NCBI GenBank assembly: GCA_963789265.1
Contig: CAWBKB010000001.1
Span: 1,536,001 to 1,600,000 of the forward strand
Length of the DNA: 64,000 bases
Reading direction: 5' to 3'
Source of the DNA: an uncultured delta proteobacterium
GTDB lineage: Bacteria > Desulfobacterota > Desulfomonilia > Desulfomonilales > Desulfomonilaceae
A program made the position numbers and the translations under genes. The notes beneath the pieces were generated by a model, which was not told where the DNA came from, searched no databases, and saw only the letters and a list, made by a program, of their open reading frames with translations. Below, piece after piece: positions 1 through 64,000 of this stretch. Positions within the stretch are counted from its first letter, which is position 1. Every line of letters starts with the position of its first letter.

Positions 1-384
1 TCCACACCATGCCCCGTAGGTCCTCAGGGACCCAGTGCGGCACCCAAGAGACTTAGCAAGTCTTTGTCCCTCTTAGGTGTTGCGACCTAAATGCAGGAGC
101 GATTCTTCCGTTTACCAAAACCGGTAAGGTCGTTAAGGGTTAAGTCCCGGCTTTTGTTTCCCAGGTGTTTCGTAGCCAGCCTTGTCAATCGTTCGCTGCC
201 GGACCTAACCGTGTCCAAATGTCCAGCACTGAAGTACCGCGCTAAAAACCGACCATACTGAAAACAACTTAGGTGTGTCTTTAAGTATAGACACCCTCAT
301 CCGGCTTCTTAGGTCAAAAAAACGGACTTAACCCCAAATTGGAATTGACGACAGTGAGGTTAATGGCATACTCTTAATTGCTAA

Positions 385-1326
385 ATGAATACCGTTTATC
401 GTTTTTCTAAGGAGCCCGATATGGCCGCACCGGAAAAGTCTCCACTCTTCTCAAGACTCCAAGAACTCCGCTCTCAGGAAGGCAAGGGCTGGGAAGAGAT
501 TGCCCATATCCTGGAAGAGGAGGGGTACGCAGAAAAGGGAAAGGCTCTGACCGCCAACACGCTCAGGAAACGTTATACGAGGTGGGGCAAGATTGAGACA
601 TCAGACAAGCCGCCCGTCGCATCGGAGCCGGAATCAAAGCAGGAACACGAGAGATCTGATTTCGAGCGGTTGCAGAAGAACAGGATGGATTCTCCACTCA
701 AAGGATTCGGGAGAGGCGGATCAGCCCCTGGTGGTTCCGTTGAGGACGCCATTGCCGGTCTCATAACCCTGAATAATCAACTGCTGGAACAAGTTCGGGA
801 ATCGAACAGCCTGATGCAGCGGTTGGAGAAACGATTAGAAGAGCAGGAATCTAAAACAAGCCATACCCAACATACCGACGAACAGCCCATCACCTCAAGA
901 GATTTGCTTGAATTGCTAAGGGAACTGGGCGCAGGGAGATTACAAATGATGCACATCGAAGAAGAAAGAAAGGATTACCCCTCCCGGGAGGAAGTCCTCC
1001 ACTTGCTGGAAGAGAAGGTGGAGGAAAAAGTGGATACCGAACTCAAAGTCATGCTCTCCGAGGAGGGAAGTTTTTCCAGGGAGCTTACCCACCTGATTGA
1101 CCAGAGACTGAAAAGTCTTTTTTCAGGTGGTGAACCCGTCGTTCAGACTCCACACGCCGGTCCCGGTCGCGGGTGGAAAGGGAAAACTCACAAGAAGTTC
1201 TCCGCCAGCCTGGAAGAAAGCTTATTTAATAGGGTGAAGAGTTTACCAGGGCAGTTTTCGGGGCATCTCTCCAATGCCTTGGAAGCCTACTTAGCGGTCA
1301 TGGGTAAAGGGGTAGACCAAGAGTGA
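385..1326 (+). CDS. Hypothetical DNA-binding protein (N-terminal HTH-like, coiled coil, C-terminal ribbon-helix-helix-like)
   Basis: 313-aa ORF; WEEIAHIL..TLRKRY N-terminus; KKFSASLEESLFNRVKSLPGQFSGHLSNALEAYL C-terminus. Confidence 0.6.
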   Translation: MNTVYRFSKEPDMAAPEKSPLFSRLQELRSQEGKGWEEIAHILEEEGYAEKGKALTANTLRKRYTRWGKIETSDKPPVASEPESKQEHERSDFERLQKNRMDSPLKGFGRGGSAPGGSVEDAIAGLITLNNQLLEQVRESNSLMQRLEKRLEEQESKTSHTQHTDEQPITSRDLLELLRELGAGRLQMMHIEEERKDYPSREEVLHLLEEKVEEKVDTELKVMLSEEGSFSRELTHLIDQRLKSLFSGGEPVVQTPHAGPGRGWKGKTHKKFSASLEESLFNRVKSLPGQFSGHLSNALEAYLAVMGKGVDQE

Positions 1327-1728
1327 TACGGGTCCTGCCCCCAGAGGAGATCAGCCATGCCAATGTTCCGATAGAGGGGTTCTAGGAGCATTCCTGGCAT
1401 CGCTGATCGTCCATATTAACTACTTGCAGTTTGAACAGGACTTCACAGGTTTTCCACCAGCCTTCAGGCAATCGGATTTTTTTAATTCTCTGCAAAAGCT
1501 TCCTCTGAAACAGCATGCTTTCCGGTTTTTCATTTCAACACCTCCACCGAACCGTACTACATCCTACTCATAATTTAGTCAGACAACCTGGTCAGTCAAT
1601 CCTCATTGGACGGTGTTAAGGCGGCGAACTAGTATGAATGAGTGCTTCTTAAAAATAGTGGCGCGCATCCTCTGCAAGTGGGAAGCTGATTCAAGATCGA
1701 TTTGACATGGTATGGTTGTTGAGGTAAC

Positions 1729-2737
1729 TTGGGAATACCGTTTTCTGTGGGAGGTGTTCTTTGGATACCACGACGACCGCGCTGCCAAGACCTGGTTCCG
1801 GCATCCTCACCCGCCACCTTCAATAGTGTCGATACAGACGAACTCCTCGCCGCCTTTCTTTCCGACAAATCTCCCAAAACCATAGAGGCGTACAAAAAGA
1901 GACCTGGAAGACTTCAGACAGTTCCTGGGAGCCGATGACAGGGATCAAGCCGCTCGTATCTTTCTTTCGGGAGGACTCCACAAAGCGAATCACACAGCTC
2001 TGAAATACAAGAATCACCTTGCAGACGACAAGAAGCTCCAACCCACAACGGTAAACCGAAAACTTGCGGCCCTGCGCAGCCTCACGGATATGGCGTACAC
2101 CCTCGGCATGATTAACTGGAAGGTGCGCGTTAAGAATCAAAAGGTCTTTGCTGCCGCTCGTGACACAAGAGGACCTGGAAAGTCCGGCGTACAAAAACTT
2201 CAGGAAGAGGTCTCTAAGCGAACGGATCCCAAGGGATTGAGGGATAAGGCTGTCCTCCATCTTCTTTACGATCTCGCTCTCCGCCGATCTGAGGTCGTCG
2301 GTCTTGACCTTGAAGATGTTGACCTTGAGAGAGGAACACTGCGAATCCTTGGTAAAGGGCGGCTCCAGAAGGAAACCCTGTCCCTCCCAACAAGGACAAG
2401 GAAGATTCTCTCGGAGTGGATGGCAGTCCGAGGAAATTGTGAAGGGGCGTTGTTTATAAACTTTCATCATAATCCGAAGATTCAAGGCAGCCGTCTCTCA
2501 GCCACAAGCCTGTACAGGATTATCCGTGACCTGGGAACACAAACGGGACAGAAGGTGCGTCCTCATGGGCTGCGTCACACAGCCATCAGCGAAGCTGTGC
2601 GGAAGGTGCAGGCAGTCGGAATGGACGTGACGAAAGTCCTCCAATTTTCAAGGCACAAGGATTTGAAGACGCTTCAGGTTTATATTGACTCTGTGGAGGA
2701 TGTTCAGGGTAAGATAGCGGAGTTGGTCGCTGGATAG
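1729..2737 (+). pseudogene. XerC/D-like tyrosine recombinase, frameshifted at the A5 run 1894-1898 (start uncertain)
   Basis: LRRSE, GKG, HGLRH, SRH..Y catalytic motifs; N-terminal KSPKTIEAYK joins DLEDFRQFL..TVNRKLAALRS after a +1 shift. Confidence 0.8.
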
Positions 2738-2768
2738 AAATTTGAATGAGCAGGGGAGGAAACACTAA

Positions 2769-3818
2769 ATGGCAGCCATTGATCAATTATTGAAATGGGC
2801 TAAAACTTCCGAACGCATGCACCAGATTATTCTGGCTCGCCTATTAAGAAGGACTGATCTACTGAGCTACGTCGGAATTACCGGTAAGCCGACCGATCTT
2901 GAAATCGAAACCCAACATCGACTTTACGATTTTACCATCACTCTCGATACCGGGCAGCGAGTTCATGCTGAACTCAAGGTCAACAGCAATTTGGGTGAGG
3001 ACCAGATCCAGCGGCAAGTCGCCGCTCTAAAAATGACTGCGCCAGAAGATATTCTCGCATACTTTCTCGTCGGAACGGCTCAATTCGTTTGGAATATTCA
3101 CAAATTAACTAACATCGCCACAGCAAACAACCCTAATCTGAAAAGCAGTTCCCTCATGATGGTGGATTCACCCATGATGCAAGCAGCATTGCACAAGATC
3201 CTTGGGCAGCCACTTTATAGCAACGATGACCGTGACTTGACAGTCGTTTATTTGAGCCATCTCCAAAAGATGGACCGGTCTTATGAGAAATATAAATCAC
3301 GCCCCTTGTTCCCCCGTTGGGACGGCGACCAGTGGTTCGGTTTCTATAATGCCTTAAATAAACAACCAGGTATATTTGCTCCCGGCAACAACATGTTTTA
3401 CGTTCCAAATCCGAGGGGTGGTTTCTTTGGATTCGCGTGGCACAGGATCGACCTACCGCAAAAAGGAGTTTCAGCATATCTACAGCTTGAAGAAAGCAAA
3501 TTGTGCCTGAAAGTATATGTGGAAAACCCTCAATTTCGCGGACAGTTCAGGGACAGGCTCTCAGGCATTGTTCTAGAAGCGTGGCAAGAGTTAAGAAACA
3601 GTGGGGGGATCACCATACAGATCCAAAGACCTTCAAGATTTGGGAGCGGCGAATACATGACGGTTGCTGAGATGCCTGGCGATTACCGTTGCAATGCAAG
3701 CGGACGAGACCCTCTGCGTCTCGACTTGGATTATGCTGTTGCTGCCTTGACCCAAGCACAAAATGTATTGGATGGAGCCGTTCGCCTCTGGACACAATCC
3801 AACATAGTGTTGGTATAG
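2769..3818 (+). CDS. PD-(D/E)XK superfamily nuclease-like protein
   Basis: 349 aa; E..YDF..HAELKVNS..DQ..R motif; GGAGG RBS. Confidence 0.6.
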   Translation: MAAIDQLLKWAKTSERMHQIILARLLRRTDLLSYVGITGKPTDLEIETQHRLYDFTITLDTGQRVHAELKVNSNLGEDQIQRQVAALKMTAPEDILAYFLVGTAQFVWNIHKLTNIATANNPNLKSSSLMMVDSPMMQAALHKILGQPLYSNDDRDLTVVYLSHLQKMDRSYEKYKSRPLFPRWDGDQWFGFYNALNKQPGIFAPGNNMFYVPNPRGGFFGFAWHRIDLPQKGVSAYLQLEESKLCLKVYVENPQFRGQFRDRLSGIVLEAWQELRNSGGITIQIQRPSRFGSGEYMTVAEMPGDYRCNASGRDPLRLDLDYAVAALTQAQNVLDGAVRLWTQSNIVLV

Positions 3819-4191
3819 TGACTTGATCGACACTTTATATGAACCAGGGTGGGAATCAGATTTACGTACCTTAACTCCCCTTCTGGTACGTAAAAACCCA
3901 TTATCAAACGCGGCTTTTTTGAGTCCGTATCCGATATTATCAAGAGCAGAAATCCGGGGGAAGCGTTCCCTCTCGAACCACTTGACCGAGTTCCTTCTCT
4001 TTCCAATGACCGTACCATCATGAGCGGCTTCCAAGCCTTTTCAGACGTGGAATATCCGTGACCGCCAGCCCTAACCGAGAGTATAATAGGTTAAAGAAAT
4101 TTGCCGTAGAAATGGTGGGAGCGTCTCGAATCGTTGCCATATCCCTGTTCGGTCGAACAGACAGACTCAAAGGTCCGGGGAGGCGAGCAAG

Positions 4192-5022
4192 ATGAGAACT
4201 GAAGAAGTCAAGCAGGTGGTCAAGGGCCGTTATGGTAAGTTCGCTGAAACAGGAGGGAACAAAGAGTCCTGTTGAGCCAGCAAACAAAAGCCCGGTTCGG
4301 GCTATGCAGTGGATCAGGGATTCTATGGAGAGGCAGAACTCTCCTCAATACCGGAACTGGCCCGCAACTTGTCCAGGGGATGCGGCAACCCAACCGGTTT
4401 CGCAAACCTTCAACCTGGGGAGACCGTTGTAGATTTTGGCTGCGGAGGCGGGATAGACGTTATCTTGGCTGCTCACAAGGTGGGTTCACAGGGGAAAGTG
4501 GTAGGGATAGATTTTGCCGAACAAATGATCGAGCAAGCGAAGCAGGCGGTTTCCAAGGCGGGATCACAAGACAGGAACATTGAACTTTACGTCGCGGATA
4601 TGGAGAAGACACAGATTCCAGAAAGTCTTGCTGATGTTGTCATTTCCAACTGCGTCATCAACCTATGCCCTGACAAGGACGCTGTGTACAAGGAAGCATT
4701 TCGTATCTTGACCCCCGGTGGTCGGATCGCCATCTCCGATATTGTTCTTACCCAAGATATTGATCCGAATCTTAGAGAGCGTTTTCAGTCAACCTGGGCG
4801 GGATGTTTGGGAGGGGCAATTCCTGAAGAGGACTACCTCCAGATGGTGAGCGAGGCGGGGTTCCACGATGTCCATATTGTCGTTGACCATACCCTTACCG
4901 CGGAAGAACTGGGGGCAATGGCTCGTTGTCCAGGAGAGGAATTCACGCCTGCCCCCGCGAAAGAGGATCTCTCAGTGGTGCAGGGGAAAGTGAAGAGCAT
5001 CAAGTTCACAGCCTTTAAGTGA
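4192..5022 (+). CDS. arsM: Arsenite S-adenosylmethionine methyltransferase, probable selenoprotein (TGA 4273-4275)
   Basis: RBS GGAGG, ATG 4192, MRTEEVKQVVKGRYGKFAE..SC-U in frame with SRGCGNP, VVDFGCGGGID, ISNCVINL, WAGCLGGA. Confidence 0.85.
4276..4307 (+). promoter_or_regulatory. Putative bacterial SECIS hairpin
   Basis: AGCCCG-GTT-CGGGCT (4289-4303) with a G-containing loop about 19 nt after the TGA. Confidence 0.65.
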
Positions 5023-5070
5023 CCCATGTAGAACAACACAATCGAGTTTTGCTCCGACCTGGAGACGTTC

Positions 5071-5367
5071 ATGGAATTCTACGAGGAGCCTCACCACTAC
5101 GAAAAAACCATTATCTCAGACCTACAAGGGGCTTGGGAGAATTTACGGGCAACGGTAGCCGACAATCATCCATTCCCGGAATCCGAAAGGCTCCTGTTCC
5201 ATATAGATGAAGGGATGAGCTGGGAAAGTGTCCGCAACCTGTCCCGGATGAGAAAGGCTCTGCTCCTGATTCAAAATATCGCGAGCATGAATCAGATGCC
5301 GGAGGAAGTGACCGAGGGGATAGAGGAGGTGCTGGGCATCTTGAGTCAGATACCGGAGCAACGATGA
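5071..5367 (+). CDS. Hypothetical protein
   Basis: 98-aa ORF with GGAG RBS; ATGA overlap with the next ORF. Confidence 0.6.
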   Translation: MEFYEEPHHYEKTIISDLQGAWENLRATVADNHPFPESERLLFHIDEGMSWESVRNLSRMRKALLLIQNIASMNQMPEEVTEGIEEVLGILSQIPEQR

Positions 5368-5558
5368 CTATCAAGGCAAGCGTAGCATTCTTCTTCTCCC
5401 ACGAGGGAGACCTGATCCAGGTCGCGGACAGTCACATCGCCAGGATTATCCGTCATCCTGAGAGATTTGGGTTGACGAAAGAAGAAATTCAAAGCATCTA
5501 TGAGATGCACGGAGAGAGGATCGGAGTTGGAGGCGATCTCGACAGGAACCCATCTTAA
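5364..5558 (+). pseudogene. Hypothetical protein, probably truncated
   Basis: 64 aa, coupled to the upstream ORF; HIARIIRHPERFGLTKEEI segment looks protein-like, then ends abruptly. Confidence 0.4.
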
Positions 5559-5663
5559 TGGTCATCAGCCGGTGGTGGAGAGCGGATTACTGTTGTTAAG
5601 TATCTGGCTATTGACTCTACTCAGCGTAGAGACAGCGTCCTATGAGGAAAAGAGGTAACCAAC

Positions 5664-5825
5664 ATGAAGGTGAACTTGATCAAGAACATAGGGTTTATCC
5701 TGCTTGCGATTTGGCTCATCGTTGGGGGCATATTGCAACTGGTCGGTGGTGCGAGTCTATCAATCGGCACTCTGCTGTCGATACTTGGTATCGTCGCTGG
5801 TGTCTTCATCTTGCTTGGTCTATAG
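5664..5825 (+). CDS. Small two-helix membrane protein (53 aa), absent from the ORF track
   Basis: GAGG RBS; MKVNLIKNIGFILLAIWLIVGGILQLVGGASLSIGTLLSILGIVAGVFILLGL. Confidence 0.7.
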   Translation: MKVNLIKNIGFILLAIWLIVGGILQLVGGASLSIGTLLSILGIVAGVFILLGL

Positions 5826-5977
5826 CGGTCTAGGGGTACGAGTCCTGGGACGGGGAGCATTTCGATACGCCAAGAACACAACTAATCCGCTGAGTAGGGT
5901 CAATAGTCAACTCTATAATTATCAACCGTGAAAAACCCCCGATTCTTCCTGGGACACTTAGGGGTACGGAGACCCGA

Positions 5978-6394
5978 ATGACTGATATGTCCGAGCCTGA
6001 AGTCGGTATTTTCTTCATTGTCGGAGACGAGTTGTTTAGAAAGTCCACCCCTCTCTGCGATGCTGAACTTTCCGACGACTCCCGGATTCATCTTGGCAGC
6101 CATAGAGCCTTCTGGGAAGAAATACGACGAGAAAAAGCGGTTCTGTCAGGTGTTCCTTATGATTTTTATCCGAGGGGTAGGGTGTTGTTCAGCGCGAACG
6201 ATGAGCGGTTCTGGGTTTACGTTGACCGGCCCACCCGTAAAGACCACGTAATGATTGTGAACATATTGAGTGAGTTCCATCTCCCGCAAGACAAGACTAA
6301 GATCCGTTGCGATCCTCAGTATAAGTGCCGTGCTTGCAATCCACACAACGTCGCTGACGCCATTGGCCTAGACATAGATGATTACCTGCCATAG
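5978..6394 (+). CDS. Hypothetical protein (GIF..H..W..PRGRV..YxCxxC type)
   Basis: 138-aa ORF with RBS; paralog at 8018-8380. Confidence 0.7.
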   Translation: MTDMSEPEVGIFFIVGDELFRKSTPLCDAELSDDSRIHLGSHRAFWEEIRREKAVLSGVPYDFYPRGRVLFSANDERFWVYVDRPTRKDHVMIVNILSEFHLPQDKTKIRCDPQYKCRACNPHNVADAIGLDIDDYLP

Positions 6395-6636
6395 AGGTGT
6401 CAGGGGACTCTACCTATATCCCACGGCCTGACAAAAATCTCCTGTGAGCCGATTACCGTCCTATTGGCGTACTACACCCCGTCCAAAATGCCCCACACAG
6501 CGCCTAGTTGGAACTTTTCGGTGATGTCCCTGCCAATGTTCATGAATTATTGTTTTTAAGTGAGGGGCTTAAACATTGCTCGATTCTTCTTGACTGTCCA
6601 AAGCGATATATGTAGAATGATAGATGTGGAGGTTTT

Positions 6637-7044
6637 ATGCCCGCTCTGTCACCCAAGAATTGCGTTGCTCCTGAGGTTTCGGCTTGGAGTATCAACCCCC
6701 AAAGAACACCTCAACCAAGAGTAACGATTGCTCTCGCAGAGCCACGGAAGAGACATACTCCAAAGCGCGAACTTGTTACCATAACGGTTACAAAGGAAGA
6801 TTATGCAAGACTCAAGGCTGTTGGAGGACCGCATCCGAGTTACATTGATATGGCCTTGCGTCATTATTTGCGTGTAATAAAGGAAACAGGGTCGTACCCA
6901 CAAGTAAACGACGCTGGATGGCGCAGGGGTCCTGTAATGACTTTTCTGTGCGCCATACCGAATCATCTCTCCGATGAAATCCGGCATCTCACCGGTCGCT
7001 TTGACAGCCACACAATTGAAGCCGTGCGCTTATACCTGCTTTGA
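6637..7044 (+). CDS. Hypothetical protein with two RHH-like repeats
   Basis: GGAGG RBS, TTGACT..TAGAAT promoter-like sequence upstream; 135 aa. Confidence 0.6.
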   Translation: MPALSPKNCVAPEVSAWSINPQRTPQPRVTIALAEPRKRHTPKRELVTITVTKEDYARLKAVGGPHPSYIDMALRHYLRVIKETGSYPQVNDAGWRRGPVMTFLCAIPNHLSDEIRHLTGRFDSHTIEAVRLYLL

Positions 7045-7525
7045 CACCTCGTTTCCTAAAAGCCATTTCGGGGACCTTCCGTTGCAAAGTTAACCAGCCG
7101 CTCCTGTTCTCATAACGGTATTAGCCCCGTCAGATCATAGGTGGTTGAACTAAAAAAGACGGGCCGCCCCATGAAACGTACGTGACGTTGTTACGAACAT
7201 GAAGTGGCCCTATTCCAATTCACCGAAGACTGGATGTACGCAAGAAAGGTAACAAGAATTTGGGGTCAAAGCAATTTGAAAATAGAACAACGACTCTTGT
7301 CCCTGGTACGAAGGACTTCTCACCATTCTTCATTAAAAAAGACTCCTGTGCGTTGCTTGGCACTCTCTGCACAAAGTGCAGCAGCACGCCTAAATCGCCC
7401 CACAGAACATCTCCGTCCCGCCTGACCAATTCTCCGTGGCTTTCTATATTGCTCATTGGTCGGCTCCCGTGATATAGTGCCAATCAGTCCATCCCCGCAC
7501 GCAACCCAATCATGAGACATAAGAC

Positions 7526-7936
7526 ATGGTTAAATCTGCCAAGGTCGCGAGGAAGTCCCTATCCAAATCTCGTAAACCGCAAATTCCAGAGGACGTAAAA
7601 TCTGAACTCTCCCTCAAGGCGCAAAAACTGGTCGAGCAGCACTTGAAGCCTGCGCATGTGGAACTGCCAGAAAACCCGCAGTGCAATTATATCTCTGACA
7701 TCTACACCAGATGGCATCGGGAGGAACTCTATTTCTGCGCCACGTATGTAGCTCCTTTTCCTGACGCTGTTTCCCCAACCTCTGAAGTCCGCTTTGCGAG
7801 AATGGGCTATTTAGGTAATGGAAAGTTTAGCCTGGCTTACAAGGGGCAGACCGGCAGGTGGTGCCAAATGTACCCGTGCCTGTCAATTCAAAAATGCCTC
7901 GAAGTCGTCCGGGACGAGCCTCATTTTATTCCCTGA
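7526..7936 (+). CDS. Hypothetical protein (DUF3024-like C-terminus)
   Basis: FARMGY.G.GKFSLAY..TGRW motif. Confidence 0.6.
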   Translation: MVKSAKVARKSLSKSRKPQIPEDVKSELSLKAQKLVEQHLKPAHVELPENPQCNYISDIYTRWHREELYFCATYVAPFPDAVSPTSEVRFARMGYLGNGKFSLAYKGQTGRWCQMYPCLSIQKCLEVVRDEPHFIP

Positions 7937-8017
7937 CCCGATTAGAAAACTAGACCCAGGTTCATCCCTTCTGACAGATATTTGTGGCTCCTCATAGCAA
8001 TAAAGGGGAATCCAAAC

Positions 8018-8380
8018 TTGTCGAAGAACTGCATCGGAATCTTCTACTTGATCAACGGACGTATCGTCTCCGAAAAAGCCCCCGTATCTTCGATTTAAAC
8101 CTCCGGTGCTGTCCGAGCCTACCCTCGCCAGCACTACGACCTGTGGACCGACCTTCAAAAGAAGGACCCCGATCTTTACGATTTGGACGGCTATTCTCTA
8201 CCCCGTGGGAGAGTCTGCTATAATGAGAAAAAGAAGAAATTCGAGGTCGTTGCTGATCGCCATATCCTGGATAAAGATGAGGCCATTGCTCGTATCATTC
8301 AGGACTTTCGTGTTGAGAAGTCTGAAGTCGTCTTCAAAGAAGACGAGAATTATCGCTGCTCCATCTGCGAAAATGGCTAG
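8018..8380 (+). pseudogene. Paralog of 5978-6394 with in-frame TAA at 8096-8098
   Basis: TTG start after AGGGG; IGIFYLING..(TAA)..HYDLW..LPRGRV..DENYRCSIC. Confidence 0.65.
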
Positions 8381-8422
8381 AGTAACGCTGACAGCTTAAT
8401 CTTCCGAGTCCTTCGCCATATT

Positions 8423-8439
8423 GTGCGAAACTTTCGCAC
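8423..8439. promoter_or_regulatory. Perfect inverted repeat, candidate enhancer-binding-protein site
   Basis: GTGCGAAA-C-TTTCGCAC about 110 bp upstream of the sigma54 motif. Confidence 0.5.
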
Positions 8440-8547
8440 TTCACGTGAAAACCCGCTCAAAACCGTGAAGGAATTGACCATCTTAAAGCCACGACAGATC
8501 ACCCCCATTATCAGTAATCCGCCAGGATATCAGGCTATATTCGTACT

Positions 8548-8563
8548 TGGCACTGTAATTGCT
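8548..8563 (+). promoter_or_regulatory. Sigma54 (-24/-12) promoter
   Basis: TGGCAC-TGTAA-TTGCT, canonical spacing. Confidence 0.75.
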
Positions 8564-8573
8564 TATAGAATGA

Positions 8574-8634
8574 GGCAACAACGTATATAATCCATACCCT
8601 TCTTAGCAATCCTCCTTTTGGATTGCTTTTTTTT
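8574..8634 (+). ncRNA. Candidate sigma54-dependent small RNA (~60 nt)
   Basis: Lies between the sigma54 promoter and an intrinsic terminator; no ORF. Confidence 0.55.
8605..8634 (+). terminator. Intrinsic terminator
   Basis: AGCAATCC-TCCTTTT-GGATTGCT followed by a T run. Confidence 0.8.
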
Positions 8635-9334
8635 GCTCTAAAACGGGACCACGGACTCGCTGGACCTTGCTCGGCTCTGCTAGACGGGATATCTCGACCT
8701 ATTGGGTGGGTCTCTTCCAGGTGTGTCTCATCTCGTAGCCGGTTCCTCCCACGACCAGCAAACCAAAACCTAGGGCTGTAATCCGCTAAACCGCTGTCAT
8801 CACCGTATCTTCCTACAAAGAGAAGTGGACCGAGGCTTGCTGACGGAATATCCGGGCATCCTAATCGACAGGTGACTTCGATCCTATGTTACCAGTTTTC
8901 CCGGTTTCCAGAAAATTGCTAAGAGGTTGGATGACCTCAAGATTGGCACGCCCGGACTATGGTCGCAGGACTCTTCATAACGGTGTGGCAGCGAAAAATC
9001 TTCTATCTTGGTAATACAGGTGCTGTTGACAACTTAAGGGATTTTGCACTGGGGCGATCAAGAGTAGATCGTCTTGTACTTCACGTCTAAAGAGCTTTAT
9101 CAAAAGAGTTCCTTGCCTTCTTTCGTAGAGCACGACCAGTTTGAAAAATTCTCTGACCGAGAAAAAGACCTTTAAGCATGTTAAACCAATGCGTTAAGCC
9201 GCTCAGGACAGGTCATGCGGACAGTAAATAGGTGCTAGGGGTAAAAAAGTACTTGACATTGGATCTACAAGTATGGTCTGTTAATTGACAGACTGGGTAA
9301 TAGGTAAGAAGTTGAACTTTGAAGGAGATGGAAC

Positions 9335-9745
9335 ATGGCAATTCAGGTCCTAATAGATGATAAGCATCGACACAGAGGGGACACGTACGTCAGCATAAAT
9401 CCGAAGCTGAACCGCCTCCTGTTGTACAAAAGGGCCTACGAGGACATGAAGAAAGCCTATGGAAAGGACATTGATCATGTCCTGGTCCTTTGGGACGATG
9501 AACGTCCCCATCTGTTTTGGATTCAGCCTTGCGAGGCCGACGTAGAGGGAGCCCGGAAGTTGGATACGCCAAGTGAGAATACGCGCACCCTCTCGATCAG
9601 GATGCTCCTCAGCAAACTTGGATGGAAAAAAGACAGAGGAACCGTGAGGCTGCCTCTCGATTGGGATAAGGATCAGAAGGCGGCGATCATAGATACCAGC
9701 AAGGCCGAAGAGGCACCCGGATCGGGACGTAAGAGAGGCAAATAG
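9335..9745 (+). CDS. Hypothetical protein
   Basis: 136 aa, AAGGAG RBS, TTGACA upstream. Confidence 0.7.
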   Translation: MAIQVLIDDKHRHRGDTYVSINPKLNRLLLYKRAYEDMKKAYGKDIDHVLVLWDDERPHLFWIQPCEADVEGARKLDTPSENTRTLSIRMLLSKLGWKKDRGTVRLPLDWDKDQKAAIIDTSKAEEAPGSGRKRGK

Positions 9746-9972
9746 AGAGAAGGACTGAAGAGAAAAGGCTGGATTACCGAACCTGATTGGAATCCACCCT
9801 GTAACAAAAAAATAGACCTTGCGCCGATTTGAAGCACACAGCTTGCTGGGCGCAGAAGAAATACAGGCTAAAGCGTGCATGGACCCGTCCAGCCGCAGAG
9901 CTTGGCGGGTTTTTGTTTTTGAAGGGTTGCTCGGGAGCCGCCGAACGGAGGCGGCAACCTGTGAGGGAGAAG

Positions 9973-10329
9973 ATGAGTTCCAACGTAATCCTGTTACCAA
10001 GGGTGATTCGACGCAGGGATGCAGCAGCATATCTGGGCATGGACAAGAATCGATTTGATCGAGAAGTCCGACCCTCCCTGACCGAATTCCCTATTGGGGA
10101 TCAGGGCGTTGGATTCGATAGGCTTGACTTGGACAACTGGTATGAAGAGTATAAGGCTCGCAACGGTCGTCCCGGCAAGCAGAAAGGAGCAAATAAGCTA
10201 TGGGACGAAAGAAAGTCGCCGGTCTCATCAACCGTAAAGGGATATGGCACCTCGACAAAGTTGTCCGAGGAAGAAGAGTTTGCGAAAGTACTGGCGAAAG
10301 TAACATCGAGAAAGCGGAAGAGTATCTAG
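9973..10329 (+). CDS. Excisionase-like HTH protein
   Basis: PRVIRRRDAAAYLGM..FDRLDLDNW; overlaps the integrase start. Confidence 0.7.
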   Translation: MSSNVILLPRVIRRRDAAAYLGMDKNRFDREVRPSLTEFPIGDQGVGFDRLDLDNWYEEYKARNGRPGKQKGANKLWDERKSPVSSTVKGYGTSTKLSEEEEFAKVLAKVTSRKRKSI

Positions 10330-11297
10330 CACGTAGAATTGAGGCGATCAGGCAAGCAGAGATTTACGGCGTGAGGCCGAAGAGAAGTTTTCGCCAGGCT
10401 GCAACTAAGTATTTGAAAGAGGCCACGAAGGCCAGTATAGGTCGAGATGCAGACCTACTGAAAGTATTGGAACCATTCATCGGGGACCTTCCCCTAGACT
10501 CCATCCACATGGGGAAGCTGCAGGCGTTTATTGTGAACCGTGAGGCTGCTGGGTGGAAAAAACGGACTATCAACTATGGCTTACAGGTGGTCAGGCACAT
10601 CCTCAACTTGGCTGTGAACGAATGGATAGACGAGTACGGTATGACTTGGTTGTCTCATACACGAAAGGTTAAGCTCCTCAAGGAAGACGACAAGAAGGAG
10701 CCGTACCCTCTGTCCTGGCAGGAGCAGGTACGCCTCTTTGACGAGTTGCCGCCTTATTTGGCGAAGATGGCACTATTCAAGGTCAATACGGGATGCCGGG
10801 ACCAAGAGGTTTGCAACCTCTTGTGGGAATGGGAAGTGCCCGTGCCTGAACTGAACACCTCTGTCTTTATCATCCCTGCCCACCTGGTTAAGAATCGGCA
10901 GGATCGACTGGTGGTGTTAAACCGGGCCGCTAAGGCAGTGGTTGAGGAAATGCGCGGAGTCCATCCTACACACGTGTTTTCCTACAAAGGTAAGCCCCTT
11001 CAAAGGATGTACAACCGGGCCTGGAGGGAAGGGCGTAAGCGTGCCGGACTCCCCCATATCCGGGTTCACGACTTGAAACATACCTTCGGGCGCAGGCTCC
11101 GATCTATCGGAGTGTCTTTTGAGGATCGGCAGGATTTGTTAGGCCACAAGTCCAGCAGGATCACAACCCACTATTCTCGGGCCGAACTGGCGAATCTCAT
11201 CTCCGCCTCGAACAGAGTGTGTGACAACGAGTCCCGCAAAAGTCCCGCACTGGTTATCTTGAAAAAGAAACCCCGCCTTGCCGTCGTCAACAACTAG
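10200..11297 (+). CDS. Tyrosine-type integrase
   Basis: NTGCRDQE, HDLKHTFG, LLGH..TTHY; adjacent to tRNA 3' end. Confidence 0.92.
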   Translation: MGRKKVAGLINRKGIWHLDKVVRGRRVCESTGESNIEKAEEYLARRIEAIRQAEIYGVRPKRSFRQAATKYLKEATKASIGRDADLLKVLEPFIGDLPLDSIHMGKLQAFIVNREAAGWKKRTINYGLQVVRHILNLAVNEWIDEYGMTWLSHTRKVKLLKEDDKKEPYPLSWQEQVRLFDELPPYLAKMALFKVNTGCRDQEVCNLLWEWEVPVPELNTSVFIIPAHLVKNRQDRLVVLNRAAKAVVEEMRGVHPTHVFSYKGKPLQRMYNRAWREGRKRAGLPHIRVHDLKHTFGRRLRSIGVSFEDRQDLLGHKSSRITTHYSRAELANLISASNRVCDNESRKSPALVILKKKPRLAVVNN

Positions 11298-11308
11298 GCG
11301 GGATTCTT
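11262..11308 (-). terminator. Probable tRNA-Phe terminator overlapping the integrase 3' end
   Basis: CCCGCCT..AGGCGGG stem with a T-rich tail on the minus strand. Confidence 0.55.
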
Positions 11309-11317
11309 AATGATTCG

Positions 11318-11393
<76 letters not shown>

Positions 11394-11458
11394 TCCAATG
11401 GCAGAGCATCATATATATGGAAGGGCATATCTGTCAACGAATTTCCGGGAGCGTCCGG

Positions 11459-11580
11459 GTATGCATTCAGTTACAGCCGGAATTTGCGGGTGGCTTCGTG
11501 GGGTGGGCTTTCTAGCCCGCCATTGAACAGGGGTTTCCCCGGCAGGCTGGAAAGCCTGCCCCACAAGACTGAATGGTTAC
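11459..11580. mobile_element. 122-bp MITE (family A) carrying a REP pair
   Basis: Ends GTATGCATTCAG/CTGAATGGTTAC; flanking 8-mers GCGTCCGG/ACGTCCGG; near-identical copy at 62750-62871. Confidence 0.85.
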
Positions 11581-11608
11581 ACGTCCGGAGGGCGGTTGCA
11601 CGCGGCCG

Positions 11609-13450
11609 TCACTTTTTAAGATAGTCGCGGGCAAGGTTGCGCACGCCCTTATTCTGTAACATGTGGAATGTGCGCATCCTTTTCACGTGTATAGGGTTGA
11701 GCGAGCCCAGAGGGATGTAAATTATTCTCTTCCCCATGCTCTTCGCCAACTTCTTCCATCGCATAGCCGGCGCCTTACGAGCGACATAAACCACTCCCGG
11801 CTTCTCTGAATAAACGATTCCCGCGACCAACAACCGTTCGTGCCGAGTACGCACAAAGTCGAATGCGGGATCGGTCCAAATATCGAACATTCTCAGCGGG
11901 GGATAAGACATCGCAAATCCGCCATGTTCCATTCGACTGATGCCCGGTCCCACGACCTCCGCTCCAGGCAATGTCGAATAAAAGGCCATGTCCGACTCCT
12001 GGGAGTGTTCACCAAGCCAGGTCATCTGAAACGGATAGCTGACAAACTTCTCGTCTTCATCGAAAATCACTACAATTGAGCCGAATTCCAGGCCGCCTTG
12101 ATTCTCTGTTTTGACGTAGATGCGATTCTCGTAAAATCTTCTCAGCGTCTGTCGAATGTCGGGTCCTTCACCGAAATCGGCAACAAACGGCTGCGCATCC
12201 GTCTGAGCTGTCTGCAGCAAGTGATTCGCGTGCTTCATGAGGGCATCGCCCCAACGTTCCACTTGCACATCCTCGGGCGGGTATGAGCAGATATCCAGCT
12301 CATTCGGATCGGCAGTCTCCCAATTGCGCTTGAGGTGTTCCCTCCACTTCGCGGTGTTGACGGCCTTCATTCTGTACTTCCTGGAAACATGGAAGAAGGT
12401 GCGTAGCTTCTTGTGCAGGACTATCTTGTGCCCGTGGAACATCAAGTTGTCCTCGTTCAAGAGCACCGCGGAAGGATCGAAAGGGTCGTTGGCCCAGGCA
12501 TACTCCGAGAGGAATTCGTGCACATAGTAACCGAAGTCTTCATCCATGGCCGAACGTGCAGCAGAGACAAGATGGTACAAATCCGGAAGTAACTCTCCCT
12601 TGTACGCAAGCCATTTCCTAAGAAATTTCGCCCAGGTGACCCGGACATAATTGGGTACCTCCTGGCGCGTCTGACGAGTGAAGTAACCAATTGCGGCCTC
12701 CATGAGCGACACGATCATATCATGGCGATTCTGCGGCGGATCCTCTCCAGGGTCTTTACGCCATTTCTCAAAGGCCTCGGTGATTCTGGGTATTTCAGTA
12801 AAGCCTTTTTTTAGGGAATCCGGATGGACTGGAGCCACAAGCGCAGCATTCACACCTGTTCTCATCAACGGGAGCGGCTGAGGTGCTTGGAGCCGTTCCA
12901 GTATCCCCGGAATGTGAGCAAGGCCGCCGACAAACAGGACCTTATTGTAATCACGGGCCGCGCCTTGTAAGCGTGAAACCATGAATGTCTCGCGTTGAGC
13001 ATTTCCCTCGTCTTGCCAGAGGAGGTCCTTGCCGTGAGACGAGACAGTCTCTATGAAAGTCTTTTGGCCGACCTTGTCGATCAGGTAAGCATCGGGTATG
13101 CGGTCCATAAACAACGGGTAACGCAGCGGAAGAGGATCTATGAACCAGACTGGGATTTTGTTTTCCAAAGCCGACCGTGCCGCCTCCTGGACACCGTCGG
13201 ACCCTTCCATTATGAGAACCGCATTTTCCTTCTCGGCAGTTTCATAGAGAATTACAGAATGATACGGAAGTCGTCGCACACCGGAGATAATTTCGTTGCG
13301 CAAAGCATTGGGTAGCTCAACGCAGATACAATCGGGCTTCTCGTTTCGGACATAAGTATTCACCAGGACCGAGAATTCAACCCGGTAGTGCAGGACCCCA
13401 ATGAGCGTAATGTTGCCGAACCTGACGAGATCAGACCAGTTTTGGCCCAT
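11609..13450 (-). CDS. Conserved hypothetical protein, partner of MoxR ATPase (TraB-like N-terminus)
   Basis: ~613 aa; PDCICVELP, RE.FM, VLFVGGLAH motifs; overlaps the MoxR stop. Confidence 0.7.
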   Translation of the reverse strand: MGQNWSDLVRFGNITLIGVLHYRVEFSVLVNTYVRNEKPDCICVELPNALRNEIISGVRRLPYHSVILYETAEKENAVLIMEGSDGVQEAARSALENKIPVWFIDPLPLRYPLFMDRIPDAYLIDKVGQKTFIETVSSHGKDLLWQDEGNAQRETFMVSRLQGAARDYNKVLFVGGLAHIPGILERLQAPQPLPLMRTGVNAALVAPVHPDSLKKGFTEIPRITEAFEKWRKDPGEDPPQNRHDMIVSLMEAAIGYFTRQTRQEVPNYVRVTWAKFLRKWLAYKGELLPDLYHLVSAARSAMDEDFGYYVHEFLSEYAWANDPFDPSAVLLNEDNLMFHGHKIVLHKKLRTFFHVSRKYRMKAVNTAKWREHLKRNWETADPNELDICSYPPEDVQVERWGDALMKHANHLLQTAQTDAQPFVADFGEGPDIRQTLRRFYENRIYVKTENQGGLEFGSIVVIFDEDEKFVSYPFQMTWLGEHSQESDMAFYSTLPGAEVVGPGISRMEHGGFAMSYPPLRMFDIWTDPAFDFVRTRHERLLVAGIVYSEKPGVVYVARKAPAMRWKKLAKSMGKRIIYIPLGSLNPIHVKRMRTFHMLQNKGVRNLARDYLKK

Positions 13451-14279
13451 CAATTGAGGCACGGTCTTCTCCGGTGATTTGTAGGAGTGATTGGTCAAGA
13501 GCCTTCCGTTCATCGAACTTCGAATCGGATTTTATCAATCTATGAGCGTACCTGGCGATGTTCAGTCCGTCGCGGATGCTCAAATCCTCGTCTCTTGTGT
13601 GCGATTGCTGAAGTATGGCAACCACCTGGCGGATGAGATCATCGGACGGCCCATCCAGCTTGCCCCTGAGGATGCGATATTCTTCGTCTCGGGTCGGGAA
13701 ATCCATGTGTATGGCAGGCTGAAGTCGAGAATGAATGTATTCGGGGACCTCGAAGGTGGAAGCATCTTCGTTCATTGTAACACATACCCTGAATTCGGGT
13801 CGTGCCTTGATCTCGACTCCGGCGACTATCGAGTACACGCTGCGCCGCATGTCCAGAAGAGGGGCGATTGATGCCCAACTTTTTTCACTCATTCTGTTGC
13901 CTTCATCGAGGAGGCAGATTCCGCCGCGTACCATGGCCGTGACCAGTGGCGAAGCCATGTACCGAATTTTATTGTTGTCTGCTATGACTGGTGACACGAT
14001 GAGATCCTCGGGCTTGGTGTCAACGGTACACTGGGTGATGTACAGATCCTGTTTCATCTCCTTGGCGGCCGTGATCGCCAGAGAGGTCTTCCCAACGCCG
14101 GGCTTCCCCAATATTCTGGGCTGCATAGGTGGATCGAAGTCGTCCTCGGACCATGCAGCCAGCAGTTGCGTGAGGGGCTCTTTCATCCCCACCCATTCCA
14201 CCTCCAGTTCAGGTGGATCTACCAGATAAATATCCACGCCTTTCGAGGTAATCTTGTCCAAGTTCTTGGTCATTTTCAT
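13431..14279 (-). CDS. MoxR-family AAA+ ATPase
   Basis: GKPGVGKT Walker A, LLDEGNR Walker B. Confidence 0.88.
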   Translation of the reverse strand: MKMTKNLDKITSKGVDIYLVDPPELEVEWVGMKEPLTQLLAAWSEDDFDPPMQPRILGKPGVGKTSLAITAAKEMKQDLYITQCTVDTKPEDLIVSPVIADNNKIRYMASPLVTAMVRGGICLLDEGNRMSEKSWASIAPLLDMRRSVYSIVAGVEIKARPEFRVCVTMNEDASTFEVPEYIHSRLQPAIHMDFPTRDEEYRILRGKLDGPSDDLIRQVVAILQQSHTRDEDLSIRDGLNIARYAHRLIKSDSKFDERKALDQSLLQITGEDRASIDGPKLV

Positions 14280-14650
14280 CCTGTCTTCTCGGTTTTCGGC
14301 TCAAGCGACCACAGGTCGTACCGGGGAGTGCCTGTAATCGCTCGCCAGCGCTGGGGAATCAAGGAGTGAAAACTCGCGTTCCGCTGTCTCAGCCTTGGCA
14401 TTGCAGGAGATCAGCTCGTCTCGCTCGCAATGACAATTTTCATCTTATGTGCGCCAATGTTTATGAATTCCTCAGCATTATGGCTTGATTGTAGGCGAGG
14501 AAACTCGTGCTGTCAACCGACAGCCGAACGGCAAAGGGCAGGGCGAGGGATGAATCTGTTTCTGAAGGGCAGGTAGTACGGGCATTTCCATGAAGTCATT
14601 ACGGCAGTAAGGTATGTCCTTTGCCACTGCATACAGATCCAGACTGGAAC

Positions 14651-15835
14651 TCAAACCCACCTGGAGAAAACCACATTGGACAACAGGCGACCTTTAGGAG
14701 TGAGAGCAAGGTGGTGTCGGTCAAGAATGAAAAGACCGGCCGGTTCCAGATCTCCGATCGTGTTCACTACGAAAGTTCGAGCATCTATTGAGTAACGTTT
14801 GCCTATAAACTCCAGATCGATCCCTTTCACCAGTCGTAGCCCCATGATGAGGGCGTCTTTGAATCGGATCATCGGGGTTAGCTCAGCCCGCGAAGCAAAA
14901 GGCAGTCTGTTGTTCTGCACGGTCTGTTCGTATCGTTCCAGATCCTCGATGTTCGCGTACCGATGGTGCCCAGTCATTCCGTGCGCACCGGGTCCCAATC
15001 CAATATAGATCTGGTCCTGCCAGTATTTGAGATTGTGTCGAGCGAAAAGACCTTTTCGGGCAAAGTTCGACAGCTCGTAATGCTCGTACCCGGCCTCCTT
15101 CGCGAACAGGCAAATGTCTTCATAAAGATCCGCGGATAAATCGTCGTCAAGAGGCGGTATCCGCCCGTCACGTATCAGCGCTTCGAGTTTCGTGCCGCGC
15201 TTCAGTTCCAAAAGATAGATCGAAAGATGCTCCGGCCCTAGTTCAATGACCTTCTCCAGACTGTATCGAAGCGACCCGCGGGACTGCCCGGGAAAGCCCA
15301 CGATGAGATCCACCGAAACATCCTCAAAGCCTGCATTGCGCAGGTCCTCATAGGTTGCGACGGTTTGCCGTGCGGTATGCGGCCTCCCCATGGAGTCCAG
15401 CTCGATGTCGTGTGCGGACTGCATCCCCAGGCTGACCCGGTTTACTCCTGCCTGCCGGAATTCGCGGACCGCGGATCGGGTGGCCGTCGCGGGGTTGATC
15501 TCCATTGTAATTTCGGGCGTTTGGGTGACACGAAAAGATGACTGAACAGCTTCGATCAATTTCGCTATTTTGCTTGGGGGCAAGAGGGAAGGGGTGCCGC
15601 CTCCGAAGTAGATGGTGTCCACAAATGTGTCGTCAGAGACGGAGCCGGATGCCGACTGCCCGCTCCTTAATCGGATTTCTTTGATGACGGAATCGACGTA
15701 AGGATCTATTAGACCGGCTTCATAGAGATTCGTCACAAATGCGCAGTAATGACAGCGGCATATACAAAACGGCACGTGTATATATATTCCAACGGGGCCG
15801 AGGGCCGGAGGAAATACGGGATCAAAGGTGTTCAT
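14651..15835 (-). CDS. hemW: Radical SAM heme chaperone HemW (HemN-like)
   Basis: YIHVPFCxxxCxYC, TIYFGGGTPS, YELSNFA, HNLKYW. Confidence 0.9.
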   Translation of the reverse strand: MNTFDPVFPPALGPVGIYIHVPFCICRCHYCAFVTNLYEAGLIDPYVDSVIKEIRLRSGQSASGSVSDDTFVDTIYFGGGTPSLLPPSKIAKLIEAVQSSFRVTQTPEITMEINPATATRSAVREFRQAGVNRVSLGMQSAHDIELDSMGRPHTARQTVATYEDLRNAGFEDVSVDLIVGFPGQSRGSLRYSLEKVIELGPEHLSIYLLELKRGTKLEALIRDGRIPPLDDDLSADLYEDICLFAKEAGYEHYELSNFARKGLFARHNLKYWQDQIYIGLGPGAHGMTGHHRYANIEDLERYEQTVQNNRLPFASRAELTPMIRFKDALIMGLRLVKGIDLEFIGKRYSIDARTFVVNTIGDLEPAGLFILDRHHLALTPKGRLLSNVVFSRWV

Positions 15836-15999
15836 GGCAGTTTCGGTTGATGGCATGGATACAGTAGGTGGCAAGCGGACGTAACGCTAATCGTGGCGGA
15901 ATGCCCCAACTCGATAGTATTAGCTGCTTTTCAGTTCAGGCCAACGCGGGAGACTAGCCAAGACTTTAACATCCCTAAGTGCCGCAGAGTGAGTCCCGA

Positions 16000-16298
16000 T
16001 CATTTCCTGCCTCTGTGCCTTCCGTGCTTAGGCATCCGGCAAGGGTAGGGTGGTTCCAGAACCGGAGCAGGCTGCATTTGACCCGGACAGCAATAGGACG
16101 GCGGAGGAGGATAGTCGCAACCATAGGACCCCTCGCCACCATAGCGCGACCGCCACTGCATCCTCTCTCCATAGCTCACTCCCCACAAGCTGAGCGCCCG
16201 TACGAGCTTTGTCCACAGGCAGTGCCTGTTGGAGCCATAGAAGACATTATGCTCAATCCTACAACTAAAACCAACCCTCTTAGAATAGCCTTCAACAT
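16000..16298 (-). pseudogene. Small secreted Cys/Pro/Tyr-rich protein, frameshifted near a G4 run (~16181-16184)
   Basis: Signal-peptide-like MLKAILRGLVLVVGL.. then YGCDYPPPPSYCCP in another frame. Confidence 0.4.
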
Positions 16299-16548
16299 AA
16301 CTCTCCCTCTCTCTTGAAGCAGGCGGCATAAATCTCACCGTCGAGAAGTATATTATCAGACTTTTTGGTGCACAGGGGAAGATTTTTGACGGCGCCGTAG
16401 TGTTCCTGGCAACTTGCAGACAGCGGGAGGAGCATTGTGATCCGCGAATATCCAAATACCAACCAAGTTCAGTGGGGATCCGGTGACGGACAAACAGCGA
16501 CGAGCACCTGAGGAAGCACTTGAGCTTCTACTCTCGTGAATCTAATGC

Positions 16549-17008
16549 TTAAGCGCTCTTTGACGGAGGGTTTACGATGCGAAGGCCCCAGAGGATGAGC
16601 GCAAAGGAAATAAGACCTGTCGGCCCGGACGAATACGCCACGCCTCTGATCAGAGCCTCTTGAAAGGCACTTCCGTGTGCAGCTCCTGCCGCCAGCGGCA
16701 TTGTTTCGTTGCCGACTCCCCAGATGCCGGCCATCACGTATGCGGCCAAGATAGCGAAAGCCGAATAGAGCAGAAACCAGAACGCAATTCGTGAAGTTGC
16801 GACGCCGAGATTGAGCTTGGGCCACAACAGCCCCAGAGCCAACAGCATAACGCCCTGTAACGCGCTAAGCCTATGTACCTGACAGTCCAAGGGGCGGCGA
16901 GGCCAGGTGTGGAATCGCGAAGCCTTCTAATGACGTGAACAAGAAGAGGGCAATGCCGAACTGGAGCAGACGACAGCCCTGACGTGATAGTACGATAGAT
17001 GTGTTCAT
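16549..17008 (-). pseudogene. Hydroxylaminobenzene mutase/StyC-like membrane protein, +1 frameshift at 16878-16879
   Basis: MNTSIVLSRQGCRLLQFGIALFLF..LGLS joins VHRLSALQGVMLLALGLLWPKL when one G is removed. Confidence 0.65.
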
Positions 17009-17494
17009 GAGTCCTCCGATACCAGGCCGTTTGATTGCGGCCCAAATTGGAACTGATGAACTGCACAAGCGTCGGCGTCGCTTACTACGCGGCGAACAGA
17101 GTGGGACGTATCGCGGATTCGATCTCGTGAGAGACGCCATGTCTCGTAAGGCGGGAGACCCCAGGATGACACTCCACTACCAATTGGGAGTCGAAAACGT
17201 AGTTGCTCGCAGCGCTGTGCGATGACCTCGCGCCCGGGGCGGGACGGATCATGGCGAGTCGCAGGCAGGCACCGCGGAGGAATGGGGAAAGAGAATAATC
17301 CACCACATCGTACGCAGAATGGTCTCGTACTTGGACAGCAGAATTTCTCCGTATCGAAGTGGGACCTGCGCGCTTCCCGACCTCCACGGCTGCCTTGCGG
17401 CCCATAGGCAATAAGCTATTAAAATTTGCTAGAGATTGCCGTCTGGGCCATTCCTGCGAAGTCCACAAAAGGGAAGAATCTCTGAGGAGCCTAC

Positions 17495-17971
17495 CTATCC
17501 CCGCATTTCTGCCATAGCCGTTTCATGCCGCTTTCGCAACTCCTCGAAAGGTACGTCCTCTTTGTGCGTTGCGAGCGACCAGGAATGGCCGAAGGGATCG
17601 GTTACTTGTCCGAAGCGATCTCCCCAAAACATGTCCGCAACCGGCATTGATACCTTGGCGCCGGCCGAGACAGCCTGGTCGAATACTTGGTCAACATCCT
17701 TTACGTACAAGAAAATATTGACCGCCGTACCACCTAAAGCCTGAGGAGAACGACAGTCGCCGCTTTCCATCTCGTCGGACAACATGATAATGGAATCACC
17801 GATCCTGATCTCAGCGTGGCCGATTTTTCCGGGAGGACCTTCAATGCGATACAGTTCCTCGGCCCCCAAAGCCTGTTTATAGAAATCAATGGCTCCGGCA
17901 GCATCACGTACAACTAAATACGGAGTCACAGTGTGAAAACCTTCTGGGATTTCTTTTGCTTGACTTGCCAT
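17495..17971 (-). CDS. VOC/glyoxalase (PhnB-like) protein
   Basis: TVTPYL..AIDFY..HAEIRIG..MFWGDR.G..DPFGH.W. Confidence 0.9.
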   Translation of the reverse strand: MASQAKEIPEGFHTVTPYLVVRDAAGAIDFYKQALGAEELYRIEGPPGKIGHAEIRIGDSIIMLSDEMESGDCRSPQALGGTAVNIFLYVKDVDQVFDQAVSAGAKVSMPVADMFWGDRFGQVTDPFGHSWSLATHKEDVPFEELRKRHETAMAEMRG

Positions 17972-18280
17972 TGTTCTTTCCTCGTCAATTCAGATTGCGT
18001 TTCAATTGGTCAAGATTTTAACAAAATGTAATCATCGTCTTGAGAATGGGAAGAGGCCGAGGAACGGAATTGCGCGGCAGCCATGCGATCTCGAACATTT
18101 TTCGGGTCTGTAACTGCTTGCGAATACTTTCGATACCCCCATACAAGTTGCGTCTCCGGAATATAACCTCCATCATAATGGTATATTAACGGAAAATAAA
18201 TGTGATTGCTTGAAGTCGCTTGCTTTGGGATTTACTGACGTGTTTTTGAAGAAGTATATCTAATGATTACAATATGTTAT

Positions 18281-18354
18281 TGGCTGGGGGACGAGGATTC
18301 GAACCTCGGTTAACGGGGCCAGAACCCGCCGTCCTGCCGCTAGACGATCCCCCA
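18281..18354 (-). tRNA. tRNA-Gln (CTG)
   Basis: TGGGGGATCGTCTAGCGG..TTCTGGC..GGTTCGAATCC..CCCCCAGCCA. Confidence 0.95.
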
Positions 18355-18528
18355 AGCAGTTCATCATCTTAGATTTCGAGTGACAGCATGTCAAGATCAA
18401 AATCCAAGGATCTGTTTTGGCTATCTCTGTGGCGCTCGCCAACGAGAAGAGCGTGCCGACCATTGCGATCTTTTCCAAAAAAGTGCAATGCTAATACGGT
18501 CTAACTAGACCAAACTGAGATCAATGCA

Positions 18529-19305
18529 ATGATAGACACGCACAATCACCTTCTCCCAGGCATTGATGACGGCGCCCGAGACATGGAGGAAACTTTGAGA
18601 ATGTGCCAGGTGGCCCTGGATGACGGAATTAGAGTCATTGTTGCGACCCCTCATTCTTTTGACGGAAGGTTTCGTAATCACGCGGACCCAATAAAATTCC
18701 TCGTCCGGGAGCTGAATGCAGCGTTGACTTCGGCCGGTCTTGACTTAAGAATTGTGCCGGGAATGGAAGTCCGAATTGTGGCAGACCTCCTTGAACTAGT
18801 AGCAGATGGAAAAATCCTCCCCTTGAACGAAGGAAAGTACATTCTACTCGAATTCCACCCCTCTCAATTGCCCGCGGGTTTTGAAAATTTGGCTCGCCAC
18901 CTTGCCTCATCAGGGTTCGGCCTGATCCTCGGTCATCCGGAAAAGAACTCGGCAATTCAGCGCGATCCGGAATATCTCTTCCATTTGTTGAACGAGTTCA
19001 AACCTTGGGACATTCTCATTCAGGTCTCGGCGGACGCTCTAACCGGAGAGCATGGACTTCGCGCGGCAATGACAGCCAAGACGCTTTTCAGACACAATCT
19101 TGTCCACATCATCGCGACTGACGCCCATTCTTCGAGCAAGAGAGCCCCACGCTTGTCAGAGGCGGTGGAGGTGGCTTCGAGCCTGATTGGAAGAGAAAAC
19201 GCCTTGAAAATGGTTCATGAAATACCTAAGGCAGTGCTCGAAGGACGAGCCTTTCCGGAACCGCTGGAACCCATGAATCCCCGGCGCTGGTGGCGGATCT
19301 TTTGA
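18529..19305 (+). CDS. CpsB/CapC (YwqE-like) PHP tyrosine phosphatase
   Basis: IDTHNHLLPGIDDG, ATPH, GHPEKN, ATDAH. Confidence 0.9.
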   Translation: MIDTHNHLLPGIDDGARDMEETLRMCQVALDDGIRVIVATPHSFDGRFRNHADPIKFLVRELNAALTSAGLDLRIVPGMEVRIVADLLELVADGKILPLNEGKYILLEFHPSQLPAGFENLARHLASSGFGLILGHPEKNSAIQRDPEYLFHLLNEFKPWDILIQVSADALTGEHGLRAAMTAKTLFRHNLVHIIATDAHSSSKRAPRLSEAVEVASSLIGRENALKMVHEIPKAVLEGRAFPEPLEPMNPRRWWRIF

Positions 19306-19413
19306 TGCGAGCCGGCGGTCCCCGATGCCTCAACTGCTGAATTTTGCAGGGAAATAGCAGGGGCCGAGTTGTTCCCGGCGATGGAATCCCACAAGAAATG
19401 GTGCCGGCCATGT

Positions 19414-20379
19414 CTAAGAGGTGCTGTTTGTTTTGATGATGTGTTGATAGGCTTCCCGGATGAGGTGAAATTTCTTGTTGGCAAATTCCACAAAATCGGC
19501 CGGTAAGCCCTTTCCTTGAATTACGTCGGGATGATACTGTTTCACCAAGCTGCGATATTTTGCTTTAATTTCTTCAGCCCCATCGGTCTTCTTACAATTG
19601 AGAATGGCATAGTACTTGTTGACATTATCAGCTTCCGGGCCATTCTCCTCACGAGGAGCAAATTTGTTGAACACAGCTCCATACGCTCTCAGAAGTTCCA
19701 ATAAATCATCCCAACCCGTCTTAAAGGCCATGTCAAGGGGAGTCTCCCCGTACCTGTTTCCGGCATTGACGTCGGCTCCTGCCTTGATGAGCAACAGGAC
19801 CATTTCCATGTCTCCACTTTCAACAGCTCCCATCAACGCAGTCTTTCCGCTTGCTCGGCTCCTGAAATCTATCTTGGCCCCGCAACTCACCAGGATTCCG
19901 GCTATTTCGTAGTGTCTTCTCTCAGATGCTCTTATCAACGCTGTTTTTCCACTTCTCCCTCCAGTGGCATTAACTCGGGCGCCCATTTTCAGCAAATATC
20001 TTACCATCTCAACATGTCCGTTCTGGGTGGCCACCATTAAGGCTGTCTTTCCACGGTTCGTTCTCCTGGCATTGACGTTGCCTCCAGCCCCTATGAAGCG
20101 CCTTGCGTCATCCAATCTGCCCGATTCGCATGCTCCCAGGAATTCTCGCACGGGTTGGGTCTTCGTCTTTGACCTCGGCAGGGTTGTCCACCATCTGCTC
20201 GGCGATTTGGTAATCTTAGTTCTGTGGGTAATCCGGGCCAAGTCCTGTTCGGTCTTCAATATACGAAAACCTACGAACGAGCGTTTCACCCTGAGCTTGA
20301 TGTAGAATACGGCAAGCACAATGCCAGTGCCGGCGGCGCCCAACAGGAACAGATCTATGATGAATTGCGTGTTATGCAT
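19414..20379 (-). CDS. Membrane-anchored ankyrin-repeat protein with C-terminal J domain
   Basis: N-terminal TM; GKTAL ankyrin repeats; YYAIL..YHPD. Confidence 0.85.
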   Translation of the reverse strand: MHNTQFIIDLFLLGAAGTGIVLAVFYIKLRVKRSFVGFRILKTEQDLARITHRTKITKSPSRWWTTLPRSKTKTQPVREFLGACESGRLDDARRFIGAGGNVNARRTNRGKTALMVATQNGHVEMVRYLLKMGARVNATGGRSGKTALIRASERRHYEIAGILVSCGAKIDFRSRASGKTALMGAVESGDMEMVLLLIKAGADVNAGNRYGETPLDMAFKTGWDDLLELLRAYGAVFNKFAPREENGPEADNVNKYYAILNCKKTDGAEEIKAKYRSLVKQYHPDVIQGKGLPADFVEFANKKFHLIREAYQHIIKTNSTS

Positions 20380-21435
20380 TGTACGCCGGAGCGAGGTCAA
20401 ACTTGAATTTGTTAAGGAACCCTCGCGAAAATTTGCGTTCACTTGCGGATAATGGTGCTGTGACAATCAAACAAACCAAACGCATCAACTGTTCGGCTTG
20501 CGAAGACGCTCCACATTTTGCCTCGGATACCAAAGCTTATTCGATGAAAGAGACCTTACTCGAGTAATAGATGCGACCAATTGGTTGATGGAACCACCAC
20601 TGGAAACACGTGCGGCCCGTAAGCCCGACAATAAGTAGTCCTATGATAGTCTTTCCGGGCATTCCGATCAAGAAAATTGTTAAAGAAGTGTAAAGGTTTG
20701 GTTAGTACGGCGGATGATATGTAGGTTCGCCATCTTCCCTATTCTAGGAGTCGGTGGAGCATGTTGCATGTCGCATTGTGGCACGGCATGACGTGCCCGG
20801 GTGCCAAGCAAAGCATTAAATGGAGTTCATTGCACCGGCATAAGTTTGTCATCGCTTGCTCCAGTGTCCCTCGCCACGAGCGATCTTTCTCCTTTAACCG
20901 CGAGACTACTCCCCGCAAGTAGCCGGATTTCACCCCTCGCAATCACAGAGGCCGGAAGGTTCTCCACGCAAGCAAATGGATGTGCCGTTATAACGAAACT
21001 CTTGGCAAGGTATCCCCCCATGATATATACTTCGTCTCTCAAGAAATTTTTCCGGGGCGCCGCAAGCGTCTGAAACACCAATTTCGCGAATGAGGTGAGA
21101 CCGGAACTCAGACATATCGAGAAGGTCGACGGCTTAGATAGGACCTCAGAATCGTCAGTTGTAATTTCATTCTCCGGTGACGAGACACTCCAGATCGTCG
21201 ACGGACGAAAGCGCCGGGTAGCATTCCCATTGTTCGGAGATGGCATCCCCAAAATTGTTTTGCAGCCTTTAATATCCCATGACGTTGATTCAGCCGATGC
21301 CGCAACGTTGGCCTATAACTCATTCCAGGAGGTGATCGCCGAAAAGAACCGCCGGACGCCCATGAGTGCCAACCCCCGCGGTGGAGGATTGGCAAATCCA
21401 TTCTAAACTTTCCTATCGTATGAGGAGGGAGCGAC

Positions 21436-22629
21436 ATGAATGCATTGAAGAAGATTCTGTTTGTAATGATCCTTGTTACTCTGGCGACTTGGATTGGCTG
21501 GACTCCGCCGGCAATGTCGGCCGGCGCTGTCAAGGTAGGCTTCATGGCCCCTTATGTAGGCGTTTATGCGAAGTTGGGCATGGACATGGACAAAGGCTTC
21601 AAGATGTACATGGATGAAGTCGGGTGGAAAGGCGGAGGCCGCAAGATAGAGATGATTAAGTCGGATACCGAGGCCAAGCCGTCTCTGGGACCTACCAAGG
21701 CAAAAGAGCTCGTTGAAAAGGATAAGGTCGACATTATAGCCGGCATCGTGCACAGTGGTGTGGCAATGTCCGTCAGAGATTACGTCACAGAAAAAAAGAT
21801 TCCTCTTGTCATTACGAACGCGGGCGCTCCGGCACTGACAGCAGCGAAAAAGAGCCCCTACATATTCCGTGTGTCATTCGCCAATGGTCAACAGGACCTT
21901 GCGGGTGGCTGGTATGCATATAACAAAGAGGGCTACAAGAAAATGGTGCTTGTTGCGCCTGACTATTCCGCGGGCCATGACAAGGCCAAGGGCTTTGCGA
22001 AATATTTCAAAGAGTCAGGGGGCACGGTCGTCAAAGAGATTTATAATCCATTATCTACGCAAGATTTCGGCCCTTATCTTATAGAGGCCAAGAAGGTGGG
22101 CAAGGACATTAACGCAACCTGGAGTTTCGAATCAGGAAGCGACTCGATTCGATTTGTTACCCAATACGCAGAATTCGGCCTGAAGAAGCTCGCTCCTTTG
22201 TTCTGCGTGGGGGACACGATTGATGACGCTTTCATCCCGTCCATGGGTGACGCGGCCTTGGGTTCCAAGACCTATACGCACTATTGCATTTCCATAGATA
22301 ATCCGCAGAACAAAAAGTTTGTCGCGGACTACCGGAAGAAATACAAGCAAGATCCCAGCATGTTCTCGGAAGCGGCATACATAGGGGCGAAAGCCATCGT
22401 TGAGACACTCAACGCGATTCATGGCGAAGTCGAAGATAAGCCCGCATTCCTTGCCGCTATGAGGAAAGTGTCATTCGCGGCACCTCGCGGCCCGTTCAAA
22501 TACGATGCCAATCAGAACGTGATCGAGAATGTGTACATCACAAGTGTCGAAAAAGTTGGGAACAAGATTCTGAACGTAGTAAAAGGCGTGATCCCCAATG
22601 TCGATCAAAATTGGAGCCCCCCTAAATAG
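21436..22629 (+). CDS. ABC transporter substrate-binding protein (LivJ/aromatic-acid type)
   Basis: Signal peptide; VKVGFMAPY.G, PYIFRVS, APRGPF. Confidence 0.88.
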   Translation: MNALKKILFVMILVTLATWIGWTPPAMSAGAVKVGFMAPYVGVYAKLGMDMDKGFKMYMDEVGWKGGGRKIEMIKSDTEAKPSLGPTKAKELVEKDKVDIIAGIVHSGVAMSVRDYVTEKKIPLVITNAGAPALTAAKKSPYIFRVSFANGQQDLAGGWYAYNKEGYKKMVLVAPDYSAGHDKAKGFAKYFKESGGTVVKEIYNPLSTQDFGPYLIEAKKVGKDINATWSFESGSDSIRFVTQYAEFGLKKLAPLFCVGDTIDDAFIPSMGDAALGSKTYTHYCISIDNPQNKKFVADYRKKYKQDPSMFSEAAYIGAKAIVETLNAIHGEVEDKPAFLAAMRKVSFAAPRGPFKYDANQNVIENVYITSVEKVGNKILNVVKGVIPNVDQNWSPPK

Positions 22630-22718
22630 GGCTTGCTCAAACATGTCCTTCGGGGCCAATGCTCTGATGAAGAGTTGACCGCCCCGAAGAACTTCTCAGA
22701 GGTCCTCACATATACGCA

Positions 22719-22954
22719 GTAAGCATTCACTTACGCGCGGGGAGAATTTGTCATTGCGAGTCCCGCCTCCCGCGGGACGAAGCAATCTTTTCCTTTAAAC
22801 GCCGCTAAGATTGCCGGTGGGACGTCCCGCGCGGAACGCGGGATTGCCCGTCATCCCTAATGAACAGGCTGTCCCGCGCCTCGCTGGACTGTCCCACCAT
22901 GCACTCCTCGCAATGACAAGATGAAGAAGATCCCCCGCATACGTGAATGGTGAC
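22719..22954. mobile_element. MITE family A with nested repeats
   Basis: Ends GTAAGCATTCAC/GTGAATGGTGAC; perfect 8-bp direct repeat TATACGCA (22711-18, 22955-62). Confidence 0.85.
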
Positions 22955-22998
22955 TATACGCACCTAATTCTCCTGACAAGAACCAAGGAGCAGAACAG

Positions 22999-24672
22999 AT
23001 GGAAGGTTTCACGCCTTGGCCCCCGGAATTCGCTCAAAGATACAGATCTGCCGGCTATTGGATCGACAAAACTATCAGCGAAGTCATGGATGAGAGTTTC
23101 GCTCGCTTCGAGTCGCGAACCGCTCTTGTCGTGGATACCGGGCATAGGTTTACGTACGGGGAGTTGGGAAAACGGGTACACCGACTGGCCTTGCACCTGA
23201 ATAGTCTGGGGTTGAAGGTTTACGATCGGCTGGTGTTGCACATGCCCAACGTGGCTGAACTGGTGATTACTTACTTGGCCGCTATCAAAGCAGGAGTAAT
23301 TCCCATCATGGCGCTGGCCGCCCACCGGGAGACGGAGATCGGATATTTTGTCAAACTCTCCGAGGCGCGGGCTCTGGCTATCACTGCTTCTTTCAAGGGT
23401 TTCGACTATCAGCAAATGGCAGCGGCGGTTCAGGCCAAAAATCCTACGCTCGAGAATGTACTCGTCGCCGGCGGCGACCCAAGAACGGGTTATCACTCCA
23501 TTGATGCTTTTCTAGCGGATCCGATTGAGGAAAGAGTAAGCACTGCCGGGCTTCCCAGGCCGGATCCCGATCTACCCGCGGCGATAATTCTTTCCGGCGG
23601 CACAACCGGTGATCCGAAGCTGGTTCCCCATACCCACAACGATTACGTGTACATTTCTCGGCGCAATGCCGAAATTTGTGAGTTTGACCGGGACACCATC
23701 ACGCTGATTGCGATTCCGCAAGGCCACAATTTCGCTCTAGCCACCCCGGGTCTTCAGTCGGTGCTCTTTAGCGGCGGCTGCGAAGTGCTGTCAAGCGACC
23801 CGTCGGCGGGTGGAATGATGGGAATGATACAAAAATATGGAGTTACGCATTGTTCTGCCGTTCCAACAATTATTCTGGGTATGCTCGATCACCCGAAACT
23901 ATCCGACTATGACCTAAGCTCCCTGAAGGTCATTTTGACCGGCGGGGCAAAATTGAACCCAGAGATAGCCATACGCATACGGCCCGAACTCGGCTGCGAA
24001 GTCCAACAAGTTCTTGGAATGGCTGAAGGCTTTTTGTTCTGGACGCGACTCGGTGAACCGGACGAAATCAATCTCTATACCCAGGGGCGTCCGCAATCGC
24101 CTGCTGACGAGCTCAGGATCGTGGACCCCGCTACCGGAGCCGACGTTCCCCCGGGTGAGATGGGAGAGGCCTGGGGCCGCGGCCCCCACACTATTCGTGG
24201 ATATTATCGTGCCCCTGAACGTAATGCCGTGGCGTTCTCACCCGACGGATTCTACAAAACAGGAGATTTGGTTCGGCTCCATCCAAGCGGGAACGTGATA
24301 TACGAAGGCCGCATCAAAGATTGCATCAACCGGGGCGGTGAGAAAATAAGCGCGGAAGAAATTGAAAATCATCTCCTGGCCCACCCCAAAGTGGCCAACT
24401 GCGCCTGCGTGGCCATGCCGGACCCTATTCTCGGAGAACGGACCTGCGCTTACGTGATCCCAACTCCTGGAGAGGCGCTGACTTTGGCGGAACTCTGTGA
24501 ATTTCTTGTCAACGAACGCAAGATAGCAAAATTCAAGCTTCCGGAGCGTCTCGAACTGGTGGATTCTTTCCCGGTGACTGCTGTAGGAAAACTCAGCAAG
24601 AAGATGCTTCGCGAAATGATAGCGGCAAAGGTTTCGGGTGAGAGACAAGCCAATCAGGCCGCTGCACGTTGA
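22999..24672 (+). CDS. Aryl acid-AMP/CoA ligase (DhbE/EntE-like)
   Basis: YRSAGYW, SGGTTGDPK, HNFALA.PG, QQVLGMAEG, GFYKTGD, INRGGEKI. Confidence 0.88.
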   Translation: MEGFTPWPPEFAQRYRSAGYWIDKTISEVMDESFARFESRTALVVDTGHRFTYGELGKRVHRLALHLNSLGLKVYDRLVLHMPNVAELVITYLAAIKAGVIPIMALAAHRETEIGYFVKLSEARALAITASFKGFDYQQMAAAVQAKNPTLENVLVAGGDPRTGYHSIDAFLADPIEERVSTAGLPRPDPDLPAAIILSGGTTGDPKLVPHTHNDYVYISRRNAEICEFDRDTITLIAIPQGHNFALATPGLQSVLFSGGCEVLSSDPSAGGMMGMIQKYGVTHCSAVPTIILGMLDHPKLSDYDLSSLKVILTGGAKLNPEIAIRIRPELGCEVQQVLGMAEGFLFWTRLGEPDEINLYTQGRPQSPADELRIVDPATGADVPPGEMGEAWGRGPHTIRGYYRAPERNAVAFSPDGFYKTGDLVRLHPSGNVIYEGRIKDCINRGGEKISAEEIENHLLAHPKVANCACVAMPDPILGERTCAYVIPTPGEALTLAELCEFLVNERKIAKFKLPERLELVDSFPVTAVGKLSKKMLREMIAAKVSGERQANQAAAR

Positions 24673-24750
24673 CGGCAATTGGGTGCAGTGAGAATCATGC
24701 GAGTTCTGGGTACACCACAATTAATTGACAAGTGATGTGGGATTGATTTG

Positions 24751-24839
24751 GGGTCAGGTCTTGCTTCTTGCGCATTTTGCTCGTGTTGGACAGAGGGACA
24801 AGCTGCGATCTGACTCACGCAGGGATCAAGACCTGAGCC
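24751..24839. repeat. GGGTCAGGTCTTG..CAAGACCTGA inverted-end repeat
   Basis: Same ends as the 28-33 kb repeat family, different interior. Confidence 0.6.
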
Positions 24840-24910
24840 AAGGACAGACCCGCCTGACCCTTGCCTGACCCCTACTCACAGGGGCTTTCCTTTCGGCGAG
24901 GCCTTGGCCT

Positions 24911-24987
24911 CGTCGTCATTCCGGCGGGGGCCGGAATCCAGGTTTTCGTAATCTTCTCTGGACCCCGGCCTTCGCCGGGGTGACGGC
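24911..24987. repeat. GTCATTCCGGC..GCCGGGGTGAC palindromic repeat
   Basis: Paired hairpins CGTCATTCCGGCGGGGGCCGGAATCCAG / CTGGACCCCGGCCTTCGCCGGGGTGACG. Confidence 0.65.
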
Positions 24988-25088
24988 GCTAGTAGACGGC
25001 GTTCTCTTAAGTCAACAGCATTGGGCCGGCGCTGCCGGCCAAGGAGTTCTCATTCTTTTGAACGCGAAATGGTTCAACACACCACCCG

Positions 25089-25418
25089 CTACTCCTCTTG
25101 CTGGAAGATATCCTTCGCAAGAAGGATCGCCGACATTGCTGTGGGCCACCCTGCGTAAAAGGCGAGATGCGTAATCAATTCGACGATTTCATCCTTGCTG
25201 ATGCCATTCTCAAGAGCCCGCGCGAGATGGAAGGGCAACTGCTCGGTGCGGTTGAGCGCGACGAGAGTCGCGACCGTGATCAGACTACGGTCGCGCTTTG
25301 ACAGGCCGGGCCGTTCCCAAATGTCTCCAAAGAGAACATCCTCAGTGAGTTCAGTGAGCTTCGGAGCGACTTCGCCGATAAGCTCGCGTACGGTCGGAGT
25401 GGGCTGGTTCGATGCCAT
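25089..25418 (-). CDS. Carboxymuconolactone decarboxylase family protein
   Basis: VLFGDIWERPGLSKRDRSLIT..HLAFYAGWP; AAGGAGG RBS. Confidence 0.9.
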   Translation of the reverse strand: MASNQPTPTVRELIGEVAPKLTELTEDVLFGDIWERPGLSKRDRSLITVATLVALNRTEQLPFHLARALENGISKDEIVELITHLAFYAGWPTAMSAILLAKDIFQQEE

Positions 25419-25657
25419 TGTTTCCTCCTTGGTGTATAAGTATACCGATTCCCTTTCGAGCAAGTGATTCCGTGATTTTGGTGGGACAGTCACGCCCGGG
25501 CGTGATTGCCTGTCGTCATGCCCGCGTACGCGGGCATCCAGACTGGACCCCGGATCGGAGTCCGGGGCGACGAATAGCAGGCAGTCCCGCGTTCCCGCGC
25601 GGGATGCCCCACCACATCCTGTTTTGGGATTGTTACTTGCTTGATGGCGCATTGTTA

Positions 25658-26764
25658 TTAGATCTCTATCATCTCGTATTCTGACGTACCTAGACCTATC
25701 TCCTCTCCATAAGTGATCTGCATGAGGCCACGGGTATGTTGCCAGACCGCGCCGAATTTGTCTTGTCCGGAAGCCACTGGCCGATCTAGAATTGATCGCT
25801 CGATACTCGCCTGAGCCGTCACCAGATCATAGCTCGCCTTGTCCAGTGCGACGGGATCCGTCGAAGCGAGGATGCCGATGTCAGGAACGATTGGCGAGTC
25901 GCTCCAAGGCACGCAGTCGCAATCCGGGGTGATGTTGAGAAGGAAGTTCATGTAACATACTTTGCCTGTCTTGTTCTTAACCGCTCCGTACGCGTATTCG
26001 GTCAATCTTTCCATGAACTCCGGAATATCTGAAAACCAGTCGGGCTGTACGGCTGTCTCCTGGCACACGGTAACGCACTCGAAACACCCGATGCACTTTT
26101 CCTGGTTCACGACAGACTTACCGTCCTCCACGAGCACTGCCCCTGCCGGACACGCTTCTTCACACAGTCCGCAGCCAATGCATTTTGCCTGATCCACAGT
26201 GACTCGGGCTGAATGCTGTTCTCGCCTGCCCCCATTCGATGCGCACCCCATGGCAAGATTCTTGATTGCTCCAGCGAACCCCGCGACCATGTGCCCCTTG
26301 AAGTGAGAAAGGACCACCATAGAGTCCGCCCGGTAAATGTCCTGTCCGATGGAAACCTCCTTGAGCCGCTTGAGATTGACTTCGACCTGAACCGCATTGT
26401 GGCCGCGGATGCCATCCGCGATGATTACCGGGGCACCTACCACGGAAAAGGCAAATCCGTGTTCGAACGCCGTAACGATATGATCTACCGCGTTCATTCG
26501 GGTGCTCATGTAGAGGGTATTCGTGTCGGTAAGGAATGGCTTGCCCCCGGCGGTCTTCACTTTGTCCACGATCTGCCTGACATACATGGGCCGCAGGTGA
26601 GAATCGTTTCCGTGCTCTCCAAAGTGGAGTTTGATGGCGGTCAGATCTTCCTTTGCTACGATCTTATCCAAACCTACGGCCTCGGCCAGCCGCCTCACTT
26701 TGGCAATTTTGTTATCCAGATGGCTTCTTGTCCTTGCGTTGCAAAAATATACAGGTGACGGCAT
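25658..26764 (-). CDS. DUF362 Fe-S protein with 2x[4Fe-4S] domain
   Basis: AIKLHFGE, SHFKGH, two CxxCxxCxxxC, PDCDC. Confidence 0.88.
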   Translation of the reverse strand: MPSPVYFCNARTRSHLDNKIAKVRRLAEAVGLDKIVAKEDLTAIKLHFGEHGNDSHLRPMYVRQIVDKVKTAGGKPFLTDTNTLYMSTRMNAVDHIVTAFEHGFAFSVVGAPVIIADGIRGHNAVQVEVNLKRLKEVSIGQDIYRADSMVVLSHFKGHMVAGFAGAIKNLAMGCASNGGRREQHSARVTVDQAKCIGCGLCEEACPAGAVLVEDGKSVVNQEKCIGCFECVTVCQETAVQPDWFSDIPEFMERLTEYAYGAVKNKTGKVCYMNFLLNITPDCDCVPWSDSPIVPDIGILASTDPVALDKASYDLVTAQASIERSILDRPVASGQDKFGAVWQHTRGLMQITYGEEIGLGTSEYEMIEI

Positions 26765-27016
26765 GTTTCCTCCTATTCTTCAATCGTGGTCCGTCGTCCG
26801 TAGTGATGGCTCAGTTTTCGAGGTAAAATCACGGCCGACTGTTGCCTCATGATAGGGTTAACATCCGGAACATTCCATACACGATTCTACGAAAGTCTTG
26901 CCTATTCCTGCCGGATCTGCCAAACCCGGCGAGACTGTTGCAGAAACCTTGTGTGTTCCGCGCGGAAACGTATTGCCGTAAACTCACAAGGCGAGTCTGC
27001 AAGGAGGACGAGAGCA

Positions 27017-27946
27017 GTGAAAATGGCTGAAAAAGAACGGCTGGTCGAATTGCTGAGAAAACTCGCTGCGCAGGAAGGCATCTCGCAATCCATCCTGAAT
27101 GGTGTTCAGTTCATGCGTGCTAACAATTCCTATCCCCGTGCGCCGGTGATATACGACCAGCGCATCGTCATTGTAGGACAAGGGCGCAAGAAAGGTTACT
27201 TGGGTGATCAGGTCTACACTTATGGTGCTTACAACTACCTGGTGCTCGCCGCGTCACTCCCATTCGAGTGCGAGACGGAAGCGAGCCCGGAAAAGCCCTT
27301 GCTCGCCGTGTCGATCCAAGTCTCTTCAGTCGGGCTGGGAGAGTTGCTCGTGGACATGGATGGAGATGCCGACGACGACCGACCCGCCCCACTGGGGATC
27401 TATTCAACACCGTTAACTGATGCGCCGATTAGTGCAACCGTCCGCCTATTGGAATGCCTGTGCTCCCCCATGGACAGTCGCATTTTGGGGCCACAGATCG
27501 TGCGGGAAATCACGTATCGAGTGTTGTGCGGGGAACAGGGTGGGGCTTTGCGGGCACTGGCGACCCGGCACAGTTCTTTCGGCCAAATCGCTCGGGTTCT
27601 AAGGCGAATCCATTCGGAATACTCCAATGCGCTCGACGTTGAGACATTAGCCGAAGATGCCAGCATGAGCGTGTCGACATTCCACCGGACCTTCAAGGCG
27701 GTCACAGCCACCTCACCCCTGCAATATCTGAAAAGCATTCGACTGCACAAGGCGCGGTTGTTGATGCTCCAGGAAGGACTCAATGCCGGCACCGCTGCGG
27801 CGCGGGTCGGCTACGAAAGCGCCTCCCAGTTCAGCCGTGAATTCAAACGCTTCTTTGGGAACAGCCCTGTTGTTGAGAGTGCAAAGATGCGGGGAATGGA
27901 GCGCCTGTTACCCACTCTGTCGACAGAGAGTGGATCGTTCGCTTGA
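27017..27946 (+). CDS. AraC-family transcriptional regulator
   Basis: AAGGAGG RBS; SPLQYLK.IRL..VGYESASQFSREFKRFFG. Confidence 0.92.
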   Translation: MKMAEKERLVELLRKLAAQEGISQSILNGVQFMRANNSYPRAPVIYDQRIVIVGQGRKKGYLGDQVYTYGAYNYLVLAASLPFECETEASPEKPLLAVSIQVSSVGLGELLVDMDGDADDDRPAPLGIYSTPLTDAPISATVRLLECLCSPMDSRILGPQIVREITYRVLCGEQGGALRALATRHSSFGQIARVLRRIHSEYSNALDVETLAEDASMSVSTFHRTFKAVTATSPLQYLKSIRLHKARLLMLQEGLNAGTAAARVGYESASQFSREFKRFFGNSPVVESAKMRGMERLLPTLSTESGSFA

Positions 27947-28023
27947 CTCCGTTACACAGACAACGTTCGCATTGCTGCTGTCGCGAGTTCAGGGACGATT
28001 TTGAAAGGAGAAGCGGGTGTCTC

Positions 28024-28139
28024 GGGTCAAATCTTGCTTTTTGTCTCATCGAGATCGCGGCGCAGATGGGGCTCCATTGCTCCCTGGTGAGCAGAACTGC
28101 CCAGCGCGAAAGGCAGTACTCAAGAAGCAAGGCCTGACC
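28024..28139 (+). repeat. ~116-bp repeat, copy 1
   Basis: GGGTCAAATCTTGCT..GAGATCGCGGCGCAGAT..GCAGAACTGCCC..CAAGGCCTGACC. Confidence 0.85.
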
Positions 28140-28480
28140 ACATCGCGCGGAGTATCATCGCCAAAGTGATGCGACCAACGGGATGCAGCGGGAGGATTGC
28201 AAAAACGGACTAATGCTAAGAAAATAGACCTAACCACGAGTATTGCGGGTGCGAAAATTGATTGACGGAGCGGCATTGGGTGAAGTATGCTCAATGCTCA
28301 ATAGGAGTGCAAAAAGAGCTTTCTCAAATCCACCACGATGGTTTGGTCTCTTCGCGGTCTCGCGGGAGCTTGTCGCATAAGCGATTTAGATTTGCGGAAC
28401 CGGTGTTGGGAATCTAACCGGTCTCAGGACATCCAAGGTAAAGAACTGCCGCATGATGTCGGTCAATTGGGAAGGATGAG

Positions 28481-29767
28481 ATGAGTGCTGATACCCCAGC
28501 TATGAATAATGGGCCTCGCGGTTACGTCATCCGCGCCCTAGTCACAATCCTTGCTATCTTTGCCTATGGCTGGATAATTTTTCTGCTTAACCCAGTGGCA
28601 ACCTTGGGAACAGCTAAGTTTGCCTCCAAACAGTTTGAAAATAGTGATATCGGATATGCAGTATCACTATTCGGAATGGATTTTTTTAAGAATTTGGGTG
28701 TTCCAACCGTAGTAATCGTGCTGGTCCTCATTTGGATCTGGTGGAAACCCATTAAGTCTTTTTTCAAATCGAATGGGGCACCGCTTGCAATGATGGCTCT
28801 TGTCCTGTTAACAAGCACGCAGCTATTTGCCTACTATGATAAGACGGACTACACCGAGGCTTACTTTGTTCTTCCAAACGAGTCAGCCTTCTTTATCCCG
28901 GACGTCGGAGCCAACAAGAGTAGTCAGAGCCAATTCGGTTCTGAGCAGTATTTGAGGGAGAATAAGATTGCGGCCAAGAGGTTCATCATCCCGCATGCCA
29001 AACTTGCCGGCTCTGGTGCCTGGAGTGACTTCTACGTACCGACCGGCCGGTTGATTATAGTCGACCGCACGCCATACAACCGTGAGTGGGTTAAATCCAT
29101 ATCGCGAGGAACTTCAGCCAGGAATCAAGGATTCCCGGTCCAAAGCAAAGAAGGGCTCAATATCACGGTTGGAATAGCCATTGCTACTTCGGTGACTGAA
29201 GATGACTCACCCAGGTTTCTGTTCCGTTTTGGTGTGAAGCCTCCTGTAGGCGATCGAACCAAGCCTCAGGTTATTTTTACCTCTGTGTATTACGGACGTA
29301 GTCTTACCGAAGTGATGGACGGTGTCGTAAGAGACAAGGTTCAAGCTTTGTTAGGCAATGAGTTTACCAAGCGTGCTTTCGATGAGGCTAACGCACAAGC
29401 CGAACAGATTATGGCGAGTGTCCAGACAAACCTCGAAAAATATCTGAAGTCAGTTGGTATCACACTTGATTACATCGGCTGGGCTGACACATTTGAGTTT
29501 GACGCTTCTGTGCAAAATGCGATTAACCGGCGCTATATAGCGACGCAGGATGAGGCGATTGCGCAACGACTGAGTCCGTACACGTCAACCATACAAAGTC
29601 TGGCAGCGGCTGAAGCACTGAGGTCCTTCGGCAACAAGACGGATGGAAAGCTTCCTACCAACGTCTCGTTGTGGTGGCTTCCATCCAGGCTGAGTGAGTT
29701 CTTGGAAGGACTGTTGAATCCAAGATCTGAAACGGCTCTCCCCACAGGAAAAGCTCCAAAGAAATAG
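28481..29767 (+). CDS. Membrane protein with SPFH/band-7-like domain
   Basis: N-terminal TMs; QSKEGLNITV.., GITLDYIG..VQNAIN. Confidence 0.65.
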   Translation: MSADTPAMNNGPRGYVIRALVTILAIFAYGWIIFLLNPVATLGTAKFASKQFENSDIGYAVSLFGMDFFKNLGVPTVVIVLVLIWIWWKPIKSFFKSNGAPLAMMALVLLTSTQLFAYYDKTDYTEAYFVLPNESAFFIPDVGANKSSQSQFGSEQYLRENKIAAKRFIIPHAKLAGSGAWSDFYVPTGRLIIVDRTPYNREWVKSISRGTSARNQGFPVQSKEGLNITVGIAIATSVTEDDSPRFLFRFGVKPPVGDRTKPQVIFTSVYYGRSLTEVMDGVVRDKVQALLGNEFTKRAFDEANAQAEQIMASVQTNLEKYLKSVGITLDYIGWADTFEFDASVQNAINRRYIATQDEAIAQRLSPYTSTIQSLAAAEALRSFGNKTDGKLPTNVSLWWLPSRLSEFLEGLLNPRSETALPTGKAPKK

Positions 29768-29826
29768 CCTAACCGACGGCTTAATCGAGACCGCGATCGT
29801 TGCGGAACTTCAGTAGGTGGGGCATG

Positions 29827-30034
29827 GGGTAGGGCCTTGCTTTTTTGGGGCAGGGAGATCGTCGCGCAGGTTGAGTTCCGTCACTCGAGGCGGGCAGAAC
29901 TGCCCTGCGCGAAAGCCAGCAGTCGAGAAACAAGACCTGACACACCGTCCTGCGCACTAGGCGCGAGACCGGCAATGACAAGCTTTCGCCGCGCGTAACT
30001 GAGGGATTGCATGGATTCCGGAATTTTGCTTGAC
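29827..30034 (+). repeat. ~116-bp repeat copy 2 plus ~94-bp extension ending in TTGAC
   Basis: Diverged core; extension nearly identical to 33337-33430. Confidence 0.8.
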
Positions 30035-30344
30035 AGGTGTATGCAGTTTATGTGAGATCTAGATTAAGTAAATGTGTCGTAATTTATCGGTTCGGAGCAA
30101 AGCTCGATAGTAGGTGTTCCCTCTTTCGCGTGCTTGGCCCCAGATCGCTCCGGAAGCGGAGCTTCCACGTTTTTGCCGGAGCACGGATTTTGGGATGATG
30201 GGGGTTTGTGCAGCTCGCAGCCCGATGTGCTGTAGCGGCTTTCGCAAGACGACTTCCGGGCCGGGACACCTCTCGGCGTGTGAGTGCTCGGTATCCATTT
30301 TGTTTTGAATCCGTAGGTCGGAAGTACTGTGTGGGGGTAGAGGT

Positions 30345-31469
30345 ATGGCTGGGCACGGTCGTTCGTTCAGATGGGGGCTGGCTGTTGTTGCCGGGCTTTT
30401 GACTTGTTTGTCTGCAAGTGGTTTGCAAGCACAAAGCCTCGCAGCGTTGCCTTGGGTTGGGGCGCTCGATTGGGGCGCGGTGAGGGTAACCCCAGAGGTG
30501 AACGTTGGATACCAGTCAATGGGAGTGAATTTTAATTTACCCGCCCGCCTGCTTCCGGGCAGCCTTCTTGTAGGCGTTCCGATATCCGGTAATAGTAGTG
30601 TGGACCTCAAGTTGCGAGATGCCAATGTAGGTGTAGGCTCAGTGGGGCTGGACTTCACCACGAATTCCCCATTCAGTTTGTTTTTGAGTGGCGAGGGGAG
30701 TTTGAAAAGAAATGTGGGCGCCGTCACCACGGAATATCCGGGCCTGGAGAATTTGGGATTGTCCTTTCCGGTTCAATGGAATGCACCAGAATTTCAATAT
30801 TGGGCCATCGAAGGCGGAATTGGTATATTCTGGAGACCAGGGTACTCGCTGGTATGCGGTTTGAGGCGAGAGAAAGTGTCGGTTCAGCTTAGGGAACCTT
30901 CTCCGTCTTCCATTAGCTTGGGACCGGTACCTCCGCCGATAGTCCTGCAACTCAATGCAATCGAAAGTTTTGGGGATTTCGAAGAGAATTCGTGGATACC
31001 ATACTTCGGCATTAAGATAGCCGGACCGGGCTATCGGTGCACTATCATTGGAAGTCCATTTGTCGCCACGGAAATTAGGTTGCCCTTATCGGCGATTTCC
31101 AATTTTAGGAGTGGTGTAATTTCCGGAGGATTATTTTCCGGTTACACTCAGAATCGGTCTGTTACCTGGGACTATAAAGTGAGCGATCCCAGCCTTTTTC
31201 TGGAATGCGCGTTAGAGTATGACACCAGTCCGTTTGGATCTGACTCTATCAAATTTACTCCCTGGGTGAAGGGGAGTTGGCTACACTACAGGGGCCGCGG
31301 GATTTTGGACGCAAGCACAGTAGTTGCTGATTACTATAGCCACCCCTTCGGCCCTCCTCCCCCTTTCACCGGAGTCAGGGTCCAGAGCACCACTTCTTCT
31401 GACACAGACACGGCCACCTTAGGCAGATATTTTGTTGCCGGTGGGGTTAGCGTCCTGTTTTCCTTTTGA
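30345..31469 (+). CDS. Secreted, putative outer-membrane beta-barrel protein
   Basis: Signal peptide, alternating beta patterns, C-terminal Phe (GGVSVLFSF). Confidence 0.65.
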   Translation: MAGHGRSFRWGLAVVAGLLTCLSASGLQAQSLAALPWVGALDWGAVRVTPEVNVGYQSMGVNFNLPARLLPGSLLVGVPISGNSSVDLKLRDANVGVGSVGLDFTTNSPFSLFLSGEGSLKRNVGAVTTEYPGLENLGLSFPVQWNAPEFQYWAIEGGIGIFWRPGYSLVCGLRREKVSVQLREPSPSSISLGPVPPPIVLQLNAIESFGDFEENSWIPYFGIKIAGPGYRCTIIGSPFVATEIRLPLSAISNFRSGVISGGLFSGYTQNRSVTWDYKVSDPSLFLECALEYDTSPFGSDSIKFTPWVKGSWLHYRGRGILDASTVVADYYSHPFGPPPPFTGVRVQSTTSSDTDTATLGRYFVAGGVSVLFSF

Positions 31470-31595
31470 TTTTTTAGCTTGAGCAGAGCCGTCTCGCGCA
31501 GACCCAGTGGGGAAGGGCTTCTGTCTATTTGCGTTGCCTCGTGCTCCATGCAGACAATATTACTTTAGTTCTTAGCCATATATTGCACGTGCCTG

Positions 31596-31710
31596 GGGTC
31601 AAGTCTTGCTTTTTGTCTCATCGAGATCGCGGCGCAGATGTGGCTCCATTACTCGCTGGTGAACAGAACTGCCCAGCACGAAAGATAGAAGTCAAGAAAC
31701 AAGGTCCGAG
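31596..31710 (+). repeat. ~116-bp repeat, copy 3
   Basis: GGGTCAAGTCTTGCTTTTTGTCTCATCGAGATCGCGGCGCAGATGTGGCTCCAT.. Confidence 0.85.
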
Positions 31711-31891
31711 TCTTGGCCCTTCGTGACCGCTTCGCTTCCCCGGCGCTTAATTCTTCTTGACATTTGACCCGCTCTGTGGCTTAACGATATATGTTTCAGG
31801 TCTTATATTTCATTTCTCTCTTGACGCCGACTGACGATCAAACTTGCAGGCCGTAGATGGCGTGAAGGGTGGTGTACGTAGGGGGTTGGGT

Positions 31892-33169
31892 ATGGGATCA
31901 CGTTCCGTCGGGCGGATGCTGCTCGTCGTAATCATGGGATCGTTTCTCGCCTGCAATCTGTTTACGGTTGCGGCGTCGCAAGGTATTCAACAATTCCCAC
32001 AGAGCTTTGCCGGTGTGGCGCCGGGGGACGTTCCTGTAGGAGGGCTTAATCTTGTTCCCTCTAATCCGTTTGTGTTGCCCGGGACCGCTCAGGGGTCTTG
32101 GTGGGGCGCAATTTATAACAATTATTGGGACTTTTTAGGAAAGTTAGGGGTGACGAGCGCCCGCGTCGGCATCTTTTACGGATGGGGGAATATAAGAGTC
32201 GACGATTCCGTCGGCTTTGGTCAACACAAAGGCCCTCTCCAGTCGGATTTTGCCGCCTTCCACAACTATAGAAAGGCGGATCTGAAGGACGGCTATCTCT
32301 CGGGAGTCTTCGGCATAGGCATGCCGAACATGGAATTCCTCACATTCGGTATGGAAACAAATTTTCGCTCTCTTACAAGCTTTAAACAATACACTGAGGC
32401 GGGGAACTTCCCTGTTGCCGGCTTACCTCCGGCCAGATGGTATCGGGGCGCTCTAGGTGTTTTGGTTTTAGGGAACGAGGAGTCCGGACTAATAACTCTT
32501 GATAACAGAAACAAGTATTGGGCATTTGACTTATGTGGCAGGGTACCGATTTTTCCGGCATGGGACTTGCTTTTGGGTTACAAGTGGAGCTGGATTAAAA
32601 GCAATATAGATCCATTAAGCGCTACTGTTGCTCCTGGTGGTGGTGGTGGTGGGTTTGCTACATATCCTGTCTTGCCTGGACAGGCGGGTTGGAGACCTGC
32701 GTGGAGGGAGACAGCCCCAACCGCTACCGCGTTTGAAATGTTTCAGCAGATTACTTGGCACGGCCCGTTTATTGGCGTCCGCATGTCAAATGATGTCGGC
32801 TACGGCTTTGACTGGTTTTTGGACACCCGCCTCTATCCGTGGCTGTTCGGAGAGTATACGTTTACATGGAGCGGCGCTTTCCTTGACCCGACGCCGAGTA
32901 TTCACGGTGCGCAATCAACCGTATTTACGGGCGATCGCAGGTTTGCAATTGACGTGGACTTCCGTTGTCGGACTTTATGGAGGAATTTGATCACATTTCA
33001 GTTGGAAACTCGCTATTCGTATGCTTCGATGTCGGGTTCGTGTGTCGAATATCAGACAGAGGGCGATATTTATTTTCCCAACGGTAACTACGCTCAGGAT
33101 ACCCCTGAAACCCTCAGCATACGCCAACAATTCTGGACGGTTGGCGGAAGTCTTGAATTAGCCTTCTGA
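31892..33169 (+). CDS. Secreted, putative outer-membrane beta-barrel protein
   Basis: Signal peptide, C-terminal VGGSLELAF. Confidence 0.65.
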   Translation: MGSRSVGRMLLVVIMGSFLACNLFTVAASQGIQQFPQSFAGVAPGDVPVGGLNLVPSNPFVLPGTAQGSWWGAIYNNYWDFLGKLGVTSARVGIFYGWGNIRVDDSVGFGQHKGPLQSDFAAFHNYRKADLKDGYLSGVFGIGMPNMEFLTFGMETNFRSLTSFKQYTEAGNFPVAGLPPARWYRGALGVLVLGNEESGLITLDNRNKYWAFDLCGRVPIFPAWDLLLGYKWSWIKSNIDPLSATVAPGGGGGGFATYPVLPGQAGWRPAWRETAPTATAFEMFQQITWHGPFIGVRMSNDVGYGFDWFLDTRLYPWLFGEYTFTWSGAFLDPTPSIHGAQSTVFTGDRRFAIDVDFRCRTLWRNLITFQLETRYSYASMSGSCVEYQTEGDIYFPNGNYAQDTPETLSIRQQFWTVGGSLELAF

Positions 33170-33222
33170 CGACGGTCTTGAACCGGGCCTGAGGGCGAAG
33201 TTGCTGGAAATTGATGTGCCTG

Positions 33223-33430
33223 GGGTTAAGTCTTGCTTTTTGCCTCATCGATATCGCGGCGCAGATGTGGCTCCATAGTTCGCTGGTGAGCAGAACTGCC
33301 CAGGTCGAAAGGCAGTACTCAAGAAACAAGACCTGACACAACAACCTGCACGCTAGGCGCGAGACCGGCAATGACAGGCTTTCGCCGCGCGTAACTGAGG
33401 GATTGCATGGATCCCGGAATTTTGCTTGAC
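33223..33430 (+). repeat. ~116-bp repeat copy 4 plus extension
   Basis: Matches copies 1 and 3; extension matches 29941-30034. Confidence 0.85.
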
Positions 33431-33433
33431 GAG

Positions 33434-34954
33434 CCTTGATTGCGCATCAAAAAAAGTAAAAAACCTCGTTGTTCTTGAGGAATCAAGAGGATAGAATCCG
33501 GTTTGCTTTAAGGATCTATCACCAACGAGGTGGATGCATTATGGCGCAAAGGGCAGAAGAGGTCGGTGCCTCCCCCTTCTTCGGCAAACGGCTATTTGAA
33601 TCATTTCCATGACCCTGAGCAGGAGAAGCTTCGAAGGCCGGAGAAGGCATTTATTCCAGCTCCCAATGATTATCTGAGGGCCTTGATAGAGGTAAGGGGA
33701 GATTTCATAGCCTCTGTTCAAAGGCGTTCTCCTCAAAAGGTAGCGACTCTGGATCTCGATGCGACGGTAGTGGAGACGAACAAGCGAGAAGCGCTCGACT
33801 GTTACAAGGAATACAAAGCGTATCAGCCGTTGCAGGTGTACTGGGCGGAACAGGGCCTCATTGTGCACTCGGAGTTCCGAGACGGCAACGTCTGGGCCGG
33901 TAAGGACAATCTTCGCGTCTGAGAAGAGGCATTGTCCTTCCTGCCTGCGGCTGTATCTAAGGTATATCTGCGCTCGGATACGGCAGGATATCAGCATGAT
34001 CTGATGAAGTTCTGTGCGGACCCGAACAAGGGCCGCTTCGGACTCATCGATTTCGTCAGTGGCGCCAAGGTATCCGAATCGTTCAAGCGAGCAGTGTCAG
34101 AGGTGGAGGAATCAGAATGGCGCCGCTTGTATCGCAAGACTGATAAAGGCTTGATTGCTACGGGTCAGGAGTACGCGGAGGTCTGTTTCGTTCCTGAGGA
34201 GCTCGCACGCAAGAAAGACGGTCCTGAGTTTCGGTACCTGGCAATTCGCGAGGTTTTGGAGCAGCCTGCCCAGTCGGAGATGGATCAACAGATTACTCTG
34301 CCGTTTCCGACCATGAATTTCGGTTCGGTAAAGTACAAGGTGTTTGGAATTGTCACGAAACGTGACATCCCTGGAGATGATCTGATTTGGTGGTACAGGG
34401 AGCGCTGCGGGAAATCTGAAGAGGCGCATTCGGTTATGAAGGAAGATCTTGCGGGAGGGAGACTTCCTTCAGGAGATTTCGGGGTAAACGCAGCATGGTG
34501 GCACATGATAATTCTGGCTTTGAACCTGAACTCCTCGATGAAACGTTTGGTTCTGGGGGGAGCATGGGTGGGCAAACGCATGAAGGCCATCAGGTTCTGG
34601 TTGATCAAGCTGCGGGGTCGTGTGCTCAAACGAGCTCGGATGCTGCGTGTTCGACTCGTTGGGGGGCATGCGTCGAACGAGACACTTCTGGAGATGAGAA
34701 GGAGGATTCTGGGCCTTTGCGAATCGGGTTAGACAGCACCGCAGACGGGGGGAAATGAAGCGCAGAGAGGGAAACAGACTGACCGGGGGAGTAGTGTGCC
34801 TGAAATCCGGCCGAACAGGCGGAATTCGGTATACGAATCAGGCTGACGTGCTACGAAGTCCAGTCCGCATGGGCAAGGGACAACATCAAGGGGGCATTCA
34901 CGGTCCGAGAAGACGTCCAAATTACCTGCCAGCAAAATGGGTGGTGGATTATGG
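33434..34954 (+). mobile_element. IS1380-family element, degenerate (ends approximate)
   Basis: Transposase relic inside; starts just after the TTGAC of repeat copy 4. Confidence 0.6.
33530..34732 (+). pseudogene. IS1380-family DDE transposase pseudogene (N-terminal loss, in-frame TGA 33920-33922)
   Basis: TLDLDAT, EFRDGN, LRSDTAGY, YRERCG.SE..K, F.VNAAW motifs in one frame across the stop. Confidence 0.85.
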
Positions 34955-35343
34955 ATTATGATGCCGAATGGGACGACTTGGAAGTGCGGGATATGGTAGA
35001 ATTCCACTCAAAATCGTAAAGAGAAGCTTCCAATGAACGAAGAAGAATTAACCAGACTGGAACACGCCGAAAAAGCGCAATTTGCACGGATTTCGGTTTC
35101 ATCGCGTCTTGCCCGACGGACAGACGGTTGCAACCTGCCTTCTCAGGAGGGACTCCCGGATGCCGTATGGGAGAACCCACTGCACTTGGCGCAACGCCCA
35201 ACGGAAAGATTTCGATCGCCAATTTGGTGGCTAACGTCAAGGTATTTGCCAGGATGATGGACCGATCTCGGGCCGTCATTTGCTATTGTATTGCCCTGGT
35301 AGATTGCCGGGGGTGATGTTTTCGCTTTAAAGGATGCGGGGGT

Positions 35344-36765
35344 ATGCATTTACATAAGCCCTCGGTTGGTTCGTTCATTGTTTTGGTACTGTCAATATTC
35401 CTGGTTACGGCGCCTCCGCTGGCGAAGTGGACCGAGGCCGCAGAGGTGAGCCGCGCCTCCCGAACCGGTGACAGGCAGTTGTCATTGTCACAGGTTATTT
35501 CAATAGCTTTGGCGAGAAACCTGCGAATGGCCGACGCCCGTCTCGAGGTTCGGGAAAGGGAGTATCAGAGTCGCGAGGCTTTCTCAGACTTCCTTCCTTC
35601 CATTAATTTTCAATACTCCGCCACAGCGGACAGGTATAGGAACTCGGGATTCATAGGGGAGTTGACGGGGCAACATGACAGTCGGTGGAGGGAAAGAGGG
35701 CATCCGTTTTCCGGAGGGGGGCGACCATACTATCCTTACAGAATAGACCCATATCGAAACTTTACGCTCACCGCGACTATGACCCAGCCTGTGTTTACCG
35801 GCGGAAAATTGTTGAATGATTACAAATACGCTCAGTTAAATGTTGATTTTCAGGCGATTCAGTACGACGTCGACCGCCAGGACCTGATTCTTGACGTCAC
35901 TGAGGCATATTACCAGCTAATACAGGGAGAAAAAGAACTTGAGGTCGCGGAATCGGCAATTCGTGCCCTGGAAGCCTTGAGAAAGCAGACTATCGAATTC
36001 TTCCATGCCGGCGACGTGGCCAAAGTGGACGTCCTCTCCACAGAGGGGCAGTTGGCGCAAGCCCGCGTCCAGAAAAGTCAGGCTCTGGCTGACATTGAAC
36101 AAGCCGAGGCTACCCTCTGTTTCCTCCTCCGCTATCCTCAGGAGGCCCCAATCAAAGTCGTCCAAGATATAGCCTATCGTCCGAACCGATACCGTATCCC
36201 CGAGATTTATGCCGCGGCAGCGGCAAACAGGCTCGAAATACGCCAGGCGAACATCTCCGTGGATCAGGCCCTCGCTCTGATAAAGTCCGCCAAAGCCGAC
36301 CTACTGCCTTCGATCTCAGTCCAGATACAGGCAACCCGGATTAATGACGACTGGAACCCTTTCGATCCGGAGGGAGTAAATGACTGGCAAGTGCAAGGAC
36401 TGCTCACCTGGGCTTTTGACATGTTCCGTTCGCGGGAAACAGTCAAGGAACGGAGGGCAACTGAGGCCCGAGCCTTCGTTGCCAGAGAGCAACTTGTCGA
36501 ACAAGTGATGGAAGAGGTCAAGTCAGCGTACGTGGACATGAAGCATTCGGAAAGCGACATCGAAAACAACAAAGCAGCCGTCGCGTACAGGCGGGAGAAT
36601 TTTCGTATCACCCTCCAAAAGTATCAGGTGCAGAATGCCACGTATATCGAAGTATTGGACGCCCAGAGACAGTTGTCCTTATCTCAGGGGAGTTACTATA
36701 CATCCCTTATCGGCTACATAATCAATAAAGCTATACTAGAGAGGCGGATGGGAATTCTGAAATAG
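35344..36765 (+). CDS. TolC-family outer membrane efflux protein
   Basis: Signal peptide; two OEP repeats (LSLSQVISIAL, TQPVFTGG, EVLDAQ). Confidence 0.88.
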   Translation: MHLHKPSVGSFIVLVLSIFLVTAPPLAKWTEAAEVSRASRTGDRQLSLSQVISIALARNLRMADARLEVREREYQSREAFSDFLPSINFQYSATADRYRNSGFIGELTGQHDSRWRERGHPFSGGGRPYYPYRIDPYRNFTLTATMTQPVFTGGKLLNDYKYAQLNVDFQAIQYDVDRQDLILDVTEAYYQLIQGEKELEVAESAIRALEALRKQTIEFFHAGDVAKVDVLSTEGQLAQARVQKSQALADIEQAEATLCFLLRYPQEAPIKVVQDIAYRPNRYRIPEIYAAAAANRLEIRQANISVDQALALIKSAKADLLPSISVQIQATRINDDWNPFDPEGVNDWQVQGLLTWAFDMFRSRETVKERRATEARAFVAREQLVEQVMEEVKSAYVDMKHSESDIENNKAAVAYRRENFRITLQKYQVQNATYIEVLDAQRQLSLSQGSYYTSLIGYIINKAILERRMGILK

Positions 36766-36859
36766 TGTTGAAACAATTCCAGTAAATATCCACGGGCAGA
36801 GCACGTGGATATTTACTTCGGTGATCCCGGCCCTGCTTGACAGCCTACTAGGCGACGTC

Positions 36860-37087
36860 CTACATCTTGTTGGCGAAGTCACGGCCCGAAGTCGGCGGTG
36901 GAAGCGGCTTCCCGTCGGCCCGGCACAGGGCGACGGCTTCCTCGACGATCTCGCACAGTTCCGAAAATACCTCTTTCTCGTCAAGACCGTGACAGCCCCC
37001 AAAGATCAAACCAGGTGCGCTTCCCACATAACACTGATCCTCCTCGGACCATTCCACGATCTTGGCATATCTCGCGCTCTCTTTCAT
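36860..37087 (-). CDS. hicB: HicB-family antitoxin
   Basis: Y..IVEWSEEDQCYVG.APGL..GCHG..GKPLP. Confidence 0.8.
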   Translation of the reverse strand: MKESARYAKIVEWSEEDQCYVGSAPGLIFGGCHGLDEKEVFSELCEIVEEAVALCRADGKPLPPPTSGRDFANKM

Positions 37088-37103
37088 AGTTGAGACTCCT
37101 CGA

Positions 37104-37316
37104 GACAAATTGTCTCAAAACTAATTTGATGCCCAGAATCGTGCCACGATTAAGCCTGATGGGCATTTTCGGTGCTCTCACCCCAGCCCTCTCCCAGAGG
37201 GAGAGGGAGCTGATCCAAGGTCTCTATCAGCGTCCCCTCGCCCTTTGGGAGAGGGTCAGGGTGAGGGAATTTCGTCTTACGATTGCGTCCAGTTCAAGAG
37301 TTTTGAGACTCCTCGA
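37104..37316. mobile_element. MITE family B (IS1182-like ends) between hicA and hicB
   Basis: TGTCTCAAAA..TTTTGAGAC ends; internal CTCACCCCAGCCCTCTCCCAGAGGGAGAGGG repeat; 14-bp duplication TTGAGACTCCTCGA. Confidence 0.75.
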
Positions 37317-37494
37317 TAGCCCGGCGCACCGCGCGGACCCGGTACTTTTTCGCTTCATCTCCCGGTCTTCCGGAGATTGTCACTGGCTTGGACACCTTCG
37401 GGTGCACGAAGTTTCGGTGACTTCCCTTTCCGCCACGATCTACGAAGCCGGCCTGAAGCAACTTGTCCGTCAACTCCCTCACCTTTGGTGGCAA
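37294..37494 (-). CDS. hicA: HicA-family mRNA interferase toxin
   Basis: L..AGF..GGKGSHRNFVHP. Confidence 0.88.
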   Translation of the reverse strand: MPPKVRELTDKLLQAGFVDRGGKGSHRNFVHPKVSKPVTISGRPGDEAKKYRVRAVRRAIEESQNS

Positions 37495-37565
37495 GGAGTC
37501 CTCCTCTATGTTTCAGCCGGCCGGCAGTGCAGGTCTGAACATATTGTCGTTCGTGGCTCTCTCAT

Positions 37566-38292
37566 TTATCCGCCAACTGCAATAAGCCGCAGAAGCTTTC
37601 GTAATTGCCGGAGATCGTTTTCCGATATCTTGCTTATGGCGAATCCAGTCAGGTAGGTTCCAATCTCGGCCTCGGCAAAACGCCACCGGCAGTACGCTTC
37701 GAATTCAAAGGAAGAAAATTCACCTAACTCGTCTCCAAGTACGACCAGAGTCTTGACTTCGCCTCGGTTGGCCTCGATCCCTGCAACGCCCACGCCTTCT
37801 TCAGAAATATCACGCACTGTACCATGAATTTCCGGCCGGCTTGCCTCGTAGATGAGCACCTCGAAATCGACTTCATGTCTCACAAATTCGCGGGTTGCAA
37901 GGAATTCCGTACGTTTCTTCGATGATTGTGTCCAGGCCATCCGTGACGACGGATCTCTTCCCGCGTGCGTCGAGCAGCTTCTTGCTCAATTGTCGAAGCA
38001 TGTCTTCCGACAATTCGTACTTTCTCATGAGGTCCGAGTCATTCATCCCCTTTCTGATGTCGGCCAGGACTTCGCCGATGTTGAGCTTACGTCGGACAGG
38101 CGTCTGATCCTGCTTCAGGAGACGGGCTTCGATCAACTTTTGATAAAGTCTCTGCAAGCCCTTGAAGGAAAGGTTGTATTTTTGTCGAATCGCGGTCTCG
38201 TCCATCCCCGATCGGATGTCATGAAGGACTTCCCTAAGAGGCACTTTGCGTACAATCATAACTTTTCCCGGACCAGCGGTTTGAGTGGTCAT
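37566..38292 (-). pseudogene. DIRSGM-repeat + PilZ-domain protein, +1 frameshift at 37914-37916
   Basis: Two DIR.GM..KY.LS repeats then REFVR..DISEEG PilZ motifs in the adjacent frame. Confidence 0.75.
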
Positions 38293-38379
38293 CCTACGCC
38301 ATAACCTGAGATCATGGAACTAAAAAATATTAGCTTGTAATCATTCGCTTCCGCCGGGTTCTCGGCGGGACAGGCATCC

Positions 38380-38588
38380 GAAAGAGTCACAAAACTATTT
38401 TGATGACCAGAATCGTGCCACGATTGAGGCTCATTCGTATAGTCGTCGCCCTCACCCCAACCCTCTCCCAGAGGGAGAGGGAGCAGGTCCAGGGCAGTTC
38501 TGCACTTCCCTCGCCCTCTGGGAGAGGGACACATGGTGAGGGATTCGTGGTACGATTTCGTCCGCTTCATTGCTTTTGAGACAGTTTC
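38380..38588. mobile_element. MITE family B in a REP hairpin
   Basis: GAAAGAGTCACAAAA/TTTTGAGACAGTTTC ends; 4-bp direct repeat ATCC. Confidence 0.8.
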
Positions 38589-38766
38589 ATCCTGCCGGTC
38601 AATGCTTAGTGGCGGGCAGGATGCCCACCCCACTGAAGGAGGCTTCGCTTCGCTCGCAAAGACACAGGCCGAGACAGGATGTTGTGAACACAAACTTGCA
38701 CCAACAGCTCAAAACAAATGGGCTTTACCCGTGTTCAGCCGCGTGCGGTTGAGCCGCGACAGCCTG

Positions 38767-41458
38767 TTAGGCCTCTTGCCCTCCGGCCGAATAGGCCAGA
38801 GCCAGCAGAATGGAGTTGAACTTGGTCTGGGCCGTGTCACCGCGGGACGTCAGAACTATGGGGACTGTACCGGGACCGGCTGTGATGATGGCGCCGTTGT
38901 CGACAAGAAGGCCCAGGGTTCCCATGGTTTTCGAGAGCATCTTGTAGAGGACATTTGCAGTATTAATGTCGGTAGCGACCAAGCAGTTTGCGTCCCCCAT
39001 GATTCGCCCCTGATAATGCTTTTCCTTGGCCACTTCAGGGACTGTGGCCAGATCAAAAGATAACGGGCCTTCAACGATCAGGGGGCCGTACCGGTCTTCC
39101 AGTGCTTTGGCTCGCTCTTCAGCCTCAGCGGCAAGAAGAGTGGCGGGAATTGCCGCAGTCTCCTTTTCAACTGCGGTTATCAAGGCCACTTTGAGGATAT
39201 GCCGTTTAGCCACGACTTTTCTGACCACGTCCAACTGGTTCTCTATCACCTTTGTCAGCGCTTCCGCATTTCGGAATCCGGGATTCACCGCGGCGTCGGA
39301 CAGAGCGAGGAAGCGGCCGTCGGGGAGAACAAACAGTGCGGTGTTCGATGCCAGCCGCCGGGGAGCCGGAGCGGCCCCAGCGCCGCCATTTGAATCGGTC
39401 CTGTAGATGGACAGCGCTTCACGCAGAAGCCCGGCCGTATCCACGCTCCCCTTCATCACAAGAAAATCGCGGTTTTCTTTGAGAAAGGCGCTGAATGTCT
39501 CGGCCATGGATTTCTTCTTTGCGTCGAAATCAACAGCCAAGGGGTCAATCGGGACCAACTCCACTCCGGGATCCAGATTGGGAGACAACCGGACTTTAGA
39601 CCGCTCGACGGCATCCTCTATTTCCGGAGGGTTCCCGATAAGCGCTACCCTGTCGACCAAGCCGTAATCCCTCGCGTTGGAAACCGCGACCAGTGCATCT
39701 TCATTGTCGGCTCCAACCAGGACCAAGTCGGCCGGACGGAACCTTCCCTCAGTGATATAACCTGTGACCTCATCAAGGAGCGAAGAGAACGAGAAGGTTT
39801 CAACAGCGCCTTCTGCCGCACCCAACACCTGTAGGGCATGTTGAACGCTCTTTGCTTCAACCGTGTATTGCAGGCGTCGATCTCCCTTGGCCGGATTTAC
39901 GTACATTTCAAAAAGATGATTCGCTATGAGATACTCCTGTTCCAGGGAATCCAGGCACATTATTGGAGTAAACGGCTTATCCAGCATCTCACGAATGCGC
40001 CCGAAGAGTTGATGGAAGTGACGATCAAGGGCCATCATGCTGGTAATTACAATGAAGTCCGGACGCTGAGAGGATTTGCCCGCAGAAGCCATCTCCAACA
40101 CCACAGCTACCTGCCGCGCGTATGAGTTGACCACGTGCATCAGGCTTCGTGCCAAGGAGGTGGATATCTTCCCGGACTCGACGATCATTAGTAATTCGCA
40201 GATCTCTTTGACTCCCGTTCCTATTCCGGGAGTGGCCAGCCGAAAGTGAGGAGGTATCGTAAAGTTTCTCTTGCTTCAGGCATTCTACGATCTTGTCGAA
40301 GTCGAATTCCGTCAATTCTCGGTTGGCCTCCTGGGCGGTGATTTCGCGAACTATGCGGGGGCCGATCTTTCTTGCCACTGAAGCAAAGAGTTCGTCCAGG
40401 GTCAGTACAAGAAGATTCAATGTCTCCGGATTGATCCTGTGAATCTCTGAAAGGAGCGCCGCGACCGATTTCAAAGGCGTTACCTTTACGAACCCCTTGA
40501 GGCTTTGTCTCAGTTCTCTCGATTCAGCCCTGAAAAGATTCCGGACATCTTGCGACCTTAACGTGGAAAAAGATAGCGGACTGCACAGCGATGCGTTGAC
40601 AACATCCCTGTCACCTTGACGCTTCAGCAAATCACGCAACTCCCACGCCACAAGCGCTCCGCGATTCAGAGAGCTGTTGTGCAATCTCTTCCACGATTCG
40701 TCGCGAACCTTTTCTGTTAGCACATAGATGCCGTCCGGAACGGTCCCCAGGTCGCCTCCGCCGCATACCACGTCCGTCACTTCCGAGAGCTTGATTTCGC
40801 TCTTCAGAAGGAGATTGGTGATCTGGAGGGCCAATTCTTCAGGAGAAGTACCGAACGTTCGGAAGTCGATCTCACTTCGAAAGAGCACCCGAAACCCTTG
40901 TACAGCCAGCACGTATACCGCATACCGTTTGGCAATGAGTGCCACGGTAATGGTCCGTTCCAGTTGTTTGAATGAGCGTTCGAGCTGCGGATGGTCGATT
41001 TCAATTGCTTTTCGACGGGCTATGTTACTGAGAATCATGTGAACGACGGGACTTTCTCGACCCGGGCTGCCGCAACGGTACAGGATCAACACATACACTG
41101 AGAGAAGTTCCCCATAAATTTTCGCAAACTGCCTCTCATGCCTGACATCGTCGGTAGCGGACAGAATGCCCTCCAACAGGACCCTGAGTTCGAAAAAGTC
41201 CTCCGGGTTCCTTATACGGTGTTCGAGTGCGAGGATTTCCGCGATTACTCGCTCGTGAAGGAATTCCGATATATTTTCCAATTCTTGTGCCGCATTCTTT
41301 GCGTCACTAAGTGCTGCTTGGATTCGGTGAACTCTCGGCGGCGCTTCAGAAGAGTCACCTCGCAAATCACAAAACAAGGCCGGCGGAAAGTAACCTGATT
41401 CTGCTATGGCCCGTTGCAGCTCTTTGATGCTCTTGCTTATTCCCTTATCTTCTCTCAT
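38767..41458 (-). CDS. Butyrate-kinase-like + phosphate acyl(butyryl)transferase fusion, split by a +1 frameshift at ~40265-40267
   Basis: VVCGGGDLG.VPDGIY..SSLNRGA (kinase-like); MKGSVDT, LSDAAVN, VEGPLSFDLA, PIVLTSRGD (Ptb); frames join as QENFTIPPHFRL. Confidence 0.7.
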
Positions 41459-41508
41459 TGTATTCTACCGATCTTCCGTAAGTTCCGGCTTCAATCTCTA
41501 TAACATTA

Positions 41509-41692
41509 TATAGCAGTTGCCAAAAAATAATGACCGATTGCACGACGGTCCAGGGGAGGGCACATTAGTGGGGCGGACTTTCTGGTCCGCCGAATTTGTG
41601 AGCGAAAGCGCAGACTGGAAAGACTGCGCCACAAATGGAGACACCCCCAAACTGCTGTAGTGAAACGGTCAAAAATATTGGCAACTGCTATA
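41509..41692. mobile_element. MITE family C (TA-flanked, IS630-like) containing a REP pair
   Basis: Perfect IR TATAGCAGTTGCCAA/TTGGCAACTGCTATA. Confidence 0.75.
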
Positions 41693-41772
41693 AACGAGCA
41701 GACAATGGATCTAGTTCGTCTGAAAATACAGACCACGGTACCCGTCACCTATACGAGGAACCTTTCGGCCCT

Positions 41773-41905
41773 TGTCATTGCGAGGAGCAAATAGTGGGAC
41801 AGGCATCCTGCCTGTCTATTATGGACGACGGGCAGGATGCCCGTCCCACTGGCAATCTAAGCGGGTTCATAAAAAAAAGATTGCTTCGCTTCGCTCGTAA
41901 TGACA
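41773..41905. repeat. TGTCATTGCGAG..CTCGTAATGACA repeat with nested GTGGGAC..GTCCCAC REP pair
   Basis: Inverted ends and inner hairpins visible. Confidence 0.7.
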
Positions 41906-41950
41906 ACCTTTTCAGCGCTCGTACGCAAATTCTTTCAAGAGGGGTTTGTG

Positions 41951-43216
41951 GTGAAAATACTGGTTATAAACGGCGGCAGCTCATCTCTGAAATACACGCT
42001 TTTTGACATGATTGACGAGAGCGTCCTTTTCGAAGGAATAGTCGACAGGGTAGGGCTTCCAGGCAGCAGCCATTCCTTCAGTTGGGGAGACAAGAGCAAG
42101 CCGGAGACAGTTAAAGAGGTCCCGATCGGCGATCAGGGTCAGGCGCTGGATGAAATGCTCGCGACCCTCGCCCCCGGTCCCTTGAATTCCCTTGAGGAGC
42201 TTGCCGCGGTAGCTCATCGCGTGGGGCACGGCGGAAAATATCGAGATGCGGTGAGAATCGACCCGCACGTGATCTCCGAGATCAGGCGCATGACACCCAT
42301 GATCCCGATTCACCACCCCGCCATGATCAAAGAAATAGAAGAATGCCGGGCTCGCATGCCTCATGCGGTGCATGTTGCGGTGTTCGACTCCTGGTTTCAC
42401 TGGTCGATCCCTGATGAAGCCGCAATCTATGGTTTGCCCTACCGGTATTTCGCGGAGAAAGGGTACCGCCGAACAGGATTTCACGGGAATTCGCACGCGT
42501 ACAATTCGGAAAAGGGCGCGGAATTTGTGGGCCGGCTGTTGGAAGAACTCAAGATCATATCTTGCCATTTGGGTAACGGCGCGAGCGTCTGTGCGATTGA
42601 GCGCGGCAGATCCATAGATACTACTCTCGGGATGACCTCTGTAGAGGGGCTCATCATGGGCACGCGATCCGGTGACGTAGATCCGGGGCTCATACCTGTG
42701 ATCATGAAAGAGGATTCTCTAACTCCGGATCAAATGGTCAGGATGCTATACACCGAGTCCGGGCTGCTTGGGATCAGCGGCATAAGCCGTGACATGCGTG
42801 AAATCGAGCAGGCGGCCGCGGGGAACCCCAGGGCCGCGCTCGCGGTGAATGCTTTCTGCTATAAGGTGAAACGTGCCATAGGTGCGATGCTTATGGTCCT
42901 CGGCGGGTGTGATGTATTGATCTTCGCGGGCGGAATCGGCGTTAACAGCCCCACGGTCAGATCGAAGGCGCTCGCGGGAACAGCCGGTCTCGGCTTTGTG
43001 ATAGACCAGGAGAAGAACAGCGGTCCGGAAAGAGCCACCGAAGAGCATCCAGTTGTGGAGATCTCCGCTGCATCTTCTAAGGTGCGCATCCTTGTGATCC
43101 GAACCTTCGAAGAGCTTATAATGGCTCGCCAGTGTATGAAGGTGGTGCGAGGGGAGGGAAGTGCTGCTATAGGAACTGCCCCCACAGCCCATGAGGAGCA
43201 ACGCCAGCCGAAATGA
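41951..43216 (+). CDS. ackA: Acetate/propionate kinase
   Basis: ILVINGGSSSLK, HRVGHGG, GFHGNSH, HLGNGAS, MGTRSGD. Confidence 0.92.
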   Translation: MKILVINGGSSSLKYTLFDMIDESVLFEGIVDRVGLPGSSHSFSWGDKSKPETVKEVPIGDQGQALDEMLATLAPGPLNSLEELAAVAHRVGHGGKYRDAVRIDPHVISEIRRMTPMIPIHHPAMIKEIEECRARMPHAVHVAVFDSWFHWSIPDEAAIYGLPYRYFAEKGYRRTGFHGNSHAYNSEKGAEFVGRLLEELKIISCHLGNGASVCAIERGRSIDTTLGMTSVEGLIMGTRSGDVDPGLIPVIMKEDSLTPDQMVRMLYTESGLLGISGISRDMREIEQAAAGNPRAALAVNAFCYKVKRAIGAMLMVLGGCDVLIFAGGIGVNSPTVRSKALAGTAGLGFVIDQEKNSGPERATEEHPVVEISAASSKVRILVIRTFEELIMARQCMKVVRGEGSAAIGTAPTAHEEQRQPK

Positions 43217-43665
43217 TGAAAGCGAAATACAAACACACAAACATCATCGCGCGCGATTGGAACGCACTCGCAGCCTTCTATGAAAAGGTCTTCGGATGCG
43301 TTCGTGTTCCGCCGGAACGCCGCTTGTCCGGTGAATGGTTGGAAAAAGGGACAGGAGTTCCCGCCGCGCGATTCTCGGGTGTGCATCTGCGCTTGCCGGG
43401 TCATGGCAGCAGTGGACCGACCCTGGAGATATACCAGTACTCGGAAAATACGCCCAAGCCGCGGCCGATGGCAAACCGCGAAGGCTTCTCGCACATCGCG
43501 TTCGAAGTCGAAAATGTTGCCGATGCTACGGCGCAAGTCTTGAAACACGGCGGAAGAAAGATCGGTGACGTAACAAGCGCCAGTGTCGAAGGAGTCGGAA
43601 TCCTCACATTCGTCTATCTTGCCGATCCCGAAGGAAATATCATTGAACTTCAGGCATGGGGATGA
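43213..43665 (+). CDS. VOC/glyoxalase family protein
   Basis: HTNIIARD..FY, HIAFEV, DPEGNIIELQ. Confidence 0.88.
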   Translation: MMKAKYKHTNIIARDWNALAAFYEKVFGCVRVPPERRLSGEWLEKGTGVPAARFSGVHLRLPGHGSSGPTLEIYQYSENTPKPRPMANREGFSHIAFEVENVADATAQVLKHGGRKIGDVTSASVEGVGILTFVYLADPEGNIIELQAWG

Positions 43666-44055
43666 ATCGTCGAACCGCCGAGGGCAGGTGGCGCGGTCAC
43701 TTGCGCACACGAATCCGTGCGTTCATCACGGGAGGGGATCGAGCCTAGGAGCAAGTGCGGAAAACAGCCCCTAGCGGTAATATGCCTGTTTGTCGCCAGC
43801 TTCCTCGTCCGGCTGTACTTTCGTGAACCCAGATCCCTCTGCGATAGATGCTGACTTACTCTTAGCCAGGCCGGCACCAAATGCGATGAACCTGCTGTCG
43901 CGGCGGTCCCAAGATTTGCTCCTTGCGGCAAGCCATTAGAAACAAAGGTAATTTAGCATTTGCGGAGTGCTTCAGACGAAGCGTTGCCTGATCTGCGAAT
44001 ATTCCTCTTGACATATATCGTCGCGAGATATATCGTAGTGCCCAAAGGAGCCCCC

Positions 44056-44592
44056 ATGAACGTCCAGTCCATTCTCCTCGGATTCCTCATGAAATACAGC
44101 ATGACCGGCTATGACCTGAAGAAGACATTCTCGATCTCGTTCTCCTTTTTCTCCGGCCTAAGTTACGGCTCCATTTACCCCGCTCTGAAGAAGATGGAGG
44201 ATCAGGGGTTAATTTCCAAACAGATGGAGATCCAGGATGGCGCACCAAATCGTAAGGTCTATACTATTACCGATGCGGGAAGGAAGGCGTTTCTGGAGGC
44301 CCTGAAATTAGCATTCGTCCCCGAAAAACCGAAGAATTCTTTTGCAATGAAGCTCTTCTTCTTTGACTACCTCTCTCCTGCTGAACGAAAGGTCATTGCG
44401 TCCGAGTATCTCAATTCCATAACGCGTTCCTGCGAGCAGTTGGAGTTCGCCCGCCCGCAGATTGAGGCAAAAGCGGACCGATTCCAGTACCTGTGCTTTC
44501 AGTTCGGCGTGCGCTTTTTTCAGGACCTGGCTCGCAATCTCTCCGAGGTGATTGGCGCCCTGGACGACGGGGAGAAAATCAATGAGCGATGA
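44056..44592 (+). CDS. PadR-family transcriptional regulator
   Basis: MTGYDL, GSIYPALKKM, RKVYTITDAG. Confidence 0.92.
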   Translation: MNVQSILLGFLMKYSMTGYDLKKTFSISFSFFSGLSYGSIYPALKKMEDQGLISKQMEIQDGAPNRKVYTITDAGRKAFLEALKLAFVPEKPKNSFAMKLFFFDYLSPAERKVIASEYLNSITRSCEQLEFARPQIEAKADRFQYLCFQFGVRFFQDLARNLSEVIGALDDGEKINER

Positions 44593-46459
44593 ACACATTT
44601 CAGAGAAGGATCGGATGCGGAAACCTACCAGAGCCCAACAGATCTTTTTGTACATGGGCGCTTTTCCCGCTCTCGTGTTCTTCCAGGTCTGGGCTTCCTC
44701 CGGAAGAGGCACTGGTGGATTGTTCACCGTCGCGTGCGCCATGCTTATCTATTGCGTCTTTGTCGTGGCGGTGGCGCGGCGATGGGACAAACCGAGCTAC
44801 TTCGACTGGGCGATTTGCAGCTATTTCTTTGTGCTTGCAATTTGCCTGGCCCTCTGGCCGAAAGCAGTGGGGTCTATAGCTACCGAATACGCGGTAACAG
44901 GCATCTACATCTGTCTATTCGCTGCCGCGTTCGTTCCCCCAATCCTTGGATTCGAGCCCTTCACCTACCACTACGCCAAGAAATCCACCCCGCCGGAGCT
45001 GTGGGCCAATCCCGTTTTCATAACCATCAATCGAATCATGACCTTTGCCTGGGCCGGGATCTTCGCAATTTGCACGTTATTGAGCCTTTATCCGTCATTC
45101 ACAACACAAGCGTTAATCCCCATAGCCCTCAACCTCGTAATCGGCGTACCGTTCAATATCCGTTTTCCGGACTATTACCTCAAGCGGCTCGGCTTGCCCT
45201 CACGGGCTGAAATGCAAAAATCACGGCTTTCCGGTACACGTGAGATTGCCTCTACGGTGGATAGCAGCACAATCCCGCGGTCAGCCGTTACGTCCCTTGA
45301 ACCGATTCGTTCGAATTTCTCTCCGGAGTCGCACCCGGGGGAACTAAAACCGGCTGTTCGGCCACAACCGCAAAAGGAGGGCATTATGAAAGTCATAGCC
45401 ATTAATTCCAGTCCAAGAAGCGAAGGAACCAGCAAGACCAGGATGCTGCTTGACCCGCTCGTTAAAGGGATGCGAGACGCGGGAGCAGAAGTTGAGATTA
45501 TTCATCTGCGTGACAAGAAGATCAAGAATTGCATTGGCTGCTACACTTGCTGGACCAAGACTCCGGGGGTGTGCGTCCAGCAGGACGACATGACCAACGA
45601 ATTGTTTCCGAAGTGGCTGGCGGCCGACCTGGCTATTTACGCCACACCTTTGTACCATTTTACGGTTAACGCGGCTATGAAGACTGTCATCGAGCGGACT
45701 CTCCCCATTGTTCAGCCTTTTTTTGAACGACATGAATCGTGGACATCCCACCCGTTGCGTCAACCCTTTCCCAAGACCGTATTTTTGTCTGTCGCCGGCT
45801 TCCCGGAAGCATCCGTCTTTGCTCAGCTCACTTCGTACGTGAAGTTTCTGTTCCGTGATAGACTTGTGGCCGAGATTTACCGACCGGCGGCGGAAATGGT
45901 GATGACGTTGCCGCAAATGGCTGACGTGAAGAAGGATGTTCTTGAAGCAACAGAGCAGGGCGGCCGGGAATTGGTTCAGTCCATGAAGATATCCCCGGAG
46001 ACGATGGAGCGGATCACTCAGCCCGTCAATGTTGATTTCGACACTGTAGCCAAGATGGCCAATGCGTTTTGGAAGACCTGCATCGCGGAGAAGTTGACGC
46101 CTGCCGAGTTTCAAAAAAGGAATCTAACCCCACGCCCTGATTCTCTCGACACTTTCATGATAATCATGCCGATGGCGTTTAACCCTGATGCTGCGGGTGA
46201 CATGAAGGCTATCCTTCAGTTCAATTTTTCTGGAGAAGTAACCGGCTCGTGCTATTTCAAAATAGAAAAGGGCAAGCTCGAAGCGAAAGAGGGACATTCA
46301 GAAAAACCGGACTTGACCGTTGATTCGCCGTTTGAAGTTTGGATGGACATCATAACCGGGAAAGCCGACGGCCAACAGATGTTCATGCAGCAAAAATACA
46401 AGACTTCCGGTGACCTGTCTCTATTGATGCGTCTGAAAGATCTCTTCAGCAACCGGTAA
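44582..46459 (+). CDS. Membrane domain + flavodoxin-like/FMN reductase + SCP2 fusion protein
   Basis: N-terminal TMs; INSSPR, CIGCYTCW..C, ATPLY; C-terminal SCP2-like (LQFNFSG..FMQQKYK.SGD). Confidence 0.8.
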   Translation: MSDEHISEKDRMRKPTRAQQIFLYMGAFPALVFFQVWASSGRGTGGLFTVACAMLIYCVFVVAVARRWDKPSYFDWAICSYFFVLAICLALWPKAVGSIATEYAVTGIYICLFAAAFVPPILGFEPFTYHYAKKSTPPELWANPVFITINRIMTFAWAGIFAICTLLSLYPSFTTQALIPIALNLVIGVPFNIRFPDYYLKRLGLPSRAEMQKSRLSGTREIASTVDSSTIPRSAVTSLEPIRSNFSPESHPGELKPAVRPQPQKEGIMKVIAINSSPRSEGTSKTRMLLDPLVKGMRDAGAEVEIIHLRDKKIKNCIGCYTCWTKTPGVCVQQDDMTNELFPKWLAADLAIYATPLYHFTVNAAMKTVIERTLPIVQPFFERHESWTSHPLRQPFPKTVFLSVAGFPEASVFAQLTSYVKFLFRDRLVAEIYRPAAEMVMTLPQMADVKKDVLEATEQGGRELVQSMKISPETMERITQPVNVDFDTVAKMANAFWKTCIAEKLTPAEFQKRNLTPRPDSLDTFMIIMPMAFNPDAAGDMKAILQFNFSGEVTGSCYFKIEKGKLEAKEGHSEKPDLTVDSPFEVWMDIITGKADGQQMFMQQKYKTSGDLSLLMRLKDLFSNR

Positions 46460-46896
46460 AGGTAAAGTTGAACACTTTTTGCCGATCAGTTCCGCCGTGC
46501 GCTGAGAATCCACGGCGGAACAGTTCGATCGTGAGCATTCACTAACGTGGAGAACCGGCATTGCGAGTCCCGCGGGAACGCGGAAAAGCAATCTTTTCCC
46601 CTGATAGCTTAGATTGCCGTGGGGCGGACTTTCCAGTCCGCCGAATCTAAGACTATAAACCGCAGACTGGAAAGTCTGCGCCACGAGCTAGATAGAAAGA
46701 AATGTAATCTGATCCGTTGGGCGGGGACGGGCATCTGAGACTGTCTCAAAATCAAACCATGAACGAAATTCGTAGCACGATGCTCCCTTTTCCCGGCAAT
46801 CCCGCGTTCCGCGCGGGACCGGGCTACTATCTGCGGTCCCTCAGGGACGCTTGCATTTAGCCCCATCGGGGCGATAGAAAGTAGCCCGGCGCTTCA

Positions 46897-48572
46897 GAAA
46901 CTGTCTCAAAAGTCGATTTTGGGCTCGCGATTCTCAACCGATTCTACTAATGAGATGTGAAAAGAGAATCGGAGAGGGAAAGGATTATGCCGCAAATCAG
47001 AGCCGACTACAAGCAGGTGTTTCTGCTTCCGCCCGCTATAGATGACTGGATAGGGCCTGATCATCCAGCGCGCTTCATAGGAGACTTTGTGGATTCCTTG
47101 GATTTGGAGGTGCTGGGTTTTCGAGTTCCGAATGGCGAAACGGGCCGTCCTCCCTATAGTACCGATCTTTTGTTGAAGGCATGGCTCTACGGCTATTTCA
47201 GCAGAATCAGGTCATCGCGCAAGCTTGAGAAGGCATGCATGGAGAACATGGGATTGATTTGGCTGACGGGTATGAATGCAGCGGATCATAATACCCTGTG
47301 GCGATTCTGGAGGGACAACAAGAAGGTTTTCAAGGGAATATTCAAACAATCGGTTCAAGTGGCAGTCAAAGCCGAGTTGATAGGTATGGCGGTTCATGCA
47401 TTGGATGGAACCAAGATCCCTGTCGGATCATCTCGGGAGAAGTTCAAGAACCAAGATCAGTTGGAGCGGATGCTTGAGAATTTGGACAAGTGCGTTGCCG
47501 ACGTCATGACGGAGACAGAGAGGTGCGAGCAAGAGGAGGGTGGCGAATGGCGTCTTCCCGAAGCCCTGCAGGACGAGTTGAAACGCAAGGAGCGGATACA
47601 GAAGGCCTTGCAGGAATTGGATAAGACTGACAAGAAGGTCGTCCATCCCTGCGAGCCGGATGCCCGGTACATGAAGAACCGGCGGTCTACTGAGCCCTCT
47701 TACAATGCTCAAGCGGTGGCAGACCAACAAAGCGGCATGATTGTGGCTGAGGAAGTGGTCGACGAAGGCAATGACAATGGGCAGCTTGTTCCCATGCTGG
47801 ATCGAGTTCAGGAAAATTTGGGCGCAACCGCAGAGGAAACCGTGGCGGACGCAGGATACTTCGCATCGGCTCAAATCGCGTTGGCCGAAGAGAAGGAGTA
47901 CGAGGTCTTGGTCGCCAAGTCGTCGGGAGAGTCCGCTGCGGAAAAAGGCGCTCAATGGGACCCTTATCACGCTTCCCAGTTCGTCTACGACCAAGAGCGA
48001 GACGTCTGTATTTGTCCGCAAGGCGCATCGCTGAACTTTCTTCAGAAGAAAGTCACAGGAAAAAACGGAAACGAGATCCGGCGGTATCGATGCCGGGACT
48101 ACTTGACGTGTCCTGAACGGTGGAAGTGCAGCAAGAGCAAGAATGGCCGTCTCATAGACATTAACATCTATCGTGACGCAGTTGAGCGCCACCGCAAGAA
48201 ACGGGAGGTCCCGGAAAGCAAGACGCTACTCCGAGCCCGCAAGGTGATCATTGAGCCGGTCTTTGCATGGATAAAGAGCCACTTGGACTTTAGACGGTGG
48301 ACCGTGTCCGGATTATCCAATGCGAGGGCTCAATGGTCTTTGATGTGCGCCACCTTGAATCTCAAGAAGCTCTACAGCCATTGGCTGACGGGGCGTCTGG
48401 TGCTAACCGCGGCCTAAGACATCAGGACGGAGAGTGACTCATGGCTGCCTGAGGCATACTCATAGCCGGCCCCGGCTCGTCGGAGACAAGGGAGGCCAAG
48501 GTGCGAGATTAACCGCACCCTACCACCCCGAGAGTCGTCATCGTGCCACTACAACCGTTTTGAGACACTCTC
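46897..48572 (+). mobile_element. IS1182-family insertion sequence
   Basis: IRs GAAACTGTCTCAAAA/TTTTGAGACACTCTC; 4-bp direct repeat TTCA. Confidence 0.92.
46987..48417 (+). CDS. IS1182-family transposase
   Basis: GRPPY..LLK..YGY..SSRKLE, LDGTKI, YNAQ, ADAGY, EPVF..IK. Confidence 0.93.
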   Translation: MPQIRADYKQVFLLPPAIDDWIGPDHPARFIGDFVDSLDLEVLGFRVPNGETGRPPYSTDLLLKAWLYGYFSRIRSSRKLEKACMENMGLIWLTGMNAADHNTLWRFWRDNKKVFKGIFKQSVQVAVKAELIGMAVHALDGTKIPVGSSREKFKNQDQLERMLENLDKCVADVMTETERCEQEEGGEWRLPEALQDELKRKERIQKALQELDKTDKKVVHPCEPDARYMKNRRSTEPSYNAQAVADQQSGMIVAEEVVDEGNDNGQLVPMLDRVQENLGATAEETVADAGYFASAQIALAEEKEYEVLVAKSSGESAAEKGAQWDPYHASQFVYDQERDVCICPQGASLNFLQKKVTGKNGNEIRRYRCRDYLTCPERWKCSKSKNGRLIDINIYRDAVERHRKKREVPESKTLLRARKVIIEPVFAWIKSHLDFRRWTVSGLSNARAQWSLMCATLNLKKLYSHWLTGRLVLTAA

Positions 48573-48825
48573 TTCAGCGCCGGGCTTGACATCGTGGCGC
48601 GATTCTGAGCATCAAGATCGTTTTGAGACAGTTTCATCTTGCCGGACTATGAGCGACAGGCTGGACTGTCCCACTACATGCTCACTGCAATGAAAAGGGT
48701 GAGAAGATTCCCCAGGTAGGTGAATGCATGCTGCTGTACCCGCTCCCAAAGTGAAGAAATAGCGAATCTTGATGCAACAAACTTTAGCAGGGGGGAGCAC
48801 GTCGCTCCGCGTAAGGAGATGGCTA

Positions 48826-49827
48826 ATGAATAAAGTGATTCTGTTCGCGTTTCTCTTTGTTCTGGTATCGGCGGCGATTTATTTTGGAATTGCCGCAGCG
48901 CTCATTATGTGTGGCGCACCTCAAAAGCAATCGTCCGATCAGGGTGGTCTTGCTTACAAAGAAATGTTTCTTGATTACTCAAGAATACCTCCGTTGAAAA
49001 CTTTTGTCGCGAGAGATGGACAACTGCTGGAGTATCGTTACTATGGGGCTCAATCAGACAAGGTGCTTATTCTGTTACATGGTGCCTGTTGGCACAGCCA
49101 GTATTTTCTGCCGTTGGCAGAGTTCATCAGCTCTGAAGGCTTGGCGAAAGTCTATACTCCGGATTTACGCGGGCACGGGAGGGCGCCGAAAAGACGAGGC
49201 GATGTAGACTATATCGGCCAGTTGGAAGACGATCTGGCAGCCCTCATTTCCATGATTCGAAAGGATAATCCGCATGCAATGCTAATCGTGGGCGGCCACT
49301 CTTCGGGAGGCGGGCTGGCGATACGTTTTGCGGGAAGCCGGTACGGGAAGCAGGCGGATGCCTACTTATTATTGTCGCCGTACCTTCGATATGACGCGCC
49401 TACGGCTCGCCCGAAGCCTGTAAACTTTGCCCATCCCTACATCAAACGCATTATTGGGTTGACCATGTTAAATAACGTCGGCATTCGCTGGTTCAATTAT
49501 TTGACTACCGTCGATTTCGACATGCCGAAAGAGGCCCGAAACGGGACCGAAACCTTGTCGTACTCTTATCGACTCAACACGTCGTACGCACCCCGCGATT
49601 ACAAAAGAGATCTCGGGGCGATACACCAACCTTTGTTGGTAGTCGCCGGCACATCGGATGAACTCTTTTTGGCAGAGCGATATGAACCGGTAATTTCGCA
49701 AGAGACCAAAGTAAAGGTCAAATTATTGAAGGGCGTGACACACTTGGGCGTCGTCGTTAATCCTGGAACTCAGACGGCCATCAAGGAATGGCTGGGCGCT
49801 CTTGGCAGCCCGACTACCATGCGGTAA
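48826..49827 (+). CDS. Alpha/beta hydrolase
   Basis: LLHG, DLRGHG, GHSSGG nucleophile elbow. Confidence 0.9.
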   Translation: MNKVILFAFLFVLVSAAIYFGIAAALIMCGAPQKQSSDQGGLAYKEMFLDYSRIPPLKTFVARDGQLLEYRYYGAQSDKVLILLHGACWHSQYFLPLAEFISSEGLAKVYTPDLRGHGRAPKRRGDVDYIGQLEDDLAALISMIRKDNPHAMLIVGGHSSGGGLAIRFAGSRYGKQADAYLLLSPYLRYDAPTARPKPVNFAHPYIKRIIGLTMLNNVGIRWFNYLTTVDFDMPKEARNGTETLSYSYRLNTSYAPRDYKRDLGAIHQPLLVVAGTSDELFLAERYEPVISQETKVKVKLLKGVTHLGVVVNPGTQTAIKEWLGALGSPTTMR

Positions 49828-49971
49828 GCGAACCGGACTGCCTTGCTCACGAATGAACTGCAAATGATGCGGTTTCCCCGACGTCCTGCGGGGTCACCGC
49901 ATCCAAGGGGAACTCAAGTTCGTCGCTTGTACGCCGGCGGTTGATTATAGAGAAATCCAGAAAAACCGAGT

Positions 49972-50757
49972 TCAGTCCTCCTGCACGATAGCCACAGGAC
50001 GAACCCAGCCCGCACTGGCACCCTTGATCTTCACAGGAAAGCAACAGACCGTGAAACCTTTTGAAACCCCGATGGCTGAAAGATTTGACATCTTTTCCAT
50101 GTGGCAGTACCCGATTTCAATCCCGGCAAAATGAGCTTCCCAGATAACTTTAGGATCACCGTTTTGTTGAAATTCTTGGGCCTGAAAGGGTAGGGGACGG
50201 TCCCAACTCCACGCGTCGATCCCCACAACCCTGACCCCGCGTTCTGTGAGATATAGAGTGCTCTCTCTGCACATCCCCGCACCCTTAAGCAGATATTCCG
50301 CGCTTCCCCATGCGGCATCCGCGCCGGTCTGGATGAGCACTATATCCAATGGTTTGATCTGATATTGAATTCTGTCCAGCTCTCTTTCGAGATCTTTCAC
50401 AGTGATTCGATCTCCGTCCTCTTTGTGGCGAAAATCCAGGACGACGCCGTCCCCGAAACACCATTCCAAAGGAACCTCATCTATGGTCAGCGCTTGTAGT
50501 CCTTTATTCATAGTCGGATGATAATGGTAAGGTGCATCTAAATGTGTGCCACTGTGCGTTGTGAGGGTTACGTACTCGACCGCCCATCCGAGGCCTCCAG
50601 GCAATTGATCCGTGCGGACCCCTGGGAAAAAAGCCTTCATTTGTTCCGCGCCCTGAGAGTGGTCCAGATAGTCGATTTTGGGGATCATCATTGGCGGATC
50701 GCTTGGGATACCTGATTCGATAGCAATGCTGAGGTCGATGATACGCTTACGTTTCAT
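49972..50757 (-). CDS. Cyclase/kynurenine formamidase family protein
   Basis: HSGTHLDAPYH, VGID, HMEK. Confidence 0.9.
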   Translation of the reverse strand: MKRKRIIDLSIAIESGIPSDPPMMIPKIDYLDHSQGAEQMKAFFPGVRTDQLPGGLGWAVEYVTLTTHSGTHLDAPYHYHPTMNKGLQALTIDEVPLEWCFGDGVVLDFRHKEDGDRITVKDLERELDRIQYQIKPLDIVLIQTGADAAWGSAEYLLKGAGMCRESTLYLTERGVRVVGIDAWSWDRPLPFQAQEFQQNGDPKVIWEAHFAGIEIGYCHMEKMSNLSAIGVSKGFTVCCFPVKIKGASAGWVRPVAIVQED

Positions 50758-50777
50758 TGGCAATCTGTTCCTTTTCT

Positions 50778-51872
50778 TCAGCGTCTGAAAAACGCCACGA
50801 AATCTTTCGGATAACTCCGTTTCAAGTATCGGTTAACTGTGCTCTTGTCCTGAAATGGAGCTAGTCTGTCTGTCTTGACGATTTTGCTGCTGCTGTCGGT
50901 GAAATAGAGAATACCTACAGCGTTGCCGGGATTGGCATCTCCGTGGATTGCCCGGACGCACCCGGCGAGGACCAGGGCCTTAGCGAGATCGATTGTGTCG
51001 ATATGATAGCCTACGGCAAAAACCAGGTTGCCGTCGGGCCGTATTCCGAACGCGCTGCGTGTGGCCAAAAACCAAAGGTCCCCTGATGTAAAATTAAGTT
51101 TATATGTCGGTTTCTCTCCGGGAGCACTAGCCGGCACAGCGATCACCGGGCGATCCTCGTCAAGCAGGGAACCGAGCCCGATCTCCGCGGATACAATGTG
51201 ACCCCTTTTCACCCTGGTAGTCACTATCTTGCCGCCTTTTGCTATCAGATGCTGTAGCTGGCGCGCGTCCTGAACTTCCGATACCGGTATCTTGTCGCTC
51301 CATTCAACTACATCGGCCTTCTCATTCTTATAGAAAACTAAGGTTGCAACTCCGGGCGCCATCTTCTTGAGAACTTTACCACGGAAGATTATTCCACCCG
51401 GCCCCGAGTGCCTGGTTGGCCAAAGTGCATTGGTGACGCACACAAGTTGGGATTGAATTGACTTTTCAATGCTGGAAGGGGAATCTCCTTTGTATGGTTC
51501 AGCAGAACCAAGATACATTTTGGCGGAGACATGGTGCATATTGATAACCATCATATAAACTATGGCGGTGGGAAAGCGTACACTCGGGCGATAGAATGTG
51601 CGATAGATGAGAGCGGCTTGATCGTGACCTCCGGACATGTCTTGCTTCACCCAAATGCCTTCACCCCGCATTTTGGGCTCGCTATATAGCGGGACGATGT
51701 TCTTCAAAGCGATCGTTGGAGCGTCAATCGGTGAGAGATTAGCCGACGGCGCGACGTTCCGCGAGAAAGAAGTTTTCGGATCCTTTATTCCGGGGTCTCC
51801 AGCCGCACAAGTGTAACAGACAGAAAAGGAAACAAGGACAATTACCCCCAGCCGGAAAAGATGTCTGATCAC
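50778..51872 (-). CDS. Secreted hypothetical protein (phosphodiester glycosidase-like)
   Basis: Signal peptide; TRSAFGI, AIHGDAN. Confidence 0.55.
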   Translation of the reverse strand: MIRHLFRLGVIVLVSFSVCYTCAAGDPGIKDPKTSFSRNVAPSANLSPIDAPTIALKNIVPLYSEPKMRGEGIWVKQDMSGGHDQAALIYRTFYRPSVRFPTAIVYMMVINMHHVSAKMYLGSAEPYKGDSPSSIEKSIQSQLVCVTNALWPTRHSGPGGIIFRGKVLKKMAPGVATLVFYKNEKADVVEWSDKIPVSEVQDARQLQHLIAKGGKIVTTRVKRGHIVSAEIGLGSLLDEDRPVIAVPASAPGEKPTYKLNFTSGDLWFLATRSAFGIRPDGNLVFAVGYHIDTIDLAKALVLAGCVRAIHGDANPGNAVGILYFTDSSSKIVKTDRLAPFQDKSTVNRYLKRSYPKDFVAFFRR

Positions 51873-51981
51873 CGCAACCTATCCTCCACTAAATGCCCTT
51901 ATGTGCCCGAATCCGGACATATTCGGTTGAATGACCGAATCTTAAGTCATTTTCGAGCATACGCCACCCTGGATACCACGG

Positions 51982-52404
51982 TCAAGAAAGGGGTGGGTCT
52001 CCGATGCAACCGCGCTCCTCGCGCCGAGGCCCAATATTACCCGCGATTTGTTGTTTCGTCTGTTTTTTCTTCCGGGGTATGCACCCTACGGTTGCCCTTT
52101 TTCCGGGAGATCGTGACAGTGTTCCTCGCTCTAACGCGATCTGCCTGGCCAGGTATATCTTTGCCAAGCTCTGGTAAGGGACATCTTTCTTGTTGGCGAA
52201 TATTTTCAGCTCCGCCAGCATATCCGCAGGAAGGCGAATCGAAATCGATTTCAGAGAAGGCTTCAGATTCGGGAACAGAACCCGCCTCGCGCTGCCGGTA
52301 TCAAAGTAGTCCAGTGGAGAATGAGTGGCCCAGAACTCGCGCTCCTCGTCCTCATTCTTGAATTGAGGTATCTCGATGTCCTTTTTCTTGGCTGAACCTT
52401 TCAT
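51982..52404 (-). CDS. BrnA/CopG-type antitoxin
   Basis: IPQFKNEDEEREFW..ISIRLP..DVPYQSL. Confidence 0.8.
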   Translation of the reverse strand: MKGSAKKKDIEIPQFKNEDEEREFWATHSPLDYFDTGSARRVLFPNLKPSLKSISIRLPADMLAELKIFANKKDVPYQSLAKIYLARQIALERGTLSRSPGKRATVGCIPRKKKQTKQQIAGNIGPRREERGCIGDPPLS

Positions 52405-53573
52405 AGTAACCCTCTCAGCGTGCCTGCCAGTCGCTCCAGGCTGATGAGATTATGCCCTGGCAGGAAGGAGTCCACGTGTGGCAAGGCGGCTTTCATCCCT
52501 CTGCACGTCGGTTCGTACGACGGTCCGCCCAGGAGGGGATTGATCCAGATAACTCGATATGACCTGCGATGGATCTTTGCCATTTCCTTTTCCAAGAGCG
52601 AGATGTCCCCGCGATCCCACCCGTCGGAATGAATCATTACCACGGTGGAAGACCCCAACACTCCGCCTCCTCGAAAAGATGAAAACTGTTGCAAACATTG
52701 CCCGATACGTGTGCCGCCGGACCAATCGCGTATCGTGTAACTTAATTCTTTCAGGGCCTTAGAAAACGGCAAGCGCCGGAGCAATGGGGTTATTCGGTGC
52801 AAATGTGTGGCGAAGACGAAAGTTTCCACTTTAGTGGGGACAGCCTGAATTTCCTTTATGAATCGGAGAATGAATCGAAGGTACGGGTTCATTGAACCAC
52901 TGACATCGCAGAGGAAGACCAGCTTCTTGATTCGCTTTTTCGGTTTAAACCGGGGAAGCTCATAGACTTCGCCACCGTACCTTACATTTTTCCTGAGCAG
53001 CCGGCGGAAATCGAGGGGCGCTGCCGACCAGACCGGCCTTCTCCTCACCCCCGCATGCCTCATTAACGGCGCCAGGATTTCTCGGATTAGTCGTGCCATA
53101 CGAAAGTCTTCGCCCTGCGGGACCTCTTTGAAGTCTTGCTCTCGAAGGATCTCTTCAGGCGAATACATCTCGTGTGGTTTGGGCTTTGCGTTCCAGGAAT
53201 TTTGCTCCTCAGAATCCGACATGTTCTCTTCAGAGAGCACGATGCCATCGAATGCGAGGGAAGAATCCAGCTCCATACTTCCAGGTCCGGGTTTTCTCCC
53301 TCGATCCTCCTGCGGCTCTTCGAGAATTTCCCCGGCCATCCAAAATGCTGTGAAGAGCCGGTCGAACATGGCCCACTCTTCTCGCCTCACGGTGAATGTG
53401 GCTCTCAAAACGGTTTGAAAATCATGGAGATTTTCAACGCCCACGCATGAAACACCTCTGAGAGCATCCATAGCCGACGGGATGGATACAGCGAAGCCGT
53501 TCTCCTTCAAGAGACGGCCGAATGACACAACTGCACCGGCAAGAGAATCTTTTGGCATGGAAGGGCTAAGCAT
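52401..53573 (-). CDS. CoxE-like VWA domain protein
   Basis: CDVSGSM MIDAS, WSGGTRIG, SDGWD, WINPL. Confidence 0.9.
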   Translation of the reverse strand: MLSPSMPKDSLAGAVVSFGRLLKENGFAVSIPSAMDALRGVSCVGVENLHDFQTVLRATFTVRREEWAMFDRLFTAFWMAGEILEEPQEDRGRKPGPGSMELDSSLAFDGIVLSEENMSDSEEQNSWNAKPKPHEMYSPEEILREQDFKEVPQGEDFRMARLIREILAPLMRHAGVRRRPVWSAAPLDFRRLLRKNVRYGGEVYELPRFKPKKRIKKLVFLCDVSGSMNPYLRFILRFIKEIQAVPTKVETFVFATHLHRITPLLRRLPFSKALKELSYTIRDWSGGTRIGQCLQQFSSFRGGGVLGSSTVVMIHSDGWDRGDISLLEKEMAKIHRRSYRVIWINPLLGGPSYEPTCRGMKAALPHVDSFLPGHNLISLERLAGTLRGLL

Positions 53574-53694
53574 CTTGGTTCAATCCGAATGCAAAGAATC
53601 ACCGCGGAGATCGCGAAGGACTATCTTTTCTTTCCATTCTTATCTGCCGGGGAACTATTCCTCGGGCCTTGGAGCGGTGAAGAAGATGCCGGTT

Positions 53695-53847
53695 TATAGC
53701 AGTTGTCAAAAATTTTGTCCGATTCGGAGGATAAAATCCGGGGATTGTAGGGGCGACCCCGCGGGACGCGGGACCGCCCTGGGCGAATGCCATTCGCCTC
53801 TACAACCTCCCACTAATGAAAGGACATCGTTGGTGGCAACTGCTCTA
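53695..53847. mobile_element. MITE family C, diverged copy
   Basis: TATAGCAGTTGTCA..TGGCAACTGCTCTA with inner GTAGGGGCGAC REP. Confidence 0.65.
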
Positions 53848-53949
53848 ACCGTGCACCATCTGATTTGTCCGGCGCAGTCCAAATGGTTTTCCTCCCTGTG
53901 TTCTCCGCGGGCTCTACGGTTAATCCGGCCCTCTCGCTGACCTCTCACA

Positions 53950-54858
53950 TCAACACAATGTCGCAAGTACTTCCTCGGGAAATGAATCCCTGAAATCAGG
54001 GCGGCTCCAGAGATCTTGAAAGTACAGCATGTCTTCCCGGTATTTCAAAATGCAGCCGAGAGTTTCAGTGACCGTCTTTTCATCCAGGGCAGTTCGTTCC
54101 AGGGCCAACAGGGCTGCCGCCCAGTCCAATGTTTCCGCCACCCCCGGTTTCTTGACAAAATCTTCCTGCCTTACACGTTTCATGAAGAGCGCCACCTGCA
54201 GGGCCAATTCTTCGGAGATCCCGTGAACTCGCGCCGCGATTATTTCTCGCTCCTTTTCGGGGCTTGGGTAGTCTATCCAGTGATACAGGCATCGGCGTTT
54301 CAGTGCGTCATGGATGTCGCGAGTGCGGTTGGAAGTCAGGATCACCAGGGGCCGGCGCACTGCCTTTAGTGTGCCAATTTCAGGGACGGATATTTGAAAA
54401 TCCGAAAGCACTTCCAGCAGCAGCGCCTCAAATTCCTCATCAGAGCGGTCGATCTCGTCGATCAACAAAACCGGCTCCTTATCCCGAGAGGAAAGAATGG
54501 CTTCCAAGAGGGGTCTCTTAATGAGAAAGTCTTCGGTGAAAATCGTACGTCCAAGCAACTCCCGGTCTGTGCCGCATTCCTCTCCAAGTTTAATCGCGAG
54601 AATCTGCCGCGGATAGTTCCATTCATACAGCGCATGGTTTGCGTCGAGACCCTCGTAGCACTGGAGCCGTATCAGGTCTGTTTGAAGTGCCCGGGCTATC
54701 ACCACCGCCGTTTCTGTTTTGCCGACCCCGGGTTCCCCTTCCAGGAAGAGCGGCTTCTTCAAAGACCAGGCGAGATAGAGAACTGTTGCAAGGGATCGGT
54801 CGGGAATATAGTTTTCCCTGAGCAGCACCTGTTCAACCGATTCAATTGATTGGAACAT
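53950..54858 (-). CDS. CoxD-like MoxR AAA+ ATPase
   Basis: GEPGVGKT, LQCYEG, LLIDEID, DALKRRC. Confidence 0.92.
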   Translation of the reverse strand: MFQSIESVEQVLLRENYIPDRSLATVLYLAWSLKKPLFLEGEPGVGKTETAVVIARALQTDLIRLQCYEGLDANHALYEWNYPRQILAIKLGEECGTDRELLGRTIFTEDFLIKRPLLEAILSSRDKEPVLLIDEIDRSDEEFEALLLEVLSDFQISVPEIGTLKAVRRPLVILTSNRTRDIHDALKRRCLYHWIDYPSPEKEREIIAARVHGISEELALQVALFMKRVRQEDFVKKPGVAETLDWAAALLALERTALDEKTVTETLGCILKYREDMLYFQDLWSRPDFRDSFPEEVLATLC

Positions 54859-54940
54859 TTTTCCTTCCAGTAATACGGATTCGCGTCAGACCTCCGTGTA
54901 AGCAGCTCGAGAGCCCACCAGAGGAACACGGAACCGGCCG

Positions 54941-56143
54941 TTATACGGATACTTTTTCGATCGCTTCGGCGCAGTCGGCCATGCTCAGAGCATTTTTCAG
55001 CACCGAAGCCGCTCGGCAGATATCCTCTTCGGTGTGATCGCTCATTAGAGTGAAGCGAAGCCTTGCAGTCCCTTCAGGGACACTGGGAAATCGTATTGCA
55101 TGGGCAAAAATGCCTTGGTCTAGACAAGCTTCACTGGCACGCAGGGTATTGCGGGAGTCACCGATCCTGATGGGTATAATATGGCTCGGTCCGGAAGGGC
55201 TCGGCGTGCAGGCATTCACCCCATTGTGGAATTTCAAGGTGTTCTCCCTGAGCCGGGCTCTCCGGCGAGCCCCTTCCGGCGAGGCGATGATTTTCAGCGC
55301 AGCCAGAGCTGCACCTGCAATTCCCGGTGGCGCGGCCGTGGTGTAAACCAGCGACCGGCACTTGTTGGTAAGAAGCTCGATGAGAGAGCGGCTTCCTGCC
55401 ACATAAGCCCCGCTCGTACCCCCGGCCTTCCCCAGTGTCCCGATCTGAATCTCGGGAATGACCCCAACTTCGGAAGCGAATCCTTCTCCCTTAAGTCCTC
55501 TCACTCCGGTGGCATGAGCTTCGTCAACCATAAGCATCGCGCCCCAACGTCGGCAAAGGTAGTCTACCTCTCTTAACTGAGCACAATCGCCGTCCATCGA
55601 GAAAATCGATTCGGTAACTACTATCCTGCGGCGGAATCCCGACAAACGGAGAATACCTTCGAGCGCCGAGAGATCCAGGTGCGGGTAGATCATCACACGT
55701 GCTTTTGAAAGCCTGCACCCGTCGACAATGCTGGCATGATTCAGTTCGTCGGAGATAATAAGATCCCCTTCGCCGGCGATGGTGGAGAGAATACCCACGT
55801 TCGCTTGATAACCGCTCCCGAAAAGAAGCGCGGCCTCGGTTCCTTTCCAGCCTGCTATGAAGGACTCCAGGGCCCTGTGAATCTCCGTGTTGCCGGCAAT
55901 CAGCCGCGAAGCAGTTGCACCTGCTCCGCAATCGGCGATACACTTCGCAAAGGCCCTCATCACTTCGGGATGACCTGCCAATCCCAGATAGTTGTTGCTT
56001 GAGAAATTAATAGCGGATTTGCCGTTGACCGTGATGGTTCGGCCGGGCATACCTTCAACAACCGGCATAACTCTATATAGGTTGCTTTTTCGAAGCCCTT
56101 CCAGTTCAGATTCCCAGGGTGTATTGTGAGTCGAATGTTTCAT
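54941..56143 (-). CDS. bioF: 8-amino-7-oxononanoate synthase
   Basis: SSNNYLGL, DELNHASI, FSMDGD, VDEAH, GTLGKA. Confidence 0.88.
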   Translation of the reverse strand: MKHSTHNTPWESELEGLRKSNLYRVMPVVEGMPGRTITVNGKSAINFSSNNYLGLAGHPEVMRAFAKCIADCGAGATASRLIAGNTEIHRALESFIAGWKGTEAALLFGSGYQANVGILSTIAGEGDLIISDELNHASIVDGCRLSKARVMIYPHLDLSALEGILRLSGFRRRIVVTESIFSMDGDCAQLREVDYLCRRWGAMLMVDEAHATGVRGLKGEGFASEVGVIPEIQIGTLGKAGGTSGAYVAGSRSLIELLTNKCRSLVYTTAAPPGIAGAALAALKIIASPEGARRRARLRENTLKFHNGVNACTPSPSGPSHIIPIRIGDSRNTLRASEACLDQGIFAHAIRFPSVPEGTARLRFTLMSDHTEEDICRAASVLKNALSMADCAEAIEKVSV

Positions 56144-56218
56144 TATAAATGTATATCCGAGGAGATCGGCCTCGGTTTCACCTGACCTTCGGAGACGCGT
56201 TTTGAGTGAGAGAATACC

Positions 56219-57064
56219 ATGAAAATCACCTTTTGGGGGACCAGAGGATCTATAGCCTCCCCGGGACCTGATACCATTGTGCATGGTGGCAATACCACGT
56301 GCCTCGAAATCGAAACTGATGCGAGCGGAACCGTCATTGTTGACGCGGGAACAGGAATCCGAAGTCTGGGGGATGTCCTCTTGGCGCGCGGTGAGCCTAT
56401 TTCAGCACATTTGTTGATGACTCATATCCACTGGGACCACGTGTGGGGATTCGCCTTCTTCGGCCCTCTCTTCCAGACCGACAGTCGAATTGTAGTAGAC
56501 GGTTCGCCTAGAGGTATGGAAGGCCTCAGACGAGTATTCAGCAGAGACTACGTCGATGGGACCTGGCCGATCAGGTTCGAAGATCTGAAGGCCCGGATTG
56601 AAGTTTCCCAGCAACTTTGCCGGGGCCCGTTGTCCTTGGACGGAATGGTGGTGGAATCCCACCACATTCAGCACCCCCAAGGTGGGATGGGGTTCAAATT
56701 CACTGAGGGGGAGCGTACATTCGTTTTCCTGACGGACAATGAACTGCTTGAAAAGCCCTCATTCGGACCAAGCTTCAAGGATTTCGTACTATTCTGCCGC
56801 AATGCAGACGTACTTGTCCACGACTGCCAATATCTTCCCGAAGAAATGGAAATCAAGCAAGGCTGGGGTCACTCCGATCTGGGCTCAGTAGTTAAGTTGG
56901 CCCTTGAGGCGGATGTCCGAAGGCTCATCCTGTTTCATCACGACCCGTGGCGAACGGACGCTGCTGTGTCTTCTATGGTGGAGCGCTGTGTAGATATGCT
57001 TGCCTCGGCCAACTCTGAAATTTCTGCAGAGGCCGCTCAGGAAGGCTCGACCTTGGAGCTATGA
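56219..57064 (+). CDS. MBL-fold metallo-hydrolase
   Basis: FWGTRGS, THIHWDH, GWGHS, FHHDP. Confidence 0.9.
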   Translation: MKITFWGTRGSIASPGPDTIVHGGNTTCLEIETDASGTVIVDAGTGIRSLGDVLLARGEPISAHLLMTHIHWDHVWGFAFFGPLFQTDSRIVVDGSPRGMEGLRRVFSRDYVDGTWPIRFEDLKARIEVSQQLCRGPLSLDGMVVESHHIQHPQGGMGFKFTEGERTFVFLTDNELLEKPSFGPSFKDFVLFCRNADVLVHDCQYLPEEMEIKQGWGHSDLGSVVKLALEADVRRLILFHHDPWRTDAAVSSMVERCVDMLASANSEISAEAAQEGSTLEL

Positions 57065-57198
57065 ATTGGGAACCCGGATTGGCCATGGACAGAACGATGG
57101 GCATCCAGTCCGTTGGTTCTTGATGGCAGTCGAGATGCCGGGAGCCCGTGTGCAATCGACTATCAATCCGTCGTTTCGCGCGACATGCCTACCTACCA

Positions 57199-58113
57199 TT
57201 ATCCGTTATCCTTCGCATGGCGTTCCATGAATTCTTCCCATCGTTGGTCGGTAAACTCCTGGAGCCTCGAGACCTGGTCTTTGGAGATGGTTCTGAATCT
57301 AGTCTGACCCCTCACATAATCGGCAACGGCTTTTCTGCCGCGGTTCTTTGAAAGAGCCAGGGAACGCGAGGTGAGCTGAAATTTGCCGTCTCGGATCTCG
57401 TAAAGTACATGTATGCCAGTTTCAACCGCCAGTCTTCCGATTTTGACGAGATCCTTGTTCGGGAAACCCCACCCGGGAGGGCAGGGGGCATGGACTTCGA
57501 TATAACGGGATCCCTGTATATCCTTGGCAGTACGGACCTTGTCATAGAGGTCCAAGGGAAAAGCCGGTGATGCTGTCGCAACGTACGGTATGCGATGCGC
57601 TTCCACGATGCGGATCATATCCTTTTTGTTTTGGAGCTTTGTCAGGACCGGCGTTGTCGTGGTAATTGCGCCCGCAGGGCTGGCACTGGAGCGCTGGGTG
57701 CCGGTATTCATGTATCCCTCGTTGTCGTAACAGATGAAAATGAAGTTCGTGCCTCTTTCCAAAGCTCCCGACAGTGACTGAATGCCGATGTCATAAGTGC
57801 CGCCGTCACCAGCGAAGCCTACGACCGTATAACCTTCCTTGCCGGTTGCCTTGAGACCGGCGACAATGCCCGAAACCGCCGCCCCTGTGGCTGCAAAGGG
57901 GTTGTTGATGCAGATTACTTTTACGGGCGTGATCGGATAGACACCATGAAGCACTGTCATGCAGCTTGCCGGCACCGCAACTATAGTTTTATCGGCTGCC
58001 AATGCCTTTAACGTATGGCGGTAGGTCAGCATCAAGCCGCATGCCGCACACGATCTGGATCCGGGCAGTATGTATTCTTCCCTGGGTAGCTCTCTCACTG
58101 CTTTTGTGATCAT
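57199..58113 (-). CDS. porB: Pyruvate/2-oxoacid:ferredoxin oxidoreductase beta subunit
   Basis: CAACG, GDGGTYDIG..DNEGYMNTG TPP motif, PCPPGW. Confidence 0.9.
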   Translation of the reverse strand: MITKAVRELPREEYILPGSRSCAACGLMLTYRHTLKALAADKTIVAVPASCMTVLHGVYPITPVKVICINNPFAATGAAVSGIVAGLKATGKEGYTVVGFAGDGGTYDIGIQSLSGALERGTNFIFICYDNEGYMNTGTQRSSASPAGAITTTTPVLTKLQNKKDMIRIVEAHRIPYVATASPAFPLDLYDKVRTAKDIQGSRYIEVHAPCPPGWGFPNKDLVKIGRLAVETGIHVLYEIRDGKFQLTSRSLALSKNRGRKAVADYVRGQTRFRTISKDQVSRLQEFTDQRWEEFMERHAKDNG

Positions 58114-58456
58114 GTTGGGTATCTACTTCCTGCGTTTATATGTATAAGCTGCATCCTGATTGCTGCATTTCACAAATTCGGCAATGCATCCCGGATAAAT
58201 GCGGTGGGAGAGGCATCCTGCCATAAGCCTTAAAATAGGCTCGCGATACTCAGATTTTCCCCCCTTTAGAAAAGGGGGACTTTGAGGGCCTATCGGACCG
58301 TCTAAGGTACCCACAACCGAGGTAACCAGCTCTAATTTGACGCCCATGGGCATCTTGCCTGTCCAACTAACACAGTGGCCTCGAATCCTCTATCATTGAG
58401 TTCGGACCGAGACTGCGACGCTCCAATCTTGAATTGGACGCCTCGGTCTCGAGCCC

Positions 58457-59644
58457 TCACCCCTTTACATTGATCCATCCGTAGGCGGCATCCCCGGTCA
58501 CTGTTTCCACTGCGGCCCACGCGAGCTCTTCCGGTCGAACATCGCGTCCCCCGAGCCCCGCCACAAAGGATGAAAACTTGGGCCGCAGATTACTGTCGAA
58601 GAGTGCAGCTTTCAAATCCATGGCGAGTGCTCCGCCATATCCGTAACTGATGTCCTTTTCGAACACCGCCACAGTCTCCACTCGGGTCAGCGCTCGTGCG
58701 AGGGCTTGAGCAGGGAAGGGCCGGTAGGCCCGAACGCCCACAACCCCGGTACGCAACCCCTGCTCTCTCATCGAGTCAGCCGCCAAAGTGCACTCCGATG
58801 CCAGAGATCCCATACTGACCAGGGCGTGTGTCGCATCCTCCATGCGGTACTCCCAAACCAGCCCACCCCATGCACGTCCGAATATCGACTTAAATTCACA
58901 GTCGGTGTCGGATATCAAATTTAACGATGCCACGAGGTCTTTCTGCAACCGGTACCGGAGGTCCATGTATCCGGGTCTGAGGTCCCCCTGGGGATCTTCA
59001 CGCGGCTCGCTGAGTATGAGCGGGTTGAGGTTCATATAGTTCCCTTCGGTGAGACCGGTGTCAGGCGCAAACGTGGGCAGAAATCTATCAACTTCGGACG
59101 CGGCCGGGACATCAACAGGGGTGCTGGCATGTGAAAGCACAAACCCATCATAGCAAACCATGATGGGGACAAGAGCCTGTTCTGCAATCCTGAATCCCTG
59201 GATGATTGTGTCCAGCACTTCCTGGCTGTTTCGGCAATAAAGCTGAATCCAGCCTGTGTCCCTCTGAGCTATGGAGTCTTGCTGGTCATTAAGTATAGTC
59301 CAGGGCGCCCCAACGCCGCGGTTCACGCAAGCCATCACCACAGGCACTCGGGCGCCGGCAGCCCAATGAAGCATCTCGTGCATATACAAGAGACCGTTGG
59401 CGCTGGTAGCCGTGAACACTCTCGCCCCCACCTGTGACGCAGCCACCACCGAGGCCATCGCTGAATGTTCACTTTCCACCGTCAGATACTCAGCCTTGAG
59501 CTCGCCGCGTTCCACCATGGCTGCTAGTTCCTCAGTGACCGGAGTTTGCGGGGTTATTGGATAAGCCGCGATCACCTGAACTCTGCAAAGCGAAGCTGCA
59601 AGTGCCGCGGCGGAGTTGGCGGTGATAATTCTGACGTCACTCAT
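58457..59644 (-). CDS. porA: Pyruvate/2-oxoacid:ferredoxin oxidoreductase alpha subunit
   Basis: AYPITPQT, VESEHSA, GLGGRD. Confidence 0.9.
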   Translation of the reverse strand: MSDVRIITANSAAALAASLCRVQVIAAYPITPQTPVTEELAAMVERGELKAEYLTVESEHSAMASVVAASQVGARVFTATSANGLLYMHEMLHWAAGARVPVVMACVNRGVGAPWTILNDQQDSIAQRDTGWIQLYCRNSQEVLDTIIQGFRIAEQALVPIMVCYDGFVLSHASTPVDVPAASEVDRFLPTFAPDTGLTEGNYMNLNPLILSEPREDPQGDLRPGYMDLRYRLQKDLVASLNLISDTDCEFKSIFGRAWGGLVWEYRMEDATHALVSMGSLASECTLAADSMREQGLRTGVVGVRAYRPFPAQALARALTRVETVAVFEKDISYGYGGALAMDLKAALFDSNLRPKFSSFVAGLGGRDVRPEELAWAAVETVTGDAAYGWINVKG

Positions 59645-59958
59645 TGGGGTTTCCCTTTGGAGCCGGCCGAGTCTACTTGGCCGGGCGTACGGCCCTCCAC
59701 CATTTTGATGGCTTTGCGGGGACATTCCTCCGCGCAGATGCCGCATCCTTTGCAGAATTCCAGATCGATCTGAAGAGGGAACTCAGAAGAAATTACTCCA
59801 TCGGGGCAGTATAACCAGCACAGGAGGCATGTGTCCTTCTTGGTACACTTTTCCTGGTCAATCTGCGGGGTATGGGACCTCCAGTCCCCTGTTTTGCCCG
59901 CTTCCCCTGTCGCCGGCTTGGAAGCTGCCACAAGGGTGTCCTTAATTTTATCGGCCAT
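59641..59958 (-). CDS. porD: 2-oxoacid:ferredoxin oxidoreductase delta subunit (ferredoxin)
   Basis: KTGDWR, CLLCWLYCP, CKGCGICAEECP. Confidence 0.9.
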   Translation of the reverse strand: MADKIKDTLVAASKPATGEAGKTGDWRSHTPQIDQEKCTKKDTCLLCWLYCPDGVISSEFPLQIDLEFCKGCGICAEECPRKAIKMVEGRTPGQVDSAGSKGKPQ

Positions 59959-60082
59959 AACACCTCTCGAGTTTTGGGAAAAATAACGACAAGATTCCCG
60001 GCATACAGAATAATAGGCAAGCTGGAACTTGAGCGTGTTACACGAACAGATAAAGAGGCTGTCTCTTTCCGGCCTCCCTCCG

Positions 60083-60682
60083 TCATGCGCCTGCTGAAGC
60101 AGCCTGAAGATCGGGCCGAAAAATGCTTGTATTCCGGTAGGCCAGCTCCAGCGCGGCAAGATTCCGATCCAATGCAGCGCCTTTGAATTTCCGCCCCACT
60201 GCTCGTCTGATATTCTCCAGGCTAACCAGGGTCGAGGCCGAGGCAAAAGGGCCGAGAATGGACGTAGAAATCAGCACGTTCCCTTCGACGATGAGCCCGG
60301 CCTCCTGGGATGAACGGAACGCATCCGACGCTGCGACGGTAAACGATCCGAGAAATCCAAACTCTTGGGCGGCGCGGGCGGAATTGATGACGAGAAGACC
60401 ACCCTCTTTCAGGTTTGCGGTAACGTTTACCATCTCCAACAGATTATCGTCCAGGACAACAGCGATGTCGGGATTGACCACGTTTGAATAGGTGCGGATC
60501 GGTTCGGCTGCAATACGCGTGTGTACGCTTACCGGCGCTCCGCGACGCTCCGAGAAGTACGTCGGCTTCGCGCTCACCCCCTTGAACCCTTGATAGTAAG
60601 CTGCTTCAGTCAATATTTTGGCAGCGGTCACGGCTCCCTGGCCGCCCCGGCCATGCCACACGATTTCGTATGATGCTCCCAT
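60083..60682 (-). CDS. porC: 2-oxoacid:ferredoxin oxidoreductase gamma subunit
   Basis: HGRGGQGAVTA, ERRGAPV. Confidence 0.9.
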   Translation of the reverse strand: MGASYEIVWHGRGGQGAVTAAKILTEAAYYQGFKGVSAKPTYFSERRGAPVSVHTRIAAEPIRTYSNVVNPDIAVVLDDNLLEMVNVTANLKEGGLLVINSARAAQEFGFLGSFTVAASDAFRSSQEAGLIVEGNVLISTSILGPFASASTLVSLENIRRAVGRKFKGAALDRNLAALELAYRNTSIFRPDLQAASAGA

Positions 60683-60874
60683 AGACCTCTCGATCTCACG
60701 CTTCTTTTGGCGTCTTTAGATTAATTCAGTCGCGAGTATTCGTCAACAGGGAAGCGGCGGCGCCAGCCCCGCAGTTGACGACGGGGAAAAGAATCAGCTA
60801 CTATCGGCTCCACGACCCCCTTCAACTTCTCGGCACGTCAAGGAGACGTGCCTGAACATTGATTTAACGCGGTT

Positions 60875-62431
60875 ATGGGACAAAGAATGAACGTTCTACT
60901 GGTACAACCGAAGCTTCCTTACTCTTTTTGGAGTTTTGATCAGGTACTGAAACTCACGGGCCACAGGGCCCTGGTATCGCCACTTGGACTCATCACGGTT
61001 GCTGCACTGCTTCCACAAGAATGGGACTTGCGACTGATTGATAGGAATTTCCAGCAGATCACTGATGAGATGTGGAACTGGTCGGAAATAGTGATGATAT
61101 CCGGGATGATAGTGCAGAGCGAGGATTTTCTCAAGGTAACAAGGGAAGCAAAACGAAGAGCGAAAACAGTGGTGGTTGGAGGGCCTTATCCGACTTTGCT
61201 TCCTGAGGAACCCAAAGAGGCGGGAGCTGACTTTGTGGTCAAAGGAGAGGCCGAAATCGCTGTTCCTCTTTTGCTCGATGCTTTGGCCTCCGGCAAAAAA
61301 AACGCGGTGATTGAAGGGCCTTCCAAGCCGGACATGGGCATATCGCCTATACCCCGTTTCGATCTTCTACGTCTGGATGCATACGTTGCAATTGGAGTTC
61401 AGACTTCCCGGGGATGCCCCCATGACTGTGATTTCTGCAATGTAACCAGCATGTACGGAAGAGCGCCTCGGTACAAACAAGCCGGCCAGCTTATAGCCGA
61501 GTTGGAACTGCTCCACTCCCTGGGCGGGCACGGGGATGTGTTTATATGCGACGACAATTTTATTGGTAGTAGGAAGCATGCCCGTTTAATCCTTGAGAAG
61601 CTGATCCCGTGGAATAAGGCTCATGGCGAACCTTTCAGTTTTTGGACTCAAGCCTCGGCAAACTTGGGGCAAGATCTCGAGTTGATTGACTTGATGACCA
61701 AGGCGAACTTCAACACCGTTTTCGTAGGGATTGAATCTCCGGACGAGGAAGTTCTTGAAGGCGCGGGCAAACACCAAAATGTCAGGAATCCCTTGGCTGA
61801 GTCGATGCATAACATAAATGCGAACGGCCTTTCGATTGTGGGAAGTTTCATCGTCGGGCTGGACGGCGAGAAGGCCGGCGCCGGAGACCGGATCGTAGCC
61901 TTTGTGGAACAAAGCGGCATACCGGTGGTCATGTTGAACACCTTGCAGCCTTTACCCGGTACCCGCCTGTGGCATCGCCTGAAGGAGGAGAATCGTCTCC
62001 TGGATGAAAGAGGCAGCGGCGTTCCTACCGGGGGAGAGCTGGGTTTTATTCCCACGAGACCGGAGGCCGAAATTATTGGAGAATACAGGGACCTTACGGA
62101 TCGTCTTTACGAACCCTCAGCTTTCTTACACCGCGCCTACAAATTCTTCCTCACCATGAGACCCACTCGGAAAGCTCTGGGTACCGAGACCGAAGCGGAG
62201 CGATCTCATGGTCTGCTTGCCAAAAAGATAGCAAACAAGGAAACAGCTCGCCATCTTAAGGTGCTTCTATTCCTCGTCTGGAGGTACGGAATTGCGGGTT
62301 CGACCAGAATTCAGTTTTGGAAGCAGCTTGTAGGAATATGGAGATCGAATCCGAGCCGACTGATCCAGTATCTTGTCACCATTGCCAACGGACAGGATTT
62401 GTCCCACTTGAGAAATCACGAGTGCCGTTAA
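60875..62431 (+). CDS. B12-binding radical SAM protein (DUF4070 type)
   Basis: PLGLITVAA, VGGPY, SRGCPHDCDFC. Confidence 0.9.
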   Translation: MGQRMNVLLVQPKLPYSFWSFDQVLKLTGHRALVSPLGLITVAALLPQEWDLRLIDRNFQQITDEMWNWSEIVMISGMIVQSEDFLKVTREAKRRAKTVVVGGPYPTLLPEEPKEAGADFVVKGEAEIAVPLLLDALASGKKNAVIEGPSKPDMGISPIPRFDLLRLDAYVAIGVQTSRGCPHDCDFCNVTSMYGRAPRYKQAGQLIAELELLHSLGGHGDVFICDDNFIGSRKHARLILEKLIPWNKAHGEPFSFWTQASANLGQDLELIDLMTKANFNTVFVGIESPDEEVLEGAGKHQNVRNPLAESMHNINANGLSIVGSFIVGLDGEKAGAGDRIVAFVEQSGIPVVMLNTLQPLPGTRLWHRLKEENRLLDERGSGVPTGGELGFIPTRPEAEIIGEYRDLTDRLYEPSAFLHRAYKFFLTMRPTRKALGTETEAERSHGLLAKKIANKETARHLKVLLFLVWRYGIAGSTRIQFWKQLVGIWRSNPSRLIQYLVTIANGQDLSHLRNHECR

Positions 62432-62568
62432 TTTGCATCGCCGGCGGGGGAAAGTCGCACTCCATAATTTCGGCTGCCGGCATGAAAAAACGCACTACGA
62501 CCCATCTAAAGAGAAAGACCTGCGCATCTTGCAATGAAAGCGCAAAGCACTCACACGCACACCAAACG

Positions 62569-62598
62569 AAAAAAGGCTGCAAGCCTGAACTTGCAACC
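62569..62598 (-). terminator. tRNA-fMet intrinsic terminator
   Basis: Minus strand GGTTGCAAG-TTCAGG-CTTGCAGCC-TTTTTT. Confidence 0.75.
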
Positions 62599-62610
62599 CT
62601 CTGAAATTCC

Positions 62611-62687
<77 letters not shown>

Positions 62688-62749
62688 ATCGTTATCTCTT
62701 CAATATAGAAACAATAAGCCCGTATGTCAAGAAAAGCTTGAATTGCTTT

Positions 62750-62871
62750 GTGTGCATTCAGTTACAGCCGGAATTTGCAGGTGGCTTCGTGGGGTGGGCT
62801 TTCTAGCCCGCCATTGAACAGGGGATTCCTCGGCAGGCTGGAAAGCCTGCCCCACAAGACTGAATGGCTAT
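62750..62871. mobile_element. 122-bp MITE family A
   Basis: Near-identical to 11459-11580; 8-bp direct repeat ATTGCTTT. Confidence 0.88.
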
Positions 62872-62925
62872 ATTGCTTTCACCAGGCATATTCTAAAAGC
62901 CTTTGATCCCGCTATGATGGGCCGA

Positions 62926-63783
62926 TTACGAAAATTCTTCGGAATGATGCACTCTTGGGGTAGCACTCTCAGCAGAAGAGGGTTTGCCTGATAGGATATC
63001 CAGCAAGTCTCCATGAACAAGGCCGTTGGTCGCTACAATACTGTCCGTATAGACATCGGTCTGCTTTCCGAGCCTGTCGGTCACCCATCCACCGGCCTCT
63101 TGCACTAACAGCATCCCTGCGGCCATATCCCAGGGCTTTAGTTTCAGCTCCCAAAAACCGTCCAGTCGGCCGCACGAAACATACGCCAAGTCGATGGCCG
63201 CCGATCCTACTCGTCGTATGCCTTGAACGCGCAGTAGTACCCGAGAAAACTCCGCCAGATTATTAATCGCTGAATAACTCCGATCATACGGGAACCCTGT
63301 GGCAATTAAGCTGTGGTCCAATCGGTCCGCTCGGGATACGCGCACCGAGCTGCCGTTGAGGAACGCTCCCCCATTTCTGACAGCCCAAAATTTTTCCATT
63401 CTGATTGGATCGTGAACAATGCCTGCCATGAGAATACCGTTGTGCATCAGAGCTACGGATACACTAAAGAATGGAATCCCGTGTGCAAAATTGACGGTCC
63501 CATCCAGCGGGTCCACCAGCCACAACCATGGTGAACCGGTGCTATCTGTACGCCTTTCTTCAGTCAGGATGTCATGATGTGGGAACTCGCCCCTGATGGC
63601 CTCGAGTATAATGTCCTCCGAAGCTCGATCCGCATCCGTGACTATATCGATTCCTCCGGGCCTGGAGTCCTTGAGGTCGATCTGAAATTTTCCCTCGTAA
63701 TACGACATGATCGCCAGTCCCGCCCGATTAGTCACGTCTTCAATAAATGGCACTATATCCTTGGGAATAAAGTCTTTTTCCAT
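62926..63783 (-). CDS. suhB: Inositol monophosphatase family protein
   Basis: VTDAD, DPLDGTVNF, GSAAIDL, LKPWDMAAG. Confidence 0.88.
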   Translation of the reverse strand: MEKDFIPKDIVPFIEDVTNRAGLAIMSYYEGKFQIDLKDSRPGGIDIVTDADRASEDIILEAIRGEFPHHDILTEERRTDSTGSPWLWLVDPLDGTVNFAHGIPFFSVSVALMHNGILMAGIVHDPIRMEKFWAVRNGGAFLNGSSVRVSRADRLDHSLIATGFPYDRSYSAINNLAEFSRVLLRVQGIRRVGSAAIDLAYVSCGRLDGFWELKLKPWDMAAGMLLVQEAGGWVTDRLGKQTDVYTDSIVATNGLVHGDLLDILSGKPSSAESATPRVHHSEEFS

Positions 63784-63949
63784 ATCAATTTCTCCTGAGG
63801 GAGGTTCATTGGGCCGTATCAAGATCCGTTGTTTCTTGCATTTGTAGATGGGAGCAGTATGCCACACCCCTGACGCTAAGCACTCGATTTCCCAGATACG
63901 TTTATGCGAGATTCCGGTGCGTGTGAGAGGAAACATCTCTGATCGGGTG

Positions 63950-64000
63950 CCACTGCTGGCTTGCCCAGCAGTGTTCTTCCAGTAGGCACTGCTGGGCAAG
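63950..64000. repeat. REP-like hairpin pair (truncated by window end)
   Basis: CACTGCTGGCTTGCCCAGCAGTG followed by CACTGCTGGGCAAG. Confidence 0.6.

Follow-up and report, generated by a model that had tools for sequence, protein, structure and literature searches.

A predicted selenocysteine at the first conserved cysteine of an island-borne ArsM-family methyltransferase gene in an uncultured Desulfomonilaceae bacterium

We have analyzed a methyltransferase gene in a 64,000-nt stretch of DNA (called the window here) from an uncultured member of the Desulfomonilaceae. The window comprises positions 1,536,001-1,600,000 of the forward strand of contig CAWBKB010000001.1 in assembly GCA_963789265.1. 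The gene and the features that bear on its reading are as follows, in window coordinates:

4058..4087, plus strand: promoter-like GTGACC-18 nt-TATAAT, ~105 nt 5' of the start codon (consensus match only)
4177..4183, plus strand: Shine-Dalgarno-like GGGGAGG, 8 nt 5' of ATG 4192 (direct reading)
4192..5022, plus strand: full coding sequence of a predicted Sec-containing ArsM-family methyltransferase, 276 codons plus stop (translation)
4270..4275, plus strand: TGT (4270-4272) and TGA (4273-4275), predicted Cys27-Sec28, at the first conserved catalytic cysteine
4289..4303, plus strand: SECIS-type hairpin AGCCCG-GTT-CGGGCT (stem of 6 bp, loop GUU), 13 nt downstream of the UGA
4381..4383, plus strand: Cys64 codon, within a GCGNP motif; counterpart of CmArsM Cys72 (aligned by phmmer with 4kw7 and 4fr0)
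4651..4653, plus strand: Cys154 codon in an SNCVINL motif, equivalent to CmArsM Cys174 (phmmer alignment to PDB)
4804..4806, plus strand: Cys205 codon (TGT) in a GCLGGA motif, equivalent to CmArsM Cys224, the 'UxxG' site (PDB alignment)
5020..5022, plus strand: terminal TGA, an ordinary stop (orthologue stops)

The frame that opens at ATG 4192 has 27 open codons, meets TGA at codon 28 and then continues in frame to 5020-5022. An earlier, sequence-only reading had proposed that a ribosome binding site and ATG at 4192 lead in frame through the TGA into ArsM; the frame and the GGGGAGG were both verified. Its remark that the ORF track begins only at 4309 also agrees with the mechanical ORF list, which has only GTG 4309..5022 (237 aa). 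All 27 distinct Sec-form orthologues have ATG at the same codon, and codons 1-27 lack in-frame stops in every one of them. Differences per site at codon positions 1, 2 and 3 among these 27 loci are 0.205, 0.205 and 0.517 upstream of the TGA and 0.251, 0.202 and 0.523 downstream. By this comparative measure the codons 5' of the TGA evolve as coding sequence, and the 237-aa ORF is a truncation artefact. Further upstream, similarity to orthologous loci begins at 4055 (L052 and L053) and at 4000 (L051). The promoter-like site lies at the left end of this shared stretch, the sole upstream DNA in common, and matches 10 of 12 positions in a promoter scan that found 3 sites where 0.9 were expected.

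TGA at codon 28 is found at 28 distinct genome loci. The metagenome set consists of 80 loci, 59 of which cover the N-terminus, and 58 of these 59 have TGA at this codon while one has TGT; the TGA loci span several phyla. Among the best 120 database matches, 54 begin after the TGA and 66 are full-length. Codons 27-28 of the full-length homologues read CC in 49 cases, CW in 12, SC in three, CS in one and CP in one. These counts bear out two expectations of the sequence-only reading, namely a Cys-Cys motif of ArsM proteins at this site and a pairing of Cys with TGA at codon 28 among homologues. The Cys-form loci (L074, L077-L079, L081, L082, L085 and L086) have TGT or TGC at that codon. In alignment A2 the conservation of position 28 reaches at least 90%, which that of position 27 does not. 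Cys occupies position 27 in 57 of the 59 N-terminus-covering metagenome loci and 25 of 27 distinct genome loci. Gly replaces it in two genome loci and Arg in one locus of the metagenome set, and some of the Cys forms have Ser; since Cys27 can be replaced, the Cys27-Sec28 dyad is not essential. The TGA was also checked in sequencing data, where a contig of identical DNA (X1) spans it. X2, a contig of 2,178 nt that stems from a different study, spans it as well and has no difference at 4273-4275 among those listed, although a further 25 differences fall outside the list and X2 is thus not proof; the same limit applies to X3 and to X15, a 151-nt contig of a relative from an RNA library that crosses the TGA with 13 differences and is not counted as expression. 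The RNA runs each contained at most 0.11 of the sampled words.

If the TGA were a real stop, the locus would be a pseudogene or would yield a 237-residue enzyme from GTG 4309 without the N-terminal arm, and the 27 upstream codons would be non-coding or form a separate peptide. This would fit the mechanical ORF and the 54 database homologues that begin at the same place, and ArsM without Cys44 and Cys72 is described as still able to methylate MAs(III) (PMC6138428). The product from 4309 retains Cys64, however, so that truncation removes only one member of the redox pair. The recurrence of TGA at exactly codon 28 in 28 genome and 58 metagenome loci of several phyla, the coding substitution pattern of codons 2-27 behind a conserved ATG, and the alignment of the N-terminus with both the family profile and the Cys-form homologues argue against a stop, which we consider highly improbable.

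Read-through without selenocysteine, by a recoded TGA (Trp or Gly) or by near-cognate suppression, would account for the 12 homologues with C-W at codons 27-28. Yet TGG occurs at codon 28 in none of the genome loci and in none of the 59 metagenome loci. The first 16 metagenome loci, read with table 4 or 11, do not include the exact DNA for one such 'CW' protein, P0005, and the loci nearest to it (86% identity) carry TGA at that codon. As no locus has TGG and the closest loci of P0005 have TGA, the W at codon 28 is a gene-caller artefact. The window gene, moreover, ends in TGA where orthologues have other stops. L052 and L053 stop at the matching codon with a non-TGA codon, so that the terminal TGA is a plain stop; other orthologues extend by a few residues with varied ends. 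A second Sec at the terminal TGA (of the 'UXX-star' type, TGA-CCC-ATG-TAG) was considered and is ruled out by these two stops and by the unrelated tails of the orthologues. The complete Sec system of the genome and the conserved hairpin at SECIS distance, both described below, likewise stand against non-Sec read-through, to which we give almost no weight.

The sequence-only reading made the gene dependent on host selABCD and called for a search for these genes; all four are in the genome, on contigs other than that of the island. The scores are 594.5 bits for selA, 386.3 bits for selB, 359.6 bits for selD and 71.3 bits for the tRNA-Sec (selC, anticodon tca), and all exceed the curated cut-offs. 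Host selD itself has one in-frame TGA.

The hairpin AGCCCG-GTT-CGGGCT is present 3' of the TGA as the sequence-only reading had described it, and comparison favours the bacterial SECIS function that it proposed. Of 73 distinct Sec copies, 70 have a hairpin with 5 or more stacked pairs and the loop at a constant distance; their stems comprise 19 distinct sequences, and GU is present in all 70 loops. In 28 sequences the stem is 92.9% paired, two pairs having changed on both sides; none of 500 shuffles reaches the observed value and slid controls give 11-42%. Third-position change falls to 0.295 in codons 29-39. The signal is a comparative one, as the 61-nt fold of the single sequence is not above chance (z = -0.78, with 40 of 200 shuffles folding equally well). 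Best-hairpin medians are -9.65 kcal/mol for the 28 Sec forms versus -6.65 for eight Cys forms, a control that is only partial in that the Cys forms L085 and L086 fold as strongly as the Sec forms. RNAalifold did not recover the hairpin from the 28-sequence alignment and gave a weak alternative (7 pairs, -3.46 kcal/mol), possibly because five sequences use a hairpin register shifted by one base. In 4150-4450 and 3980-4230 Rfam yields neither a SECIS nor a leader family, the only match being a spurious snoRNA (E = 1.4).

The hairpin could instead be a chance GC-rich palindrome arising from Pro-Gly-Ser-Gly codons, or an intrinsic terminator of the minus strand. A terminator scan does call a minus-strand stem at 4303-4289 followed by a T-rich tail, the lone fold is not significant, and the PGSG peptide is conserved, so that some of the conservation could lie at the protein level. 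But no minus-strand gene reads into this stem, only mechanical ORFs of 61-89 aa being found there, and the PGSG stretch is not conserved in the Cys-form homologues. It is in precisely these codons that synonymous change is restricted, and the stems change by compensation even as the peptide changes (P to A with a matching change of the Ser codon). We therefore regard a non-SECIS origin as very improbable. The stem-loop directly 3' of the UGA, with G and U in its apical loop, has the form of a bSECIS element and is a strong candidate for one. Together these comparisons indicate that the in-frame TGA almost certainly encodes a selenocysteine, as predicted, at the first catalytic cysteine.

The protein matches NF008823 with 252.8 bits (residues 2-244 against profile positions 3-243), in an alignment that crosses the TGA when Cys is substituted for Sec. 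The next-best NCBIfam match is 75 bits lower, but the score lies ~10 bits below the curated cut-off of 263 bits, for which reason we class the gene as ArsM-family or ArsM-like rather than as an established arsenite methyltransferase. A class I SAM-dependent domain is indicated by Pfam Methyltransf_31 (107 bits) and by a GxGxG-type motif, VVDFGCGGG. The five best PDB matches are all arsenic methyltransferases (ArsM), while the N-terminal 69 residues alone match nothing in PDB with E up to 10. Cys64, Cys154 and Cys205 are invariant in alignment A2. Sec28 aligns with CrArsM Cys46; in the profile alignment CmArsM Cys44 falls one residue off the Cys27-Sec28 pair, within a low-confidence gapped stretch. 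All four conserved cysteine positions are thus represented, and the alignments show the positional equivalence by which predicted Sec28 replaces the first of them (Cys44 of CmArsM, Cys46 of CrArsM), the proposed redox residue. In the model of PMC6138428, Cys44 acts as the reductant of the methyl-As(V) intermediate bound to the enzyme; it then joins Cys72 in a disulfide that is recycled by thioredoxin.

ArsM with Sec already figures in selenoprotein catalogues (PMC2398784, PMC5029168, PMC9312934, PMC13188914) and has been listed since 2007-2008. The novelty implied by the sequence-only reading was accordingly too high, and only the position of the Sec appears to be uncatalogued. Reviews attribute Sec-ArsM to Fomenko et al. 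(2007, Science 315:387), and a Sec-containing arsenite S-adenosylmethyltransferase (PRK11873 / NF008823, 'UxxG') is listed for 39 organisms (PMC5029168). UxxG is the only Sec motif given for this methyltransferase family in the review tables examined. No N-terminal Sec site in ArsM is described in the portions of the literature that our search covered; Fomenko 2007, Haft & Tolstoy 2025 or their supplements may contain one. The catalogued UxxG proteins and the window gene belong to the same family and have in common a catalytic Cys changed to Sec, an in-frame TGA and a hairpin just downstream, and both types occur largely in selenoprotein-rich anaerobes. They differ in the site: the catalogued Sec is at GC(L/I)xGA (CmArsM Cys224, Cys205 of the window protein), whereas the window gene has Cys there and its predicted Sec at the position of CmArsM Cys44. 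Paralogues L036, L038, L043, L044 and L049 have TGA at the UxxG site, where the window gene has TGT.

Three fused families have a homologous domain, aligned over residues ~4-233 with 166-177 bits: NF041536 (ArsM/DUF2284), NF041537 (ArsM/AhpD) and NF047649 (methyltransferase/UXPK-star). The window protein lies below their cut-offs (177.2 vs 510, 174.4 vs 575 and 166 vs 460 bits, respectively) and has neither a fused second domain nor a C-terminal U-x-P-K tail. The methyltransferase Sec of these families is given as UxxG in the review table. The crystallised CmArsM (4fr0, 4fs8, 4kw7) and CrArsM (5evj) share with the window protein a SAM-binding Rossmann domain and four conserved cysteine positions; the proposed disulfide-cascade chemistry (PMC6138428) is common to both enzymes and is predicted for the window protein. 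The latter differs in having Sec for the first Cys, an extra adjacent Cys27 and 276 aa as opposed to crystallised chains of 377-387 residues, and its activity is a prediction only. An adjacent Cys-Sec pair also occurs in thioredoxin reductase, SaoC and MbdU, which differ from the window protein in fold and in the position of the pair. The mammalian thioredoxin reductase ends in Gly-Cys-Sec-Gly, a vicinal Cys-Sec redox dyad. SaoC and MbdU are listed as 'CU' selenoproteins in PMC13188914.

Arsenic is, on balance, the probable substrate, as judged from homology, and the link between selenium supply and arsenic methylation drawn by the sequence-only reading is itself inferred from homology, since the arsenic substrate is. 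The protein might instead be a true selenoprotein with the ArsM fold whose substrate is a different one, such as another soft metal or metalloid, or a compound with a thiol or selenol group; it would then be only ArsM-like. The shortfall of 10 bits from the NF008823 cut-off would agree with this. The neighbourhood would too: no arsR or other ars gene adjoins the window gene, which upholds the statement of the sequence-only reading that arsR is not adjacent, and there is no ArsR, ACR3, ArsB or ArsC among 139 neighbour ORFs of 27 orthologous Sec-form loci. Corrinoid methyl-transfer genes adjoin three loci, namely L071 (RACo), L080 (MtrA-like) and L087 (B12-binding and URO-D). Against another substrate, all four family-defining cysteine positions are retained, NF008823 leads the NCBIfam matches by its wide margin and the five top solved structures all belong to arsenic methyltransferases. 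In addition, arsM genes are often solitary. We consider a non-arsenic substrate possible but the less probable case. The host has an ACR3 gene ~0.8 Mb from the window gene.

The gene lies 6.3 kb inside an island of ~86 kb, of which the following features are in the window:

2090..2737, plus strand: short integrase-family ORF within the island, 215 aa (Pfam Phage_integrase, 85 bits)
10200..11297, plus strand: tyrosine recombinase (integrase) gene beside tRNA-Phe (Pfam Phage_integrase, 61 bits)
11318..11393, minus strand: tRNA-Phe(GAA), the island attachment site (ARAGORN)

The intact tRNA-Phe, the only one in the genome, is 20 nt from the integrase gene. An exact direct repeat of its 3'-terminal 45 nt (11318-11362) lies 86,010 nt leftward, beyond the window (G000:C1:1461308-1461352), and ARAGORN finds no tRNA at this far copy. 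This arrangement, with a tRNA and neighbouring integrase at one border and a directly repeated tRNA 3' end at the opposite one, supports the mobile island recognised in the sequence-only reading. GC is ~0.49 in the island versus ~0.535. Of 6 congeners, 5 share the right flank, while the left flank is integrase-like and not conserved; an arsM orthologue was found in one of the six congeners searched. The DNA beyond the far repeat is another integrase-like gene, which suggests tandem islands. A tblastx search of window positions 1-14000 against 39 orthologous loci found nothing beyond the gene except two short, low-value matches; by this comparison the cassette consists of this single gene and its own upstream region.

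The locus very probably contains an intact 276-residue gene of the ArsM/AS3MT family, carried as a cassette on the island, in which UGA28 would be read as Sec by means of the host machinery and the hairpin, placing Sec28 at the first conserved cysteine. Both the incorporation of selenium and the redox role of Sec28 are inferred. Host SelA, SelB, SelD and tRNA-Sec would decode the codon-28 UGA as directed by the hairpin 13 nt downstream. The selenol of Sec28 would take over the task of Cys44 in reducing the enzyme-bound methyl-As(V) intermediate and would then pair with Cys64, or perhaps with the neighbouring Cys27, in a selenenylsulfide; the formation and re-reduction of this bond should be faster than those of a disulfide. 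A more far-reaching version, which seems to us rather unlikely, would make Cys27-Sec28 an autonomous centre for redox chemistry and capture, carried on a flexible arm and resembling that of thioredoxin reductase. It would capture As(III) through an As-Se bond, hand it over to Cys154 and Cys205, reduce the methyl-As(V) and close as a vicinal or Cys64-linked selenenylsulfide. The protein would then represent a second, independently evolved class of Sec-ArsM, borne on a cassette with its own promoter that spreads only among Sec-decoding hosts.

According to reviews on Fomenko 2007, Cys/Sec pairs flag redox-active catalytic cysteines. A natural Sec at the position equivalent to Cys44 supports the electron-donor role proposed in the disulfide-cascade model, and the Sec form would be a variant labelled with selenium by nature and suited to kinetics and spectroscopy. 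If the reading as an N-terminal redox centre is true, the natural pairing of Cys and Sec would argue, on evolutionary grounds, for a redox-active first conserved cysteine in all ArsM/AS3MT. An island-borne gene that is functional only with host Sec machinery and a selenium supply would also make a horizontally acquired trait depend on the availability of selenium. The clade is systematically miscalled, with 54 of the best 120 relatives truncated at the TGA and 12 more given a false Trp, and surveys of the potential for arsenic methylation in soils, peat and sediments will consequently see a protein without one of its catalytic residues.

On sequence evidence, the arsM-like gene is best read as a genuine selenoprotein gene, widely mis-annotated, that belongs to a known family. 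The mechanical ORF list holds only a GTG-initiated frame for it (4309..5022, 237 aa). An upstream start with its own ribosome binding site, reading in frame through a TGA that is followed by a hairpin, had been proposed from the sequence, and these features are indeed present:

4177-4183, + strand: Shine-Dalgarno-like GGGGAGG, 8 nt ahead of the ATG at 4192
4192-5022, + strand: arsM-like coding sequence, from the ATG to a terminal TGA at 5020-5022, one frame across the internal TGA
4270-4272 and 4273-4275, + strand: TGT then TGA (codons 27 and 28); the frame is open for 27 codons from the ATG at 4192
4289-4303, + strand: hairpin AGCCCG-GTT-CGGGCT, 13 nt past the TGA

The read-through product is a class I SAM methyltransferase (Pfam Methyltransf_31, 107 bits). 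Its top NCBIfam match is the arsenite methyltransferase model NF008823, at 252.8 bits, 10 bits below the 263-bit cut-off; this match pairs residues 2-244 with profile positions 3-243 and is therefore unbroken across the TGA. Membership in the fused ArsM selenoprotein families was rejected: under the three NCBIfam "exception" models the protein reaches 166-177 bits, where the cut-offs stand at 460-575. The top solved-structure matches are all arsenic methyltransferases, in which Cys64, Cys154 and Cys205 align with Cys72, Cys174 and Cys224 of the reference CmArsM. In substrate and chemistry, the enzyme is a putative ArsM.

Among the 120 best database homologues, 54 begin directly past the TGA position. 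The 66 full-length homologues confirm the expected pairing of cysteine with TGA: codons 27-28 are Cys-Cys in 49, Ser-Cys in 3, Cys-Ser in 1 and Cys-Pro in 1, the last being an alignment shift. The other 12 are recorded as Cys-Trp. A metagenome scan seeded with one of these proteins gave 80 loci; codon 28 is TGA in 58 of the 59 that cover the N-terminus, TGT in one and TGG in none, and the tryptophan is therefore a gene-caller artefact. At the DNA level, 40 rows were compared (the window's own locus, two loci of relatives and 37 named MAG contigs). TGA occupies codon 28 in 29 of them (28 distinct), in the context C-U-P-S-K; eight rows have Cys codons, two archaeal rows have a single Cys and one does not cover the site. 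Read-archive contigs give weak support to the TGA at 4273-4275: one that is identical and possibly from the source sample (X1) and two from other studies (X2, X3) cross it, and none of the listed differences falls there, 25 further differences lying outside the listing.

The segment upstream of the TGA behaves as coding sequence. In 27 distinct Sec-form loci, ATG occupies the same start codon throughout, and codons 1-27 are free of stops. Per-site differences at the first, second and third codon positions are 0.205, 0.205 and 0.517 in codons 2-27, and 0.251, 0.202 and 0.523 in codons 40-45. Codons 29-39, which bear the hairpin, give 0.199, 0.147 and 0.295; this lower third-position change is the extra synonymous-site constraint that an RNA signal predicts. 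In a tree, the 27 Sec forms, from several phyla, group with a single Cys form on a long branch and separate from six Cys forms (support 93/91). Two metagenome Sec-form copies (L178, L179) have an extra in-frame stop about 15 codons past the TGA and a weakened hairpin, and may be decaying.

The fold of the single 61-nt hairpin region is unremarkable (z = -0.78; 40 of 200 shuffles fold equally well). In an alignment of 28 Sec-form sequences, 92.9% of the cells in the 6-bp stem are paired, and two pairs are altered on both sides; none of 500 shuffles attained the pairing or covariation score of the real alignment, and slid controls paired at 11-42%. Five sequences fold one base out of register, which makes the stem 7 bp long and the loop four bases. 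Across a wider sample of 87 Sec loci, which comprise 73 distinct segments, 70 segments form a hairpin whose stem stacks 5 or more pairs and whose loop lies at a constant distance. The stems of these 70 hairpins come in 19 versions, among which C-G has changed to U-A or to G-C, and GU is present in every loop. Four results count against a SECIS: RNAalifold did not recover the codon-28 hairpin, no matching Rfam family was found, strong folds occur here in 2 of 8 Cys-form loci as well, and the palindrome is terminator-like on the minus strand, although no gene reads into it. Those two Cys forms (L085, L086), which lie near the Sec clade, have hairpins of -10.9 and -12.9 kcal/mol in the equivalent region; these may be remnants left by a change from Sec to Cys, or may be due to chance in GC-rich DNA.

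The sequence-only reading also made the gene dependent on host selA, selB, selC and selD, and all four components were found in the host genome (6.06 Mb in 9 contigs), none of them on the contig that carries the island: tRNA-Sec (selC; 71.3 bits, anticodon tca), selA (594.5 bits), selB (386.3 bits) and selD (359.6 bits, G000:C7:193442-194362). The selD gene has one in-frame TGA, so the host's selenophosphate synthetase is a selenoprotein too.

ArsM selenoproteins form an established family: the 2008 GOS analysis (PMC2398784) lists 8 of its Sec sequences, a 2016 count (PMC5029168) puts it in 39 organisms, and it stands in the review table of PMC9312934; the table of PMC13188914 gives its motif as UxxG, crediting Fomenko et al. 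2007. The catalogued Sec lies at UxxG; in the window gene that site is Cys, and Sec stands at the opposite end of the catalytic set. This N-terminal catalytic position is absent as a Sec site from the catalogues examined, and no description of it was found in the literature searched. Both types occur in the host's bacterial family: ArsM-like paralogues in related genomes (L036, L038, L043, L044, L049) have TGA at the window's Cys205 position, each followed by hairpin-prone sequence.

A phmmer alignment to Chlamydomonas ArsM (5evj) places Sec28 opposite Cys46 and Cys27 opposite Ala. The family-profile alignment puts CmArsM Cys44 one residue off the Cys27-Sec28 pair, in a low-confidence gapped stretch; a local TSAC motif is common to 5evj and CmArsM. 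Position 28 lies in columns at least 90% conserved in the family alignment and position 27 outside them, the Sec forms having Gly-Sec twice and Arg-Sec once. PMC6138428 states that the first methylation by ArsM needs all four cysteines, that Cys174 and Cys224 bind the metalloid, and that Cys44 reduces an enzyme-bound As(V) intermediate and then forms a disulfide with Cys72 that thioredoxin recycles. From this role of Cys44 and the first-cysteine position of Sec28 we infer, by analogy, that Sec28 would donate the electrons, and might serve as an As ligand as well.

As had been noted for arsR, no ArsR, ACR3, ArsB or ArsC gene adjoins the arsM-like gene in the window, nor do 139 ORFs neighbouring 27 orthologous loci include any; the host ACR3 is about 0.8 Mb away. 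Three Sec-form orthologues (L071, L080, L087) adjoin corrinoid methyl-transfer genes, encoding respectively a RACo activase, an MtrA-like protein and a B12-binding protein with a URO-D-like methyltransferase.

The gene is a single-gene cassette on a tRNA-Phe island. Mobile carriage, suspected earlier, is supported by an integrase gene beside the tRNA and an exact distant repeat:

10200-11297: integrase gene, 20 nt from the tRNA-Phe gene
11318-11393, - strand: tRNA-Phe, the sole one of the host genome

The 3' 45 nt of the tRNA gene recur exactly 86,010 nt leftward, at a copy in which ARAGORN detects no tRNA, and the arsM-like gene sits 6.3 kb into the segment so delimited. GC is about 0.49 over 1-10 kb of the window against about 0.535 over 11-18 kb, and 5 of 6 congeners match the right flank at 81-88% identity. 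The far repeat is directly bordered on its outer side by another integrase-like stretch (G000:C1 ~1460745-1461300; 3445-4000 of L112; ~66% identity to window 10782-11308), which suggests tandem islands stacked at tRNA-Phe. Integrase-like DNA also adjoins the tRNA-Phe flank in a congener (G006:C22). At the nucleotide level, the closest orthologous loci resemble the window only in a stretch from 4000 or 4055 to 5020-5167, which starts at a promoter-like GTGACC-18-TATAAT, and no flanking gene is shared with 39 orthologous loci. One of six congeners has an orthologue (75% identity), and an 87% copy occurs in another genus.

A dispersed repeat of about 122 nt (11459-11581, also ~62750-62870) has at least 40 genome copies at 81-98% identity; one lies just past tRNA-Phe and another (G000:C3:261691-261814) about 210 nt from tRNA-Sec. 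Within 5026-5367, an ATG 4 nt past the arsM-like stop has TAG as the very next codon; in the closest orthologous locus (L051/L022) that codon is TGG and the frame stays open. About 40 codons after it are conserved between the two, and the small downstream ORF here (5071-5367, 98 aa, no Pfam match) may have lost its original start.
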